DNA from: a virus | Lineage: Duplodnaviria > Heunggongvirae > Uroviricota > Caudoviricetes | Length of the DNA: 5,680 nucleotides | IMG/VR virus record: IMGVR_UViG_2703719354_000026 | Reading direction: 5' to 3' (one strand) | Part shown: piece by piece, positions 1 to 5,680 of the stretch | How the letters are laid out: every line of letters begins with the position of its first letter | Position numbering within the stretch: the first letter of the stretch is position 1 | The notes under the pieces: generated by a model | Told to the model about the DNA's origin: nothing | Databases searched by the model: none | What the model saw: only the letters and a program-made list of their open reading frames with translations | Position numbers and translations under genes: made by a program

Positions 1-1125
1 GTCAGCGTCGGTAAAAAGCTCCACCACGCGTAAGTCATATGCGGCTTCTTTGAGTTCCTCCGCGTCCTTCATTTTGGTGCATGAGATAACCAGCGCTTCG
101 CTTCCTGCGTCCTCCCTGCGTATCCGGTATTCAGCATCCAGCGAAGCACGAAATGCACTGGAACCGCGCGCGCCTTTCGTCTCATCCTTGCCGGAATGGT
201 GAACCACCAGCACCGTGGCCCCTGTGCGTCGTTTCAGTTCGTCACAACCACGGATAAACGCCCCCATATCACGGGAATCATTTTCATCATTCCCACCAAA
301 GCAACGCGCCAGCGTATCCAGAATAATCATGCGTACAGGTTTACCCGTTTCCCGCTCCACCTGACGGGCAGCGATAACCATTTCATCAACATCAAGCGGG
401 GCAGCCGGAAAGATGGGGCGGTTTACCAGATACAGATTTTTCACCTGCTCATCGTGCACAACCTCCCAGGCTTTTACACGACGCGGAACACCTATACCGC
501 CTTCACCGACCACATAGAGAACCGCACCATGCGCAACCCTGCGGCCTCCCCACTGGCGACCAGTGGCAACATGGCACGCCCACGATCCGGCAAGGAATGA
601 TTTATAGGACCCGCTAGCCCCGTATATGCTGCATAGCGATACCGCCGGAATAATCCCCTTAACCACGTAATCCAGTTGCGTGTCGTATCCGGTAGATCCA
701 ACGCTCATCGGTAGCGTGGTTTTTCGCTGGTGGTTTTTTTCTTCCGCCGGCTCTTTCCCACGCCCCCGTTCCAGGTATTCGCGCCAGTTCTCCCGCATAT
801 GGCTGTGCATCCCTTCGGGGTAATAATTCGCATCAGTTACACCCGCCGCCGCCAGCTTGTGCGCAATGGCATTAATATTTGATGGCCTGATGTGGCCTGC
901 CTTGTACAGCCGGACACAATAGCGCCCCTCGTCGATGATTCTCAGGTCTGCCAGTTCATCCAGTTGATCATCAGCCAGCACAACGGGAGGCACATTATCG
1001 CCAGCCAGTCGCCCGTCCTGTTCCTGCCACTGTTTCGCATGTGCCCAGGCATCACTACCCGCAAAAATAATGACTTCGGTCATCTTGTCGTAAGGCTGTT
1101 TTTTTAAGTTCGGTGCGCTTTTCAT
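1..1125 (-). CDS. Replication ATPase, RecA-like / AAA_25 (RepA/DnaB-like) family, possibly primase-helicase type; C-terminus beyond window (about 375 aa visible)
   Basis: Minus-strand frame open from ATG 1125..1123 to position 1 with no stop; I translated it codon by codon. AGGGG lies 6 nt upstream, and the start forms an ATGA overlap with the stop of the upstream ORF (1122..1124). An alternative in-frame ATG is at 1083. Motifs seen: deviant Walker A 'IYGASGSYKS' (about 598..633), Walker B 'RMIILDT' (about 313..333), and 'LVVHHSGKDETKGARGSS' (about 175..230), as in RepA-like RecA-fold ATPases. Absent from the supplied ORF track because its stop is outside the window. Confidence 0.85.
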   Translation of the reverse strand, partial: MKSAPNLKKQPYDKMTEVIIFAGSDAWAHAKQWQEQDGRLAGDNVPPVVLADDQLDELADLRIIDEGRYCVRLYKAGHIRPSNINAIAHKLAAAGVTDANYYPEGMHSHMRENWREYLERGRGKEPAEEKNHQRKTTLPMSVGSTGYDTQLDYVVKGIIPAVSLCSIYGASGSYKSFLAGSWACHVATGRQWGGRRVAHGAVLYVVGEGGIGVPRRVKAWEVVHDEQVKNLYLVNRPIFPAAPLDVDEMVIAARQVERETGKPVRMIILDTLARCFGGNDENDSRDMGAFIRGCDELKRRTGATVLVVHHSGKDETKGARGSSAFRASLDAEYRIRREDAGSEALVISCTKMKDAEELKEAAYDLRVVELFTDAD

Positions 1126-1421
1126 TTCTTGCCCCTGAATCCGTTAATCATGTTTTTCATCTTCTGAATATTGGTGCGTGCTTTCTCCCTGCTGGTGGGC
1201 TTGCTTCGTTGCGCTGCCTGCACCAGCGTAAAATCACGTTCGAACTGATAAACAGGCATCACGCAATCATATTCGTAGCCTTCACGGCGGTAAGTTACGC
1301 GCCGTTCCTCCACGCCCTTAATCATTACCGTGCCGCCGTACTTATCGCGGTAAATATCCCCGCGCATGAATTTAGTGCGAGTTTTGCCACTGGCAGTTAA
1401 GCCAGGATATTTAAGTTTCAT
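1122..1421 (-). CDS. Hypothetical small basic protein (99 aa), possible nucleic-acid-binding protein
   Basis: ORF-track ORF with ATG start at 1421; GGAG about 10 nt upstream. Its stop overlaps the replication gene start (ATGA). Strongly basic by my count (about 24 K/R against 10 D/E). Last small gene of the coupled operon. Confidence 0.6.
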   Translation of the reverse strand: MKLKYPGLTASGKTRTKFMRGDIYRDKYGGTVMIKGVEERRVTYRREGYEYDCVMPVYQFERDFTLVQAAQRSKPTSREKARTNIQKMKNMINGFRGKK

Positions 1422-1426
1422 TATTT

Positions 1427-1660
1427 TTATTCTCCGGTGTGCTGTTCTTTATATCTGTCGTGCAATAGATCTATTTCTTGCAGTTCCATTATTACAGGCT
1501 CAAGAATCGTTATTAATGCCGTGGCAATTCTTGATTTTTGTTTGTCGCGTTCATTGTCGCCACGTGTTTCAAGCCATATGCGAAATATTTCCAACATATT
1601 TTCACTGTGAGAAAGTGCAAGAAATGCGCGGTCTATTGTTTCAAGATAAATATCACGCAT
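1427..1660 (-). CDS. Hypothetical small acidic protein (77 aa)
   Basis: ATG at 1660 with GGGGA 5 nt upstream. Starts 1 nt after the stop of the upstream ORF and ends 5 nt before the next start. Net acidic. Confidence 0.6.
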   Translation of the reverse strand: MRDIYLETIDRAFLALSHSENMLEIFRIWLETRGDNERDKQKSRIATALITILEPVIMELQEIDLLHDRYKEQHTGE

Positions 1661-1661
1661 A

Positions 1662-1883
1662 TTAATCCCCGTCCGTTGTTTTTCTTAAAACAGCTTCTGT
1701 CACGAAATCAGCATAGTTAGCGGCAATATCAAGAATATTTAGCCCTGTACCTCTGTGCTCATCAGTGCAAAGAAAGAAAAAAGCCACCCGCATAATTTCA
1801 GATATTGACGAAAGCGCATCAGCCGCATCATCAGGAACGCCGGAAAATTCTTGTTTCAGGGAATTAAAACGATCATCACGCAT
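1662..1883 (-). CDS. Hypothetical small acidic protein (73 aa)
   Basis: ATG at 1883 preceded by a strong purine-rich RBS (GGGGAGGGGGGG). Net charge about -7. Tightly packed with neighbours. Confidence 0.6.
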   Translation of the reverse strand: MRDDRFNSLKQEFSGVPDDAADALSSISEIMRVAFFFLCTDEHRGTGLNILDIAANYADFVTEAVLRKTTDGD

Positions 1884-2101
1884 AACCCCCCCTCCCCATT
1901 TTCACAATCAGCAACAAGAATATTTTTAGCGTCATTCAGCGACCGCGTGGCGGTGTATCGGATACATTCCAGGGCGAACAATGTGTATTCCTCCCGTTCT
2001 TCCTTTTGTGCAAGCTCTGCCGTGCATTCAATATCAATAAGCGCGTGCATCAGCGTAGTGAGTGCGGCGGCGGCTGCGTCCGGTGTGGTTTTATTGCACA
2101 T
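1856..2101 (-). CDS. Hypothetical small acidic protein (81 aa from internal ATG; ORF track extends to 2158)
   Basis: In-frame ATG at 2101..2099 has GGAGGGG 6 nt upstream, whereas the track start at 2158 has no clear RBS. Overlaps the next ORF by 28 nt. N-terminal 'PDAAAAALTT' resembles 'PDDAADALSS' in ORF 1662..1883. Confidence 0.5.
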   Translation of the reverse strand: MCNKTTPDAAAAALTTLMHALIDIECTAELAQKEEREEYTLFALECIRYTATRSLNDAKNILVADCENGEGGLCVMIVLIP

Positions 2102-2324
2102 GGTGTACCCCTCCGCATTTTTTTTCGTTAGAAATAAGCGCTCTTCTTTCCTGTTCATCGCTCAGGAATACGCAGACCTCACCGCTAAGGCGTTTAAGTA
2201 AGCCGATGATTGCCCCTGATTCGCTGTCGGTCATCATGCCAGGGTAATCCTCTGCCAGTGCGCAAATAACTTCGATTTGGTGGGCGCGTTCTGCTGCCTG
2301 TTGTAGTGTGATTTCCTGACTCAT
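2091..2324 (-). CDS. Hypothetical small acidic protein (77 aa)
   Basis: ATG at 2324..2322 overlaps the stop of the upstream ORF (ATGA). AGGGGG lies about 8 nt upstream, inside the conserved 19-bp junction repeat. Confidence 0.55.
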   Translation of the reverse strand: MSQEITLQQAAERAHQIEVICALAEDYPGMMTDSESGAIIGLLKRLSGEVCVFLSDEQERRALISNEKKCGGVHHVQ

Positions 2325-2782
2325 AAGCCTACCCCCTGACGAATACGGGCGACAAAAATCAGATGTGCGTGCGGCAGCTGGGCGCGGGCTTCGCGTTCAG
2401 TGGCTGCGGTAACGGTGTAAATATCAATGCTGCTGTGGTGGCACTGCATAAAGCGCCAGACAAAGTAAGGGCGTGCGGATACAGCCATGTGAAAGGCTCC
2501 CAGATGAATTTTAAGGAGTCTCGCTACTACGCTGCTAAACATGGTGGCGAGACGTAACAGGGTTAGCAGACTGGTCATCTGGAAACCAGCGAGCACAAAG
2601 GCTCCCCCGTTACGCCCCGCCATAATGCGGGTATGGGTAGGTTTACGGACACAAAAAAACCGCTTATCGGATGTGGGCGGCTGTCCGCCAGATGTATTCA
2701 GGCTGCTAAACCCGGTCGCCATGTGGGCGACGGGGGAAGCATACAGCCCCGTGATAATTTTTTGCAAGCGGTTTTTACGCAT
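2321..2782 (-). CDS. Hypothetical protein (153 aa); the C-terminal 55 aa (from internal ATG at 2488) is a paralog of ORF 2775..2972 and may be translated separately
   Basis: ATG at 2782 with AGGGG about 8 nt upstream, overlapping the upstream ORF's stop by 8 nt. Internal ATG at 2488 has GGGAG 8 nt upstream. C-terminal domain carries 'FVWRF', 'TEREAR' and 'ARIRQG' motifs. The N-terminal part has a hydrophobic stretch ('AFVLAGFQMTSLLTLLRLATMFSSVVA'). The ORF-track version starts further upstream at 2824 (GTG). Confidence 0.45.
   Translation of the reverse strand: MRKNRLQKIITGLYASPVAHMATGFSSLNTSGGQPPTSDKRFFCVRKPTHTRIMAGRNGGAFVLAGFQMTSLLTLLRLATMFSSVVARLLKIHLGAFHMAVSARPYFVWRFMQCHHSSIDIYTVTAATEREARAQLPHAHLIFVARIRQGVGL
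2333..2351. repeat. Copy 1 of an exact 19-bp direct repeat (plus strand cccctgacgaatacgggcg) at a gene junction
   Basis: Identical 19-mer at 2333..2351 and 2790..2808. On the minus strand it encodes the C-terminal 'ARIRQG' of one protein and supplies the RBS of the next gene. Confidence 0.9.
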
Positions 2783-2972
2783 GATGTGACCCCTGACGAA
2801 TACGGGCGGCGAATACAGCAACACAACCGGACGGGCAACGGCTACGCGCTTCGCGTTCCCTCCAGGCGGTTACGTGGATGATTTGAGATTCTCCGGCACT
2901 CAGTGCCAGAAAACGCCACACAAAGGCCGTTTGTGTGTGTACAAGGTGTGGTATATGATTTACGGCAACCAT
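2775..2972 (-). CDS. Hypothetical small protein (65 aa), first gene of the coupled operon; paralog of the C-terminal domain of ORF 2321..2782
   Basis: ATG at 2972..2970 with AGGAG 5 nt upstream. The ORF-track start at 3074 would force coding through a GC hairpin and has no RBS. Motifs 'FVWRF', 'REREAR', 'ARIRQG' are shared with the paralog, and the differences in those motifs are synonymous. Confidence 0.55.
   Translation of the reverse strand: MVAVNHIPHLVHTQTAFVWRFLALSAGESQIIHVTAWREREARSRCPSGCVAVFAARIRQGSHHA
2790..2808. repeat. Copy 2 of the exact 19-bp direct repeat at a gene junction
   Basis: Same 19-mer as 2333..2351; flanking sequence is diverged. Confidence 0.9.
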
Positions 2973-3002
2973 AACGGCTCCTAGTTTACGTTGTTGGTTA
3001 GA

Positions 3003-3045
3003 AGCCCCGTTACTGCTCCTACAGTGCGGGGCTTTGCTTTTTGTG
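3003..3045 (+). terminator. Terminator-like hairpin with T tract in the divergent intergenic region (plus-strand orientation)
   Basis: Stem agccccg (3003..3009) pairs with cggggct (3027..3033), with inner actg/cagt pairs, followed by TTGCTTTTT. The reverse strand lacks a U tract. Confidence 0.35.
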
Positions 3046-3053
3046 TTGATTGT

Positions 3054-3098
3054 GTGTAATGTGTCATTACACATAAATACATTACATGAGGTGTAATT
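3054..3098. promoter_or_regulatory. Operator array: four TGTAAT-type half-sites in alternating orientation, overlapping candidate divergent promoters
   Basis: GTGTAATG (3054..3061) and CATTACAC (3065..3072) form a perfect 8+3+8 inverted repeat. CATTACAT (3080..3087) and GTGTAATT (3091..3098) form a second pair. Spacings are 11/15/11 bp. The array sits just upstream of the RHH gene start (GTG 3102) and overlaps its GAGG RBS. Confidence 0.55.
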
Positions 3099-3101
3099 AA
3101 C

Positions 3102-3281
3102 GTGTCAACACACAAAAACGAAAGGCGTGGTAATCCTCCGTTCCAGTTCCGTTTAGATCCTGACTTACGGGAAAAGATGGAAAAGGCACAACAACAGGAC
3201 GGCGATGATTCTCTTGCTGCCTGGATAAAGCGAATAATCCGCAAAGAATTACAGCAACGCGGCATAGAACCCAAAGGATAA
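3102..3281 (+). CDS. Arc/MetJ-type ribbon-helix-helix (RHH) DNA-binding protein, 59 aa, GTG start
   Basis: GTG at 3102 with GAGGTG 8-9 nt upstream; in-frame stop immediately upstream at 3087..3089. Translation 'VSTHKNERRGNPPFQFRLDPDLREKMEKAQQQDGDDSLAAWIKRIIRKELQQRGIEPKG' follows the Arc/Mnt/CopG pattern (N-terminal beta strand 'FQFRL', then two helices). Below the ORF-track length threshold, so not listed there. Confidence 0.75.
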   Translation: MSTHKNERRGNPPFQFRLDPDLREKMEKAQQQDGDDSLAAWIKRIIRKELQQRGIEPKG

Positions 3282-3338
3282 AAACTATCAGCGCCGTGGT
3301 GTGAGGAACTACGGCGCATTTCTTTACAGGAGTAGACA

Positions 3339-3524
3339 ATGAACAACGAAGAATTACGGGAAATCGCATTATCCATACTTGAAAGACAGGTAGAAAAAAA
3401 ATTAAGAGAAATGGATGAAATGCCTGACCATGAACAGGAAGCAAGGCCAAAAAGATTTGCCCTTGAGGATTTTCTTAAAAATTGCCCAAGAAAGATGAGA
3501 TCGTGGCGTTGTTGTCCGCCCTGA
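3339..3524 (+). CDS. Hypothetical 61-aa protein co-transcribed with the RHH gene (partner protein, function unknown)
   Basis: ATG at 3339 with AGGAG (3328..3332) 6 nt upstream. It starts 57 nt after the RHH stop and is followed by an intrinsic terminator. Acidic helical N-terminus and a Cys/Pro-rich basic tail ('CPRKMRSWRCCPP'). Confidence 0.6.
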   Translation: MNNEELREIALSILERQVEKKLREMDEMPDHEQEARPKRFALEDFLKNCPRKMRSWRCCPP

Positions 3525-3600
3525 TGACAGATTTGCCAACCAGCCAAAAATGTGGCATCGTTGTCGATGCATAGTGTAATCAACATGTATATCATATTTT

Positions 3601-3627
3601 TGCGACCATCATAGGTCGCATTTTTTT
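3601..3627 (+). terminator. Rho-independent terminator of the RHH operon
   Basis: Perfect 7-bp stem tgcgacc (3601..3607) / ggtcgca (3614..3620), 6-nt loop, then seven T (3621..3627). On the minus strand the hairpin is followed by A-rich sequence, so it is plus-specific. Confidence 0.75.
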
Positions 3628-3664
3628 GCCTGTAATCCGGCAATTGTGGCGCTTCTTCACACAG

Positions 3665-3674
3665 TTGATATAAT
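3665..3674 (+). promoter_or_regulatory. Candidate extended -10 promoter (TGaTATAAT)
   Basis: Exact TATAAT at 3669..3674 preceded by TG at 3666..3667. No good -35, which is acceptable for extended -10 promoters. Confidence 0.3.
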
Positions 3675-3680
3675 TCCAAT

Positions 3681-3748
3681 GCTCATATTTATTTTTTGTG
3701 CAGCAGGTTAATCGTTCACAAAGGCGCTCAGGTAACTGGGCGCTTTTT
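3681..3748 (+). ncRNA. Candidate small RNA of about 68 nt (hypothetical; promoter-to-terminator unit without an ORF)
   Basis: Bounded by the extended -10 element at 3666..3674 and the hairpin + U-tract at 3723..3748. No ORF with an RBS in between. Confidence 0.25.
3723..3748 (+). terminator. Rho-independent terminator-like hairpin
   Basis: Stem ggcgctcag (3723..3731) / ctgggcgc (3736..3743) with one G-U pair, GTAA loop, then TTTTT (3744..3748). Confidence 0.5.
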
Positions 3749-3872
3749 GTTATGCCTGAAAAACCCCAATTTTGTTGTTTTTCAGTTTCACCAGGGCGAA
3801 CGAATCCCCGCCCACGTTCTGGCGTATATTCAATCTTCATGGTTATAGCTCTGTGTTCAGATGATTGATGTG

Positions 3873-3891
3873 TGGCGGCTGCGTGCCGCCA
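3873..3891. other. Perfect hairpin (7-bp GC-rich stem, 5-nt loop) 7 nt downstream of the alpA stop, without a U tract
   Basis: tggcggc (3873..3879) - tgcgt - gccgcca (3885..3891). No T run on either strand, so not a canonical intrinsic terminator. Confidence 0.5.
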
Positions 3892-3897
3892 GCGTGA

Positions 3898-4086
3898 TTA
3901 ATGAACTGCCTTGCAGCTATCCTTCCAGGCCAGAACCTCGGATAAAGACCAGCCAACGGAACGACCGCCAAGTTTACGACGTGATGGGAATTGTCCGGCC
4001 TTTTCCAGGCGGTAGCGACACGTACGGCTAAGGCCGGTTAGTTTTTTGCATTCTTTTTCACGTATAAACCGATCAGTGCTTAACAC
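3898..4086 (-). CDS. alpA: AlpA-family (prophage CP4-57 regulatory protein-type) small HTH transcriptional regulator / excisionase-like protein, 62 aa, GTG start
   Basis: Translation 'LSTDRFIREKECKKLTGLSRTCRYRLEKAGQFPSRRKLGGRSVGWSLSEVLAWK' matches the AlpA pattern (RFLRL..TGLSRST.YRL...G.FP....LG.RSVGW...E...W). GGGGG lies 6 nt upstream of the GTG. There is no in-frame ATG upstream (stop at 4114..4116). It sits directly downstream of the integrase, as is typical. Confidence 0.9.
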   Translation of the reverse strand: MLSTDRFIREKECKKLTGLSRTCRYRLEKAGQFPSRRKLGGRSVGWSLSEVLAWKDSCKAVH

Positions 4087-4235
4087 TATTGCCCCCTTTC
4101 GTTTCTTAAAGAGTCATCAGGTGTCTTATTGTGTCGTATTGTTCCCGCTAGAGTGATGAATGGCAAATACTGAGGATGTATGATTTACAGAAAATGAAAC
4201 AGTAAGAATAAAATCTTTTAAATTCATGTTAATAC

Positions 4236-4264
4236 AAAGGCATAAAATATTGTTCCATGCCTTT
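4236..4264. terminator. Possible bidirectional terminator-like hairpin between int and alpA
   Basis: aaaggcat (4236..4243) / atgccttt (4257..4264) with a 13-nt loop; T-rich on both flanks. The large loop and AT-rich stem make it weak. Confidence 0.3.
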
Positions 4265-4271
4265 TTTCTCG

Positions 4272-4283
4272 CTCTTTAAAGAG
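4272..4283. promoter_or_regulatory. 12-bp perfect palindrome CTCTTTAAAGAG upstream of alpA; a related TAAAGAGT copy is at 4108..4115
   Basis: Exact palindrome read from the sequence. The 8-mer TAAAGAGT recurs about 170 bp away, bracketing the likely alpA promoter region. Confidence 0.4.
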
Positions 4284-4360
4284 TGATTCGCTAGTGTATA
4301 AAAAACCAGTAACACATTAGAAATCAGCCACTTATAAATCCGTACGCTTTTTCGCCTCTT

Positions 4361-4410
4361 GTTCGTAGTTGTTCCACATTGTTGCTCATTGTTGCACGTT
4401 GTATCTGTTC
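4361..4410. repeat. Four to five tandem copies of a degenerate 10-bp unit (consensus about GTTGCWCATT), helical periodicity
   Basis: Consecutive 10-mers gttcgtagtt / gttccacatt / gttgctcatt / gttgcacgtt / gtatctgttc. CATTGTTGC is exact at 4377..4385 and 4387..4395. Confidence 0.6.
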
Positions 4411-4417
4411 GCATATC

Positions 4418-4433
4418 CAGTATGCGCATACTG
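4418..4433. promoter_or_regulatory. 16-bp perfect palindrome CAGTATGCGCATACTG just downstream of the integrase stop
   Basis: Exact palindrome with no loop and no following U tract, so more operator-like than terminator-like. Lies 18 nt beyond the int stop (4451). Confidence 0.45.
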
Positions 4434-4450
4434 AAAAAACACGAAAAAAA

Positions 4451-5680
4451 TTATTTTCTTCTGGCTACTGGTAGTGCGGTTACGTTTTCATGTGTTCCCG
4501 CCAGTATCCCTAACCGCTCCATCCACATATCCAGCGCATTGCGTTTAGCATCCAGATAACGGGAATGATTATAAACTCGCTGCATTCCTGGCATCTGGTG
4601 GCCTGTAAGCTGCTCCACGACGTGAGGATCCACGCCTAAATCGTTCAGCATCGTTGTAAAGGTGCGCCGGATGTCATGTAGTGACCAGTGAGGGTGATTT
4701 AGCCTCCTGTGCGCTAATCTGCCGTACTGCGACACGCTTGTTTCCTGTTTCACTTCCCCCAGCAATAAGCCCGTGTGCCTGTTCTGCTCCACCAGCTGCG
4801 TGACGAACGGCAGTATTGCTTCCGGTATGGGCCGGAATATGGCTACCTTCGTTTTGCTGTGCTCCTTCGGAACAGTCCAGAGCATTTCGGTAAAATCCCA
4901 CTCGCCGATCTCCGATAACCTAAGTTCGACCGTCCGGCATCCGAACACAATCAGGAGGCGGATTAGCGCGATGTAGTAGGGGGAGAATATTTTTTTGTCC
5001 AGTGCCTGCAATAATTCGCCAAGTTCTTTGTTGCTTAAGACACGCTCGCTTATATCCGGTTTTTTCCCAACGTCCGCCACACTCATATCATCAAGAACGT
5101 TGCTGATTGCATAGCGCCGCTTCCGGCAGAACTTAAGCGCCTGCTTGCATGTCTGTAGCAGGAACCCGGCGGAAACAGGGGCTTGCTTTGCCACCCGATC
5201 AAAACAGGCCAGCCAGTGCCGTAGCTCGCATTTATCCAGCGGCATAGGGCCAATGTGCTGTATTACGTGATTATTTAGCCGCTTTTTCAGTGGGTCATAA
5301 TCCACACGGTTTTCCTTTGCGTACGACTCAAGCCAGTAGGTGAGCGCATCACCAACCGTTACGGGCTTTAACGCTTCCTGTACGGTGTAATTCATCTCAT
5401 GACGTGGATTTTTCCCCTCTGCCAGCCATGCGCGACACTGGGCGGCTTTTTCCCTGGCTGATTTCAGGCTCAGATCAGGATAATTTCCCAGCTTAATGCG
5501 GTCCGGTGGTGCCCCCCTTCCCGTTCCGGCCCTGTAAGTGAAATACCAGGTTAAAAGGCCACTGGTTGAATGCCTGACGCTCAGGTTTCCACCGTCATTA
5601 AGAAAGGCTGTTTTTTGGGCGGGTGTGCCGTTGATTTTCCTCAGCTGTGTATCGCTCAGTTTGTTAAGTGCTCTGCTCAT
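4451..5680 (-). CDS. int: Tyrosine site-specific integrase, P4-type (N-terminal arm-binding domain plus C-terminal catalytic domain), 409 aa
   Basis: ORF-track ORF. The N-terminus 'LSDTQLRKINGTPAQKTAFLNDGGNLSVRHSTSGLLTWYFTYR' matches the P4-like integrase arm-binding domain. The C-terminus carries 'HDIRRTF', 'LTGHQ' and 'RVYNHSRY' (catalytic His/Arg/Tyr of tyrosine recombinases). The start codon coincides with the last 3 nt of the window, so the true start could lie further upstream. Confidence 0.95.
   Translation of the reverse strand: MSRALNKLSDTQLRKINGTPAQKTAFLNDGGNLSVRHSTSGLLTWYFTYRAGTGRGAPPDRIKLGNYPDLSLKSAREKAAQCRAWLAEGKNPRHEMNYTVQEALKPVTVGDALTYWLESYAKENRVDYDPLKKRLNNHVIQHIGPMPLDKCELRHWLACFDRVAKQAPVSAGFLLQTCKQALKFCRKRRYAISNVLDDMSVADVGKKPDISERVLSNKELGELLQALDKKIFSPYYIALIRLLIVFGCRTVELRLSEIGEWDFTEMLWTVPKEHSKTKVAIFRPIPEAILPFVTQLVEQNRHTGLLLGEVKQETSVSQYGRLAHRRLNHPHWSLHDIRRTFTTMLNDLGVDPHVVEQLTGHQMPGMQRVYNHSRYLDAKRNALDMWMERLGILAGTHENVTALPVARRK

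Follow-up and report, generated by a model that had tools for sequence, protein, structure and literature searches.

Positions 1427-2324 of the 5,680-nt stretch of DNA analysed here (the window) contain four small open reading frames, called A to D below, which an earlier note had read as a tandem array of acidic proteins, possibly distant paralogs, that might act against host defences or on a helper. The explanation of this segment that we consider rather probable, though well short of certain, is that the four frames make up three gene units in an operon behind a C4 RNA switch, that one of these units, B-C, has a junction prone to slippage, and that the products have a role, arrived at by inference, directed at the helper or the host.

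The window is probably one arm of a capsid-forming PICI

Judged from gene content and order, the window probably represents the arm running from integrase to replicase in an E. coli satellite, a capsid-forming PICI (cf-PICI) of the EcCIEDL933 type. Its closest complete relative, FORC_042, is 96.9% identical over 86% of the window and carries int, alpA, an Icd-like gene, small ORFs, DUF4222, a RepA helicase, SSB, PerC, capsid, protease, portal, connectors, HNH, TerS and TerL, and it is this gene content that leads to the assignment as a capsid-forming PICI of the EcCIEDL933 type. The same gene order bears out the earlier placement of the four frames in an early operon, here that of a satellite. 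The cf-PICI set of an HK97-type capsid with protease, portal, connectors, HNH and terminase but no tail genes falls outside the window itself and is carried by FORC_042; its capsid was seen in 11 of 90 related IMG/VR loci, within the stretch covered. Such islands are common in E. coli and move between species via borrowed tails; the B-C region of the window matches 906 of 5,426 complete genomes.

All the landmark genes of this arm lie on the minus strand. At one end are a tyrosine integrase of 409 aa (4451..5680; identified as an ORF and from the annotation of relatives) and alpA, a PICI activator/excisionase-type regulator of 62 aa (3898..4086; Pfam PF05930, E=6e-17). The replication module follows, with a DUF4222 gene of 99 aa and pI 10.2 (1122..1421; Pfam PF13973, E=5e-25) and the 5' part of a replicase gene of the RepA helicase family (1..1125; from the relative's annotation), which runs off the window and begins with an ATG, at 1125, that overlaps the stop codon of DUF4222. 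DUF4222, the cistron after D, is always directly upstream of the replicase, and is kept there beside RepA-type, primase-type and DUF927-type replicases.

Segment 1427-2324 would then lie midway along a compact early operon, running leftward, that begins in a control region near 3050-3100 and passes through an immunity switch of the P1/P4 type, in which an Icd-like gene, a1/b1 targets, a C4 antisense RNA and a2/b2 targets over a second Icd-like gene would follow one another, before continuing across the four frames to DUF4222 and the replicase. In the cf-PICI literature that we searched, we found no functions for the genes between the regulatory switch and the replicase.

A C4-type RNA and its targets lie upstream of ORF A

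A C4-type antisense immunity RNA, of the kind represented by P1 c4 and P4 CI, occupies 2540..2627 on the minus strand, where it matches Rfam RF01695 over the full length of the model at 72.7 bits (gathering score 45; E=2.7e-13). Its a2/b2 target sites lie at about 2532-2538 and 2495-2507. A 13-nt loop of the RNA, GGUUUCCAGAUGA, is complementary to UCAUCUGGGAGCC, which lies over the Shine-Dalgarno (SD) sequence of an Icd-like gene, and its CUGCUAA motif is complementary to UUAGCAG copies found both upstream and downstream of C4. This proximal Icd-like gene (2321..2488, minus strand, 55 aa) was recognized from NCBIfam NF033153 (phage_ICD_like, 51 bits for the extended ORF) and from PHROG matches; the b2 target lies over its ribosome-binding site, and its stop codon overlaps the start of A in an ATGA.

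On the other side of C4, also on the minus strand, an a1/b1 target element at 2695-2744 was identified by its complementarity to C4 and by a match to RF03163 at 45.5 bits, just under the gathering score of 46.7. It is overlapped by an isrK-like hairpin with a U7 terminator-like end (2653-2731; RF01394, 36.8 bits, below the gathering score of 50). Further upstream lies the distal Icd-like gene, the first cistron of the leftward operon (2775..2972, minus strand, 65 aa; NF033153, 60 bits; phrog_29966 and phrog_1743). An operator-like palindrome at 3050..3076, with 12-nt arms that are 92% complementary, a 3-nt spacer and extra half-sites, lies in the control region that separates this operon from a divergent RHH gene. 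On the minus strand, a TTGACA box at about 3093-3098 is a candidate promoter only, and was not listed by a consensus scan.

Matches to C4 and isrK in Gram-negative PICIs have already been reported (PMC10111431). Given the arrangement in the window, the C4 RNA would gate an operon comprising A to D, DUF4222 and the replicase. As a side observation, the C4 RNA region is over-called in annotation as a 153-aa 'Icd-like protein'.

Four open reading frames form three gene units

The four frames are present where the earlier note had placed them, all on the minus strand: A at 2091..2324 (77 aa), B at 1856..2101 (81 aa), C at 1662..1883 (73 aa) and D at 1427..1660 (77 aa). They are acidic, as described, with net charges (K+R-D-E) of -5, -7, -7 and -6, respectively, and pI values of 4.4-5.0. 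Each also has the good ribosome-binding site claimed for it, the computed anti-SD duplexes amounting to -10.7, -10.0, -12.0 and -6.2 kcal/mol for A, B, C and D. An alternative start for B, the upstream ATG at 2158, lacks an SD sequence (-2.2 kcal/mol), and we therefore retain the start given previously. The frames overlap or abut as reported, with overlaps of 4 nt between Icd and A, 11 nt between A and B and 28 nt between B and C, and with gaps of 1 nt between C and D and 5 nt between D and DUF4222. While the four ORFs are thus real, they are not four independent genes, as B and C are halves of one unit. The segment would on this evidence hold three gene units from unrelated families, namely A, a bipartite B-C and D.

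The idea that the four are distant paralogs that arose by duplication did not survive comparison. BLASTP among the ORFs returned no alignment at E<=100. In Smith-Waterman comparisons against 2000 shuffles the z-scores of the six ORF pairs ran from -1.4 to 2.0, with only B/C above its shuffles (z=2.0, p=0.05, uncorrected for six pairs). A profile-profile comparison of the B and C families with hhalign, using 10 B and 9 C sequences, gave a probability of 0.4% and E=0.16, so that duplication is unsupported, and aligned only a 9-column PDAAxxAL motif. The shared strings that had suggested duplication, 'PD(D)AA.AL[ST][ST]' and 'NIL', do exist in B and C, but the similarity is not above chance; the two motifs are spaced 53 aa apart in B versus 32 aa in C. 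In addition, A, B, C and D match different PHROG families. The four-paralog array was rejected on the BLASTP, shuffle and hhalign results.

A is a member of phrog_1478 (E=3.7e-28) with a predicted helical hairpin. Its relatives at 38-41% identity are small ORFs of the early left operon in Salmonella phage Fels-1 and in Klebsiella temperate phages; the homologs found by search were only near-identical unnamed proteins from E. coli or metagenomes, a set too shallow for better models. The best AF2 model of A has a pLDDT of 81 (the other four 58-65), with helices at residues 7-26 and 34-71. Foldseek searches of this model against the PDB and BFVD yielded nothing beyond generic two-helix matches, with no E-value at or below 1e-3, and in a sequence/profile search of the PDB the best match of A was a hydrophobin at E=0.02, which is not credible. 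An A8 run at 2118-2125 can fuse A to B. Programmed -1 frameshifting on this run was considered and rejected, as a -1 shift reaches the third frame, not that of B.

D is a member of phrog_2196 (E=4e-38). The 120 best of its 517 homologs are nearly all 77 aa long, >=90% identical and unnamed, and among these listed matches D was seen in Escherichia sources only; this set, too, is too shallow for better structure models. D shows a dN/dS of 0.33 over 68 loci, indicating purifying selection. The cassette-like variability across related islands that the earlier note had proposed to look for is borne out: slot A is variable, holding A, an unrelated 70-aa gene or nothing detectable, and D is sometimes absent, being undetected in about one-fifth of related loci.

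B and C are the two halves of one gene

By family profile and by the layout of homologs, B and C are the N- and C-terminal halves of a single unit, phrog_2512 (154 positions). B, a stand-alone N-terminal module of 81 aa in the window, belongs to phrog_5146 and matches phrog_2512 positions 1-75, and C, the C-terminal module with its own ATG, belongs to phrog_24341 and matches positions 78-146, so that the whole phrog_2512 profile is covered by two adjacent ORFs in the same order. The window proteins are clear members of phrog_2512 (fused), phrog_5146 (B-only), phrog_24341 (C-only), phrog_1478 (A) and phrog_2196 (D), at E-values of 1e-11 to 1e-42, and all five families are annotated 'unknown function', which makes them names without explanation.

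Comparison with homologs places the division precisely. Residues 1-71 of B are 96-100% identical to the N-halves of fused proteins of 144-145 aa, the last 9 residues of B (LCVMIVLIP) come from reading the start of C out of frame, and C is 100% identical to the C-halves of fused proteins. The best 120 homologs are all fused, with lengths of 144-155 aa and junctions reading ENGGVM, ENGGGVM, ENGGGM or ENGGGGVM, and nearly all of them keep the internal Met of C. Split forms also recur: the exact 81-aa B sequence occurs on 5 contigs, the exact 73-aa C sequence on 367 contigs, and split B variants of 73, 74, 75 and 81 aa on 4-30 independent contigs each. In divergent relatives, the B-like and C-like genes are fully separate and the G-run is missing, and a related satellite has stand-alone C-like genes that lack a B partner and there precede a DUF927 enzyme. 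Annotation of the locus varies with the strain, B and C being called as one or as two 'hypothetical proteins'.

A search of the fused B-C profile against 1.84 billion representatives recovered only 53 proteins and no remote family, a scan of genome contigs with narrow peptide patterns found one Shigella locus, and B-C was absent from 50,697 phage records. From its absence in these phage records, B-C appears satellite-specific. An AF2 model of a fused homolog, built from a 5-sequence alignment, shows the B part as two long helices (7-34 and 37-67; pLDDT about 72), with a mean pLDDT of 53.7 and values below 50 in the C half, so that no B-C interface is supported and the model was judged unfit for a fold search.

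Fused and split alleles give similar dN/dS values, 0.24-0.34 for B and 0.27-0.37 for C, a comparison that does not separate the two states if they interconvert quickly. Substitution patterns with dN/dS of about 0.3 suggest that both halves stay functional, under purifying selection, in either state. The middles of B and C are divergent allelic types between conserved ends, with a nucleotide diversity of about 0.3-0.4 in the middle of B, and synonymous conservation is seen at all gene ends, including the B/C junction. That fusion is tolerated suggests that B and C function jointly in a single complex, and they probably act together even if the fused and split states are equal in activity. The C-like genes without B in the related satellite weaken the case for an obligate B-C complex.

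A hypermutable G-run joins or separates B and C

The B/C junction contains a hypermutable G-run, recognized by its length polymorphism, that reads GGGGAGGGGGGG on the coding strand (1886..1897, minus strand). In the window it consists of G4 (1894-1897), A (1893) and G7 (1886-1892), which we write G4AG7, and compared with the fused G7 allele of FORC_042 the junction has 5 extra bases. Among 91 IMG/VR matches the run was G8 in 34, G7 in 24, G9 in 18, G10 in 4, G11 in 2 and interrupted in 9; a pure run of 7-11 nt thus persists in about 90% of alleles, with 63 of the 91 alleles split and about one-third fused. Control runs in the same loci (A/T of 6-8 nt, G/C of 5-6 nt) were invariant or nearly so, and since these islands contain no other G/C run of >=7 they offer no matched control for the G-run.

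Length changes are frequent. Six of 10 groups with identical flanks were mixed in run length, and two islands that lie 1 SNP apart over 6.4 kb carry G9 and G8. Fitch parsimony on a 93-taxon flank tree required at least 39 length changes, a count inflated by recombination in the flanks, against 45.9 +/- 2.3 for shuffled labels; run length shows almost no phylogenetic signal. At least 6 complete genomes among the 60 matches listed have an identical 413-nt match, a length that corresponds to G9; the run was read directly in E2865 only. The G7 run is identical in six complete genomes of O157:H7, which indicates that switching is not fast within a clone, at least at G7.

The anti-SD pairing of the run is computed at about -11 to -12 kcal/mol in every allele, and on this basis the G-run would double as the SD element for C. 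The length of the run would often be altered through replication slippage. Runs of 7 or 10 G's are predicted to yield one fused protein of 144-155 aa; with 8, 9 or 11 G's or G4AG7, B would end after an out-of-frame tail of 2 or 9 residues, and C would be made from its own ATG with the G-run as its SD site. Every run length should in this way leave both the B and the C module expressible, and because this holds at all lengths, and because about one-third of alleles are fused, the frame looks close to neutral.

The data can also be read as meaning that the true gene is the fused protein of 144-155 aa, and that B and C in the window are a frameshifted pseudogene or the product of a homopolymer sequencing error. 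That the best 120 homologs are all fused agrees with this, as do the stability of fused G7 in O157:H7, the lineage of the prototype cf-PICI, and one G8 assembly that carries another 1-nt homopolymer deletion, annotated as a frameshift. Yet split alleles are the majority and occur on many independent contigs and in complete genomes, C keeps a strong SD and ATG in all alleles, and B and C in split alleles are under the same purifying selection. Divergent relatives with separate B-like and C-like genes do without the G-run, the same assemblies show no variation at other homopolymers, and the fused fraction of about one-third is that expected for an unconstrained frame. We accordingly regard a pseudogene or error as improbable; the run-length variation in particular is unlikely to be sequencing error, with some assembly errors possible at long G-runs.

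The same variation could represent an adaptive phase-variation switch, in which fused and split forms differ in activity, for instance in helper or immunity specificity, and the population hedges between them. Such a switch would be consistent with a pure G-run kept in most alleles despite the diversity of the middle of B, with frequent length changes nearly without phylogenetic signal, and with the second homopolymer, A8, that can likewise fuse A to B. The spectrum of lengths, however, is unimodal around 8, with the frames near one-third each, as from mutation alone; within O157:H7 the G7 allele is stable, the SD role for C offers another explanation of the run, and synonymous conservation is found at all gene ends, not only at the B/C junction. 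The chance that alternative activities are being hedged in this way seems to us small, and it would be similarly surprising if the G-run, and maybe A8 too, proved to be a selected contingency switch of the satellite that keeps a mixed population of fused and split forms whose activities towards helper phages or hosts differ. As a variant, polymerase or ribosome slippage on the G-run may make every allele yield both forms.

Position and predicted structure point to a possible helper- or host-directed role

The products of A to D are predicted to be small, helical, mildly acidic and cytoplasmic, and, after opening of the C4 switch, they would act on targets of the helper phage or the host through contacts between proteins. 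We favour, by inference only, the reading that they may be small helical factors binding to proteins of the helper phage or the host, because their place in the operon corresponds to that of P1 ant and P4 epsilon, because B-C appears to be specific to satellites, and because the structure predictions are helical. No homology of the four ORFs to antirepressors, anti-defence proteins or characterised families was found in Pfam, PHROG, PADLOC, NCBIfam or the PDB. Specifically, Pfam and NCBIfam scans of A, B, C, D and fused B-C gave no family, PADLOC matched no family for these proteins or for DUF4222 and the Icd-like proteins, profile/sequence searches of the PDB with D and with the family profiles of B and C gave no match below E=0.6, and no antirepressor family matched A to D at E<=1 in Pfam, PHROG and NCBIfam. 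The anti-defence or helper-manipulation role that the earlier note had put forward is one that the four may have on a positional basis only.

An accessory role in replicating or regulating the satellite, for example by remodelling the origin, loading the helicase or controlling the switch, is suggested by the location of the ORFs immediately ahead of DUF4222 and the replicase, within a single translationally coupled operon, and by the co-occurrence of D and B-C with DUF4222 in most loci. We nevertheless think this rather unlikely. The B-C-D block precedes unrelated replicases, a RepA helicase in 53 loci and a primase in 26, and its occurrence upstream of two replicase types argues against an accessory role specific to one replicase; C-like genes are also found ahead of a DUF927 enzyme, some islands do without A, some without B and some without D, and A to D have no match to a DNA-binding or replication-related family in Pfam, PHROG or NCBIfam.

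The earlier note had in addition mentioned DNA mimicry, and a set of four duplicated acidic proteins expressed early as DNA mimics or as inhibitors of host defence, resembling anti-restriction or anti-CRISPR proteins, would suit the small size, net acidity and early-operon location of all four, the cassette-like turnover of the slot, and the divergent middles of B and C within conserved ends, which are compatible with arms-race targets. Paralogy, however, fails every test, and mimicry is unlikely on charge, since the charge density amounts to no more than -0.065 to -0.096 per residue at pI 4.4-5.0, values that are usual among cytoplasmic proteins and a long way from those of Ocr or ArdA, whose charge density is near -0.2 per residue. 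Nor was any similarity to a known mimic or anti-defence protein found in sequence, profile or fold, the fold search covering A, whose model was the only one good enough, and dN/dS is about 0.3, not above 1. We consider this explanation very unlikely, and retain that of helical factors binding helper-phage or host proteins.

Discussion

The segment offers several handles for experiments: three units rather than four, a linkage toggled by a mutable G-run, and a block that would lie behind a C4-type switch. Should fused and split forms turn out to have different activities, the locus would offer an unusual example of a homopolymer generating heterogeneity in a satellite, and should the switch prove to be a selected one, it would be a contingency locus carried by a phage satellite, in a species that is not known for phase variation at homopolymers. 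Annotation of these islands needs attention as well, as the B/C calls differ by strain and the C4 RNA region is over-called as protein.

Among temperate phages, A is 41% identical over 58 residues to STM0898.6n (64 aa) of the lambdoid prophage Fels-1, where that gene lies among small ORFs between the repressor and xis/int. The likeness to lambdoid early-left ORFs is limited to A, B-C having no counterpart in the 50,697 phage records.

The order of parts in the window, from a1/b1 through the C4 RNA and a2/b2 over an Icd-like ribosome-binding site to downstream genes, is the same as in immI of P1 and P7, where expression of the effector gene (ant1/ant2) depends on icd. The window differs in having two Icd-like genes, in belonging to a satellite rather than a plasmid prophage, and in that A, B-C, D, DUF4222 and the replicase have no detectable similarity to Ant1/Ant2; regulation by C4 is predicted here. 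In the left operon of P4 (CI RNA, seqA/seqC; kil, eta, epsilon, orf151, alpha) an immunity RNA likewise gates small proteins and a replicase, and epsilon is an antirepressor of the helper. We take P1 Ant and P4 epsilon to hold the position equivalent to that of A to D downstream of the C4/CI switch. Unlike these, A to D have no sequence relation to antirepressor-annotated families in Pfam or the PHROGs, and cf-PICIs differ from P4 in making their own capsids and taking only tails; we know of no helper-derepression activity in cf-PICIs.

The DNA mimics T7 Ocr and ArdA and the acidic anti-CRISPRs are likewise small, acidic, early and carried on a mobile element. Relative to Ocr and ArdA, the charge density of A to D is two- to three-fold lower, and their predicted shapes are simple helical hairpins.

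As for the G-run, the literature that we searched yielded no report of homopolymer or phase variation in PICIs, and E. coli is not known for homopolymer contingency loci. The poly-G/poly-C contingency loci of Campylobacter, Neisseria, Haemophilus and Bordetella, and glpK of Mycobacterium, similarly contain a coding G-run of >=7 nt and undergo frequent frame-shifting length changes between near-identical relatives. At the B/C junction, here known from sequence comparison, the frames are instead near one-third each, and the run toggles between one fused and two separate products rather than turning a gene off, because it is also the SD element for a retained internal start.

The early operon of a probable capsid-forming satellite

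Every gene of importance in the window lies on the minus strand, running from a tyrosine integrase (4451-5680, an ORF call) through AlpA (3898-4086, PF05930), two Icd-like genes (2775-2972 and 2321-2488), four small ORFs, A (2091-2324), B (1856-2101), C (1662-1883) and D (1427-1660), and a DUF4222 gene (1122-1421) to the 5' part of a RepA-family helicase gene that continues beyond the left end. By megablast, 1,759 of 5,426 complete E. coli genomes hold DNA related to the window, the top match being strain FORC_042 (96.9% identity, 86% of the window covered). There the island is integrated between phoQ and roxA, and this arm goes on with genes for SSB, PerC, major capsid protein, prohead protease, portal, head closure, connector, HNH, TerS and TerL, an organisation that is that of the capsid-forming PICIs (cf-PICIs) described for EcCIEDL933 (10.1101/2022.09.08.507074).

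The four ORFs are located as the earlier note had claimed and encode 77, 81, 73 and 77 aa (A-D); they are indeed acidic, with net charges of -5, -7, -7 and -6 and pI values of 4.4-5.0, and the overlapping or abutting arrangement of cistrons holds from the Icd-like gene down to the replicase. The good ribosome-binding sites attributed to them are borne out by duplexes with the 3' end of 16S rRNA (A -10.7, B -10.0, C -12.0 and D -6.2 kcal/mol). Since an alternative, longer B starting at 2158 is without a Shine-Dalgarno match (-2.2), the start at 2101 is the sensible choice. Across dozens of related loci, dN/dS values of 0.24-0.37 for B, C and D indicate purifying selection, while A, whose variation is too small for dN/dS, matches phrog_1478 (E=4e-28). 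As far as sequence can show, the four ORFs are real genes.

B and C as parts of one bipartite gene

B corresponds to positions 1-75 and C to positions 78-146 of a single family, phrog_2512 (154 positions), and in FORC_042 one 154-aa CDS replaces B and C. The junction reads GAAAAT-GGGGAGGGGGGG-TTATG in the window and GAAAAT-GGGGGGG-TTATG in FORC_042, the window having five additional bases; this poly-G tract (1886-1897, minus strand) is referred to here as the G-run. Searched with a profile, 5.8 billion proteins yielded 818 matches, the best 120 of which are all fused (144-155 aa) with junctions ENGGVM, ENGGGVM, ENGGGM or ENGGGGVM, and several fused proteins are 96-100% identical to window B (residues 1-71) and C (all 73). 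Separately encoded forms are frequent too: 367 contigs carry a C identical to the 73-aa protein and 5 a B identical to the 81-aa protein, and B-only variants of 73, 74 or 75 aa, ending GGGYA, GGGGYA or GEGGGYA, occur on 4-30 contigs each. The family match, the FORC_042 gene and the fused homologues show that B and C form one unit. In an AF2 model of a fused homologue, B forms two confident long helices (pLDDT about 72); the C half has pLDDT below 50, so the model reveals no B-C interface.

The earlier note had read a shared N-terminal motif and an 'NIL' segment as possible signs of duplication. The motif itself stands, PDAAxxAL being truly conserved within the B family and within the C family, but the paralogy does not. 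B and C gave no BLASTP alignment at E<=100, and in Smith-Waterman comparisons against 2000 shuffles they reached z=2.0 (p=0.05), which is not significant given that six pairs were compared; all other pairs gave z<1. The profile-profile check that had been proposed, run with hhalign on alignments built from 10 B-like and 9 C-like sequences of divergent relatives, aligned only the nine-column motif, with a probability of 0.4%. The motif-to-'NIL' spacing is unequal (53 residues versus 32) and PHROG families differ among the four ORFs. Distant paralogy by duplication is not supported.

Length variation of the G-run and its consequences

Scanning IMG/VR for the conserved flanks with a gap of variable length between them gave 91 matches, in which the run was G8 in 34, G7 in 24, G9 in 18, G10 in 4, G11 in 2 and interrupted in 9, three of the last carrying the window allele. 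G7 or G10 fuses B to C (28/91); with G8 or G11, B ends ..YA at a stop 4 nt past the ATG of C, and with G9 or the window's 12-nt run it ends ..LCVMIVLIP. As a control, A/T runs of 6-8 nt in the same loci are near-invariant (an A8 at 2118-2125 keeps its length in 17/18 loci, an A7 at 1099-1105 in 27/27). All other G/C runs measure 5-6 nt in most copies; no variation is seen in those of G6, and slight variation in two of those of G5.

More than one run length was found in 6 of 10 groups sharing identical 200+200-nt flanks. Between the islands of E2865 and 96_1414B, 6.4 kb of sequence shows a single SNP besides the change in run length (G9 versus G8), and all their other proteins are identical; the same 413-nt match, as long as that of a G9 allele, occurs in at least six complete genomes, the run itself having been read in E2865 only. 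A caution comes from O157:H7, where six complete genomes, originating in three countries, share G7 and the same fused protein. On a neighbour-joining tree of 93 loci (900 nt of flanks), Fitch parsimony required 39 length changes, a count inflated by flank recombination, against 45.9 ± 2.3 for shuffled labels, and nearest neighbours with flank divergence of <=0.5% shared their run length in only 17/30 cases. At the scale of E. coli lineages, the G-run is a mutational hot spot.

Pairing of the G-run with the anti-Shine-Dalgarno sequence is about -11 to -12 kcal/mol in all alleles, and the ATG of C is retained in fused proteins too (Met in nearly all of the best 120), so that C could start independently in every state. 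The dN/dS of B and C is alike in fused and split loci, two states between which dN/dS could not distinguish if interconversion is quick. Run lengths have a single peak near 8, and about one third of loci are fused (28/91 and 32/93 in two tallies), which is what mutation alone would give; we read covalent B-C linkage as close to neutral. So frequent a tolerance of fusion suggests that the two products may act side by side in one complex.

A putative C4 antisense RNA switch upstream of the four ORFs

C4 and isrK matches in Gram-negative PICIs have already been noted (PMC10111431). On the minus strand of the window we find a full-length C4 antisense RNA (2540-2627; Rfam 72.7 bits, gathering score 45), an a1/b1 target element (2695-2744; 45.5 bits, just under gathering at 46.7) and, overlapping the latter, an isrK-like hairpin ending in U7 (2653-2731; 36.8 bits, below gathering at 50), which could serve as a terminator separating the first Icd-like gene from C4. 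A 13-nt loop of C4 is the complement of UCAUCUGGGAGCC, which lies over the Shine-Dalgarno site of the proximal Icd-like gene; likewise CUGCUAA has its complement, UUAGCAG, on either side of C4. The P1 immI region and P4 immunity share this architecture, which places A-D, ahead of the replicase, at the position held by ant in P1 and epsilon in P4. The P4 immunity RNA controls read-through, and similar control could operate at the window hairpin.

The tandem Icd-like genes flank the C4 RNA, one before and one after, whereas in P1 the only icd follows c4; one to three Icd-like matches are seen in related islands. In RefSeq and elsewhere, 2321-2782 (minus strand) is annotated as a 'host cell division inhibitor Icd-like protein' of 153-155 aa (MRKNRLQKIIT...). 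Its first ~100 codons overlie the C4 RNA and a1/b1, and its last ~45 residues alone match the Icd-like model; it is probably an over-call, the real gene being ~2321-2488.

Between alpA and the leftward operon lies a low-GC cassette (0.41-0.43) on the plus strand, with an Arc/RHH-like protein of 59 aa (3102-3281; phrog_228, E=2e-6), a 61-aa ORF with no matches (3339-3524) and a good terminator-like hairpin (3601-3620). It could encode an operon repressor or a small pair resembling a toxin and antitoxin; the DNA found here in FORC_042 is different. From the RHH gene to the leftward operon, 3038-3118 contains a palindrome with 12-nt arms (3050-3061/3065-3076), several CATTACA/TGTAATG repeats and a TTGACA box (~3093-3098, minus strand) that is absent from the output of a consensus promoter scan, and looks like a candidate operator-promoter.

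Distribution, modularity and recombination

With fused B-C as the query, only 53 proteins reached E<=1e-3 in a full HMMER scan covering 1.84 billion representatives, and 50,697 phage records gave zero matches. Among divergent relatives, B and C are clearly distinct genes lacking a G-run: the B-like ones end ..ADIQEVGHA or similar, and C-like proteins (75-77 aa) also occur alone. One representative joins an N-terminal domain like that of the FORC_042 gene in slot A, the operon position held by A, to a C module (Met to Leu), and a related satellite, L104, runs Icd-like, C-like, a 66-aa gene, DUF4222 and a DUF927 enzyme, with no B present. Relatives of A, 38-41% identical, are found among the small ORFs of the early left operon in Fels-1 and in Klebsiella temperate phages.

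Gene content across the IMG/VR loci displays the cassette-like variability that the earlier note had proposed checking: slot A holds A, another gene or none and D is sometimes absent, in a constant order of Icd-like, slot A, B, C, D and DUF4222. Comparing E. coli E2865 (L100), F8704-2 (L103) and IMG/VR loci L002-L091, we found the B-C-D-DUF4222 block followed by a RepA helicase (53 loci) or a DNA primase family protein (26 loci), with DUF4222 always directly upstream of the replicase of either type. Accessory roles in replication or regulation, the main rival to the binding role considered below, are made less probable by the block preceding unrelated replicases, and by A, B and D each being dispensable in some islands.

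B and C each have two divergent allelic types, which recombine freely. Across 90 loci (1662-2101), the middles of B and C have a synonymous diversity of 0.3-0.5 and their ends one of only 0.03-0.2, a pattern in keeping with exchange of modules at the gene boundaries or with translational signals that overlap. Chimeric small proteins with three joins were seen among P0178, P0173 and P0182: the N-terminal 50 residues of C with the C-terminal 28 of D, residues 1-62 of B with the C tail (joined at the common NIL string), and a slot-A-type domain with C. They suggest that recombination among cistrons, illegitimate or through short homology, is frequent, or are possibly assembly or gene-calling artefacts. 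The A8 run at 2118-2125 (minus strand) lies close to the 3' end of A, and with one A fewer, as in 1/18 IMG/VR loci (A7), A reads into B; A-B fusions exist in databases (e.g. P0350, ...ISNEKNAEGYMCNKTTPDAAA..., 47 member sequences). With the G-run, this makes two operon junctions fusable by homopolymer indels.

Possible functions and comparison with known systems

No family library searched (PHROGs, Pfam, NCBIfam, PADLOC) gave a function for A-D, and PDB sequence and profile searches gave no sequence-related solved structure. AF2 models A as a helical hairpin (best model pLDDT 81, the other four 58-65), for which Foldseek returned generic two-helix matches only. That these are DNA mimics is unlikely, their charge density being far below that of the classic examples. 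Our favoured but low-confidence reading is that A-D are small helical proteins whose binding partners, after the C4 switch has opened, would be proteins of the helper phage or the host.

The genes are known hypothetical proteins of a known kind of satellite, and their C4 context is known in outline. We found no characterisation of the four ORFs in the cf-PICI papers examined, one of which describes the region after alpA as variable and of unknown function, nor any report of a fuse/split polymorphism through a G-run that doubles as a ribosome-binding site. The polymorphism resembles that of contingency loci, from which it differs in that the G-run toggles linkage, not expression, and is carried by an E. 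coli satellite.

What the first reader, a model, noticed from the sequence alone, without database searches (positions are those of the whole stretch)
2321..2972. Paralogous small proteins with FVWRF / EREAR / ARIRQG motifs at the head of the replication operon
Seen in sequence: the 65-aa ORF 2775..2972 and the C-terminal 55 aa of ORF 2321..2782 align over about 45 residues, at roughly 45 percent identity by eye. In the conserved motifs the DNA differences are synonymous (TTT GTC TGG CGC TTT versus TTT GTG TGG CGT TTT for FVWRF; GAA CGC GAA GCC CGC versus GAA CGC GAA GCG CGT for EREAR), which is the signature of purifying selection on real coding sequence. I do not recognise the family. The second copy is fused in-frame to a hydrophobic N-terminal extension but also has its own internal RBS and ATG at 2488. 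Inference: a duplicated small effector or regulator (for example helper-phage interference, anti-defence or replication control).
Basis: partly seen in the sequence, partly recalled or inferred. Interest (0 to 1): 0.65.

Follow-up and report, generated by a model that had tools for sequence, protein, structure and literature searches.

The report
Satellite RNA-immunity cassette with Icd genes

Summary
On the minus strand, ORF 2972..2775 (65 aa) and ORF 2488..2321 (55 aa) align at 22/45 identities (E 3e-10).

The family is known. Both pass NCBIfam NF033153, "host cell division inhibitor Icd-like protein", as do P1 Icd and P4 Kil.

Between the two genes lie the C4/CI antisense RNA (Rfam RF01695, 2627..2540, 72.7 bits) and its targets: a1/b1 upstream, and a2/b2 abutting the ribosome-binding site of the second gene. 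Across 25 sequence variants the RNA loops and both target sets co-vary, with 2 a alleles, 9 b alleles, and 7-8 bp of cognate pairing each time.

The 153-aa frame (2782..2321) reads through these RNA elements. Its amino-acid sequence is not conserved, but the frame stays open. This is the layout of P4 kil nested in eta, where translating eta from an upstream promoter overrides RNA immunity.

The window comes from a capsid-forming PICI satellite of E. coli. Relatives carry zero, one or two such cassettes, each followed by its own Icd gene.

Verdict: a new member of a known kind, of low interest. The useful by-products are an annotation correction (RefSeq calls the 153-aa frame a protein and omits the RNA) and the modular cassette pattern.

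The parts
3079..3108 (-). Putative upstream (induction) promoter: TTGACA (3108-3103), N18, TAATGT (3084-3079). Candidate analogue of P4 PLL.
   Evidence: Read from the sequence. It was not found by the consensus scan, so it is inference only.
3053..3073 (.). Perfect 9-bp inverted repeat TGTGTAATG-aca-CATTACACA at about +1 of the putative upstream promoter. Candidate operator.
   Evidence: Sequence. The binding protein is unknown.
2775..2972 (-). icd-1: 65-aa Icd/Kil-family ORF, first ORF of the operon. SD AGGAG (2982-2978) lies 5 nt before the ATG.
   Evidence: NF033153 at 60.2 bits against a cutoff of 25. pN/pS 0.46. 108 protein clusters, nearly all named Icd-like.
2321..2782 (-). eta-like long ORF (153 codons). 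Its ATG overlaps the icd-1 stop (ATGCGTAA). It reads through a1b1, the terminator hairpin, C4 and a2b2, and ends as icd-2.
   Evidence: ORF list. 0 stops in this frame against 5 and 7 in the other two; P(no stop) is 0.019 in shuffles. The amino-acid sequence is not conserved. Same layout as P4 eta/kil.
2738..2767 (-). Putative internal constitutive promoter: TTGCAA (2767-2762), N18, TATGCT (2743-2738), start near 2731. Positional equivalent of P4 PLE and of the IsrK promoter.
   Evidence: Sequence. The same -35/N18/-10/6 nt/start layout lies upstream of the isrK hits in L017-type loci and in P4. Conserved in relatives. Not tested experimentally.
2653..2744 (-). seqA/IsrK-like element. a1 (TTTAGCAG, 2710-2703) and b1 (ACATCTGG, 2695-2688) are targets or decoys for C4. 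They are followed by a hairpin and a T7 run (2682-2653).
   Evidence: Rfam c4-a1b1 at 45.5 bits (GA 46.7) and isrK at 36.8 bits (GA 50). a1/b1 co-vary with the C4 loops in 25 variants.
2540..2627 (-). C4/CI antisense immunity RNA. b' loop CCAGAUGA (2582-2575); a' single strand CUGCUAA (2569-2563).
   Evidence: RF01695 at 72.7 bits (GA 45), E 2.7e-13. MFE -47 kcal/mol, z -5.96. 13 of 25 pairs have compensatory changes in 10 diverse homologues.
2497..2539 (-). Operative target region: a2 (TTTAGCAG, 2539-2532) and b2 (TCATCTGG, 2507-2500). b2 overlaps the SD GGGAG (2501-2497) of icd-2.
   Evidence: Aligns with the annotated a2/b2 of P1. Cognate pairing of 7-8 bp is kept in all 25 variants.
2321..2488 (-). 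icd-2: 55-aa Icd/Kil-family ORF, positional equivalent of P1 icd and P4 kil. Its stop overlaps the next ATG (ATGA at 2324-2321).
   Evidence: NF033153 at 55.2 bits. Start and SD invariant. pN/pS 0.34.
2091..2324 (-). First downstream ORF (77 aa, phrog_1478, function unknown), translationally coupled to icd-2. It is followed by small ORFs, DUF4222 and the RepA-type helicase (1..1125).

Best explanation
Region 2321-3108 (minus strand) is the immunity and leader region of the early (replication) operon of an E. coli capsid-forming PICI satellite. It is built like P4 PLL/PLE-seqA-cI-seqC-kil/eta and P1 immI (a1b1-c4-a2b2-icd).

Shown here:
- There are two Icd/Kil-family ORFs.
- Between them lie a C4/CI RNA gene and two sets of complementary target sites.
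- b2 abuts the ribosome-binding site of icd-2.
- A long frame starts at the icd-1 stop codon and reads through all the RNA elements into icd-2.
- icd-2 overlaps the next gene (ATGA).

Inferred by homology with P4 and P1:
1. In the resting island, an internal constitutive promoter (about 2767-2738) makes a short a1b1 RNA. By read-through it also makes the precursor of C4.
2. C4 pairs with a2/b2 and blocks icd-2 translation. The untranslated icd-2 RNA then allows Rho-dependent termination, as at P4 timm, which lies inside kil. The replication genes and the toxic Icd protein stay off.
3. On induction, transcription from the upstream promoter (about 3108-3079, with a palindromic operator) is translated from icd-1. 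Ribosomes re-initiate at ATG 2782 and translate the eta-like frame across the terminator hairpin, C4 and a2/b2.
4. That translation makes the transcript insensitive to C4 and carries RNA polymerase into the replication operon.

The Icd-like proteins themselves probably arrest host division. P1 Icd inhibits division and P4 Kil kills cells.

The upstream copy, icd-1, is the conserved first ORF of this kind of operon. The C4 cassette with its own icd-2 is an optional module.
For: Protein family:
- NF033153 hits are icd-1 60.2 bits, icd-2 55.2, P1 Icd 52.6 and P4 Kil 76.1, against a cutoff of 25.

RNA elements:
- Rfam C4 scores 72.7 bits in the window and 74.9 in P4, where it lies inside the eta frame. 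P4 also has isrK/seqA upstream (60.8 bits).
- The window's a1b1-C4-a2b2 region aligns to P1 immI at 79% column identity. The differences are concentrated in the annotated a/b elements.
- In 25 distinct variants, a1/a'/a2 (2 alleles) and b1/b'/b2 (9 cores) always co-vary. Cognate pairing is 7-8 bp; non-cognate pairing averages 3.8.
- C4 folds with z -5.96. 13 of 25 pairs show compensatory changes.

The long frame:
- It is open with 0 stops against 5 and 7 in the other frames (P 0.019).
- The same holds for P4 eta (0/3/6, P 0.0046) and for the second cassette of L017-type loci (0/5/11, P 0.022).
- Its amino-acid sequence is free to change.

Literature:
- PMC10111431 summarises Forti et al. [quoted passage not shown]
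- The same paper notes that Rfam C4 and isrK hit several Gram-negative PICIs.
- P4 timm is X51522 8365-8209, inside kil.

Context:
- The window holds int, AlpA and a RepA helicase. A 98%-identical locus also carries capsid and terminase genes.
Against: - No promoter, terminator, RNA processing, coupling or toxicity was measured here.
- The consensus scan found no sigma-70 promoter. Both promoters are read by eye and by positional homology.
- The c4-a1b1 hit is 1.2 bits under Rfam's gathering score, and the isrK hit is well under it.
- The open-frame statistic is modest. The three cassettes are homologous, so their P values are not independent.
- One relative (L011) has the frame closed by a 1-nt change in the T run. 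P1-type phages lack the long frame.
- In P4 the gene coupled to eta is the alpA homologue. Here it is icd-1, and alpA lies about 900 nt upstream beyond two oppositely oriented genes.
- Related cf-PICIs and PICIs run the same operon with an Icd-like ORF and no C4. The cassette is therefore dispensable.
Confidence: 0.8

Rival explanations
1. Only the 55-aa icd-2 is made. The long frame 2782..2489 is open by chance or as a by-product of RNA-level conservation. It is never translated and has no role.
For: - The first 98 codons show no coding signature (24/28/18 variable columns).
- The amino-acid sequence is scrambled by -1/+1 indels in L006, L008, L010 and L031.
- P1, L043 and L048 have stops 4-11 codons upstream of icd. 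L011 has the frame closed at 58 codons.
- P(no stop) of 0.019 is not extreme.
Against: - The frame stays open even in the frame-shifted variants.
- It is open in three diverged cassette lineages, including P4 eta, whose translation is reported to be functional.
- Its ATG always overlaps the end of the upstream gene.
- In Gifsy-1, orf45, which covers the processed ~80-nt RNA downstream of IsrK (the position C4 occupies here), was shown to be translated and coupled to the next gene (PMC4825925).
Confidence: 0.25
2. One reading: two paralogous effector proteins of an unknown family, the second carrying a genuine hydrophobic N-terminal domain. They would act in helper interference or anti-defence.
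For: The paralogy and the protein-level selection on the 45-residue core are real. The proteins have no Pfam domain and no solved relative.
Against: - The family is named and includes P1 Icd and P4 Kil.
- The extension coincides with RNA genes and has no conserved protein sequence.
- No defence or anti-defence evidence was found. The PADLOC library was not searched, so that specific negative is untested.
Confidence: 0.04
3. icd-1 is a functionless remnant left when an upstream C4 cassette was deleted by recombination between tandem icd copies.
For: - Relatives (L009, L010, L017, L021, L031, L032) carry a truncated icd with the window's N-terminus. It is followed by a second isrK-C4 cassette and then an icd with the window's C-terminus.
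- The window's icd-1 therefore looks like a recombinant of the two.
Against: - icd-1 is intact, has a strong SD, and has pN/pS 0.46 with third-position excess.
- An O157-type cf-PICI at the same chromosomal site keeps only this copy, with the same leader, as the first ORF of the operon.
- Its stop is coupled to the next start in both contexts.
Confidence: 0.1

Closest known systems
Satellite phage P4 immunity region (PLL/PLE, seqA, CI RNA, seqC, timm, nested kil/eta genes; Forti et al. 1999, as summarised in PMC10111431)
   Same: - The order is the same: promoter, seqA/IsrK-like element with hairpin and T run, C4-family RNA, second target at the RBS, Icd-family small ORF.
- The small ORF is the 3' end of a long frame. 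That frame starts upstream of the internal promoter and overlaps the end of the preceding gene.
- Replication genes lie downstream.
- P4 Kil scores 76.1 bits on NF033153, and P4 CI scores 74.9 bits on RF01695.
   Different: - The gene coupled to the long frame is a second Icd-like ORF rather than the alpA/vis homologue.
- The cassette sequence is closer to P1 than to P4 (79% column identity to P1).
- The replication protein is a RepA-type AAA_25 helicase, not the P4 alpha primase.
- The element is a cf-PICI, not a P4-like satellite.
Phage P1/P7 immI operon (a1 b1 - c4 - a2 b2 - icd - ant1/2)
   Same: - The a1b1-C4-a2b2 block is colinear, with similar spacings.
- b2 lies about 10 nt from the icd start.
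- icd overlaps the next gene.
- Specificity differences sit in the a and b elements, as between the heteroimmune phages P1 and P7.
   Different: - There is no antirepressor downstream. A replication operon follows instead.
- P1 has no ORF upstream of a1b1 and no long frame through c4.
- The window has an extra Icd copy upstream.
Salmonella Gifsy-1 isrK-orf45-anrP locus (PMC4825925)
   Same: - A seqA-like RNA that ends at a terminator is followed by a processed ~80-nt RNA, in the position C4 occupies here.
- An ORF reads across that RNA. It is translated and is coupled by AUGA to the next gene.
   Different: - The authors do not describe an icd-type gene in the Gifsy-1 locus.
- The short RNA acts there as an activator in trans.
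- The window's own isrK score is below threshold (36.8 against 50). The upstream cassettes of relatives pass it (62-66 bits).

Membership tests
NCBIfam NF033153 phage_ICD_like (Icd/Kil small proteins) | Profile score above the curated cutoff (25 bits) over the 48-position domain | tested here: met
   icd-1 scores 60.2 bits and icd-2 55.2 bits, both full-length on the profile. The reference proteins P1 Icd (52.6) and P4 Kil (76.1) hit the same model.
NCBIfam NF033153 phage_ICD_like (Icd/Kil small proteins) | Inhibition of host cell division or cell killing when expressed | not testable with these tools
Rfam RF01695 C4 antisense RNA (P1 c4, P4 CI) | Covariance-model score above gathering (45 bits), with the consensus structure | tested here: met
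   72.7 bits, E 2.7e-13, model positions 1-87 of 87. z -5.96. 13 of 25 pairs have compensatory changes among 10 homologues.
Rfam RF01695 C4 antisense RNA (P1 c4, P4 CI) | Two single-stranded elements complementary to target pairs upstream and downstream on the same transcript, the downstream pair lying at the RBS of the next ORF | tested here: met
   a' pairs with a1/a2 over 7 bp and b' with b1/b2 over 7-8 bp. b2 overlaps the SD. Triple co-variation holds in 25 variants.
Rfam RF01695 C4 antisense RNA (P1 c4, P4 CI) | Processing from the operon transcript (RNase P) and repression in trans | not testable with these tools
   Experimental. Only the literature for P1 and P4 bears on it.
Rfam RF03163 c4-a1b1 / RF01394 isrK (seqA-like element) | Score above gathering (46.7 and 50 bits) | tested here: inconclusive
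   The window scores 45.5 and 36.8 bits, both below gathering. The same element passes c4-a1b1 at 46.8-48.5 in four of six sibling loci. The upstream cassettes of relatives pass isrK at 62-66.
P4 kil/eta nested-gene anti-termination device | The small Icd-family ORF is the 3' end of a long ORF that reads through the RNA immunity gene and starts upstream of the internal promoter | tested here: met
   Frame 2782..2321 contains C4, a1b1 and a2b2 and ends as icd-2. The P4 frame 8812..8168 does the same. The internal promoter is only predicted.
P4 kil/eta nested-gene anti-termination device | Translation of the long ORF from an upstream promoter prevents termination and bypasses immunity | not testable with these tools
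   Indirect support only. The frame is kept open without a conserved peptide, and its start overlaps the upstream stop.
P1 immI operon | icd is followed by, and coupled to, the antirepressor genes ant1/ant2 | tested here: not met
   The downstream gene is a 77-aa protein of unknown function (phrog_1478, no Pfam hit), followed by replication genes. Only the ATGA coupling is shared.
Capsid-forming PICI (cf-PICI) | int, alpA and a replication module plus its own capsid, portal, protease, connector and terminase genes | tested here: met
   The window holds int, AlpA (PF05930) and an AAA_25 helicase. The 98%-identical E. coli E110019 locus continues into MCP, protease, portal, head closure, connector, HNH, TerS and TerL.

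The most novel reading that the evidence does not exclude
Icd-like ORFs may serve as conserved recombination joints. Through them, whole RNA-immunity cassettes (seqA/IsrK - C4 - target - icd) would be gained, lost, stacked and shuffled among Enterobacterial satellites.

What was seen here:
- Loci with zero, one or two cassettes in tandem.
- Hybrid icd-1/icd-2 proteins in PICIs that lack C4.
- 2 a alleles and at least 9 b alleles in many combinations.

This would amount to a combinatorial heteroimmunity code among competing satellites and P1-like phages, with stacked cassettes acting as a double lock.
Probability: 0.4. Interest if true: 0.45.

Novelty: new member of a known kind. Interest (0 to 1): 0.25.

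Why it matters
The main value is practical. In the RefSeq record examined, the 153-aa frame is annotated as an Icd-like protein and no C4 RNA is annotated. The P4 reference record still calls the equivalent frame "cI gene product, transcriptional repressor". PHROGs 1743 and 6196, which both ORFs hit, carry the same "transcriptional repressor" label. Re-annotating these loci as RNA immunity cassettes would be more accurate.

Biologically, the locus shows that a capsid-forming PICI can carry a P4/P1-type antisense-RNA lock on its replication operon. This sits alongside the AlpA-dependent induction described for these islands. The founding cf-PICI paper does not discuss such a lock. A 2023 survey did note C4/isrK hits in Gram-negative PICIs.

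The variety of co-varying specificity alleles suggests that co-resident elements could differ in immunity, which would be testable.

Tried and rejected
- Pfam gave no hit for either ORF.
- tblastn of icd-1 against 50,697 phage records found one cf-PICI-like record and neither P1 nor P4. The proteins are too short and diverged for BLAST.
- Long open frames (220-490 aa) ending in an Icd domain in many loci were considered as possible fusion proteins. They were rejected: the sequences look like low-complexity translations, and in part they run antisense to other genes.
- My first conclusion was that the 153-aa frame is simply spurious. I revised it after finding the P4 kil/eta precedent and the retained open frame.
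- I expected the prototype-like O157 cf-PICI to carry C4. It does not.
- Forti et al. 1999 itself is not held in the paper library. Its content is cited through PMC10111431 and my own recollection.

Full report
**Observation**

All features discussed lie on the minus strand. ORF 2972..2775 (65 aa, called icd-1 here) and the last 55 codons of ORF 2782..2321 (icd-2, ATG at 2488) align at 22 of 45 positions, E 3e-10. The ATG at 2488 has its own Shine-Dalgarno sequence (GGGAG, 2501-2497).

**Family**

- Neither ORF hits Pfam.
- Both pass NCBIfam NF033153, "host cell division inhibitor Icd-like protein", at 60.2 and 55.2 bits against a cutoff of 25.
- Phage P1 Icd hits the same model at 52.6 bits. 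The 65-aa Kil of satellite phage P4 hits it at 76.1 bits.
- A database search with icd-1 returned 108 protein clusters from E. coli, Shigella and E. fergusonii. Nearly all are already named Icd-like.
- RefSeq annotates both ORFs of a 98%-identical E. coli locus with that name.

The family is therefore known.

**What lies between the two genes**

An Rfam scan of the window found three elements:

| Element | Rfam family | Coordinates (minus strand) | Score | Gathering score |
|---|---|---|---|---|
| C4 antisense RNA | RF01695 | 2627..2540 | 72.7 bits, E 2.7e-13 | 45 |
| a1/b1 target motif | RF03163 | 2744..2695 | 45.5 bits | 46.7 |
| IsrK-like hairpin plus U-run | RF01394 | 2731..2653 | 36.8 bits | 50 |

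The C4 RNA folds at -47 kcal/mol, z -5.96. In ten diverse homologues, 13 of 25 predicted pairs show compensatory changes.

The stretch 2760..2480 aligns with the annotated P1 immI region (a1, b1, c4, a2, b2, icd) at 79% column identity. The differences fall in the elements that P1 workers defined as the interaction sites. In the window:

- C4 loop CCAGAUGA (2582-2575) is complementary to b1 (2695-2688) and to b2 (2507-2500). b2 overlaps the ribosome-binding site of icd-2.
- C4 single strand CUGCUAA (2569-2563) is complementary to a1 (2710-2703) and a2 (2539-2532).

**Comparative test**

A scan of viral contigs with icd-2 gave 45 loci.

- 28 loci (L005-L032) carry the window-type cassette. All but L007, whose contig ends just upstream, have an Icd-like domain on each side of C4.
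- Among 25 distinct cassette sequences (P1 and P1-like contigs included), the a element has 2 alleles and the b element has 9 cores.
- In every case the allele in the RNA and in both target sets changes together. Cognate pairing stays at 7-8 bp, while non-cognate b'/b2 pairing averages 3.8.

This is strong evidence that selection acts on the RNA interaction. It also shows that these elements differ in immunity specificity, as the heteroimmune phages P1 and P7 do.

**The 153-aa frame**

Its first 98 codons are the a1b1, hairpin, C4 and a2b2 sequences.

Against a protein domain:
- Variable alignment columns are spread 24/28/18 over codon positions. In icd-2 and icd-1 they are 15/14/26 and 19/20/37, with pN/pS of 0.34 and 0.46.
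- In L006, L008, L010 and L031, a -1 and a +1 indel put about 38 codons into another frame. Nearly identical DNA then yields an unrelated peptide.

So there is no conserved "hydrophobic N-terminal domain".

For a frame that is kept open:
- It remains open in those frame-shifted variants.
- In the window it has 0 stops against 5 and 7 in the other two frames. The probability of no stop in shuffles is 0.019.
- Its ATG (2782) overlaps the icd-1 stop as ATGCGTAA.

This is the architecture of P4. There the frame 8812..8168 (eta) reads through the seqA/IsrK-like element (8692..8615, 60.8 bits) and the CI RNA (8507..8420, 74.9 bits), and ends as kil. It also has 0 stops against 3 and 6, P 0.0046.

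PMC10111431 summarises Forti et al. 1999 as follows:
- A constitutive promoter inside eta gives a transcript that terminates early through the CI and seqA interactions and is processed into CI.
- Kil, the truncated form of Eta, kills cells.
- Full-length Eta is translated only from an upstream promoter and is coupled to the upstream gene.
- Eta translation prevents termination.

The Rho-dependent terminator timm is at X51522 8365-8209, which is inside kil.

A candidate internal promoter in the window is TTGCAA-N18-TATGCT (2767-2738), with a start near 2731. It occupies the same position as the promoters upstream of the isrK hits in relatives and in P4. It is a prediction only; the consensus scan found none.

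**Mechanism**

Inferred by homology with P4 and P1:

- At rest, the internal promoter supplies C4. C4 blocks icd-2 translation at a2/b2. Transcription then terminates, and the replication genes (small ORFs, DUF4222, RepA-type helicase) stay silent.
- On induction, the upstream promoter fires. It lies at about 3108-3079 and has a perfect 9-bp inverted repeat at 3073-3053.
- icd-1 is translated. Ribosomes re-initiate at 2782 and translate across the RNA elements. The transcript thereby escapes C4 control.
- icd-2 is coupled by ATGA to the next gene (2324).
- The Icd proteins presumably arrest host division.

**Why two copies**

- In L009, L010, L017, L021, L031 and L032 there are two complete cassettes in tandem. 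The order is: a truncated icd with the window's N-terminus; isrK (62-66 bits); a P4-like C4 (75-79 bits); an icd with the window's C-terminus; c4-a1b1; C4; icd-2.
- An O157-type cf-PICI at the same roxA/pepT site has only the icd-1-type ORF, with the same leader and no C4.
- Hybrid proteins with an icd-1 front and an icd-2 back exist. One of them sits in a classical PICI without C4.
- Other Icd-bearing loci also lack C4.

So icd-1 is the conserved first ORF of the operon. The C4 cassette with its own icd is an optional, stackable module, apparently exchanged by recombination within icd.

**Context and novelty**

The window is part of a capsid-forming PICI. It holds int, AlpA and a helicase, and the near-identical locus continues into capsid, portal and terminase genes.

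- The founding cf-PICI paper does not mention an RNA repressor or icd.
- A 2023 survey did note that Rfam C4 and isrK hit several Gram-negative PICIs.
- A 2026 survey found Icd-like proteins in most Enterobacter satellites.

The finding is thus a new member of a known kind. The residual points of interest are the annotation error, the extra upstream Icd copy taking the place of P4's alpA homologue as coupling partner, and the 0/1/2-cassette modularity.

Noticed in passing
L009, L010, L017, L021, L031, L032 (e.g. L017:2591-3605): Two complete RNA-immunity cassettes lie in tandem: isrK (62-66 bits), a P4-like C4 (75-79 bits), icd, c4-a1b1, a P1-like C4, icd. Each has its own co-varying target alleles. 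The frame from the first truncated icd through the first cassette into the next icd is also open (185 codons; 0 stops against 5 and 11 in the other frames).
   Followed up: partly
Proteins P0061, P0070, P0072, P0077, P0088; loci L052/L053:3001-3189: These are hybrid Icd proteins with an icd-1-type N-terminal half and an icd-2-type C-terminal half, joined at the EREAR motif. P0070 heads the operon of a classical PICI (int, AlpA, D5_N/DUF5906 primase) with no C4. This is what a deletion of the cassette by recombination between the two copies would leave.
   Followed up: partly
L001:9042-9503 (RefSeq WP_001230912.1); L050:8168-8584 (P4 NP_042040.1); PHROGs 1743 and 6196: Legacy or automatic annotation treats the frame through the C4/CI RNA as a protein. 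In E. coli it is a 153-aa "Icd-like protein"; in P4 it is "cI gene product, transcriptional repressor". The PHROG families hit by the Icd ORFs carry the label "transcriptional repressor". No ncRNA feature is annotated at the C4 site in the E. coli record.
   Followed up: yes
window 3053-3108: A perfect inverted repeat TGTGTAATG-aca-CATTACACA lies at 3073-3053. Further TGTAAT/ATTACA half-sites lie between the minus-strand icd-1 leader and the plus-strand gene 3102..3281 (Arc-like by PHROG 228). The O157-type relative has a different palindrome (GGTAATTACC) in the same place. These look like exchangeable operator/regulator pairs.
   Followed up: no
window 3003-3045: The hairpin AGCCCCG...CGGGGCT is followed on the plus strand by TTTGCTTTTT, which is terminator-like for plus-strand (antisense) transcription. 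On the minus strand it sits in the icd-1 5' UTR without a U-run.
   Followed up: no
L024:3183-3572: icd-2 is fused in frame to the next gene, giving one 130-aa ORF in place of the two coupled genes.
   Followed up: no
L011:2808-3120: A 1-nt shorter T-run after a1b1 closes the long eta-like frame at 58 codons. This could be a real loss or a homopolymer sequencing error.
   Followed up: no
L040:1269-1333: The Rfam int-alpA RNA motif (RF02996, 57.8 bits) occurs in a locus that has an Icd-like ORF but no C4. It was not found in the window.
   Followed up: no
window 3592-3840 (minus strand) and 3696-3750 (plus strand): An 82-aa ORF (MKIEYTPERGRGFVRPGETEKQQNWGF...) recurs in relatives between alpA and the divergent small genes. 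It has no family hit. A terminator-like hairpin on the plus strand (weak sau-6072 hit, 24.3 bits) lies inside it.
   Followed up: no

Follow-up and report, generated by a model that had tools for sequence, protein, structure and literature searches.

The window analysed here is the whole 5,680-nucleotide stretch of virus record IMGVR_UViG_2703719354_000026 (Caudoviricetes), and its host element is a satellite-type island of the Escherichia group, with an integrase, AlpA, an icd operon, DUF4222 and a RepA-type helicase. A Pfam search of ten ORFs returned matches to DUF4222 and AlpA only, leaving the two icd-like paralogs described below without a match. The icd region, read along the minus strand, contains the following features:

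2972..2775, minus strand: icd-like paralog 1, 65 aa, body type B0 (NF033153, 60.2 bits)
2790..2808, minus strand: 19-mer copy 1, encoding (A)-A-R-I-R-Q-G close to where paralog 1 ends
2782..2321, minus strand: 153-aa long ORF whose start lies 7 nt past copy 1
2333..2789, minus strand: 457-bp cassette unit, comprising the post-copy-1 ORF start, a1/b1, the terminator, C4, a2/b2, paralog 2 and copy 2
2744..2688, minus strand: c4-a1b1-like upstream target region (RF03163, 45.5 bits)
2683..2653, minus strand: isrK-like intrinsic terminator hairpin with U-tract, between a1/b1 and C4 (RF01394, 36.8 bits, and sequence reading)
2627..2540, minus strand: C4 antisense RNA gene (Rfam RF01695, 72.7 bits)
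2539..2497, minus strand: downstream targets a2/b2, with a2 TTTAGCAG at 2539..2532 and b2 CATCTGG at 2506..2500
2488..2321, minus strand: icd-like paralog 2, 55 aa, body type B2 (NF033153, 55.2 bits)
2333..2351, minus strand: 19-mer copy 2, encoding (V)-A-R-I-R-Q-G close to where paralog 2 ends
2324..2091, minus strand: downstream module D0, a 77-aa hypothetical protein, its ATG inside TTATGA and overlapping the paralog 2 stop

Judged by profile match, both paralogs are members of the Icd-like family. Each aligns with positions 1-48 of NCBIfam NF033153 (Icd-like, a 48-position domain with a cut-off of 25 bits), through residues 17-60 of paralog 1 and residues 9-51 of paralog 2, and RefSeq relatives of paralog 1 are annotated as Icd-like. 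In phage P1, the phenotype of Icd is inhibition of host cell division. Paralog 1 is the first gene after the leader, and a target for the resident C4 is absent from its RBS. Paralog 2 is the canonical icd immediately 3' of C4, and the b2 target covers the RBS of this gene; C4 precedes body type B2 in 33 of 34 cases. A tblastn search with paralog 2 against phage records gave no match. The 153-aa ORF crosses a1/b1, the terminator and C4 and then enters paralog 2 in frame, and this frame is open in 18 of the 21 unique cassettes that we collected. Its counterpart in one relative (L005) is labelled by PGAP as a 154-aa Icd-like protein.

Between the 19-mer copies sits a complete predicted P1-type RNA immunity module, consisting of a1/b1, C4 and a2/b2. 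The RF01695 match covers the full length of the model (positions 1-87 of 87) at 72.7 bits against a gathering score of 45, identifying the gene as a C4 RNA. Its loops read CCAGAUG (b', 2582..2576) and CUGCUAA (a', 2569..2563), and the upstream targets read TTTAGCAG (a1, 2710..2703) and CATCTGG (b1, 2694..2688). The upstream region scores 45.5 bits in the c4-a1b1 model RF03163, against a gathering score of 46.7, and the homologous site in L005 scores 46.8. Downstream, b2 overlaps the GGGAG Shine-Dalgarno (SD) element of paralog 2, and a 13-nt arm of an inverted repeat (I1) at the downstream targets is 85% complementary to the C4 loop. The pairing partners of the C4 loop are 2506..2495, at the paralog 2 RBS, and 2717..2688. 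Across the 21 unique cassettes, two a-alleles and five b-alleles change jointly in the C4 loop and both targets, giving 10 allele combinations, and the cassette length is constant at 456-457 bp in 21/21. That the repeats bracket a C4 module accounts for the architecture of the locus. The terminator hairpin scores below the gathering score of the IsrK model RF01394 (36.8 versus 50 bits) and is not classed as IsrK, although the same model gives 66 bits on a relative (L006). A scan of 2200-3200 for promoters gave no match to the sigma-70 consensus. The leader hairpin at 3032..3004 was also considered as a possible resident-C4 target and rejected: its loop, CACUGUAGGAGC, complements another C4 allele and shows no co-variation with the allele resident here.

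The order of elements is that of the P1/P7 immI region (a1 b1 - c4 - a2 b2 - icd - ant1/2), in which the second targets likewise lie over the icd RBS, and C4 and the a1/b1 region align with P1/P7 at 75-79% nucleotide identity, an alignment found via the C4 DNA. The allelic covariation of loop and targets in the island cassettes also resembles P1 versus P7 heteroimmunity, for which Citron and Schuster reportedly provided the precedent in 1990. In contrast to P1/P7, the island has a second, diverged icd upstream of a1/b1, which leaves the module bracketed by icd ends. Further downstream it has small hypothetical ORFs, DUF4222 and the RepA-type helicase, with no Ant antirepressor, and it is a small integrase/AlpA element whereas P1 is a plasmid prophage. 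P1 Icd itself differs in carrying about 20 extra residues between its FTAR motif and the junction. In satellite P4, according to what Deho and Ghisotti are said to have described, the immunity CI RNA arises by processing of the replication-operon leader and has seqA/seqC target repeats on either side. The a1/b1 and a2/b2 sites of the island hold the role of those repeats, but the island 19-mer is not a target repeat, and the P4 core genes (sid, delta, psu, alpha) are absent from the window. The Salmonella Gifsy-1 IsrK/orf45/anrP locus (RF01394; PMC4825925) likewise places a1/b1-like hairpins, then a terminator, upstream of a coupled small ORF, and there a short RNA activates the read-through mRNA in trans (PMC4825925). 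The island differs in its sub-threshold IsrK match and in the C4 gene that follows.

The 19-mer CCCCTGACGAATACGGGCG occurs as two exact copies on the plus strand of the window, at 2333-2351 and 2790-2808. Two matches were obtained in 0/200 dinucleotide shuffles, and no further match with up to three mismatches exists on either strand of the window. A repeat search of the window returned this pair as well, and the match could be lengthened to 24 nt at 92%. In coding orientation, on the minus strand, the block reads C-GCC-CGT-ATT-CGT-CAG-GGG, encoding A-R-I-R-Q-G, and the NF033153 profile terminates at ..ARIRQ. Past the repeat, paralog 2 has three more codons (VGL*) and paralog 1 has four (SHHA*), which places the repeat near the gene end, not at the very end. 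The paralogs themselves share 26/55 residues and 54% nucleotide identity. At identical residues that allow a choice of codon, the same codon is used in 6/6 cases inside the motif and 8/18 outside, a modest excess for the window pair (Fisher one-sided p=0.022) tested after seeing the data. Comparison of these genes identifies the 19-mers as homologous 3' ends of an icd-like gene pair that has diverged. The sequence-only reading had already recognised the exact repeat at both junctions, its place at the ARIRQG end of each paralog, its contribution of an RBS to the next gene and the divergence of the flanking sequence, and each of these points stands; it had missed the icd homology of the paralogs and the C4 module that the copies enclose. 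We found no description of this icd-end junction in the literature.

The block also carries a translation signal. Its final CAGGGG is an SD-like element of the next ORF (CAGGAG in relatives; copy 2 reads CAGGGG(G)), followed by an ATG at 2782, 7 nt past the copy at 2790-2808, and an ATG at 2324, 8 nt past the copy at 2333-2351. Start and stop overlap in ATGCGTAA at copy 1 and in TTATGA at copy 2. Among 13 ARIRQ-type downstream modules the ATG lies exactly 7 nt after the block in 11, the exceptions being D0 (8 nt) and D14 (a GTG start). Other genera have a different peptide here (FAGRLPV..) and still keep GAG-GTG-CGC-C-ATG-C..-stop. The icd of P1 ends in GTT CAG GGG GGT TTA TGA, with the ant1 ATG inside TTATGA, and the P1 record comments that icd is 'apparently required for expression of ant'. 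The same junction geometry, an SD in the last codons and a start overlapping the upstream stop, is present in the 13 downstream modules, in the other genera and in P1. Based on this geometry and the P1 precedent, the next ORF is probably coupled translationally to icd, as is reported for ant1 in P1, and we infer that such coupling operates in this island. The earlier suggestion of a shared translational-coupling element agrees with these comparisons, in which the predicted arrangement is kept across the family and in phage P1.

To place the junction in its family, we compared icd ends from a sample composed mostly of E. coli/Shigella prophage contigs, partly redundant. A protein-guided scan of genome contigs with a narrow peptide pattern contributed 8 loci, viral contigs providing the larger samples, and 120 loci were retrieved via the exact 19-mer itself; the variant counts given below rest on the protein- and homology-retrieved sets only. 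The 214 icd ends fall into 6 body clusters (3 main types) and 17 downstream clusters, which occur in 30 combinations. The three icd types are joined to about 13 unrelated downstream modules, and the switch point is this block: module D0 lies behind B0, B1 and B2 in 7, 2 and 6 cases, and D3 in 11, 45 and 9. In the consensus sequences of the three types, otherwise about 50% diverged, the block is the sole common stretch. The icd bodies diverge up to its 5' edge (the alignments of H48 and H49 end at query positions 101-107), and the downstream clusters show no relation from the first base past it. Megablast gave roughly 1,500 places in 5,426 E. coli genomes, and in about 30 of the 40 records sampled its blocks begin or end at the repeat, consistent with a boundary at this position. 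Two relatives (L001 and L003) correspond to the window minus exactly the 457-bp unit, cut at the repeat; six downstream modules are found with and without the cassette, which always lies downstream of another icd. Variants at block positions 13 and 18 are common to different body types and downstream modules, a pattern that is no more than suggestive of crossovers in the block and partly circular, since the downstream clusters were defined by the flanking bases. Exact 19-mers lie at icd ends in 151 of the 152 evaluable occurrences. One 19-mer, inside an unrelated gene of a high-GC phage (L197), has nothing in common with the window and was taken as a chance match. The idea of a module-boundary linker for shuffling, raised in the sequence-only reading, is supported by the 30 combinations of body and downstream module and by a cassette present or absent exactly at the repeat.

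These are properties of a mosaic junction, a block flanked on both sides by diverged or non-homologous sequence and found with multiple left and right partners. Mosaic temperate phages, whose modular evolution involves short-homology recombination and Rad52-like recombinases (PMC3945230), likewise show short identity blocks between non-homologous modules in many left/right combinations. The island block differs in being coding sequence plus SD at a predicted coupled junction, in belonging to satellite-type islands and in its length, since 19 bp is shorter than the published minima for efficient pairing (23-27 bp for Red-beta and 31-34 bp for RecA; PMC3945230). Longer shared runs exist in many type pairs, with about 27 nt upstream for B0-B1 and GTGYGCCATG downstream.

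Overall, we consider it likely that the 19-mer combines protein constraint, a translation-initiation signal and a short-homology recombination joint, and is not a dedicated nucleotide element. Protein constraint would act on A-R-I-R-Q-G as the end of the Icd-like domain, and CAGGGG or CAGGAG would drive the next ORF, whose start overlaps the icd stop. Being the only stretch still common to the diverged icd types, the block may serve as the crossover point at which islands exchange downstream modules and at which the 457-bp C4 cassette would be gained or lost. Repeated crossovers within the block would in turn keep its sequence homogeneous across icd types. We infer that exchange proceeded by short-homology recombination, through host or helper-phage recombinases, rather than by another route.

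An extended version of this explanation, which we regard as rather unlikely, is that the block is maintained as a 'universal joint': a co-opted coupling signal selected to stay uniform so that islands can swap C4 cassettes and downstream modules. The two-icd arrangement would then be a standard docking structure for immunity cassettes with at least 10 specificity alleles. In a speculative addition to this reading, translation starting 7 nt after copy 1 would cross AAAAACCGCUU, a potential pairing partner for the IsrK-like terminator's 3' arm, and Icd translation would set termination versus read-through into C4.

Two other accounts appear improbable, each to a similar degree. The identity of the copies could be a coincidence on top of protein constraint, arising from the preferred codons CGT, ATT, CAG and GCC, with variable genes behind a conserved gene mimicking a module boundary. 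The variants are indeed mostly switches between favoured codons (CGT/CGC, GCC/GCT, ATT/ATC), the p value for the window pair is only 0.022, and a conserved gene that precedes variable genes always has a homology edge at its end. However, the other conserved paralog residues, FVWRF and EREAR, lack comparable codon identity; because the icd bodies differ up to its 5' edge, the block is a patch of identity bounded by a breakpoint on either side; and islands with and without the 457-bp cassette differ exactly there. Alternatively, recent gene conversion (concerted evolution) between the copies within this island could have made them identical in a block with no wider role. In favour of conversion, the copies are identical here even though the genes are only 54% identical, and both copies in one relative (L056) carry the minority CGC variant. 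Against it, the copies are identical in 6 of 12 distinct two-copy relatives, near the roughly 0.4 that we estimate from the counts as the expectation from variant frequencies. The block is also kept equally well at single-copy icd genes and, in different elements, across three icd types; conversion within one element cannot account for this.

We think it similarly improbable that the block is a dedicated nucleotide element (for RNA processing, protein binding or as an extra C4 target) conserved independently of coding and SD function. The codon identity (6/6 against 8/18 outside) and the fact that the block alone is common to the three diverged icd types would fit such an element, as would a weak CCC/GGG hairpin, able to mask the SD, in many contexts. 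However, third-codon positions vary. In the unbiased B0 set the exact 19-mer occurs in 14 of 48 unique contexts, CGT and CGC are near 50:50 in B1, and Cedecea uses CGA ATC for the same R-I. Across close homologs the variation is between GCC and GCT, CGT and CGC and, rarely, ATT and ATC, and GGG alternates with GAG. A conserved SD-masking hairpin found no support: the CCC/GGG stem has only 3-5 bp and is inconsistent across 26 contexts, and the GCT and GAG variants do not co-vary. Nor does the block behave as a C4 target: its duplexes with C4 reach -20.3 and -23.2 kcal/mol, where those of the real targets reach about -30 to -32, and it has no complementarity to the C4 loops. An Rfam scan gave no match to the block. 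Nucleotide-level constraint over the whole 19 bp, as originally proposed, is therefore not supported, given the synonymous variation and the two-copy relatives, and the proposed protein-binding or RNA-processing site found no support. Absence or free variation of the repeat in close homologs, together with no effect of synonymous mutation on expression, had been named as the refuting outcome, and the variation in close homologs fulfils a part of it. It is very improbable that a site-specific recombinase or transposase moved the cassette and that the copies are its target-site duplication or recombination sites: the fixed 457-bp unit, direct repeats at its ends and precise presence or absence would suit such a cassette, but the repeat is the homologous coding end of paralogs alike over the whole protein, inverted repeats were not found at the unit ends, no recombinase lies within the unit, the unit always sits behind another icd, the block was not found elsewhere in 8-kb loci reaching the island end, and the same block joins many non-cassette modules.

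Read as a gene end with coding, translational and joining roles, the junction is a real but fairly ordinary mosaic joint, a clean example that introduces no new principle and leaves current views standing. It is of practical consequence for annotation, as the long ORFs labelled 'Icd-like' or 'ash family' and the pseudogenes at this position are mostly the C4 RNA gene translated. For the small satellite-type islands of E. coli and Shigella, it offers a base-pair view of how regulatory and replication modules are reshuffled, with one 19-bp gene end acting as protein C-terminus, RBS of the next gene and putative exchange point. The occurrence in these islands of a P1-type C4 module with many co-varying alleles bears on cross-immunity among co-resident satellites and helper phages.

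The 19-bp repeat CCCCTGACGAATACGGGCG occurs exactly at 2333-2351 (copy 2) and 2790-2808 (copy 1), as the sequence-only reading had reported, and two matches to it were found in none of the dinucleotide shuffles (0/200). No further copy with up to three mismatches was found on either strand of the window, and a repeat search of the window recovered this pair, which can be extended to 24 nt at 92%. On the minus strand the repeat reads C-GCC-CGT-ATT-CGT-CAG-GGG and lies near the 3' ends of two Icd-like genes:

2972..2775, minus strand: ORF of Icd-like paralog 1 (icd-1), 65 aa, protein end ..VFAARIRQGSHHA
2488..2321, minus strand: ORF of Icd-like paralog 2 (icd-2), 55 aa, protein end ..IFVARIRQGVGL

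Neither paralog has a Pfam match, and both match the NCBIfam model 'host cell division inhibitor Icd-like protein' (60.2 and 55.2 bits; cut-off 25 bits). RefSeq relatives are likewise annotated Icd-like and often have two such genes. The flanks have diverged as described, with 26 of 55 aligned residues identical and 54% nucleotide identity. The 48-position Icd-like profile terminates at the Q of ARIRQ, indicating that the repeat is the conserved C-terminal motif of the domain. At identical residues that allow a choice of codon, the codon is kept at 6/6 positions inside the motif versus 8/18 outside, a modest excess in a post hoc test (one-sided Fisher p = 0.022).

The repeat had also been proposed to supply the ribosome-binding site of the next gene, and a start codon does follow each copy at close range:

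2782, minus strand: ATG 7 nt past copy 1, within CATCATGCGTAA, overlapping the icd-1 stop
2324, minus strand: ATG 8 nt past copy 2, within TTATGA, overlapping the icd-2 stop

The spacing is exactly 7 nt in 11 of 13 ARIRQ-type downstream modules, the exceptions being D0 (8 nt) and D14 (a GTG start at the equivalent position). Icd-like genes of Klebsiella, Enterobacter, Hafnia, Pantoea and related viral contigs encode another peptide, FAGRLPV.., and keep the ending ..GAG GTG CGC C-ATG-C.. stop. In P1, icd ends GTT CAG GGG GGT TTA TGA with the ant1 ATG inside TTATGA, as at copy 2, and the P1 record describes icd as apparently needed for ant to be expressed. This geometry, maintained across relatives, other genera and P1, argues that the 3' third of the block is a family-wide Shine-Dalgarno sequence at a coupled junction, and we infer that coupling operates in this island.

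To place the repeat among relatives, region 2250-3100 was compared by megablast with 5,426 complete E. coli genomes. It was matched in 1,232 genomes, and at least 80% of the region in only 35. In a spread sample of 40 records, the edge of a homology block fell within a few bases of a 19-mer copy in about 30, and several sampled E. coli records join sequence below copy 2 directly to sequence above copy 1. Alignment showed that NCTC9112 (L001) and ATCC 25922 (L003) equal the window minus exactly the 457-bp unit 2333..2789, joined at the block. A set of 215 sequences, drawn from E. coli genomes, one-per-species genomes and IMG/VR contigs, gave 214 icd ends, which we clustered on the 60 nt preceding and the 45 nt following the block. 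The bodies fall into three main types, B0 (that of paralog 1), B1 and B2 (that of paralog 2), which are found with 17 downstream clusters in 30 combinations. Cluster D0 follows B0, B1 and B2 in 7, 2 and 6 cases, D3 in 11, 45 and 9, and D5 in 18, 0 and 8; the C4 cassette (the 457-bp unit) follows B0 in 28 and B1 in 5. Six downstream modules follow B0 directly in some loci and the B2 of the cassette in others, and the block is the sole identity run common to the three body-type consensus sequences. The suggestion of a module-boundary linker is supported by these combinations and by the relatives lacking exactly the 457-bp unit. The repeat does recur at gene boundaries of relatives, 151 of 152 evaluable exact occurrences being at icd ends. 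The exception (L197, 2214-2232) falls within an unrelated gene on a phage contig of high GC content; the contig has nothing else in common with the window, and the match is most likely due to chance, given how large the collection is.

A different fusion is seen in relative L006 (1491-2054, minus strand). Its leader ORF, part of which PGAP annotates as an 'ash family' pseudogene, comprises 24 codons from the start of a B0 icd, up to and including FVWRFLAL, before switching to a cassette (IsrK 66 bits, C4 77.6 bits) that differs from the window's and is followed by a complete icd. Fusion after FVWRFLAL suggests that another conserved icd block, at WRF, may also have been used as a recombination joint.

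Nucleotide-level constraint over all 19 bases, one of the explanations first offered, is not supported by comparison with relatives, which carry synonymous and other variants. In samples retrieved only by protein or homology, not by the 19-mer, the exact repeat is present in 14 of 48 distinct B0 contexts; the variants include CGC for the second Arg (11), GAG for GGG (12), GCT for Ala (5) and T at position 1 (3). Among 80 B1 loci CGT and CGC are about equally frequent and GAG predominates, and Cedecea encodes R-I-R-Q as CGA ATC CGT CAG. Nor do the data call for concerted evolution within an element, such as recent gene conversion between the copies: of 12 distinct two-icd relatives in an unbiased set, 6 have identical copies and 6 have copies one base apart, close to the proportion expected from variant frequencies. 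Positions 13 and 18 carry variants common to several body types and downstream modules, a pattern that exchanges in or near the block would be expected to leave, in a test that has low resolution and is partly circular. The block was ruled out as a C4 target, and as a hairpin it offers only a weak, inconsistent CCC/GGG stem without covariation.

Between the two copies lies a C4 antisense-RNA module:

2744..2695, minus strand: c4-a1b1-like target region 5' of C4, 45.5 bits versus 46.7
2710..2703 and 2694..2688, minus strand: upstream C4 target sites, TTTAGCAG and CATCTGG
2627..2540, minus strand: C4 antisense RNA, full-length Rfam match, 72.7 bits versus a gathering score of 45
2539..2532 and 2506..2500, minus strand: downstream C4 target sites, TTTAGCAG and CATCTGG

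The C4 loops CCAGAUG and CUGCUAA are complementary to these sites, and site 2506..2500 overlaps the GGGAG Shine-Dalgarno of icd-2. A sub-threshold IsrK-like match overlaps the a1/b1 region and ends in a terminator hairpin with a U-tract. Relatives (L005, L015-L019, L031, L049, L056, L072, L077 and L108 included) provided 21 distinct cassettes with two alleles at the a pair (sites TTAGCAG, TTGACAG) and five at the b pair (CATCTGG, ACTGTAG, AAATTGG, ACTACAG, AACATAG). The C4 loop and both its upstream and downstream targets co-vary in every cassette, giving 10 combinations, and the module looks functional, with many specificities. In the window icd-1 has no target for the resident C4, and icd-2 would be the C4-controlled gene. 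By analogy with P1, C4 would gate icd-2 translation and then, via coupling and polarity, the small ORFs and helicase downstream.

A 153-aa ORF (2782..2321, minus strand) starts 7 nt past copy 1, crosses a1/b1, the terminator and the C4 gene, and enters icd-2 in frame. Of the 21 cassettes, 18 keep it open, L016 among them by a shifted frame across the C4 region, and PGAP labels its L005 equivalent a 154-aa Icd-like protein; it could be really translated or a by-product of the RNA gene. Segments 2766-2776 and 2655-2665 form a perfect inverted repeat of 11 nt (roughly 0.1 expected by chance per region), which allows AAAAACCGCUU, right after ATG 2782, to pair with AAGCGGUUUUU, the 3' arm and U-tract of the IsrK-like terminator. 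This pairing is a possible anti-terminator that ribosomes initiating after copy 1 would cover. The icd-1 leader carries a GCCCCG/CGGGGC hairpin (3004-3032) with loop CACUGUAGGAGCAGUAA. The first 8 nt of this loop are exactly complementary to C4 b' allele CUACAGUG, which other islands carry and this one lacks. Among relatives the loop is variable and shows no co-variation with the resident C4; read on the plus strand, the hairpin is scored as a terminator.

The window is the left part of an integrase/AlpA-type island:

5680..4451: integrase
4086..3898: AlpA

AlpA is followed by a divergent YlcI/YnfO-like ORF and then the operon, in the order icd-1, C4 cassette, icd-2, small ORFs, DUF4222 and RepA-type helicase. 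Close relatives adjoin roxA and continue with SSB and PerC genes. Two small plus-strand ORFs (3102-3281 and 3339-3524) are oriented divergently to the icd operon. ORF 3102-3281 weakly resembles YlcI/YnfO, its 20 bits falling short of the cut-off of 30; in relatives this position holds an annotated YlcI/YnfO family protein, and the ORF may encode the regulator of the island. These ORFs are followed by a hairpin resembling a terminator, with a weak sau-6072 match (3696-3750). Beside alpA, PGAP annotates 'Icd-like, incomplete' pseudogenes of 480-594 bp in L001 (4167-4760), L003 (2160-2639) and L004 (1839-2432); Rfam found no C4 in them at E < 0.001, and they may represent an RNA module that has diverged or decayed.

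The best-supported explanation of the block combines three layers. Protein constraint would act on A-R-I-R-Q-G, the Shine-Dalgarno would serve the coupled downstream ORF, and the block, the only one still shared, would be the crossover point for module exchange, with crossovers in turn homogenising it across icd types. For efficient pairing, Red-beta is reported to need a segment of at least 23-27 bp and RecA one of 31-34 bp (PMC3945230), so 19 bp would be marginal alone. Many pairs have more in common than this: B0 and B1 share about 27 nt, upstream through the block, and GTGYGCCATG follows the block in many modules. We infer a recombination pathway for the exchange.

The annotated P1 order a1, b1, c4, a2, b2, icd, ant1 equals that of the window through icd, and alignments of the C4 region with P1 and P7 show 75-79% identity. 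A published description of the junction was not found in the literature searched; an Enterobacter survey remarks only that most satellites have an Icd-like protein (PMC13612085). Icd-like proteins, C4 RNA and its targets, coupled junctions and short-homology mosaic joints are already known. Less familiar are a C4 cassette bracketed by two icd ends in integrase/AlpA islands, the precision with which it is present or absent, and the wide range of C4 alleles that co-vary with their targets.

What the first reader, a model, noticed from the sequence alone, without database searches (positions are those of the whole stretch)
3003..3627. Antisense-embedded RHH module: operator array, Arc-like repressor, 61-aa partner and terminator inside an int-alpA island
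Seen in sequence: a self-contained plus-strand unit sits in an otherwise minus-strand element. It is divergent from the eight-gene small-ORF/replication operon (129-bp spacer holding four TGTAAT half-sites) and convergent with alpA. The first gene is a convincing Arc/MetJ-type RHH protein; the second (61 aa, good AGGAG RBS) is not a family I recognise. Established knowledge: RHH proteins (Arc, Mnt, CopG, ParD-type antitoxins) autoregulate via short inverted repeats; in SaPIs a divergent repressor (Stl) holds the replication operon silent, whereas in described Gram-negative PICIs control is attributed to the activator AlpA. Inference: this may be a dedicated repressor plus partner (co-repressor, anti-repressor or small toxin) controlling the island, or an atypical RHH-antitoxin pair with a new small toxin. 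Minus-strand readthrough from alpA would run antisense through it (the terminators are plus-specific), suggesting a transcriptional-interference switch.
Basis: partly seen in the sequence, partly recalled or inferred. Interest (0 to 1): 0.75.

Follow-up and report, generated by a model that had tools for sequence, protein, structure and literature searches.

The report
Repressor-plus-antisense-RNA switch in a phage satellite
A small ribbon-helix-helix DNA-binding protein, its matching operator sites and a previously unnoticed 78-nt antisense RNA form a conserved control cassette at the head of the replication operon of Gram-negative phage satellites (PICIs), which makes it a candidate for the repressor that these elements were thought to lack.

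Summary
It includes a plus-strand unit (3003-3627) between alpA and the leftward Icd-like/C4/replication operon, four TGTAAT half-sites, an Arc-like RHH gene, a 61-aa ORF and plus-specific terminators.

The RHH is not cargo. It or a second small family (YlcI/YnfO type) fills this slot in about 90% of related islands. Homologues occur in Enterobacterales, Orbales, Pasteurellales and Aeromonadales.

Operator sequences change with the protein's beta-strand. There are 3 classes in this family and at least 10 in the sister family. That is immunity-type diversification.

The operators cover the RHH promoter and the candidate leftward promoter. That leftward promoter is weak here and strong in the sister family.

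This RNA covers the ribosome site and start codon of the first leftward gene.

The 61-aa ORF is a real Escherichia/Shigella-only gene family that always follows an RHH gene. Its variants are shuffled relative to RHH type, so a toxin-antitoxin or cognate-partner reading is not supported.

Best model: a P22 immI-like (Mnt/Arc + Sar) switch stacked on a P1/P4-like C4 RNA. Binding and repression are inferred, not shown.

The parts
2931..2959 (+). Predicted promoter of the antisense RNA: -35 TTGTGT (2931-2936), N17, -10 TATGAT (2954-2959). It lies inside the first codons of the Icd-like gene.
   Evidence: A TAnnnT hexamer sits exactly 16 nt upstream of the C of the CAT start-codon complement. It does so in nearly all of 60 loci, whatever family the leftward gene belongs to. 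T-11, A-10, T-9 and T-6 are invariant in 20 of 20 unique upstream sequences from loci not used to build the RNA model. Most of these carry a TGn extended -10.
2965..3043 (+). Predicted ~78-nt cis-antisense RNA. SL1 (about 2967-2999) pairs the start-codon complement with GUUGGUU and presents the anti-Shine-Dalgarno CUCCU (2978-2982) in its loop. SL2 (3001-3035) plus a U-tract is an intrinsic terminator.
   Evidence: RNAalifold predicts 17 pairs, 13 with compensatory changes. 97.1% of cells are paired against 84% in shuffles and 37-50% when slid. The covariation score is 0.448 against 0.189, reached by 0 of 500 shuffles. The structure is plus-strand specific. There are 97 G.U pairs against 10 A.C. 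Mean MFE is -22.5 kcal/mol on the plus strand and -16.9 on the minus strand, and 55 of 55 sequences are more stable on the plus strand. Covariance model R1 hits 55 of 56 sources at 40-82 bits, always antisense to the operon. It is not in Rfam and not in phage P4.
3034..3062 (+). Predicted RHH promoter: -35 TTGCTT (3034-3039, within the U-tract of the antisense-RNA terminator), N17, -10 TAATGT (3057-3062). The start site would be near 3069.
   Evidence: The best plus-strand sigma-70 match falls in the same alignment columns in 53 of 59 loci, with scores of 8-13. In the window itself this site was not the top PWM hit. I read it off the alignment.
3050..3076 (.). Operator O1: TGTAAT-N5-ATTACA inside a 12-nt-arm inverted repeat. 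It covers the -10 and +1 of the RHH promoter. It also fills the 17-bp spacer of the candidate leftward promoter, which is TTTATG (3078-3073), N17, CACAAT (3055-3050).
   Evidence: Operator sequence covaries with the RHH beta-strand class. The exact O1 pattern occurs 62 times in IMG/VR. Each copy lies directly upstream of a class-A RHH gene; two are cut by the contig end just after the gene start.
3079..3098 (.). Operator O2: ATTACA-N5-TGTAAT, over the leader and Shine-Dalgarno sequence of the RHH mRNA.
   Evidence: Classes B and C carry their own palindromes at the equivalent position (GGTGTCAACC and GTGTC.GACAC in class B, GGTAATTACC in class C).
3102..3281 (+). RHH (Arc-like) DNA-binding protein, 59 aa, beta-strand class A (RRGNPPFQFRLDP).
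   Evidence: There are 117 homologue clusters, all unnamed, called 'phage protein' or given HicB-like names. AF2 mean pLDDT is 79. Foldseek top hits are RHH proteins. It hits PHROG 228 'Arc-like repressor' at E 2.1e-6. It has no Pfam hit. It scores 20 bits against NF041551 YlcI/YnfO, below the cutoff of 30.
3291..3327 (+). Terminator T1 after the RHH gene: a 10-pair stem with an interrupted U-tract (ATTTCTTTAC). It is probably leaky.
   Evidence: It is conserved in E. coli and Shigella cassettes.
3339..3524 (+). 61-aa small protein of an Escherichia/Shigella-only family. The family consensus core is ERFAPCAFALEKFLKEY; the window variant has RFALEDFLKNC there.
   Evidence: There are 75 clusters, all 'hypothetical', aligned in A4. 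An exhaustive HMM search found only 21 representatives. All 67 family members in the held loci lie within 400 nt downstream of an RHH gene on the same strand. Variants are shuffled relative to RHH type. AF2 predicts two helices, pTM 0.36. DNA of 3340-3613 is present in only 5 of 5,426 E. coli genomes.
3601..3627 (+). Terminator T2: a 7-pair stem followed by T7.
2775..2972 (-). First gene of the leftward early operon, Icd-like (65 aa). Its ribosome site and start codon are covered by the antisense RNA.
   Evidence: NF033153, 60.2 bits, cutoff 25. It hits phrog_1743 and phrog_6196, the families I take to hold the P4 'cI ORF' product (family membership of P4 cI not checked here).
3898..4086 (-). 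alpA, convergent with the cassette. Read-through from its promoter would cross the cassette antisense.
   Evidence: PF05930, E 5.7e-17. Published AlpA function is in PMC6092414.

Best explanation
The unit is the regulatory (immunity-type) cassette of a capsid-forming PICI-type phage satellite.

The 59-aa RHH protein binds as dimers to the four 11-bp-spaced TGTAAT half-sites (O1, O2). O1 covers the -10 and +1 of the RHH gene's own promoter. O1 also fills the spacer of the weak leftward promoter. The bound protein would therefore shut both its own gene and the early operon (Icd-like, C4 RNA, small ORFs, DUF4222, RepA helicase).

A second layer is a constitutively made ~78-nt antisense RNA (2965-3043). 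It is complementary to the 5' leader, Shine-Dalgarno sequence and start codon of the first early gene, and would block translation of leaky transcripts. A third layer is the P1/P4-type C4 RNA further downstream.

The switch would be overridden in one of two ways. The helper phage could turn on alpA, and AlpA-dependent leftward transcription could then run through the plus-specific terminators and the cassette. Alternatively, a helper factor could inactivate the RHH.

In logic it works like the P22 immI region (Mnt/Arc RHH repressors plus Sar antisense RNA), placed in front of a P1 immI/P4-like c4-icd module.

Shown here: fold, conservation, operator/beta-strand covariation, promoter geometry, and RNA structure with covariation.

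Inferred: DNA binding, repression of the early operon, RNA expression and the induction route.

The 61-aa gene is a separate, lineage-specific small gene. It is probably expressed by read-through of T1 under RHH control. Its function is unknown.
For: Fold: and weak in-register similarity to Arc.

Conserved slot: 73 loci in four orders. The RHH start lies about 127-136 bp from the start of the divergent first gene, whatever that gene is.

Islands selected only by DUF4222: 55 of 56 sources carry the antisense RNA. 53 of 59 RNA hits are followed at once by a small RHH-type gene, either this family or YlcI/YnfO.

Specificity covariation:
- Class A (PPFQFRL) goes with TGTAAT / GTAATG..CATTAC.
- Class B (KQIALRV) goes with TGTCATACA / GGTGTCAAC.
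- Class C (PQYQMRL) goes with GGTAATTACC.
- The sister family has at least 10 beta-strand variants, each with its own triplet of sites.

Promoter geometry:
- The RHH promoter falls in the same columns in 53 of 59 loci, with O1 on the -10 and +1.
- In all 13 sister-family spacer types there is a strong leftward promoter, TTGAC(G/A)-N17-TAnnnT, scoring 8-14.7. The type-specific operator sits inside its spacer.
- The window has the same geometry with a weak TTTATG-[O1]-CACAAT.

The operator is found only in cis: all 62 exact IMG/VR matches lie directly upstream of a class-A RHH gene.

Antisense RNA.

C4 RNA.

[quoted passage not shown] AlpA activates its own promoter and the downstream ORF3, and on its own induces excision and replication (PMC6092414).
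Against: - There is no experimental or transcriptomic evidence here for binding, repression or the RNA.
- In the window's own RHH class the leftward promoter is weak (PWM 6.2) and its position is not consistent across loci. The early operon may therefore be driven mainly from the alpA promoter, leaving the RHH as little more than an autoregulator or roadblock.
- Published work shows that AlpA alone suffices to induce a related PICI, without mention of a repressor.
- I could not check whether the prototype EcCICFT073 carries the cassette (searches missed it).
- Six of 59 antisense-RNA copies had no RHH gene called next to them.
- The RHH matches no Pfam RHH model.
- The beta-strand is not called in the monomer model, and residues 11-20 have pLDDT of about 66.
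Confidence: 0.6

Rival explanations
1. The RHH is only an autoregulated accessory (moron-like) regulator. Its real targets lie elsewhere, in helper-phage or host genes. The early operon is controlled solely by AlpA read-through plus the RNAs.
For: The leftward promoter in the window's class is weak and inconsistent. AlpA alone induces a related PICI (PMC6092414). A 2026 survey lists YlcI/YnfO and HicB-like genes merely as accessory genes (PMC13612085).
Against: All 62 exact O1 matches in 2.9 million viral contigs lie directly upstream of an RHH gene, so no trans site was seen. The slot is conserved in about 90% of sampled islands at a fixed distance from the first early gene. In the sister family the operator lies inside a strong leftward promoter. 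Operators diversify together with the protein, as expected for a cis-acting immunity module.
Confidence: 0.2
2. RHH plus the 61-aa ORF is a type II toxin-antitoxin pair, with an RHH antitoxin and a new small toxin, or else a cognate repressor/co-repressor pair.
For: The gene order (RHH first, small ORF second) is on the same strand with a good ribosome site. All 67 family members follow an RHH gene. There is a weak NCBIfam similarity to a VapB antitoxin model, 16 bits against a cutoff of 60.
Against: A terminator separates the two genes. The partner is absent outside Escherichia/Shigella: 1 of 76 RHH genes in other genera is followed by one. In many genera the RHH gene is solitary or followed by unrelated genes. 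The same partner variant follows RHHs of many specificities and of both families, so there is no co-variation. There are no Pfam, NCBIfam, PHROG or PADLOC hits. The model has no globular fold.
Confidence: 0.05
3. The plus-strand genes are spurious. The real gene is the long minus-strand ORF that PGAP annotates across this region in strain FORC_042 (286 aa).
For: PGAP calls it in FORC_042. The minus frame stays open across the RHH gene in 21 of 24 other class-A loci. Its wobble positions coincide with those of the RHH frame, so a codon-position test cannot separate the two frames.
Against: In the window the ORF is split by a 1-nt indel into 2981-3679 and 3592-3840. The right half of the region is present in only 5 of 5,426 genomes. 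The plus-frame protein is conserved at 50-98% identity across four orders, with an RHH fold and matching operators. Substitutions fall in the order position 2 < position 1 < position 3 in the plus frame. In the minus frame position 2 exceeds position 1. The minus-strand product is rich in Ser, Cys and Leu (my reading of the translation).
Confidence: 0.03

Closest known systems
Phage P22 immI region (Mnt and Arc RHH repressors, overlapping divergent promoters Pant/Pmnt, Sar antisense RNA). Details of P22 are from my own knowledge.
   Same: Both have a small RHH repressor transcribed divergently from the operon it controls. The operators sit inside or over the core promoters. A ~70-80-nt cis-antisense RNA with its own terminator covers the ribosome site of a downstream gene.
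   Different: There is no significant sequence relationship. The profile against Arc gives E 0.0019 for a single comparison at 14% probability. Here there is one RHH gene, not two. The antisense RNA targets the first gene of the operon rather than an internal one. The controlled operon starts with an Icd-like gene and leads to satellite replication genes, not an antirepressor. The context is a phage satellite, not a phage.
P1/P7 immI and P4 immunity (C4/CI antisense RNA with icd)
   Same: The early operon carries a C4 RNA (RF01695, 72.7 bits), an a1b1-like target element and two Icd-like ORFs. alpA occupies the position of P4 vis, upstream of the early operon.
   Different: P4 has neither the RHH nor the new antisense RNA: there is no R1 hit at E <= 1, and no such gene appears in its annotation. 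C4 was not found at gathering score in 18 related RHH loci from other genera. The RHH/antisense cassette is therefore the more widespread layer.
SaPI/Gram-positive PICI master repressor Stl/Rpr
   Same: The repressor gene is divergent from the excision/replication operon of a phage-inducible island. Many specificity types exist.
   Different: Stl proteins are large helix-turn-helix proteins inactivated by helper-phage proteins. Here the protein is a 59-aa RHH, an RNA layer is added, and the inducer is unknown. The published view for Gram-negative PICIs is activation by AlpA (PMC6092414).
YlcI/YnfO family (NF041551), uncharacterised small proteins of E. coli prophages and PICIs
   Same: This family occupies the identical slot in sister islands, with the same cassette layout and its own operator triplets. 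PGAP sometimes gives this name to the window's protein family.
   Different: The window protein scores 20 bits, below the cutoff of 30. Profile comparison with a YlcI-type protein gives E 0.72. No function is published for either family.

Membership tests
Ribbon-helix-helix (Arc/MetJ/CopG) superfamily | beta-alpha-alpha fold of about 45 residues | tested here: met
   AF2 predicts helices 20-33 and 38-52 at pLDDT 93-94, preceded by an extended segment. About 30 of 35 Foldseek PDB hits are RHH domains (NikR, Arc, CopG, ParD, PutA, AmrZ, MazE9). Most align at 0.6-1.0 A over 30-39 residues. E-values are not significant because the domain is short. It hits PHROG 228 'Arc-like repressor' at E 2.1e-6.
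Ribbon-helix-helix (Arc/MetJ/CopG) superfamily | Obligate dimer whose paired N-terminal strands insert into the major groove | not testable with these tools
   Only a monomer could be modelled. The strand is not called by DSSP in the monomer, and residues 11-20 have pLDDT of about 66.
Ribbon-helix-helix (Arc/MetJ/CopG) superfamily | Binds short repeats arranged about one helical turn apart; specificity is set by beta-strand residues | tested here: met
   This was tested at sequence level only. The half-sites are 11 bp apart. Three beta-strand classes each go with a different operator sequence at the same positions. No binding assay was done.
Pfam RHH families (e.g. RHH_1, Arc) | Score above the Pfam gathering threshold | tested here: not met
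   No RHH family was reported at E <= 1.
YlcI/YnfO family (NF041551) | Score at or above the curated cutoff of 30 bits | tested here: not met
   The window protein scores 20 bits, E 5e-4. The sister-slot protein scores 59.7 bits.
Type II toxin-antitoxin module with RHH antitoxin | Cognate toxin gene co-transcribed and co-inherited with the antitoxin | tested here: not met
   A terminator lies between the genes. The partner is absent outside Escherichia/Shigella, and its variants are shuffled relative to RHH type. There is no toxin or defence family hit.
C4/CI antisense-RNA immunity (P1 immI, P4) | C4 RNA, target repeats and an icd-like ORF in one transcript | tested here: met
   RF01695 scores 72.7 bits against a gathering score of 45. 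c4-a1b1 scores 45.5 bits, just under its gathering score of 46.7. Two Icd-like ORFs score 60.2 and 51.4 bits against a cutoff of 25. This concerns the neighbouring operon, not the RHH unit itself.
Capsid-forming PICI (cf-PICI) | int, alpA and a replication module plus its own capsid, protease, portal, connector, HNH and TerS genes | tested here: met
   The 2900-3700 stretch is 99.6% identical to its counterpart in E. coli FORC_042. The island there carries all of these genes, next to roxA. The window itself ends inside the helicase gene.
P22 immI-type switch | Expressed antisense RNA that blocks translation, and RHH repression of the divergent promoter | not testable with these tools
   Structure, covariation and promoter conservation support the RNA. 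Expression and function need experiments.

The most novel reading that the evidence does not exclude
The RHH + operator + antisense-RNA cassette is the long-missing master repressor system of Gram-negative PICIs and cf-PICIs. It would hold the early/replication operon silent and exist in well over a dozen mutually orthogonal immunity types. Helper phages would induce the satellite by neutralising it, either through a helper-encoded anti-repressor (as for SaPI Stl) or through AlpA-driven antisense read-through. The antisense RNA would be a new RNA family.
Probability: 0.3. Interest if true: 0.85.

Novelty: new variant of a known kind. Interest (0 to 1): 0.68.

Why it matters
[quoted passage not shown] It attributes control to the activator AlpA and calls the difference from Gram-positive islands a mystery (PMC6092414). 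I found no paper in the searchable library that describes this RHH or an antisense RNA in these elements. Subscription-only literature could not be searched.

If the cassette does repress the early operon, several things follow:
- It supplies the missing half of the switch.
- It would explain how several related satellites could coexist in one cell without cross-regulation. This assumes the specificity classes are orthogonal, and cross-repression was not tested.
- It offers a defined target for how helper phages induce cf-PICIs.
- It yields a natural set of more than 13 small candidate repressor/operator pairs, plus a compact antisense RNA.

All of this is directly testable with reporters, EMSA and deletions in existing model islands. 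An O157:H7 cf-PICI at the same integration site carries the sister version of the cassette.

Tried and rejected
- Sequence search of the RHH against PDB, as a single sequence and as a profile, gave only non-significant hits. The best RHH hit was ArtA at E 0.5-1.
- Pfam gave nothing for the RHH, the 61-aa ORF or the small leftward ORFs. PADLOC gave nothing.
- The first homologue search for the 61-aa ORF found only two near-identical proteins. That made it look like an orphan, which was an artefact of the word-index prefilter. A profile of four locus-derived homologues found 75 clusters.
- BLASTP of the 61-aa ORF against the L004 homologue was uninformative, E 6.3.
- The codon-position test to separate the RHH frame from the antisense PGAP ORF is nearly uninformative, because the two frames share wobble positions.
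- I tried to locate the prototype EcCICFT073 in the CFT073 genome by coordinates. Two regions (1.395-1.485 Mb) held the icd prophage and chromosomal genes, not the PICI.
- The Rfam weak hits rnk_pseudo (2925-3043, E 0.84) and sau-6072 (3696-3750, E 0.15) are just terminator-like hairpins.
- Rfam found no C4 in 18 related loci from other genera.
- Model R1 found nothing in phage P4.
- A consistent sigma-70 leftward promoter could not be established for the window's own RHH class.
Full report
**1. What the window is**

The 5,680-base window is the integrase-proximal end of an Escherichia coli phage satellite.

Genes on the minus strand:
- int (4451-5680).
- alpA (3898-4086; PF05930, E 5.7e-17).
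- An Icd-like gene (2775-2972).
- A C4 antisense RNA and its a1b1 element.
- A second Icd-like ORF, then several small ORFs.
- A DUF4222 gene (1122-1421).
- The start of a RepA-type helicase.

The finding's unit is on the plus strand.

The 2900-3700 stretch is 99.6% identical to its counterpart in strain FORC_042. The island there continues with SSB, PerC, major capsid, protease, portal, connectors, HNH and small terminase, next to roxA. It is therefore a capsid-forming PICI (cf-PICI) in the sense of bioRxiv 10.1101/2022.09.08.507074.

**2. Check of the observation**

Everything described is present at the stated coordinates.
- The RHH ORF is 3102-3281 (GTG start, GAGG 10 nt upstream).
- The second ORF is 3339-3524 (AGGAG at 3328-3332).
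- The spacer to the divergent start codon is 129 bp.
- TGTAAT occurs 9 times in the window against 3.27 expected, and no shuffle of 200 reached 9. Four copies lie within 43 bp, at 3055, 3066, 3081 and 3092, spaced 11/15/11 bp.
- They sit in a 12-nt-arm inverted repeat.
- Plus-strand terminator-like hairpins follow each ORF, at 3291-3317 and 3601-3620.

**3. The first protein**

The RHH reading is supported.
- AlphaFold2 on a 30-sequence alignment gives two helices (20-33, 38-52) at pLDDT above 90, behind an extended N-terminal segment.
- Foldseek hits in the PDB are almost exclusively RHH domains (NikR, Arc, CopG, ParD, PutA, AmrZ, MazE9, MatP). RMSD is 0.7-1.0 A over 35-39 residues, and E-values are non-significant only because the domain is so short.
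- PHROGs places it in phrog_228 'Arc-like repressor' (E 2.1e-6).
- A profile comparison aligns it in register with Arc (sequence recalled from memory) over strand, helix A and turn, but weakly.

It is not a formal member of any curated family.
- It has no Pfam hit.
- It scores 20 bits against NF041551 (YlcI/YnfO), whose cutoff is 30.
- The 117 homologue clusters are unnamed, called 'phage protein', or given a generic HicB-like label.

**4. Comparative genomics: a core regulatory slot, not cargo**

A scan of one genome per species returned 73 loci from Enterobacterales, Orbales, Pasteurellales and Aeromonadales.
- Wherever flanks are recognisable, the gene lies between alpA/int on one side and the replication genes on the other, on the opposite strand.
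- The start codon of the divergent first gene is always about 127-136 bp from the RHH start. This holds although that gene ranges from 58 aa to more than 500 aa.
- The first gene is usually Icd-like. In Xenorhabdus its N-terminus is fused to the primase.

As an independent sample I fetched 80 IMG/VR loci selected only by the DUF4222 protein. The same slot there holds either this RHH family or a second small family, the true YlcI/YnfO proteins (59.7 bits on NF041551).

**5. Operators covary with the DNA-reading strand**

The family has three beta-strand classes with otherwise near-identical helices. Each class has its own repeats at the same positions of the spacer:

| Class | Beta-strand | Operator repeats |
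|---|---|---|
| A | RRGNPPFQFRLDP | GTGTAATG..CATTACAC and ATTACA..TGTAAT |
| B | KGNKQIALRVEP | TGTCATACA, GGTGTCAACC, GTGTC.GACAC |
| C | KRSPQYQMRL | ATGGTAATTACCAT, twice or three times |

The sister YlcI-type proteins show at least ten beta-strand variants, each with a private triplet of sites:
- TVAARV with GTGTTGAACAC.
- QLNARF with GTGCATCGCAC.
- KLEARV with GGTGTCAGCCAC.
- ALKARV with GGTGTGGCCCAC.
- SVTARI with GTGTAAGACAC, and others.

This is the pattern of immunity-type diversification. It is the strongest available, though indirect, evidence that these proteins bind these sites.

The exact class-A O1 pattern occurs 62 times in 2.9 million viral contigs. Each copy lies directly upstream of a class-A RHH gene; two are cut by the contig end just after the gene start. 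I saw no trans targets.

**6. Promoter geometry**

A sigma-70 promoter for the RHH gene falls in the same alignment columns in 53 of 59 loci. In the window it reads TTGCTT (3034-3039), N17, TAATGT (3057-3062). In the window itself this site was not the top PWM hit. I read it off the alignment. O1 then lies on its -10 and +1, and O2 on the leader and Shine-Dalgarno sequence, so the gene is autoregulated.

For the leftward operon the picture differs by family.
- In all 13 YlcI-type spacer variants there is a strong, position-conserved leftward promoter, TTGAC(G/A)-N17-TAnnnT (scores 8-14.7). The type-specific operator lies inside its 17-bp spacer, and another operator lies near its start site.
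- In the window the same geometry exists: TTTATG (3078-3073), then O1 core, then CACAAT (3055-3050). That promoter is weak (score 6.2) and is not consistently placed across class-A, B and C loci.

Repression of the early promoter is therefore well supported for the sister cassettes and only plausible for this one.

**7.

The hairpin at the left edge of the finding (3001-3035 plus U-tract) is conserved in all loci, with many compensatory changes.

It is selected on the plus strand.
- There are 97 G.U pairs against 10 A.C.
- Mean folding energy is -22.5 kcal/mol on the plus strand and -16.9 on the minus strand.
- All 55 distinct sequences are more stable on the plus strand.

It is thus an intrinsic terminator for a rightward RNA.

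A -10 hexamer (TAnnnT; TATGAT at 2954-2959 here) sits exactly 16 nt upstream of the C of the start-codon complement. It does so in almost every locus, although it lies inside coding sequence of unrelated first genes. In the independent sample its T, A, T and final T are invariant in 20 of 20 distinct upstream sequences, mostly with a TGn extension.

The predicted RNA (2965-3043, about 78 nt) folds into two hairpins in nearly every locus.
- SL1 pairs the AGCCAU start-codon complement with the conserved GUGGUU. It presents the anti-Shine-Dalgarno CCUC/CUCC in its apical loop.
- SL2 is the terminator.

Structure support:
- RNAalifold gives 17 pairs, 13 with compensatory changes.
- 97.1% of cells pair, against 84% in shuffles and 37-50% when partners are slid. 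No shuffle of 500 reached the observed covariation.

A covariance model built from the GTDB loci hits 55 of 56 other sources at 40-82 bits, always antisense to the operon. 53 of 59 hits are followed at once by an RHH-type gene.

The RNA is absent from Rfam 15 and from phage P4. Its terminator's U-tract doubles as the -35 of the RHH promoter.

Expression and function remain to be shown.

**8. The 61-aa ORF**

It first looked like an orphan: two near-identical homologues, and its DNA in only 5 of 5,426 E. coli genomes. Tandem cassettes in locus L004 revealed diverged relatives.

A profile search then found 75 clusters. All are Escherichia or Shigella, all are 'hypothetical', and the family consensus core is ERFAPCAFALEKFLKEY. 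An exhaustive HMM search added almost nothing (21 representatives).

In the loci held here:
- All 67 family members lie within 400 nt downstream of an RHH gene on the same strand.
- 66 of 78 RHH genes in E. coli-type islands are followed by one, against 1 of 78 in other genera.
- The same partner variant follows RHH genes of many specificities and of both families.
- A terminator intervenes.
- Other genera place unrelated genes or nothing there.

The AlphaFold model has two helices and no globular fold (pTM 0.36).

I conclude that it is a real, lineage-specific small gene, probably expressed by read-through of T1. It is not a cognate toxin or co-repressor.

**9. How it most likely works**

RHH dimers on O1 and O2 shut the RHH promoter and the overlapping leftward promoter. 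The antisense RNA blocks translation of any leftward transcript that reaches the Icd-like gene. The C4 RNA adds the P1/P4-type layer downstream.

Published work shows that AlpA activates its own promoter and the gene downstream of it, and that AlpA alone triggers excision and replication of EcCICFT073 (PMC6092414). AlpA-dependent leftward transcription would meet only plus-specific terminators, so it could cross the cassette. Alternatively, a helper protein could inactivate the RHH.

Which route applies is not known.

**10. Comparison with known systems, and novelty**

The logic is that of P22 immI (Mnt/Arc plus Sar RNA), set in front of a P1 immI/P4-type c4-icd module. The proteins are not detectably related by sequence, P4 lacks the cassette, and the context is a satellite.

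What the literature says:
- The HE-PICI paper already noted C4/isrK-type RNAs in a 'dynamic zone' of Gram-negative PICIs (PMC10111431).
- A 2026 survey lists YlcI/YnfO and HicB-like genes only as accessory genes (PMC13612085).
- The 2018 founding paper says a global repressor is 'unclear'.

I found no description of this RHH as a regulator, of its operator classes, or of the antisense RNA. Subscription-only papers could not be searched.

I therefore rate it a new variant of a known kind of switch. It has real interest for the satellite field because it makes an open question directly testable.

Noticed in passing
window 2540-2627 (-) and 2695-2744 (-): A C4 antisense RNA (RF01695, 72.7 bits) and its a1b1 target element (45.5 bits, gathering 46.7) lie inside the 167-aa minus ORF 2321-2824. 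An isrK-like weak hit lies at 2653-2731. That 'gene' is therefore mostly RNA. Only its last ~55 codons (2321-2487) are Icd-like.
   Followed up: partly
window 2981-3679 (-) and 3592-3840 (-); L001 9082-9942: PGAP annotates a 286-aa minus-strand 'hypothetical protein' across the whole RHH unit in strain FORC_042. In the window it is split by a 1-nt indel. Its wobble positions coincide with those of the RHH frame, which keeps it open in 21 of 24 related loci. It is probably an annotation artefact.
   Followed up: partly
window 3574-3588: GTGTAATCAACATGT resembles operator O2 plus the RHH start (3091-3105, 87% identity). It may be a relic of a second cassette. Complete tandem cassettes (antisense RNA, operators and RHH; in L004 each also has a terminator and small ORF) exist in L004, L116 and L117.
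   Followed up: partly
window 3722-3750 (+): A third plus-strand terminator-like hairpin (GGCGCTCAGGTAACTGGGCGC followed by TTTTTGTT) lies between the unit and alpA. It was picked up only as a weak Rfam sau-6072 hit. The 3700-3900 block is conserved at about 93% in roughly 700 E. coli genomes.
   Followed up: no
L003 2898-3018, L114, L152, L097, L091 (YlcI-type spacers): An extra palindrome (CACCTTG..CAAGGTG and variants) lies between the antisense-RNA terminator and the first operator in many YlcI-type cassettes. It is unexplained.
   Followed up: no
L008, L012, L021, L047 (just after the RHH stop): In several other genera a 47-53-aa ORF with a signal or lipoprotein-like N-terminus (MKKIIILAAVLIVAAFLLKSC...) overlaps the RHH stop codon (ATGA). 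In Orbaceae loci (L043, L045) a second RHH-like paralogue follows instead.
   Followed up: no
L024, L025, L027, L029, L032, L033 (Xenorhabdus): The Icd-like N-terminus (MADTQHNQTRPKFT...) is fused directly to a primase of more than 500 aa. alpA follows the RHH gene at +298 with nothing in between. This is the minimal version of the cassette.
   Followed up: no
L009, L011, L020, L047, L057: The Rfam int-alpA RNA motif (RF02996) is present in 5 of 18 related loci. It was not detected between int and alpA of the window.
   Followed up: no
window 2775-2972 (-): The Icd-like protein hits PHROG families annotated 'transcriptional repressor' (phrog_1743, phrog_6196). I suspect this label is inherited from the P4 'cI' ORF, whose immunity factor is an RNA (from my own knowledge). 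If so, the annotation is misleading.
   Followed up: no

Follow-up and report, generated by a model that had tools for sequence, protein, structure and literature searches.

The cluster of four TGTAAT/ATTACA hexamers at positions 3054-3098 of the window, the 5,680-nucleotide stretch of DNA analysed here, is probably the core of a satellite switch, in which an RHH (Arc/Mnt-like) protein acts on two GTGTAATTACAC palindromes and the -10 elements of two opposed promoters, PR and PL, lie in the same short stretch. In the proposed mechanism, a dimer of the 59-residue RHH protein would bind two imperfect 12-bp palindromes with the consensus GTGTAATTACAC. The distal site (3061-3072) would cover approximately -8 to +4 of PR (TTGCTT-17-TAATGT) and approximately +1 to +12 of PL, and the proximal site (3091-3102) would fill the spacer of PL (TTGACA-18-TAATGT) beside its -35 element, blocking polymerase there when occupied, and cover the RBS of the RHH gene. 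The TGTAAT copies at 3055-3060 and 3081-3086 would serve mainly as -10 hexamers of PR and PL. With RHH binding, start points and the direction of regulation predicted in this way, occupancy by the RHH protein would switch PL off and place PR under negative autoregulation, and the operon fed by PL, with its icd-like, C4 RNA, replication and capsid parts, would be repressed.

The TGTAAT array in the window

The window contains nine copies of TGTAAT, with 3.27 expected, and nine copies were reached in 0 of 200 shuffles. Four of them start at 3055 (+), 3066 (-), 3081 (-) and 3092 (+) and occupy 3055-3097; when the window was shuffled 2000 times with dinucleotides preserved, four copies never fell within 44 bp, and 5000 shuffles of the AT-rich segment around the array (3030-3130) produced such a cluster twice. 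The cluster is non-random and far above chance, and the presence of the repeats agrees with the preliminary description, as does their start-to-start spacing of 11/15/11 when taken as plain arithmetic. The first inverted repeat had been called perfect over 19 bp, and it is: GTGTAATG (3054-3061) and CATTACAC (3065-3072) are read directly from the sequence as 8+3+8 around tgt. Seven bases (ATAAATA, 3073-3079) lie between it and the second repeat, formed by CATTACAT (3080-3087), gag and GTGTAATT (3091-3098), in which complementarity is limited to the inner six of eight positions. The copies are oriented -> <- <- ->; taken whole, the array is therefore not palindromic, and this orientation rules out one large palindrome spanning it. 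By direct reading, the array overlaps the Shine-Dalgarno sequence of the RHH gene (GAGGTG, 3088-3093, plus strand), whose GTG start codon stands at 3102.

A 21-nt direct repeat, D2, links 3057-3077 with 3098-3118 at 81% identity. Downstream, the additional copies at 3575-3580 (as GTGTAAT from 3574) and 3631-3636 are present as described earlier; GTGTAATCAAC at 3574-3584 on the plus strand is identical to the proximal site at 10 of 11 bases, with an estimated chance probability of about 0.1, and its status is uncertain.

Conservation distinguishes the four repeats

Eighty related loci were fetched from species-representative genomes, in which 135 confirmed loci were present overall. Class A comprises the 41 loci with the beta-strand of the window's protein, and the other 39 encode divergent RHH proteins. 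Conservation in class A was determined on 40 upstream regions, and 37 loci, including the window, were anchored and scored. The 110 bp upstream of the gene align nearly without gaps; a MAFFT alignment was used for conservation, and ungapped columns went out of register at a 1-bp indel in eight loci. The blocks that are kept are a hairpin followed by TTG (3034-3036), GTAATGTGT (3056-3064), ACACA (3069-3073), ACAyTAC (3079-3085), GTGTAATT (3091-3098) and GTGTCAAyACACA (3102-3114), and the start codon is mostly GTG (34/40).

The half-sites fare unequally in these homologous islands. Half-site 4 is kept, with GTGTAATT conserved at 85-97% in the 40 class-A sequences and the flanking non-coding columns variable. 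Half-site 2 lies in a variable stretch (CATTAC, CATCAC, CACCAC, AATGAC, CAGTAC) and is not kept. Half-sites 1 and 3 occur as TAACAT, TAATAT, TAGTGT and TATGGT, and because these variants keep TAnnnT and lose GTAAT, we read both half-sites as -10 hexamers. The pattern suggests that repressor sites account for only two of the four repeats, the other two being -10 boxes of overlapping, opposed promoters.

The array had previously been described as four equivalent half-sites, paired as 1+2 and 3+4, with RHH dimers 11 bp apart forming a dimer-of-dimers on each repeat. An 11-bp spacing is typical of Arc-type tetramers, the first repeat is perfect in the window, most class-A loci keep GTAAT at sites 1, 3 and 4, and GTAAT is half of the family palindrome GTAATTAC. 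We nevertheless hold this geometry to be improbable: the parse lacks support because half-site 2 is unconserved, sites 1 and 3 vary like -10 hexamers, and a 1-bp deletion falls between half-sites 3 and 4 in eight relatives. The sister classes also do without the four-site layout and carry two compact palindromes of 10-12 bp, 27-36 bp apart, instead.

Two predicted opposed promoters with nearly coincident starts

Both promoters are identified as consensus matches; a general promoter scan called none, owing to the weakness of the -10 candidates. For PL, the -35 element TTGACA (3103-3108, minus strand) lies inside codons 1-3 of the RHH gene and is a consensus across classes, and the -10 element TAATGT (3079-3084, minus strand) overlaps half-site 3, with the variants TAGTGT and TATGGT keeping TAnnnT. 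TTGACA-17/18-TAnnnT is the top minus-strand promoter in 75 of 78 scored sequences and in every class; the -10 element reads TATTTT, TATTAT or TATGAT in other classes, all with TAnnnT, and the spacer sequence differs completely from class to class. The serine codon under the -35 element is TCA in nearly every locus. TTGACA is kept across classes, even in loci where translation truly begins at an ATG further downstream and leaves the hexamer in the untranslated part; we regard the retention of TTGACA-TAnnnT as good evidence for the predicted promoter.

The predicted PR is less certain. Its -35 element, TTGCTT (3034-3039, plus strand), is a consensus-level assignment in the T-tract of the upstream terminator, and the conservation of its TTG could reflect the terminator tail. 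The -10 element TAATGT (3057-3062, plus strand) overlaps half-site 1, and its variants TAACAT and TAATAT keep TAnnnT. Among the 37 class-A sequences scored, TTGnnn-17-TAATGT ranks first on the plus strand in 18; several loci give ambiguous scores, and in the window itself the top plus-strand match is GTGTAA-18-TACATT (score 6.5), not PR. Equivalents of PR, such as TTGTTT-17-TAAAAT, are found in the sister classes at the same distance to the start codon. Two other plus-strand candidates were rejected, one with TTGATT (3046-3051), which is not conserved, and one with TACATT (3078-3083), which is without a conserved -35 partner.

PR would run rightward into the RHH gene and PL leftward into the operon for icd-like, replication and packaging functions. 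From the positions of the hexamers we infer start points at approximately 3069 (plus strand) and 3072 (minus strand), with polymerase footprints that overlap almost fully. Mutual exclusion of PR and PL is to be expected because the RNA polymerase sites overlap almost completely. The overlap of the array with both -10 elements and the RBS, as proposed earlier, thus stands for the predicted -10 hexamers and the RBS, but the promoters are not simply divergent, since their starts nearly coincide.

Two compact palindromes as candidate operators

The distal operator candidate, GTGTcATTACAC (3061-3072), matches the palindrome GTGTAATTACAC at 11 of 12 positions, and half-site 2 is its right arm. In 29 of 37 class-A loci a palindrome with at most one mismatched pair lies at 41 or 40 bases before the start codon (centre -35/-34), and it is a perfect GTGTAATTACAC in four loci from four genera (L009, L015, L020 and L028). 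Throughout class A its GTGT/ACAC arms are invariant and its centre is variable, which is the opposite of what would be predicted for a single dimer reading the centre. The proximal candidate, GTGTAATTAACg (3091-3102), contains half-site 4 and overlaps both the RBS and the start codon; the left half and centre are conserved in class A, and the right half is degenerate. The exact extent of this putative site is estimated from the comparison. The two centres are 30 bp apart, and over 6-kb class-A loci the consensus palindrome, with up to two mismatches allowed, is found almost only at -41 and 0. The likely operators are hence two compact, imperfect palindromes of consensus GTGTAATTACAC at 3061-3072 and 3091-3102. 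Compared across the family, TGTAAT reads as half of the family palindrome, whose partners abut, with TGTAAT and ATTACA overlapping as TGTAATTACA, rather than standing 11 bp apart. The distal candidate covers both predicted start points, and the proximal candidate lies in the PL spacer and over the RBS of the RHH gene.

A third element of the form GTGT-N4-ACAC, GTGTCAACACAC (3102-3113), belongs to the D2 repeat and is kept even as 5' UTR. It stands 11 bp from the site at 3091-3102 and 41 bp from the distal site and could be an alternative or additional proximal site. Taken further, the class-A operator might consist of GTGT-N4-ACAC(A) at 3061-3073 and 3102-3114, 41 bp apart, with GTGTAATT as an auxiliary half-site one helical turn away. 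The D2 repeat fits this arrangement, as do the GTGT/ACACA arms, which are invariant around a variable centre at both places, the retention of the block where it is untranslated, the GTG start codon of class A, which completes the GTGT arm, and GTGTCAATACAC, a palindrome with two mismatches in Orbaceae loci. However, TGTCAACAC follows the start codon in GGTAATTACC-operator classes too, so that much of it is explained by the -35 element and coding, and every other class has its proximal palindrome just upstream of the start codon. We consider this arrangement unlikely. The proximal site that it posits overlaps the start codon and the -35 element of PL.

Palindromes at the same positions change with the beta-strand

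Among the sister classes, two copies of a class-specific palindrome are present, one centred at -32 to -42 and the other at approximately -5. The proximal copies are perfect at -5 and abut ATGTCAA, and thus lie inside the PL spacer. Proteins with the beta-strand SPQYQMRL or SPPFQMRL are accompanied by two GGTAATTACC-type sites at a distance of 30-31 bp, of which the proximal is perfect; DQYQIRL is accompanied by TTGTAATTACAA twice, PQFPMRL by GGTATATACC and a partial second copy (GTATACC), and NKQIALRV or NKQIAFRV by sites of the GTGTCATACAC and GTGTCAGACAC types. The sites at the same two positions hence differ with the residues of the beta-strand, from GGTAATTACC to TTGTAATTACAA, GGTATATACC and GTGTCAGACAC.

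The operator sequence changes together with the DNA-facing residues and partitions cleanly by the beta-strand triad. A GTAATTAC-type core is present in 46 of 58 loci with the triads PQR or QQR and in 0 of 16 with QAR or QNR, the GTGTCAGACAC type occurs in 13 of 15 QAR loci versus 0 of the 58 PQR/QQR loci, and the single QPR locus has GTATATAC twice; these matches represent few independent lineages, in which gene and sites are adjacent and co-inherited. The repeated symmetric sites, with centres at -35 and -5, overlap consensus-level core elements of the RHH gene's own promoter. We predict that the RHH protein acts on its own operator because the palindromes track its beta-strand across relatives, and this co-variation supports a putative autoregulatory RHH operator over both promoters. 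An RHH operator at the array, as suggested in the preliminary description, therefore gains from the comparison, while its parsing into four half-sites does not.

The repeats might also be without a dedicated binder, as promoter hexamers and AT-rich DNA, or be bound by AlpA or a protein of the helper phage. Two of the four hexamers do coincide with -10 elements, and in related islands experiments have shown no regulator other than AlpA. Yet promoter function alone does not explain the palindromes in the spacer, and perfect, class-specific palindromes, present in two copies per locus at set places and changing with the RHH beta-strand, make this explanation very improbable.

A small, often unannotated RHH protein

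The gene at 3102-3281 (plus strand) starts with GTG and encodes 59 residues. Its 117 homologue clusters come from Enterobacterales, Orbaceae and Pasteurellaceae and are mostly named "hypothetical". The preliminary assignment of the product to the RHH proteins is borne out, in an Arc-like form, by profile matches to PHROG 228, "Arc-like repressor", with E 2.1e-6 for the protein encoded in the window and E 1.5e-6 for its homologue in O157:H7, and by hhalign, which places PPFQFRL in register with PQFNLRW of Arc (E 0.0026) and PHFNFRM of Mnt (E 0.0007). In this alignment P13/Q15/R17 pair with Q9/N11/R13 of Arc and H6/N8/R10 of Mnt, which are the base-contacting residues of the two repressors. A search of Pfam returned no family at E <=0.1, and a PDB-wide sequence-profile search gave no significant match (best E 0.25) and none to Arc or Mnt. 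The AF2 monomer (pLDDT 78.7) has helices at 20-33 and 38-52 after an extended N-terminus; the strand was not called, as expected for a monomer. The top 18 Foldseek matches in the PDB are RHH or RHH-like (NikR, ParG, TacA, PutA, MazE9, plant TCP domains), all with E>1. Together, the profile match and the alignment support the classification of the 59-residue protein as a probable Arc/Mnt-like RHH protein.

The annotation of the gene is uneven. RefSeq is without it in E. coli FORC_042 and O157:H7 and calls an antisense ORF there instead. This ORF, annotated by PGAP (2981-3679; 2981-3841 in FORC_042), has a low-complexity translation, compared with an RHH reading frame found in 117 clusters, and was rejected as a shadow ORF; its length depends on a single T at position 3620, within the terminator run, which is the sole difference between the window and FORC_042 records. 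Elsewhere the gene is named "hypothetical" or, by PGAP in some E. coli copies, "YlcI/YnfO family". The likeness to these lambdoid prophage proteins is weak (NCBIfam NF041551, 20 bits, under the family cut-off of 30 bits), and to our knowledge the YlcI/YnfO family is without a characterised function.

The second gene of the rightward operon (3339-3524, plus strand) encodes 61 residues, varies between islands and found no family in Pfam; a predicted intrinsic terminator of the RHH operon follows at 3601-3630 (plus strand). Many RHH proteins are antitoxins, and the pair could in principle be a type II toxin-antitoxin system with the 61-residue protein as toxin, the palindromes then serving its autoregulation and so the stability of the island. 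Antitoxin models of the VapB and HicB types give weak matches, below threshold, that point this way, as does the name "HicB family" given to some relatives. A type II pair was rejected on the grounds that the downstream partner gene is variable or absent: it is unconserved, tblastn finds neither version beside the RHH gene except in locus L003, and Xenorhabdus loci have alpA directly after the RHH gene. Moreover, the 59-residue protein is without a C-terminal toxin-binding extension, and the proximal candidate operator sits in the spacer of a conserved leftward promoter. We regard a toxin-antitoxin role as scarcely credible.

A candidate antisense RNA left of PR

To the left of PR, the plus strand has a structure that is conserved in all classes. 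It corresponds to a candidate cis-antisense RNA of about 80 nt (2966-3045, plus strand), complementary to icd-like gene 1 at its RBS and start codon. Its parts are a first hairpin exposing an anti-SD loop, the motif UGGUUAGA, a terminator hairpin at 3002-3034 and, at 3035-3045, a T run. In the covariation analysis 93.6% of cells were paired, 13 of 18 pairs showed compensatory changes, and none of 500 shuffles equalled this; controls with slid partners had 36-51% of cells paired. Many of the pairs are U-G or G-U wobbles on the plus strand, which would be mismatches if read on the minus strand. About 45 nt upstream of the hairpin lies a promoter-like consensus match, TTGTGT (2931-2936)-17-TATGAT (2954-2959), in which TAnnnT is conserved. 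No Rfam family matched the candidate in a scan. In these features the structure resembles a cis-antisense RNA that would target the RBS of the gene heading the PL operon, as a counterpart of sar in P22.

The proposed switch in its island

The window covers one end of a capsid-forming PICI-like satellite, the end with int and alpA, and holds only the int-alpA-RHH-icd part of it. A 99.3%-identical island in E. coli FORC_042 adjoins roxA in the PGAP annotation. Leftward, it continues with DUF4222, a RepA-type helicase, SSB and PerC, followed by HK97-type capsid, protease, portal, HNH and small terminase genes, and its layout is that of a cf-PICI, with int, alpA, replication and its own HK97-type capsid genes and without tail or lysis genes. 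In the window, a tyrosine integrase gene (4451-5680, minus strand) runs off the end, and alpA (3898-4086, minus strand) matches Pfam PF05930 with E 5.7e-17. The first gene of the PL operon is icd-like gene 1 (2775-2972, minus strand; SD 2978-2982), with 60.2 bits to NCBIfam NF033153 and a PGAP call in L001; icd-like gene 2 (2321-2485, minus strand) scores 55.3 bits with the same family.

Between the two icd-like genes, a C4 antisense RNA (2540-2627, minus strand) scores 72.7 bits in Rfam against a gathering score of 45, and a c4-a1b1 target (2695-2744, minus strand) scores 45.5 bits, just under the gathering score of 46.7. C4 was found in 1 of 20 related loci by an Rfam scan and is absent from L003 and the O157:H7 island; blastn of the C4 RNA against the related loci gave no matches. 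The C4 block thus appears as a variable insert, and because of its presence in a single one of the 20 loci we do not count it as part of the conserved switch. The same module is present in the O157:H7 island, whose organisation is that of the prototype cf-PICI EcCIEDL933; there, two GGTAATTACC sites stand before an unannotated 57-residue homologue.

Comparison with known systems

The activator AlpA has been found experimentally to be required for induction of EcCIEDL933 and EcCICFT073. These AlpA-regulated PICIs are of the same island type as the one studied here, with int, alpA, a RepA-type helicase and an HK97-type capsid module beside roxA. Because published work shows that EcCIEDL933 induction requires AlpA, the RHH protein cannot be the whole story; transcription that continues from alpA through the RHH unit into PL is conceivable as one way in which AlpA could interact with an RHH repressor, a purely speculative one. 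The 2018 founding paper on Gram-negative PICIs left the question of a global repressor open, and in the literature that we searched on these islands AlpA alone is described, with no RHH repressor, operators of it or PL.

The RHH protein is a candidate for this repressor: it is conserved, often unannotated, placed on the promoter of the main operon and present in the O157:H7 island as well. The proposal that Gram-negative PICIs and cf-PICIs have their missing master repressor in this protein, complete with immunity classes and a previously undescribed sar-like antisense RNA, is tentative, and we rate it as possible. If it is true, the RHH protein would hold the whole replication and packaging operon under PL off in the integrated state, immunity classes specific to islands would follow from the variants of beta-strand and operator, and AlpA-driven leftward transcription or a helper-phage factor would overcome the repressor on induction. 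The natural variants of beta-strand and operator are, in addition, a ready series for the study of RHH recognition specificity.

Arc and Mnt act in the manner proposed here at Pant/Pmnt of phage P22, where the operator positions were reportedly described by Vershon et al. in 1987. The immI region of that phage is a close parallel, and it combines two protein repressors with the antisense RNA sar, which controls ant (PMC2629481). As in P22, the repressor here would be a small RHH protein, the beta-strand being in register with Arc and Mnt; the putative operators lie in or just downstream of a strong promoter that overlaps the opposed promoter of the repressor gene; and a small RNA, here a candidate, would be antisense to the RBS of the first gene in the repressed operon. 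In contrast to P22, there is one RHH gene instead of two, the candidate sites are compact palindromes of 10-12 bp compared with the 21-bp Arc and 17-bp Mnt operators, and the operon starts with an Icd-like gene and leads to satellite replication and capsid genes, the element being a phage satellite. The Ant family was not found among the scanned proteins, the first leftward genes being Icd-like, small ORFs, DUF4222 and a RepA-type helicase.

With immI of P1 and P7 (C4, icd, ant) and the CI RNA immunity of P4, the window shares the C4 RNA, the a1b1 element and two icd-like genes. The P1 operon, however, is controlled by the C1 repressor and not by an RHH protein, and the C4 module is a variable insert here. 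Measured against these systems, the class of mechanism is an ordinary one, that of an autoregulated, Arc/Mnt-like RHH repressor; what is new is this member of the class and its place.

RHH paralogues and their annotation

Some islands carry a tandem pair of RHH paralogues that belong to differing specificity classes (L025, 2769-3168; L033, L044, L062 and L075). In L025 a class-A gene, i.e. one with the beta-strand of the window's protein, lies directly downstream of a gene of the QAR class, which has another DNA-facing triad; the class-A gene retains its own GTGTCATCACAC site. In the protein alignment, the relatives P0103, P0106 and P0109 are near-identical to the window's RHH protein in the C-terminal half, from AWIKRIIRKELQQRGIE on, while their N-terminal arm and beta-strand are wholly unlike it. 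This combination of a shared C-terminal half with a different N-terminal part suggests that the DNA-reading head has been exchanged as a module.

In several loci the RHH gene itself is unannotated in RefSeq/PGAP, which places a long antisense ORF over the RHH operon (window, 2981-3679, minus strand; E. coli FORC_042 island L001, 9182-10042; related locus L002, 3327-3920; O157:H7 island L083, 2827-3420), labelled 'hypothetical protein' or pseudo 'Icd-like protein'. Of these loci, the O157:H7 island shares the prototype cf-PICI organisation. A single T at 3620, in the terminator run, sets the length of the antisense ORF.

Repeats and putative small RNAs around the switch

Left of the switch, conservation and covariation point to a candidate cis-antisense RNA of ~80 nt on the plus strand (2931-3045 including the promoter-like part), kept across all RHH classes and genera. 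Strong covariation is seen for the plus strand specifically, and the promoter-like element, TTGTGT-17-TATGAT, matches the consensus. The candidate RNA includes the complement of the SD and start codon of icd-like gene 1, with the anti-SD in the loop of a hairpin; the motif UGGUUAGA is placed between this hairpin and a terminator hairpin (3002-3034, plus strand), which a T run follows. No match was found among Rfam families.

An inverted repeat of 18-20 nt, CTTTGCTTTTTGTGTTGA / TCAACACACAAAAACGAAAG (3032-3049 and 3105-3124), flanks the entire switch and links the terminator T-tract with RHH codons 2-8; its left arm is conserved only in the closest relatives. Further downstream, GTGTAATCAAC (3574-3584), directly before the RHH operon terminator, shares 10 of 11 bases with the proximal candidate operator GTGTAATTAAC, an agreement that, on a rough estimate, is rather unlikely to have arisen by chance, and CTGTAATCC (3631-3636) comes after the terminator. 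The region of both copies is specific to close relatives.

Between this terminator and the alpA 3' end, an extended -10-like TGATATAAT (3665-3673, plus strand) precedes a terminator-like hairpin and T run (about 3720-3750, plus strand), the hairpin giving a weak Rfam sau-6072 match (24 bits). The stretch 3665-3750 may be another small RNA on the plus strand, convergent with alpA.

Relation to known immunity regions

The leftward operon contains a P1 immI-like module (2321-2744, minus strand), which combines a second Icd-like gene with a C4 antisense RNA (72.7 bits) and a c4-a1b1 target (45.5 bits) and also gives a weak isrK-like match. Since only one of 20 scanned related loci (L064) carries it, and the scan found it neither in the O157:H7 island nor in the nearest relative from Shigella, the module is a variable insert. 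It is similar in kind to P1 immI, with C4 RNA, c4-a1b1 and Icd-like components, and the candidate antisense RNA beside the switch resembles P22 sar.

Follow-up and report, generated by a model that had tools for sequence, protein, structure and literature searches.

In the window, as we call the whole 5,680-nt stretch of viral DNA that was analysed, positions 3666-3748 may well form a genuine accessory small-RNA gene of the PICIs and cf-PICIs of Escherichia coli and Shigella, whose product would act in cis as an antisense RNA against the transcript downstream of alpA; we put the probability of this reading at roughly 0.45. In silico, there is support for the unit, for the strand on which it lies, for its structure and conservation and for its being optional in related islands; where transcription starts, that the RNA is expressed and that it acts as antisense are predictions from the DNA letters. 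The overlap with the regulator's transcript on the opposite strand, which defines a cis-antisense RNA, is a matter of geometry only. The sequence features themselves are confirmed and their interpretation is partly supported: the module is a conserved, structured and strand-specific candidate small RNA of E. coli PICIs, whose kin would be the antisense and regulatory small RNAs of mobile elements.

From its ORF map, from family scans and from annotated E. coli relatives, the window can be assigned to the regulatory end of a PICI or cf-PICI of E. coli, an integrative phage satellite. Its gene content comprises int, alpA, an RHH-orf2 cassette, a C4 RNA, Icd-like genes, DUF4222 and a primase, and includes:

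5680-4451, minus strand: int
4086-3898, minus strand: alpA, the PICI master regulator (Pfam Phage_AlpA, 61.8 bits), convergent with the candidate RNA
3339-3524, plus strand: orf61, the orf2 of the cassette, convergent with alpA
3102-3281, plus strand: RHH/YlcI-like gene (NCBIfam YlcI_YnfO_N, a weak match of 20 bits)

Beyond the cassette, the minus strand carries two Icd-like ORFs around the C4-family RNA, small ORFs, DUF4222 and a primase/helicase. This is the layout of a PICI or cf-PICI, with int, alpA and a primase/helicase replication module following one another in one orientation at a chromosomal att site, and equal architecture is seen at several such sites (tqsA, allE, tRNA-Pro/yejM and roxA). 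The roxA copy in O157:H7 Sakai, annotated as 'prophage Sp7; untypable', has capsid, portal and terminase genes, and the Sakai Sp7 island is the published capsid-forming PICI (cf-PICI) EcCIEDL933. Variation by codon position follows the order pos2 < pos1 < pos3 in four cassette gene families, which marks the cassette genes as real plus-strand genes. In Gram-negative PICIs and cf-PICIs, AlpA acts as the master activator and is induced by helper phage (PMC11773190), and no repressor, RNA regulator or small RNA is described for these islands in PMC11773190 or in bioRxiv 10.1101/2022.09.08.507074. A conserved small RNA that lies head-on to alpA at the end of the RHH cassette is an obvious candidate for keeping the island quiet, and it offers a small, precisely defined target for mutagenesis.

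The candidate unit and its surroundings consist of the following elements:

3601-3627, plus strand: T1, the terminator of the RHH-orf61 operon, listed by the terminator scan, with a stem that covaries among relatives
3645-3660: degenerate palindrome over the -35 to -20 region, recognized in alignments, GTGGCGCTTCTTCAC in the window
3666-3674, plus strand: extended -10 TGaTATAAT (TG at 3666-3667, a at 3668, TATAAT at 3669-3674), without a -35 match
3681-3748, plus strand: predicted transcript of ~68 nt, with its presumed start 7 nt after the -10 and its end in the T-run
3692-3697, plus strand: U-rich tract ahead of the core
3700-3717, plus strand: conserved single-stranded core GCAGCAGGTTAATCGTTC, the most conserved stretch
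3724-3748, plus strand: intrinsic terminator T2, with an 8-bp stem containing one G.U pair, a GTAA loop and T5

The extended -10, already pointed out in the sequence-only reading, can be read directly from the sequence, and TGNTATAAT occurs once in the window. By itself it does not exceed chance (one match against 0.26 expected, with at least one in 47 of 200 shuffles), and a two-hexamer promoter scan of the window leaves it unlisted because it has no -35 match. It is its conservation in other islands of the family, and not the -10 alone, that sets the feature apart from chance: TGnTATAA(T/C) is kept in 85 of 85 class A loci, in which the bases directly 5' differ (GTT, GTC, GGC or GGA). The palindrome, which reads GTGGCGCTTCGCCAC or ATGGTCATTTCGACCAC in relatives, is a possible operator. 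A promoter of its own, as expected of a small-RNA gene, would be supplied by the consensus extended -10 in the window and by TATCAT or TATAAT in the other classes.

A covariance model of the unit, R1, matches 3666-3756 with 102.9 bits, and the 70-nt RNA 3681-3750 folds at -23.8 kcal/mol (z -4.75). Approximately 40 nt at the 5' end are unpaired in the fold of the window RNA as well as in the consensus fold, where RNAalifold over mixed classes has a register problem and is informative only on this unpaired 5' half. A 5' stem CCUGC/GCAGG was considered and set aside, as it is not consistently kept and probably lies upstream of the transcription start. The further claim that no ORF with a ribosome-binding site separates promoter and hairpin holds for the family, since related islands have no conserved ORF between the -10 and the hairpin; the window alone carries a 10-codon ATG ORF at 3679-3711, which is absent from relatives.

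The GC-rich hairpin with GTAA loop and U tract that had been noticed corresponds to T2, in which G3724-G3731 pair with C3736-C3743 (one T.G wobble) around a loop at 3732-3735, followed by a T-run at 3744-3748; it is a Rho-independent terminator on the strand of the candidate RNA. For the 41-nt T2 segment, the folding energy on the plus strand is -19.0 kcal/mol, which none of 200 shuffles equals (z -5.5), versus -12.2 on the minus strand. The same asymmetry extends through the 25 hairpin variants that were compared, 23 of them complete and two cut by contig ends: about 20 mismatch-free full-length variants reach -17 to -20.6 kcal/mol on the plus strand versus -5 to -13 on the minus strand, and the three with stem mismatches (L172, L051 and L080), at -12.0 to -14.6 kcal/mol on the plus strand, still beat their minus-strand counterparts. 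All variants contain one or more G.U pairs, each a C.A mismatch on the minus strand, and because the plus-strand energies are also better in every variant, T2 appears to be selected on the plus strand.

Covariation in the stem was assessed on a hand-registered alignment of 19 distinct hairpins, fitted to the structure with N placed in 4-nt loops, in which 97.4% of cells are paired and three of the eight pairs differ at both positions (in the window, for instance, A-U replaces C-G). The covariation score of 0.428, compared with 0.235 +/- 0.031 in shuffles (0 of 500), comes from few stem types, and it collapses in slid registers. An alignment made by the covariance model is only 77% paired, the loop length differing between the two stem types. 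On the minus strand, T2 forms a weak hairpin with a CUUUGUG tail and at most three U; a hairpin with a U-tract on both strands, as in a bidirectional intrinsic terminator, is thus not present, and alpA transcripts should read through. The terminator scan of the window lists T1 and leaves T2 unlisted, presumably because greedy stem extension enters the A/T tracts and uses up the T-run.

By BLAST, the 3640-3900 segment is present in 983 of 5,426 complete E. coli genomes; the module occurs in hundreds of the searched genomes, O157:H7 included. Pattern scans of IMG/VR together with the annotated loci yielded 133 fully flanked matches, which represent 71 different versions of 182 nt. In each island the covariance model finds a single copy, which invariably shares the strand of the cassette; the Sakai Sp7 copy, a member of class B, lies at NC_002695.2 1596815-1596917 on the minus strand. 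In class A (85 copies, window included), T1 is followed by approximately 40 nt and then by TGnTATAA(T/C), and T1, by ending the RHH-orf61 operon upstream, makes the RNA a separate unit. Class B (51 copies, EDL933 and Sakai included) is without T1, and its RNA region starts right after the orf2 stop with TTGCCC-17-TATCAT and a 5' RNA segment that is unrelated to that of class A and 12 nt longer. The core GCAGYRGGTTA(AT/TC)TGTTC is common to both, as are an A-rich linker and the hairpin. In L256, this core and this hairpin recur behind TTCACT-17-TATAAT and yet another 5' segment, and at least three unrelated upstream segments each carry a -10 hexamer ~30-45 nt ahead of the core. Inter-island similarity ends immediately after the T-run, beside at least six right-hand contexts (alpA types, an antirepressor gene and others).

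Because the earlier search patterns had fixed the core, the family was re-ascertained through the neighbouring orf2 protein in metagenomes, a procedure that is unbiased for the RNA sequence. The 77 informative loci obtained in this way comprise 29 of class A, 27 of class B and 21 without an RNA module, the latter (class C, ~27%) passing from T1 directly to alpA. In 56 of the 77, the RNA sits at a fixed distance after orf2 on the same strand, and wherever it is present, it follows the RHH-orf2 cassette; the core is the most conserved stretch in this set too (22 distinct RNAs, 59 full-length model matches). One locus, L242, has a clean deletion between two CCGGCAA repeats that removes promoter and core. 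Natural controls exist among the sister islands: classes A and B carry the RNA, which class C and the L242 deletion lack. The module is missing from about 27% of sister islands; it therefore counts as an accessory gene and not just as a terminator that the islands require, and the RNA cannot be essential to the switch. A genome contig scan with the strict core pattern, its view confined to Escherichia and Shigella, matched only Shigella flexneri; no homologue was found in the phage collection, and one was found in an E. coli plasmid record. The family is therefore young and, as far as seen, limited to E. coli and Shigella, which makes its conservation weaker evidence than the counts suggest.

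These distributions bear directly on the proposal, raised at the outset, that the feature is simply a second terminator. On that account the RNA would have no function: the hairpin would serve as a terminator, or as a back-up terminator and insulator, that shields the RHH-orf2 operon from convergent alpA transcription, and the -10 hexamers would be incidental or give a functionless by-product. The idea fits class B, where the hairpin is the sole terminator after orf2 and the 'RNA' could be the 3'UTR of the operon, and it draws further strength from the chance-level extended -10 of the window, from the existence of module-less islands and from the close relatedness of all members, whose conservation could partly reflect descent. 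It fits class A poorly, since a good T1 already stands there 40 nt upstream of the promoter, and T1 alone suffices in class C, so that a conserved second terminator of ~100 nt would be unneeded. Moreover, at least three non-homologous upstream segments place a -10 at the right distance, and the core is more conserved than the stem, when a pure terminator needs the stem only. The presence of T1 ahead of the module in class A, together with T1-only islands that do without it, indicates that the module is more than an insulator. We regard a terminator without an RNA function as unlikely, albeit deserving of serious attention; in our reading the module is an RNA gene that is self-contained and optional, with a moderate residual chance of functional inertness.

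The cis-antisense reading depends on what lies opposite the RNA. The sequence-only reading had described the unit as antisense to any read-through from alpA, and in silico this is upheld, the unit being convergent with alpA. As alpA is followed by no terminator that would be competent in its own direction, the RNA is complementary over its whole length to the transcript running out of alpA, in which the presumed target is:

3592-3840, minus strand: 5' part of the alpA-downstream ORF (MKIEYTPERGRGF...), 82 codons

In the contexts inspected, a Shine-Dalgarno sequence and an ATG follow 10-57 nt after the alpA stop, and the ORF from this ATG runs antisense through T2, the RNA, T1, orf2 and the RHH gene, reaching 250-500 codons across islands. 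In the window, it is broken at 82 codons, where the T1 T-run has 7 rather than 8 residues; in the 99.4% identical E110019 island, it has 388 codons and ends in an Icd-like domain. The 82-aa ORF itself was rejected as a real Icd-like gene for want of a family match, and the Icd-like label given by PGAP traces back to relatives, whose unbroken long ORF has an Icd-like domain at its C-terminal end. Over 118 distinct loci ascertained through the RNA, the median length of the open minus-strand stretch is 370 codons, and classes A, B and C as ascertained through orf2 have medians of 326-428 codons.

This openness goes well beyond expectation. Among 21 cassette-gene representatives with less than 80% identity, the antisense frame that shares the wobble position contains 6 stops, compared with 29.1 +/- 4.4 after codon shuffling (minimum 18 in 500), and the other two frames carry 76 and 46; per 100 codons, the shared-wobble frame has 0.88 stops in cassette genes versus 2.84 in control genes from those islands. 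That an antisense ORF should be so open across the cassette was unexpected and is a puzzle in its own right. It might suggest that the conservation of the module is due to a protein encoded by the long minus-strand ORF and not to a plus-strand RNA, as most islands keep the frame open and the hairpin types preserve a common reading frame. The product, however, is not conserved (KSAQLPERLCERLTCC in the window versus KKAAPNWSRLSEQITRC in class B) and has no family match, cassette variation follows the plus-strand codon pattern, and the G.U wobbles, the T-run and the -10 are signals specific to the plus strand, all of which leaves protein coding on the minus strand a very improbable cause.

We infer instead that selection keeps the minus-strand frame open for translation as such. 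In the C4/icd/ant system of P1, uncoupling of translation from transcription leaves downstream genes silent; by analogy, the open frame would plausibly shield alpA read-through from polarity on its way to the Icd, C4 and replication genes.

Under the cis-antisense reading, the RNA would be made from its own -35-independent extended -10 promoter, end at T2 and pair with the 5'-proximal part of the alpA-downstream ORF. In common alpA contexts the ATG of this ORF lies ~10 nt beyond the T-run of the RNA; pairing would begin at about codon 4 in many sister islands and would cover codons 31-54 in the window. The resulting duplex might block or uncouple translation, create an RNase III substrate, or both, so that leaky alpA read-through would be aborted and the island would stay silent, until strong alpA transcription induced by a helper phage overran or titrated the RNA. 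A more elaborate form of this scheme, which we consider doubtful, would have alpA translationally coupled to a 'spacer' ORF of 250-500 codons whose protein sequence is irrelevant, with ribosomes escorting the polymerase to the Icd, C4 and replication genes; the RNA, as the antisense brake of this read-through device, and the convergent transcription of the cassette would stop the escort in the silent state. If true, an antisense brake on read-through would be the missing repression module of Gram-negative PICIs.

Two observations sit uneasily with cis-antisense action. Pure cis-antisense action does not require the primary sequence to be conserved, and yet no part is better conserved than the core; in the window, moreover, the pairing region lies 92 nt into an ORF that is frameshifted there. 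Trans action, with the conserved core as a seed, is at least as good a fit, and the conservation is better accounted for by such a seed or by a site of protein binding.

The main rival to the cis-antisense reading is accordingly a trans-acting small RNA of the Hfq or ProQ type, in which the core GCAGYRGGUUAAUUGUUC would be a seed for host or helper-phage mRNAs and the adjacency to alpA incidental; as a regulator carried by a satellite, the RNA would then act on genes of the host or of the helper phage. The architecture is typical of such RNAs (a promoter, an unpaired 5' region with an internal U-tract and a terminator with a U-tail), the core is the most conserved part and is common to classes with unrelated 5' ends, the module is optional in the manner of a moron, and pathogenic E. 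coli commonly carry island- or prophage-encoded small RNAs built in this way (PMC4104026, PMC5286369). On the other side, the U-tail has just five U in the window, and the Sakai Hfq-CRAC orphan-peak table, which covers one growth condition and the class B copy, lists no peak in Sp7 or at 1.5966-1.5969 Mb, which is mild evidence against an abundant Hfq-bound RNA from that copy under those conditions.

The search for targets adds to these reservations. Complementary sites elsewhere in the element, which had been proposed as a check, were sought and no convincing trans target emerged: a duplex scan of the 5' 44 nt of the RNA against both strands of the window placed only the perfect antisense partner above the shuffle range, the best trans duplex in the window (-26.7 kcal/mol) falling inside it (-25.0 +/- 1.7). 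Contiguous complementarity of at least 10 nt gave no site common to all of 139 islands, the commonest complementary runs of 10-11 nt (G.U allowed) occurring at no more than 38 loci of the 139, and a BLAST search of 50,697 phage records at E<=10, which is blind to seeds of 10-14 nt, returned no complementary stretch. Overall, we consider trans action improbable, if by no means far-fetched.

The analogy with the CI RNA of P4-type satellites, which had been offered as precedent for a regulatory RNA, is the part of that proposal that failed. The window contains a C4-type immunity RNA at another site, for which reason the candidate must be a different RNA:

2540-2627, minus strand: C4/CI-type immunity RNA (Rfam C4, RF01695; 72.7 bits, gathering score 45)
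2695-2744, minus strand: c4-a1b1 target element (45.5 bits, gathering score 46.7)
2653-2731, minus strand: isrK-like hairpin (36.8 bits)

The Rfam covariance model for C4 has no match at 3665-3750, and across all families of Rfam 15 at E<=10 the candidate RNA matches none, isrK (RF01394) included. The best Rfam scores at 3695-3751, 24.3 bits for sau-6072 and 23.3 bits for SpF41 (gathering scores 50 and 52), are matches of ~24 bits to unrelated Gram-positive small-RNA models and amount to terminator-level noise. Complementarity between the candidate and the a1b1/C4 loops extends to no more than 5-6 nt by reading of the sequence, and the duplex scan has no match there. That the candidate might itself be a P4 CI or P1 C4-type immunity RNA, for which the general analogy was the one argument, is refuted by the Rfam results, with the C4 RNA and a1b1 at 2540-2744 on the minus strand and noise at 3695-3751, and retains a negligible probability. 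What stands of the proposed regulatory or antisense RNA is a discrete plus-strand unit in silico, with a promoter, ~45 nt of single-stranded RNA and a terminator.

Some likeness to the C4/CI RNAs (RF01695) nevertheless persists at the level of position and proposed outcome. Like them, the candidate small RNA is encoded in the regulatory region of a P4-like element or satellite, and in both cases translation would be uncoupled from transcription and the downstream genes switched off. The candidate differs in being non-homologous, in lying on the opposite strand with a real C4 homologue elsewhere in the window, and in being a predicted primary transcript with its own promoter rather than a product processed from an operon.

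Closer counterparts are the lambda OOP RNA and the P22 sar RNA, short convergent antisense RNAs of phage lysis-lysogeny switches. The comparison extends to a candidate length of ~70 nt with a predicted strong promoter of its own and an intrinsic terminator, to an orientation convergent to the transcript of a regulator with overlap of its downstream part, and to an expected action through a duplex, by RNase III cleavage or a translation block. In contrast to OOP and sar, the candidate overlaps the next ORF and not the coding sequence of alpA, shares no sequence or Rfam relationship with them, resides in a phage satellite, is optional in its family and is known from its sequence alone.

Among the small RNAs of pathogenic E. 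coli, Esr41/EcOnc14, AgvB, AsxR and the Pas RNAs are likewise short and horizontally acquired, with a promoter-seed-terminator architecture. Hfq-dependent small RNAs of this kind are restricted to Escherichia and Shigella and vary in presence and copy number by strain (PMC4104026, PMC5286369, bioRxiv 10.64898/2026.05.13.724894), as does the candidate. They reside in lambdoid prophages or SpLE1, whereas the candidate resides in a PICI, and they show no similarity to it by Rfam or text search. The Sakai Sp7 locus is absent from the EcOnc list, the supplements of Waters 2016 (RNase E-CLASH) do not mention it, and sequence strings of the candidate RNA had no match in 8 million full texts. EcOnc33, of ~71 nt, was weighed as a possible identity and dismissed, as it lies in the lambdoid Sp6. 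The small-RNA module thus appears to be undescribed in Rfam and in the literature searched.

The two main classes differ, finally, in their relation to the cassette operon. DapZ and MicL are 3'UTR small RNAs with an internal promoter; the class B RNA resembles them in sharing the operon terminator and in having its putative promoter directly after the orf2 stop codon, whereas in the window T1 stands between the two and so sets the RNA apart as a free-standing gene.

The candidate small RNA beside alpA, both terminators (its own and T1, that of the RHH-orf2 operon) and the entire RHH-orf2 cassette are crossed in antisense by a long minus-strand ORF, which was located in the window and in collected island loci as follows:

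Window 3840-2775, minus strand: long antisense ORF, beginning just past alpA
L001 (E110019 island) 4302-3136: long antisense ORF
L002 4141-3119: long antisense ORF
L003 4228-3329: long antisense ORF

An Icd-like domain often lies in frame with this ORF. Its product is not conserved, despite a depletion of stops in the antisense frame, where stop codons are about five-fold fewer than in codon-shuffled cassette genes. The E110019 island is otherwise 99.4% identical to the window and differs in the T-run of T1 (window 3621-3627), with 8 T compared with 7 T in the window; this single-nucleotide difference shifts the frame of the long ORF, giving 82 codons in the window versus 388, and could stem from mutation, from an error in sequencing or from an A8 run that is slippery. 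In the O157:H7 reference genomes the antisense ORF is annotated as a 247-aa "hypothetical protein":

L176 6732-7475: ECs_1576 (Sakai)
L174 2398-3141: EDL933_RS32265

These genomes have no annotation for RHH or orf2, nor, in the case of Sakai, for alpA. In other strains pieces of the long ORF carry the PGAP label of "Icd-like" pseudogenes.

Two small features flank or overlap the RNA itself:

Window 3679-3711, plus strand: 10-codon ORF (MLIFIFCAAG), beginning at the predicted RNA 5' end
Window 3756-3785, directly 3' of the RNA terminator: AU-rich, perfect 9-bp inverted repeat, CTGAAAAAC(N12)GTTTTTCAG

The small ORF is probably meaningless, because its ATG is missing in other family members; the inverted repeat falls within the minus-strand ORF.

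The RNA module is absent altogether from the sister islands of class C (L177, L179, L186-L188, L195, L196, L210, L231, L233, L235, L238, L240, L254 and L255), where alpA, with a strong Shine-Dalgarno sequence and ATG, comes straight after T1. The deletion seen at L242 runs from a CCGGCAA repeat upstream of the promoter to a second copy in the terminator loop. The hybrid loci L253 and L244 (about 2715-2785) have the class B promoter (TTGCCC-17-TATCAT) and, about 20 nt downstream of it, a T1-type terminator; the conserved single-stranded core is absent, and the predicted RNA of about 50 nt would differ in content.

In L001-L256 both cassette genes, RHH and orf2, show extreme mosaicism and free recombination, with at least 11 RHH and at least 10 orf2 types below 80% identity. 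The conserved short non-coding joints, namely TTGCCCACCAGCC 3' of orf2 and the RNA module, look like recombination anchors.

Four copies of a GTGTAAT half-site (window 3050-3105 and 3574-3588), likely RHH-protein operators of the divergent promoter region, and one hairpin were located:

Window 3053-3073: inverted GTGTAAT pair
Window 3091-3097: GTGTAAT copy overlapping the RHH start
Window 3574-3580: GTGTAAT copy far downstream, immediately before T1
Window 3874-3893: GC-rich hairpin TGGCGGC-ACGCA-GCCGCCA, right behind the alpA stop

The hairpin lacks a U-tract on both strands, is kept in relatives with wobble and compensatory variants, and has half-sites (TGGCG/CGCCA) similar to the palindrome over the RNA promoter.

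The island also carries a P1 immI-like module within a PICI, formed by the C4 RNA, a1b1 and Icd-like region:

Window 2540-2744, minus strand: canonical C4/CI-type antisense RNA (72.7 bits), a1b1 target (45.5 bits) and isrK-like hairpin
Window 2972-2775 and 2488-2321: Icd-like ORFs, one on either side of the C4/CI-type RNA region

Follow-up and report, generated by a model that had tools for sequence, protein, structure and literature searches.

A phased 10-bp repeat array between int and alpA in Escherichia coli PICIs, a putative cooperative binding site for AlpA

Introduction

The Vis protein of P4 is reportedly required for excision; it is also reported to bind in the interval from int to the attP core and to regulate the late promoters. 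The P4 sequence record names Vis an "excisionase and transcriptional regulator". Excisionases bind direct repeats placed one helical turn apart, head to tail, and Apl, Cox and Vis each use one set of repeats for both att sites and promoters (PMC7498355; PMC11963761). Excision of PICIs requires alpA; the gene is induced by helper phages, and its product activates the alpA promoter (PMC6092414; PMC11773190). The induction of Gram-negative and capsid-forming PICIs, which are common, depends on switching on alpA. In the literature searched, AlpA operator sites in PICIs are undescribed, and so are the cis-elements of the alpA switch and the helper signal. Here we describe a phased repeat array in the spacer between int and alpA and its copies elsewhere in the islands.

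Results and Discussion

The window and related islands

The window (the whole stretch of 5,680 nucleotides analysed here) represents the left end of a PICI or capsid-forming PICI of E. coli, with Sakai Sp7 and EcCICFT073 as relatives. Its main genes are all on the minus strand, including the two that flank the array:

4451 to 5680, minus strand: int, P4-type tyrosine integrase of 409 aa (Pfam PF13356, 1e-17; PF00589, 2.1e-16)
3898 to 4086, minus strand: alpA, 62 aa (Pfam PF05930, E = 5.7e-17; PHROG 2790, E = 2e-17)

The N-terminus of the integrase is an arm-DNA-binding domain (Arm-DNA-bind_3) followed by the Phage_integrase domain, and the PHROG 2790 label for AlpA reads "excisionase and transcriptional regulator". 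Beyond alpA lie several small ORFs and then the start of a RepA-type helicase gene. The int-alpA module (window positions 3800-4700) matched 898 of 5,426 complete E. coli genomes with 77-99.7% identity. Among the matches was the O157 Sakai prophage Sp7, which has capsid, portal and terminase genes downstream; this gene set is that of a capsid-forming PICI as described for EcCIEDL933. EcCICFT073, the prototype Gram-negative PICI (locus L012), occupies the same roxA-phoQ site, and it shares identical Int and AlpA proteins with locus L003. Locus L007 is a complete element with 99.7% identity to the window over int-alpA. An Int query against the genome contigs gave one locus only. Two motif scans of viral contigs returned chiefly chance matches; they also gave L161, L223, L119 and further array variants.

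Two other features were seen in the window. The first is a region with a C4 antisense RNA (RF01695), which scores 72.7 bits in Rfam and passes the gathering score, and with its a1/b1 target, which at 45.5 bits falls slightly short of it; within this region direct repeats of CCCCTGACGAATACGGGCG lie about 460 bp apart:

2540 to 2627 and 2695 to 2744, minus strand, with 2333 to 2356 and 2790 to 2813: RNA immunity region, from Rfam and direct repeats

Judged by these matches, the region is a P1/P4-type RNA immunity module in the island, adjoining Icd-like ORFs. The second is a 59-aa ORF (3102-3281, plus strand) of the YlcI/YnfO family, an Arc-like ribbon-helix-helix repressor according to PHROG. 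It opposes the main operon, shows 17-37% identity between islands and is possibly an island-specific immunity repressor.

Five phased units between int and alpA

TTGT occurs on the plus strand at 4359, 4369, 4379, 4389 and 4399, giving five head-to-tail units of 10 bp:

4359 to 4408, plus strand: distal array, units TTGTTCGTAG, TTGTTCCACA, TTGTTGCTCA, TTGTTGCACG and TTGTATCTGT

A sixth, degenerate unit is TTTTCGCCTC at 4349-4358. The orientation of the array is the reverse of that of int and alpA; it is 43-92 bp past the stop codon of int (4451-4453), and the alpA GTG (4086) is 273-322 bp downstream of it. The unit consensus, derived from 33 distinct units in relatives, is TTGTTCCACG. Tandem Repeats Finder reported 4369-4402 (period 10, 3.4 copies, 83% matches) with a score of 47, below the default threshold of 50. 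For the pattern TTGT-N6-TTGT-N6-TTGT, the chance expectation is 0.04 per window; there were three exact occurrences and one with a single mismatch. The longest run of TTGT at 10-bp spacing never exceeded three in 3,000 first-order Markov simulations, compared with the five observed, and in 1,000 simulated windows no 4-mer of any kind ran beyond three at this spacing. Scored with a three-unit PWM, the distal array reached 35.7, whereas the null maximum was 12.8. It is a genuine, non-random feature and almost certainly a protein-binding array.

These results bear out the earlier note, which had described four to five copies in exact 10-bp register and had placed them 40-90 bp past the int stop and upstream of alpA. 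Its motif GTTGCWCATT at 4361-4410 is the same repeat, but the frame was off by 2 nt and the motif is a good fit to units 3 and 4 only. The array could not be explained as coding sequence, as the 10-bp period and the indels of 1 bp and 10 bp are incompatible with the overlapping 66-aa ORFs. An Rfam search of 4087-4450 for structured RNA gave no match. Between the array and the int stop codon we observed a 16-bp perfect palindrome, CAGTATGCGCATACTG (4418-4433), that is present in window-type elements only; EcCICFT073-type elements carry extra array units instead.

Conservation of the register

We aligned 12 distinct int-alpA spacers from five site classes, namely the window's own type and those at roxA, abgR, tqsA and allE. 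Of the TTGT columns in the array, 14 of 16 were invariant, compared with 8 of 24 of the other array columns; 50% of the columns were invariant over the whole spacer. The indels that distinguish the arrays of relatives were of whole 10-bp units. The EcCICFT073 type, for example, lacks unit 1 and has two more units on the int side, six in total. Relatives on viral contigs provided further variants with five to six units, every one in exact register, and in the spacer of the more distant cspD-site islands, with an AlpA identity of about 52%, a four-unit GTTCG array persists. Elements whose integrases show 42-75% identity have the 10-mer consensus too. As read from these alignments, the conservation pattern is one of selection on a phased short core and not on the whole sequence. 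A check proposed earlier was whether the repeat register is kept in related elements; across 12 diverged relatives the TTGT cores proved almost invariant, and the intervening bases and unit number were variable.

Array copies at the att arms and the capsid operon

Arrays of at least three perfect units were found at only four places in L007:

1417 to 1388, minus strand: attR-arm array, three units
8881 to 8852, minus strand: capsid array, upstream of the major capsid gene and directly after the perC terminator
14559 to 14608, plus strand: int-alpA spacer array, a span of five units
15969 to 15930, minus strand: attL-arm array, four units, 50-90 bp upstream of the int ATG

In EcCICFT073, arrays are present at attL, attR and the spacer, and the capsid copy is lacking. 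A three-unit array stands upstream of the capsid operon in L001, L007, L161, L223 and L249; these capsid-operon arrays lie about 50-80 bp upstream of a promoter-like site and are oriented with transcription. No array was found in about 85 kb of non-island control DNA. The roxA-site crossover core is approximately AAATATGTCC (L007 16052-16062). The spacer array is about 1.4 kb from this core, beyond the few hundred bp of an arm-type distance, and the capsid copy is about 7 kb from it. In addition, the cspD-type capsid-forming element L223 has a three-unit TTGTTC array just downstream of alpA (1455-1484, plus strand), oriented with transcription, which suggests a further operon under the same control.

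A second repeat, the tandem 12-mer GGTGTAGTTAAT x2, was confined to the two att arms, where it abuts the arrays:

L007 15907 to 15930 and 1355 to 1378: GGTGTAGTTAAT x2, att arms
L001 13908 to 13931: GGTGTAGTTAAT x2, att arm
L012 5885 to 5908 and 17104 to 17127: GGTGTAGTTAAT x2, att arms

In relatives, at positions beyond the window, the four attL units are 3 bp from the tandem 12-mer and the three attR units 13 bp from it. In the circular form, each arm therefore has one module of an array and two tandem 12-mers, about 75-85 bp from the core, and the two modules have the same direction. Variants of the 12-mer (TTAAT, TCACT, TCAAT and TGTGTATTGCA) track the N-terminal domain of Int, while the arrays stay TTGTTC. 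L002 and L014 differ in the 12-mer along with the integrase N-domain, and their AlpA proteins are identical. The tqsA type has the 12-mer TCACT and an Int N-domain of 77-79% identity, with an AlpA identical to that of L002, whose 12-mer is TTAAT. Array-bearing elements with truly different Int also have a diverged AlpA, as in L161. The K-12 element CP4-57 shows the tandem 12-mer layout with TAGGCCCA x2 and has no comparable spacer upstream of alpA.

By analogy with described islands, the 12-mers are likely integrase arm sites. Because the 12-mer follows the Int N-domain and matches the arm repeats of P4 and HE-PICI, the 10-bp arrays are left for another DNA-binding protein. From this analogy and the limited covariation, we infer that the 12-mers would belong to Int and the arrays to another DNA-binding protein encoded by the island. 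It had been anticipated that arm sites belong beyond the int start, and relatives indeed carry the TTGTTC array and the tandem 12-mer there. The proposal of an alpA-control element agrees with the array in the spacer, yet this array is part of an island-wide set that also includes attL, attR and the capsid operon. The copies at attL, attR, the alpA upstream region and the capsid operon suggest a combined excisionase and regulator role for their binder.

The spacer upstream of alpA

The spacer contains a second, shorter array, three promoter candidates and a hairpin:

4129 to 4148, plus strand: proximal mini-array, two units TTGTGTCGTA TTGTTCCCGC, 43-62 bp upstream of the alpA start
4331 to 4336, minus strand: candidate -10 TATAAG in the alpA direction, 22 bp past the last array unit, read from the sequence
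4205 to 4232, minus strand: candidate alpA promoter TTAACA-16-TATTCT, from a consensus scan, just downstream of the hairpin
4138 to 4166, minus strand: candidate alpA promoter TTGCCA-17-AACAAT, from a consensus scan
4236 to 4264, no strand assigned: hairpin, inverted repeat I8, between the two arrays, followed by T6 on the plus strand

The proximal array has two to five units in relatives, differing by whole units. Tandem Repeats Finder reported it at 4121-4142 with period 10, and its PWM score of 11.7 is borderline, the 95th percentile of the null being 10.6. The proximal and distal arrays are probably members of one motif family. The distance in register from the proximal to the distal array was 230, 231 or 241 bp across a small sample of relatives, and this kept register hints at cooperation between the two.

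The TATAAG candidate has no recognisable -35 and is weakly conserved; a similar geometry is seen in EcCICFT073 (AACAA, 21 nt, TAATAA). On this reading, it could be an activator-dependent promoter abutting the array. In the TTAACA-16-TATTCT candidate, the -10 TAT(T/C)CT is kept in relatives. In the third candidate, TTGCCA is invariant in 12 relatives, the EcCICFT073 type retains the 17 bp between it and NACAAT, and the -10 AACAAT is the reverse complement of the unit junction of the proximal array. The capsid-operon arrays prompted us to look also for a plus-strand promoter that the array might drive, but downstream of it we found no convincing -35/-10.

The hairpin is kept in seven distinct relatives with different stems, including one compensatory pair. 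It appears terminator-like and might either shield alpA from transcription that reads through from int or form the end of a short plus-strand RNA. An invariant TTTACA and a weak -10 (4184-4212) accompany the hairpin region (4236-4270), and together they could specify a plus-strand RNA of about 50 nt divergent from alpA; the hairpin might instead serve as terminator of int. Separately, a perfect palindrome, CTCTTTAAAGAG (4272-4283), and a half copy, TTCTTAAAGAG (4103-4113), lie 170 bp apart and are nearly invariant in relatives, making this pair a candidate operator of a dimeric regulator. The pair shares a CTTAAAG core with the P4 "ori type 2 repeats".

AlpA as the proposed binder

We propose, with a probability of roughly 55% and by analogy with Cox, Apl and Vis, that the array is a cooperative site for the winged-helix protein AlpA, which would act as excisionase and regulator through one motif. 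The AlphaFold2 model of AlpA is a winged helix (pLDDT 77.9). Its best fold match in the PDB was the GIsul2 excisionase (8C3T, TM 0.73), followed by MerR-type domains, RdfS, the Pukovnik Xis and BldC. AlpA is 90-100% identical across the elements in which the motif is unchanged. When the published primers were mapped, the AlpA-responsive PalpA-lacZ fragment pJP2038 corresponded to L012 7128-7583, which includes the six-unit array (L012 7182-7251) and contains no 12-mer.

In the proposed mechanism, AlpA monomers would sit on the array head to tail, one per 10-bp unit and all on one face of the helix, and would bend the DNA as do Xis, Cox, Apl, Vis, TorI and RdfS. At the att-arm arrays, beside the putative integrase sites, AlpA would direct excision, and at the int-alpA array it would mediate the positive autoregulation of alpA that was measured for EcCICFT073. 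In the capsid-forming relatives, the TTGTTC motif would be used additionally upstream of the promoter-like site before the capsid operon. Binding of AlpA at the spacer array would thus activate transcription; its effect at alpA may be activation, anti-termination or insulation from int read-through.

Several observations count against AlpA. The EcCICFT073 Pint-lacZ fragment (approximately L012 5623-6469) contains the attL array, and it did not respond to AlpA (PMC6092414), whereas the P4 and KplE1 excisionases repress int. The spacer array is opposite to alpA and about 270 bp from its start codon, with the hairpin between. Since the spacer array is opposite to alpA but the capsid arrays are oriented with transcription, no single promoter geometry fits both. 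Furthermore, the mode differs in Pseudomonas, where AlpA acts from one site placed between the -35 and the -10 (PMC7969949). Of the three binders named in the earlier note (AlpA, the integrase or a helper-encoded factor), the evidence favours AlpA short of proof, and the integrase and a helper factor are less likely.

If AlpA is the binder, the distribution of arrays at the att arms and the capsid operon gives a predicted AlpA regulon. The array permits a direct test of whether AlpA is Cox/Apl-like in both directing excision and activating transcription, and its 50 bp are a concrete target for mutagenesis and a handle on the alpA induction switch.

Alternative readings of the array

It is unlikely that the arrays are arm-type sites of the integrase N-terminal domain. 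The spacer copy would then let Int regulate alpA or int read-through, and the tandem 12-mers would be sites of AlpA or another protein. The array motif is present in both att arms and Int carries PF13356, the adjacent lambda arm sites P'1-P'3 are roughly 10 bp, and the N-terminus of P4 Int reportedly autoregulates Pint. The authors of the HE-PICI study left both Int and AlpA possible as binder of their doubled motif, while proposing the doubled motifs as four sites of an integrase tetramer (PMC10111431). Such a tetramer, however, is better matched by four 12-mers (2+2) than by 3+4 array units; it is the 12-mers and not the arrays that change with the Int N-domain; and the 1.4 kb and 7 kb that separate the spacer and capsid copies from the core are difficult to accommodate. 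L161 does not separate Int from AlpA, as both proteins diverged there. Finally, the AlpA-responsive fragment has the array but no 12-mer, so AlpA would need another site there if the integrase held the array.

The array might instead be the docking site of another protein, such as the helper-phage inducer of alpA, a further island protein or a host factor, which we likewise consider improbable. Helper phages induce alpA by way of a factor that acts on a fragment in which the array lies (pJP1290, L012 7128-8200; PMC6092414), helper induction of EcCIMP1 persists without alpA (PMC11773190), and the CP4So alpA promoter is published as silenced by H-NS. A helper activator, however, is not expected at arrays beside integrase sites in both att arms. 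A lambda CII-type site, TTGC-N6-TTGC, occurs once in the window (4382-4395), by overlap only, and is absent from five relatives including the EcCICFT073 type, whose spacer is the one tested with lambda and phi80. The Arc-like YlcI/YnfO protein, found in L007 and L001 by tblastn, is far too variable for an island-encoded binder, with only 17-37% identity among elements with the same array. The core contains GC and is sequence-specific, so it is not H-NS-like.

A related and slightly bolder idea, to which we give little credence, is that the TTGTTC arrays are not sites of AlpA but a helper-sensing cis-element, bound by the helper inducer or, during quiescence, by an Int arm domain that is displaced on induction. 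If this were true, a single phased motif would link the sensing of the helper to excision, to auto-induction of alpA and, where islands form capsids, to expression of the capsid genes.

It is very unlikely that the array is structural DNA only, with phased AACAA tracts giving intrinsic curvature or acting like an UP element, or that it arose by slippage and has no function. Short A/T-rich cores phased at 10 bp, as are present here, can bend DNA, and the changes in unit number show that slippage happens. Against this, TTGT is selectively conserved over its flanks, and the 10-mer recurs at four places in the island with none in the control DNA.

The earlier argument from geometry, that phased direct repeats suggest cooperative protein binding, holds, and the conservation supports it as well. 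Iterons are excluded as the identity of the array despite an iteron-like geometry and the 10-bp "ori type 2 repeats" upstream of P4 vis, because the same array accompanies three replication proteins (a RepA-type helicase, a DUF5906 primase and a DNA primase family protein) and separate iterons lie downstream of rep. These iteron-like repeats, CCTCACTT in L007 (10178-10389, RepA-helicase type) and GTCTACC in EcCICFT073 (L012 12000-12250), mark probable replication origins.

Comparison with known systems

The P2 Cox boxes and the 186 Apl sites consist of five to seven direct repeats with 10-11 bp spacing, bound cooperatively and head to tail (PMC7498355), and in this respect they resemble the array proposed here for AlpA. 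The likeness extends to the use of one repeat at att and at a promoter region, and to the binder, a small (winged-)helix protein with excisionase and transcription-regulator functions (PMC7498355). However, Cox and Apl repress face-to-face lytic and lysogenic promoters, whereas the AlpA of PICIs reportedly activates the alpA promoter (PMC6092414). Unlike the Cox and Apl systems, the islands have arrays on both att arms, and the protein belongs to family PF05930.

P4 Vis is the AlpA homologue of the P4-type integrase module and in this is like the AlpA described here. In P4, a 12-bp "attP arm sequence repeat" is present as a tandem pair directly before int and as a further pair in the opposite arm, which is how GGTGTAGTTAAT x2 is arranged here, but its motifs (TTGGGGGCAT and a weak phased TCC series) are unrelated in sequence to the arrays and 12-mers here. 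Moreover, P4 vis is not adjacent to int, and upstream of it three 10-bp "type 2" repeats are annotated and no five-unit array.

In KplE1, the AlpA-family protein TorI has sites I1-I5 interleaved with integrase arm sites near the int start (PMC2951348), a point of likeness with the islands here. The TorI sites overlap and repress the intS promoter, whereas EcCICFT073 Pint is unresponsive to AlpA (PMC2951348; PMC6092414), and for KplE1 no copy remote from att is described (PMC2951348). The HE-PICI motif tgTGTATTGCa x2 is a tandem 12-mer found once per attP arm in a related PICI clade and is the positional equivalent of GGTGTAGTTAAT x2 (PMC10111431); L161 is an HE-PICI-type element whose 12-mers are identical to this motif. 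It corresponds to the companion 12-mer and not to the 10-bp array, and phased TTGTTC arrays are undescribed there (PMC10111431).

The AlpA of P. aeruginosa belongs to the same Pfam family and is a positive regulator of promoters followed by a terminator (PMC7969949), which parallels the hairpin between the array and alpA. It differs in using a single GGGACG-N5-GGTA site for anti-termination and is not known as an excisionase (PMC7969949). This element had no match in the window, even when relaxed. The array fits the known class of excisionase/regulator operator arrays: the islands have at least three phased repeats, a copy in an att arm, an encoded winged-helix protein, and a copy at a regulated promoter region.
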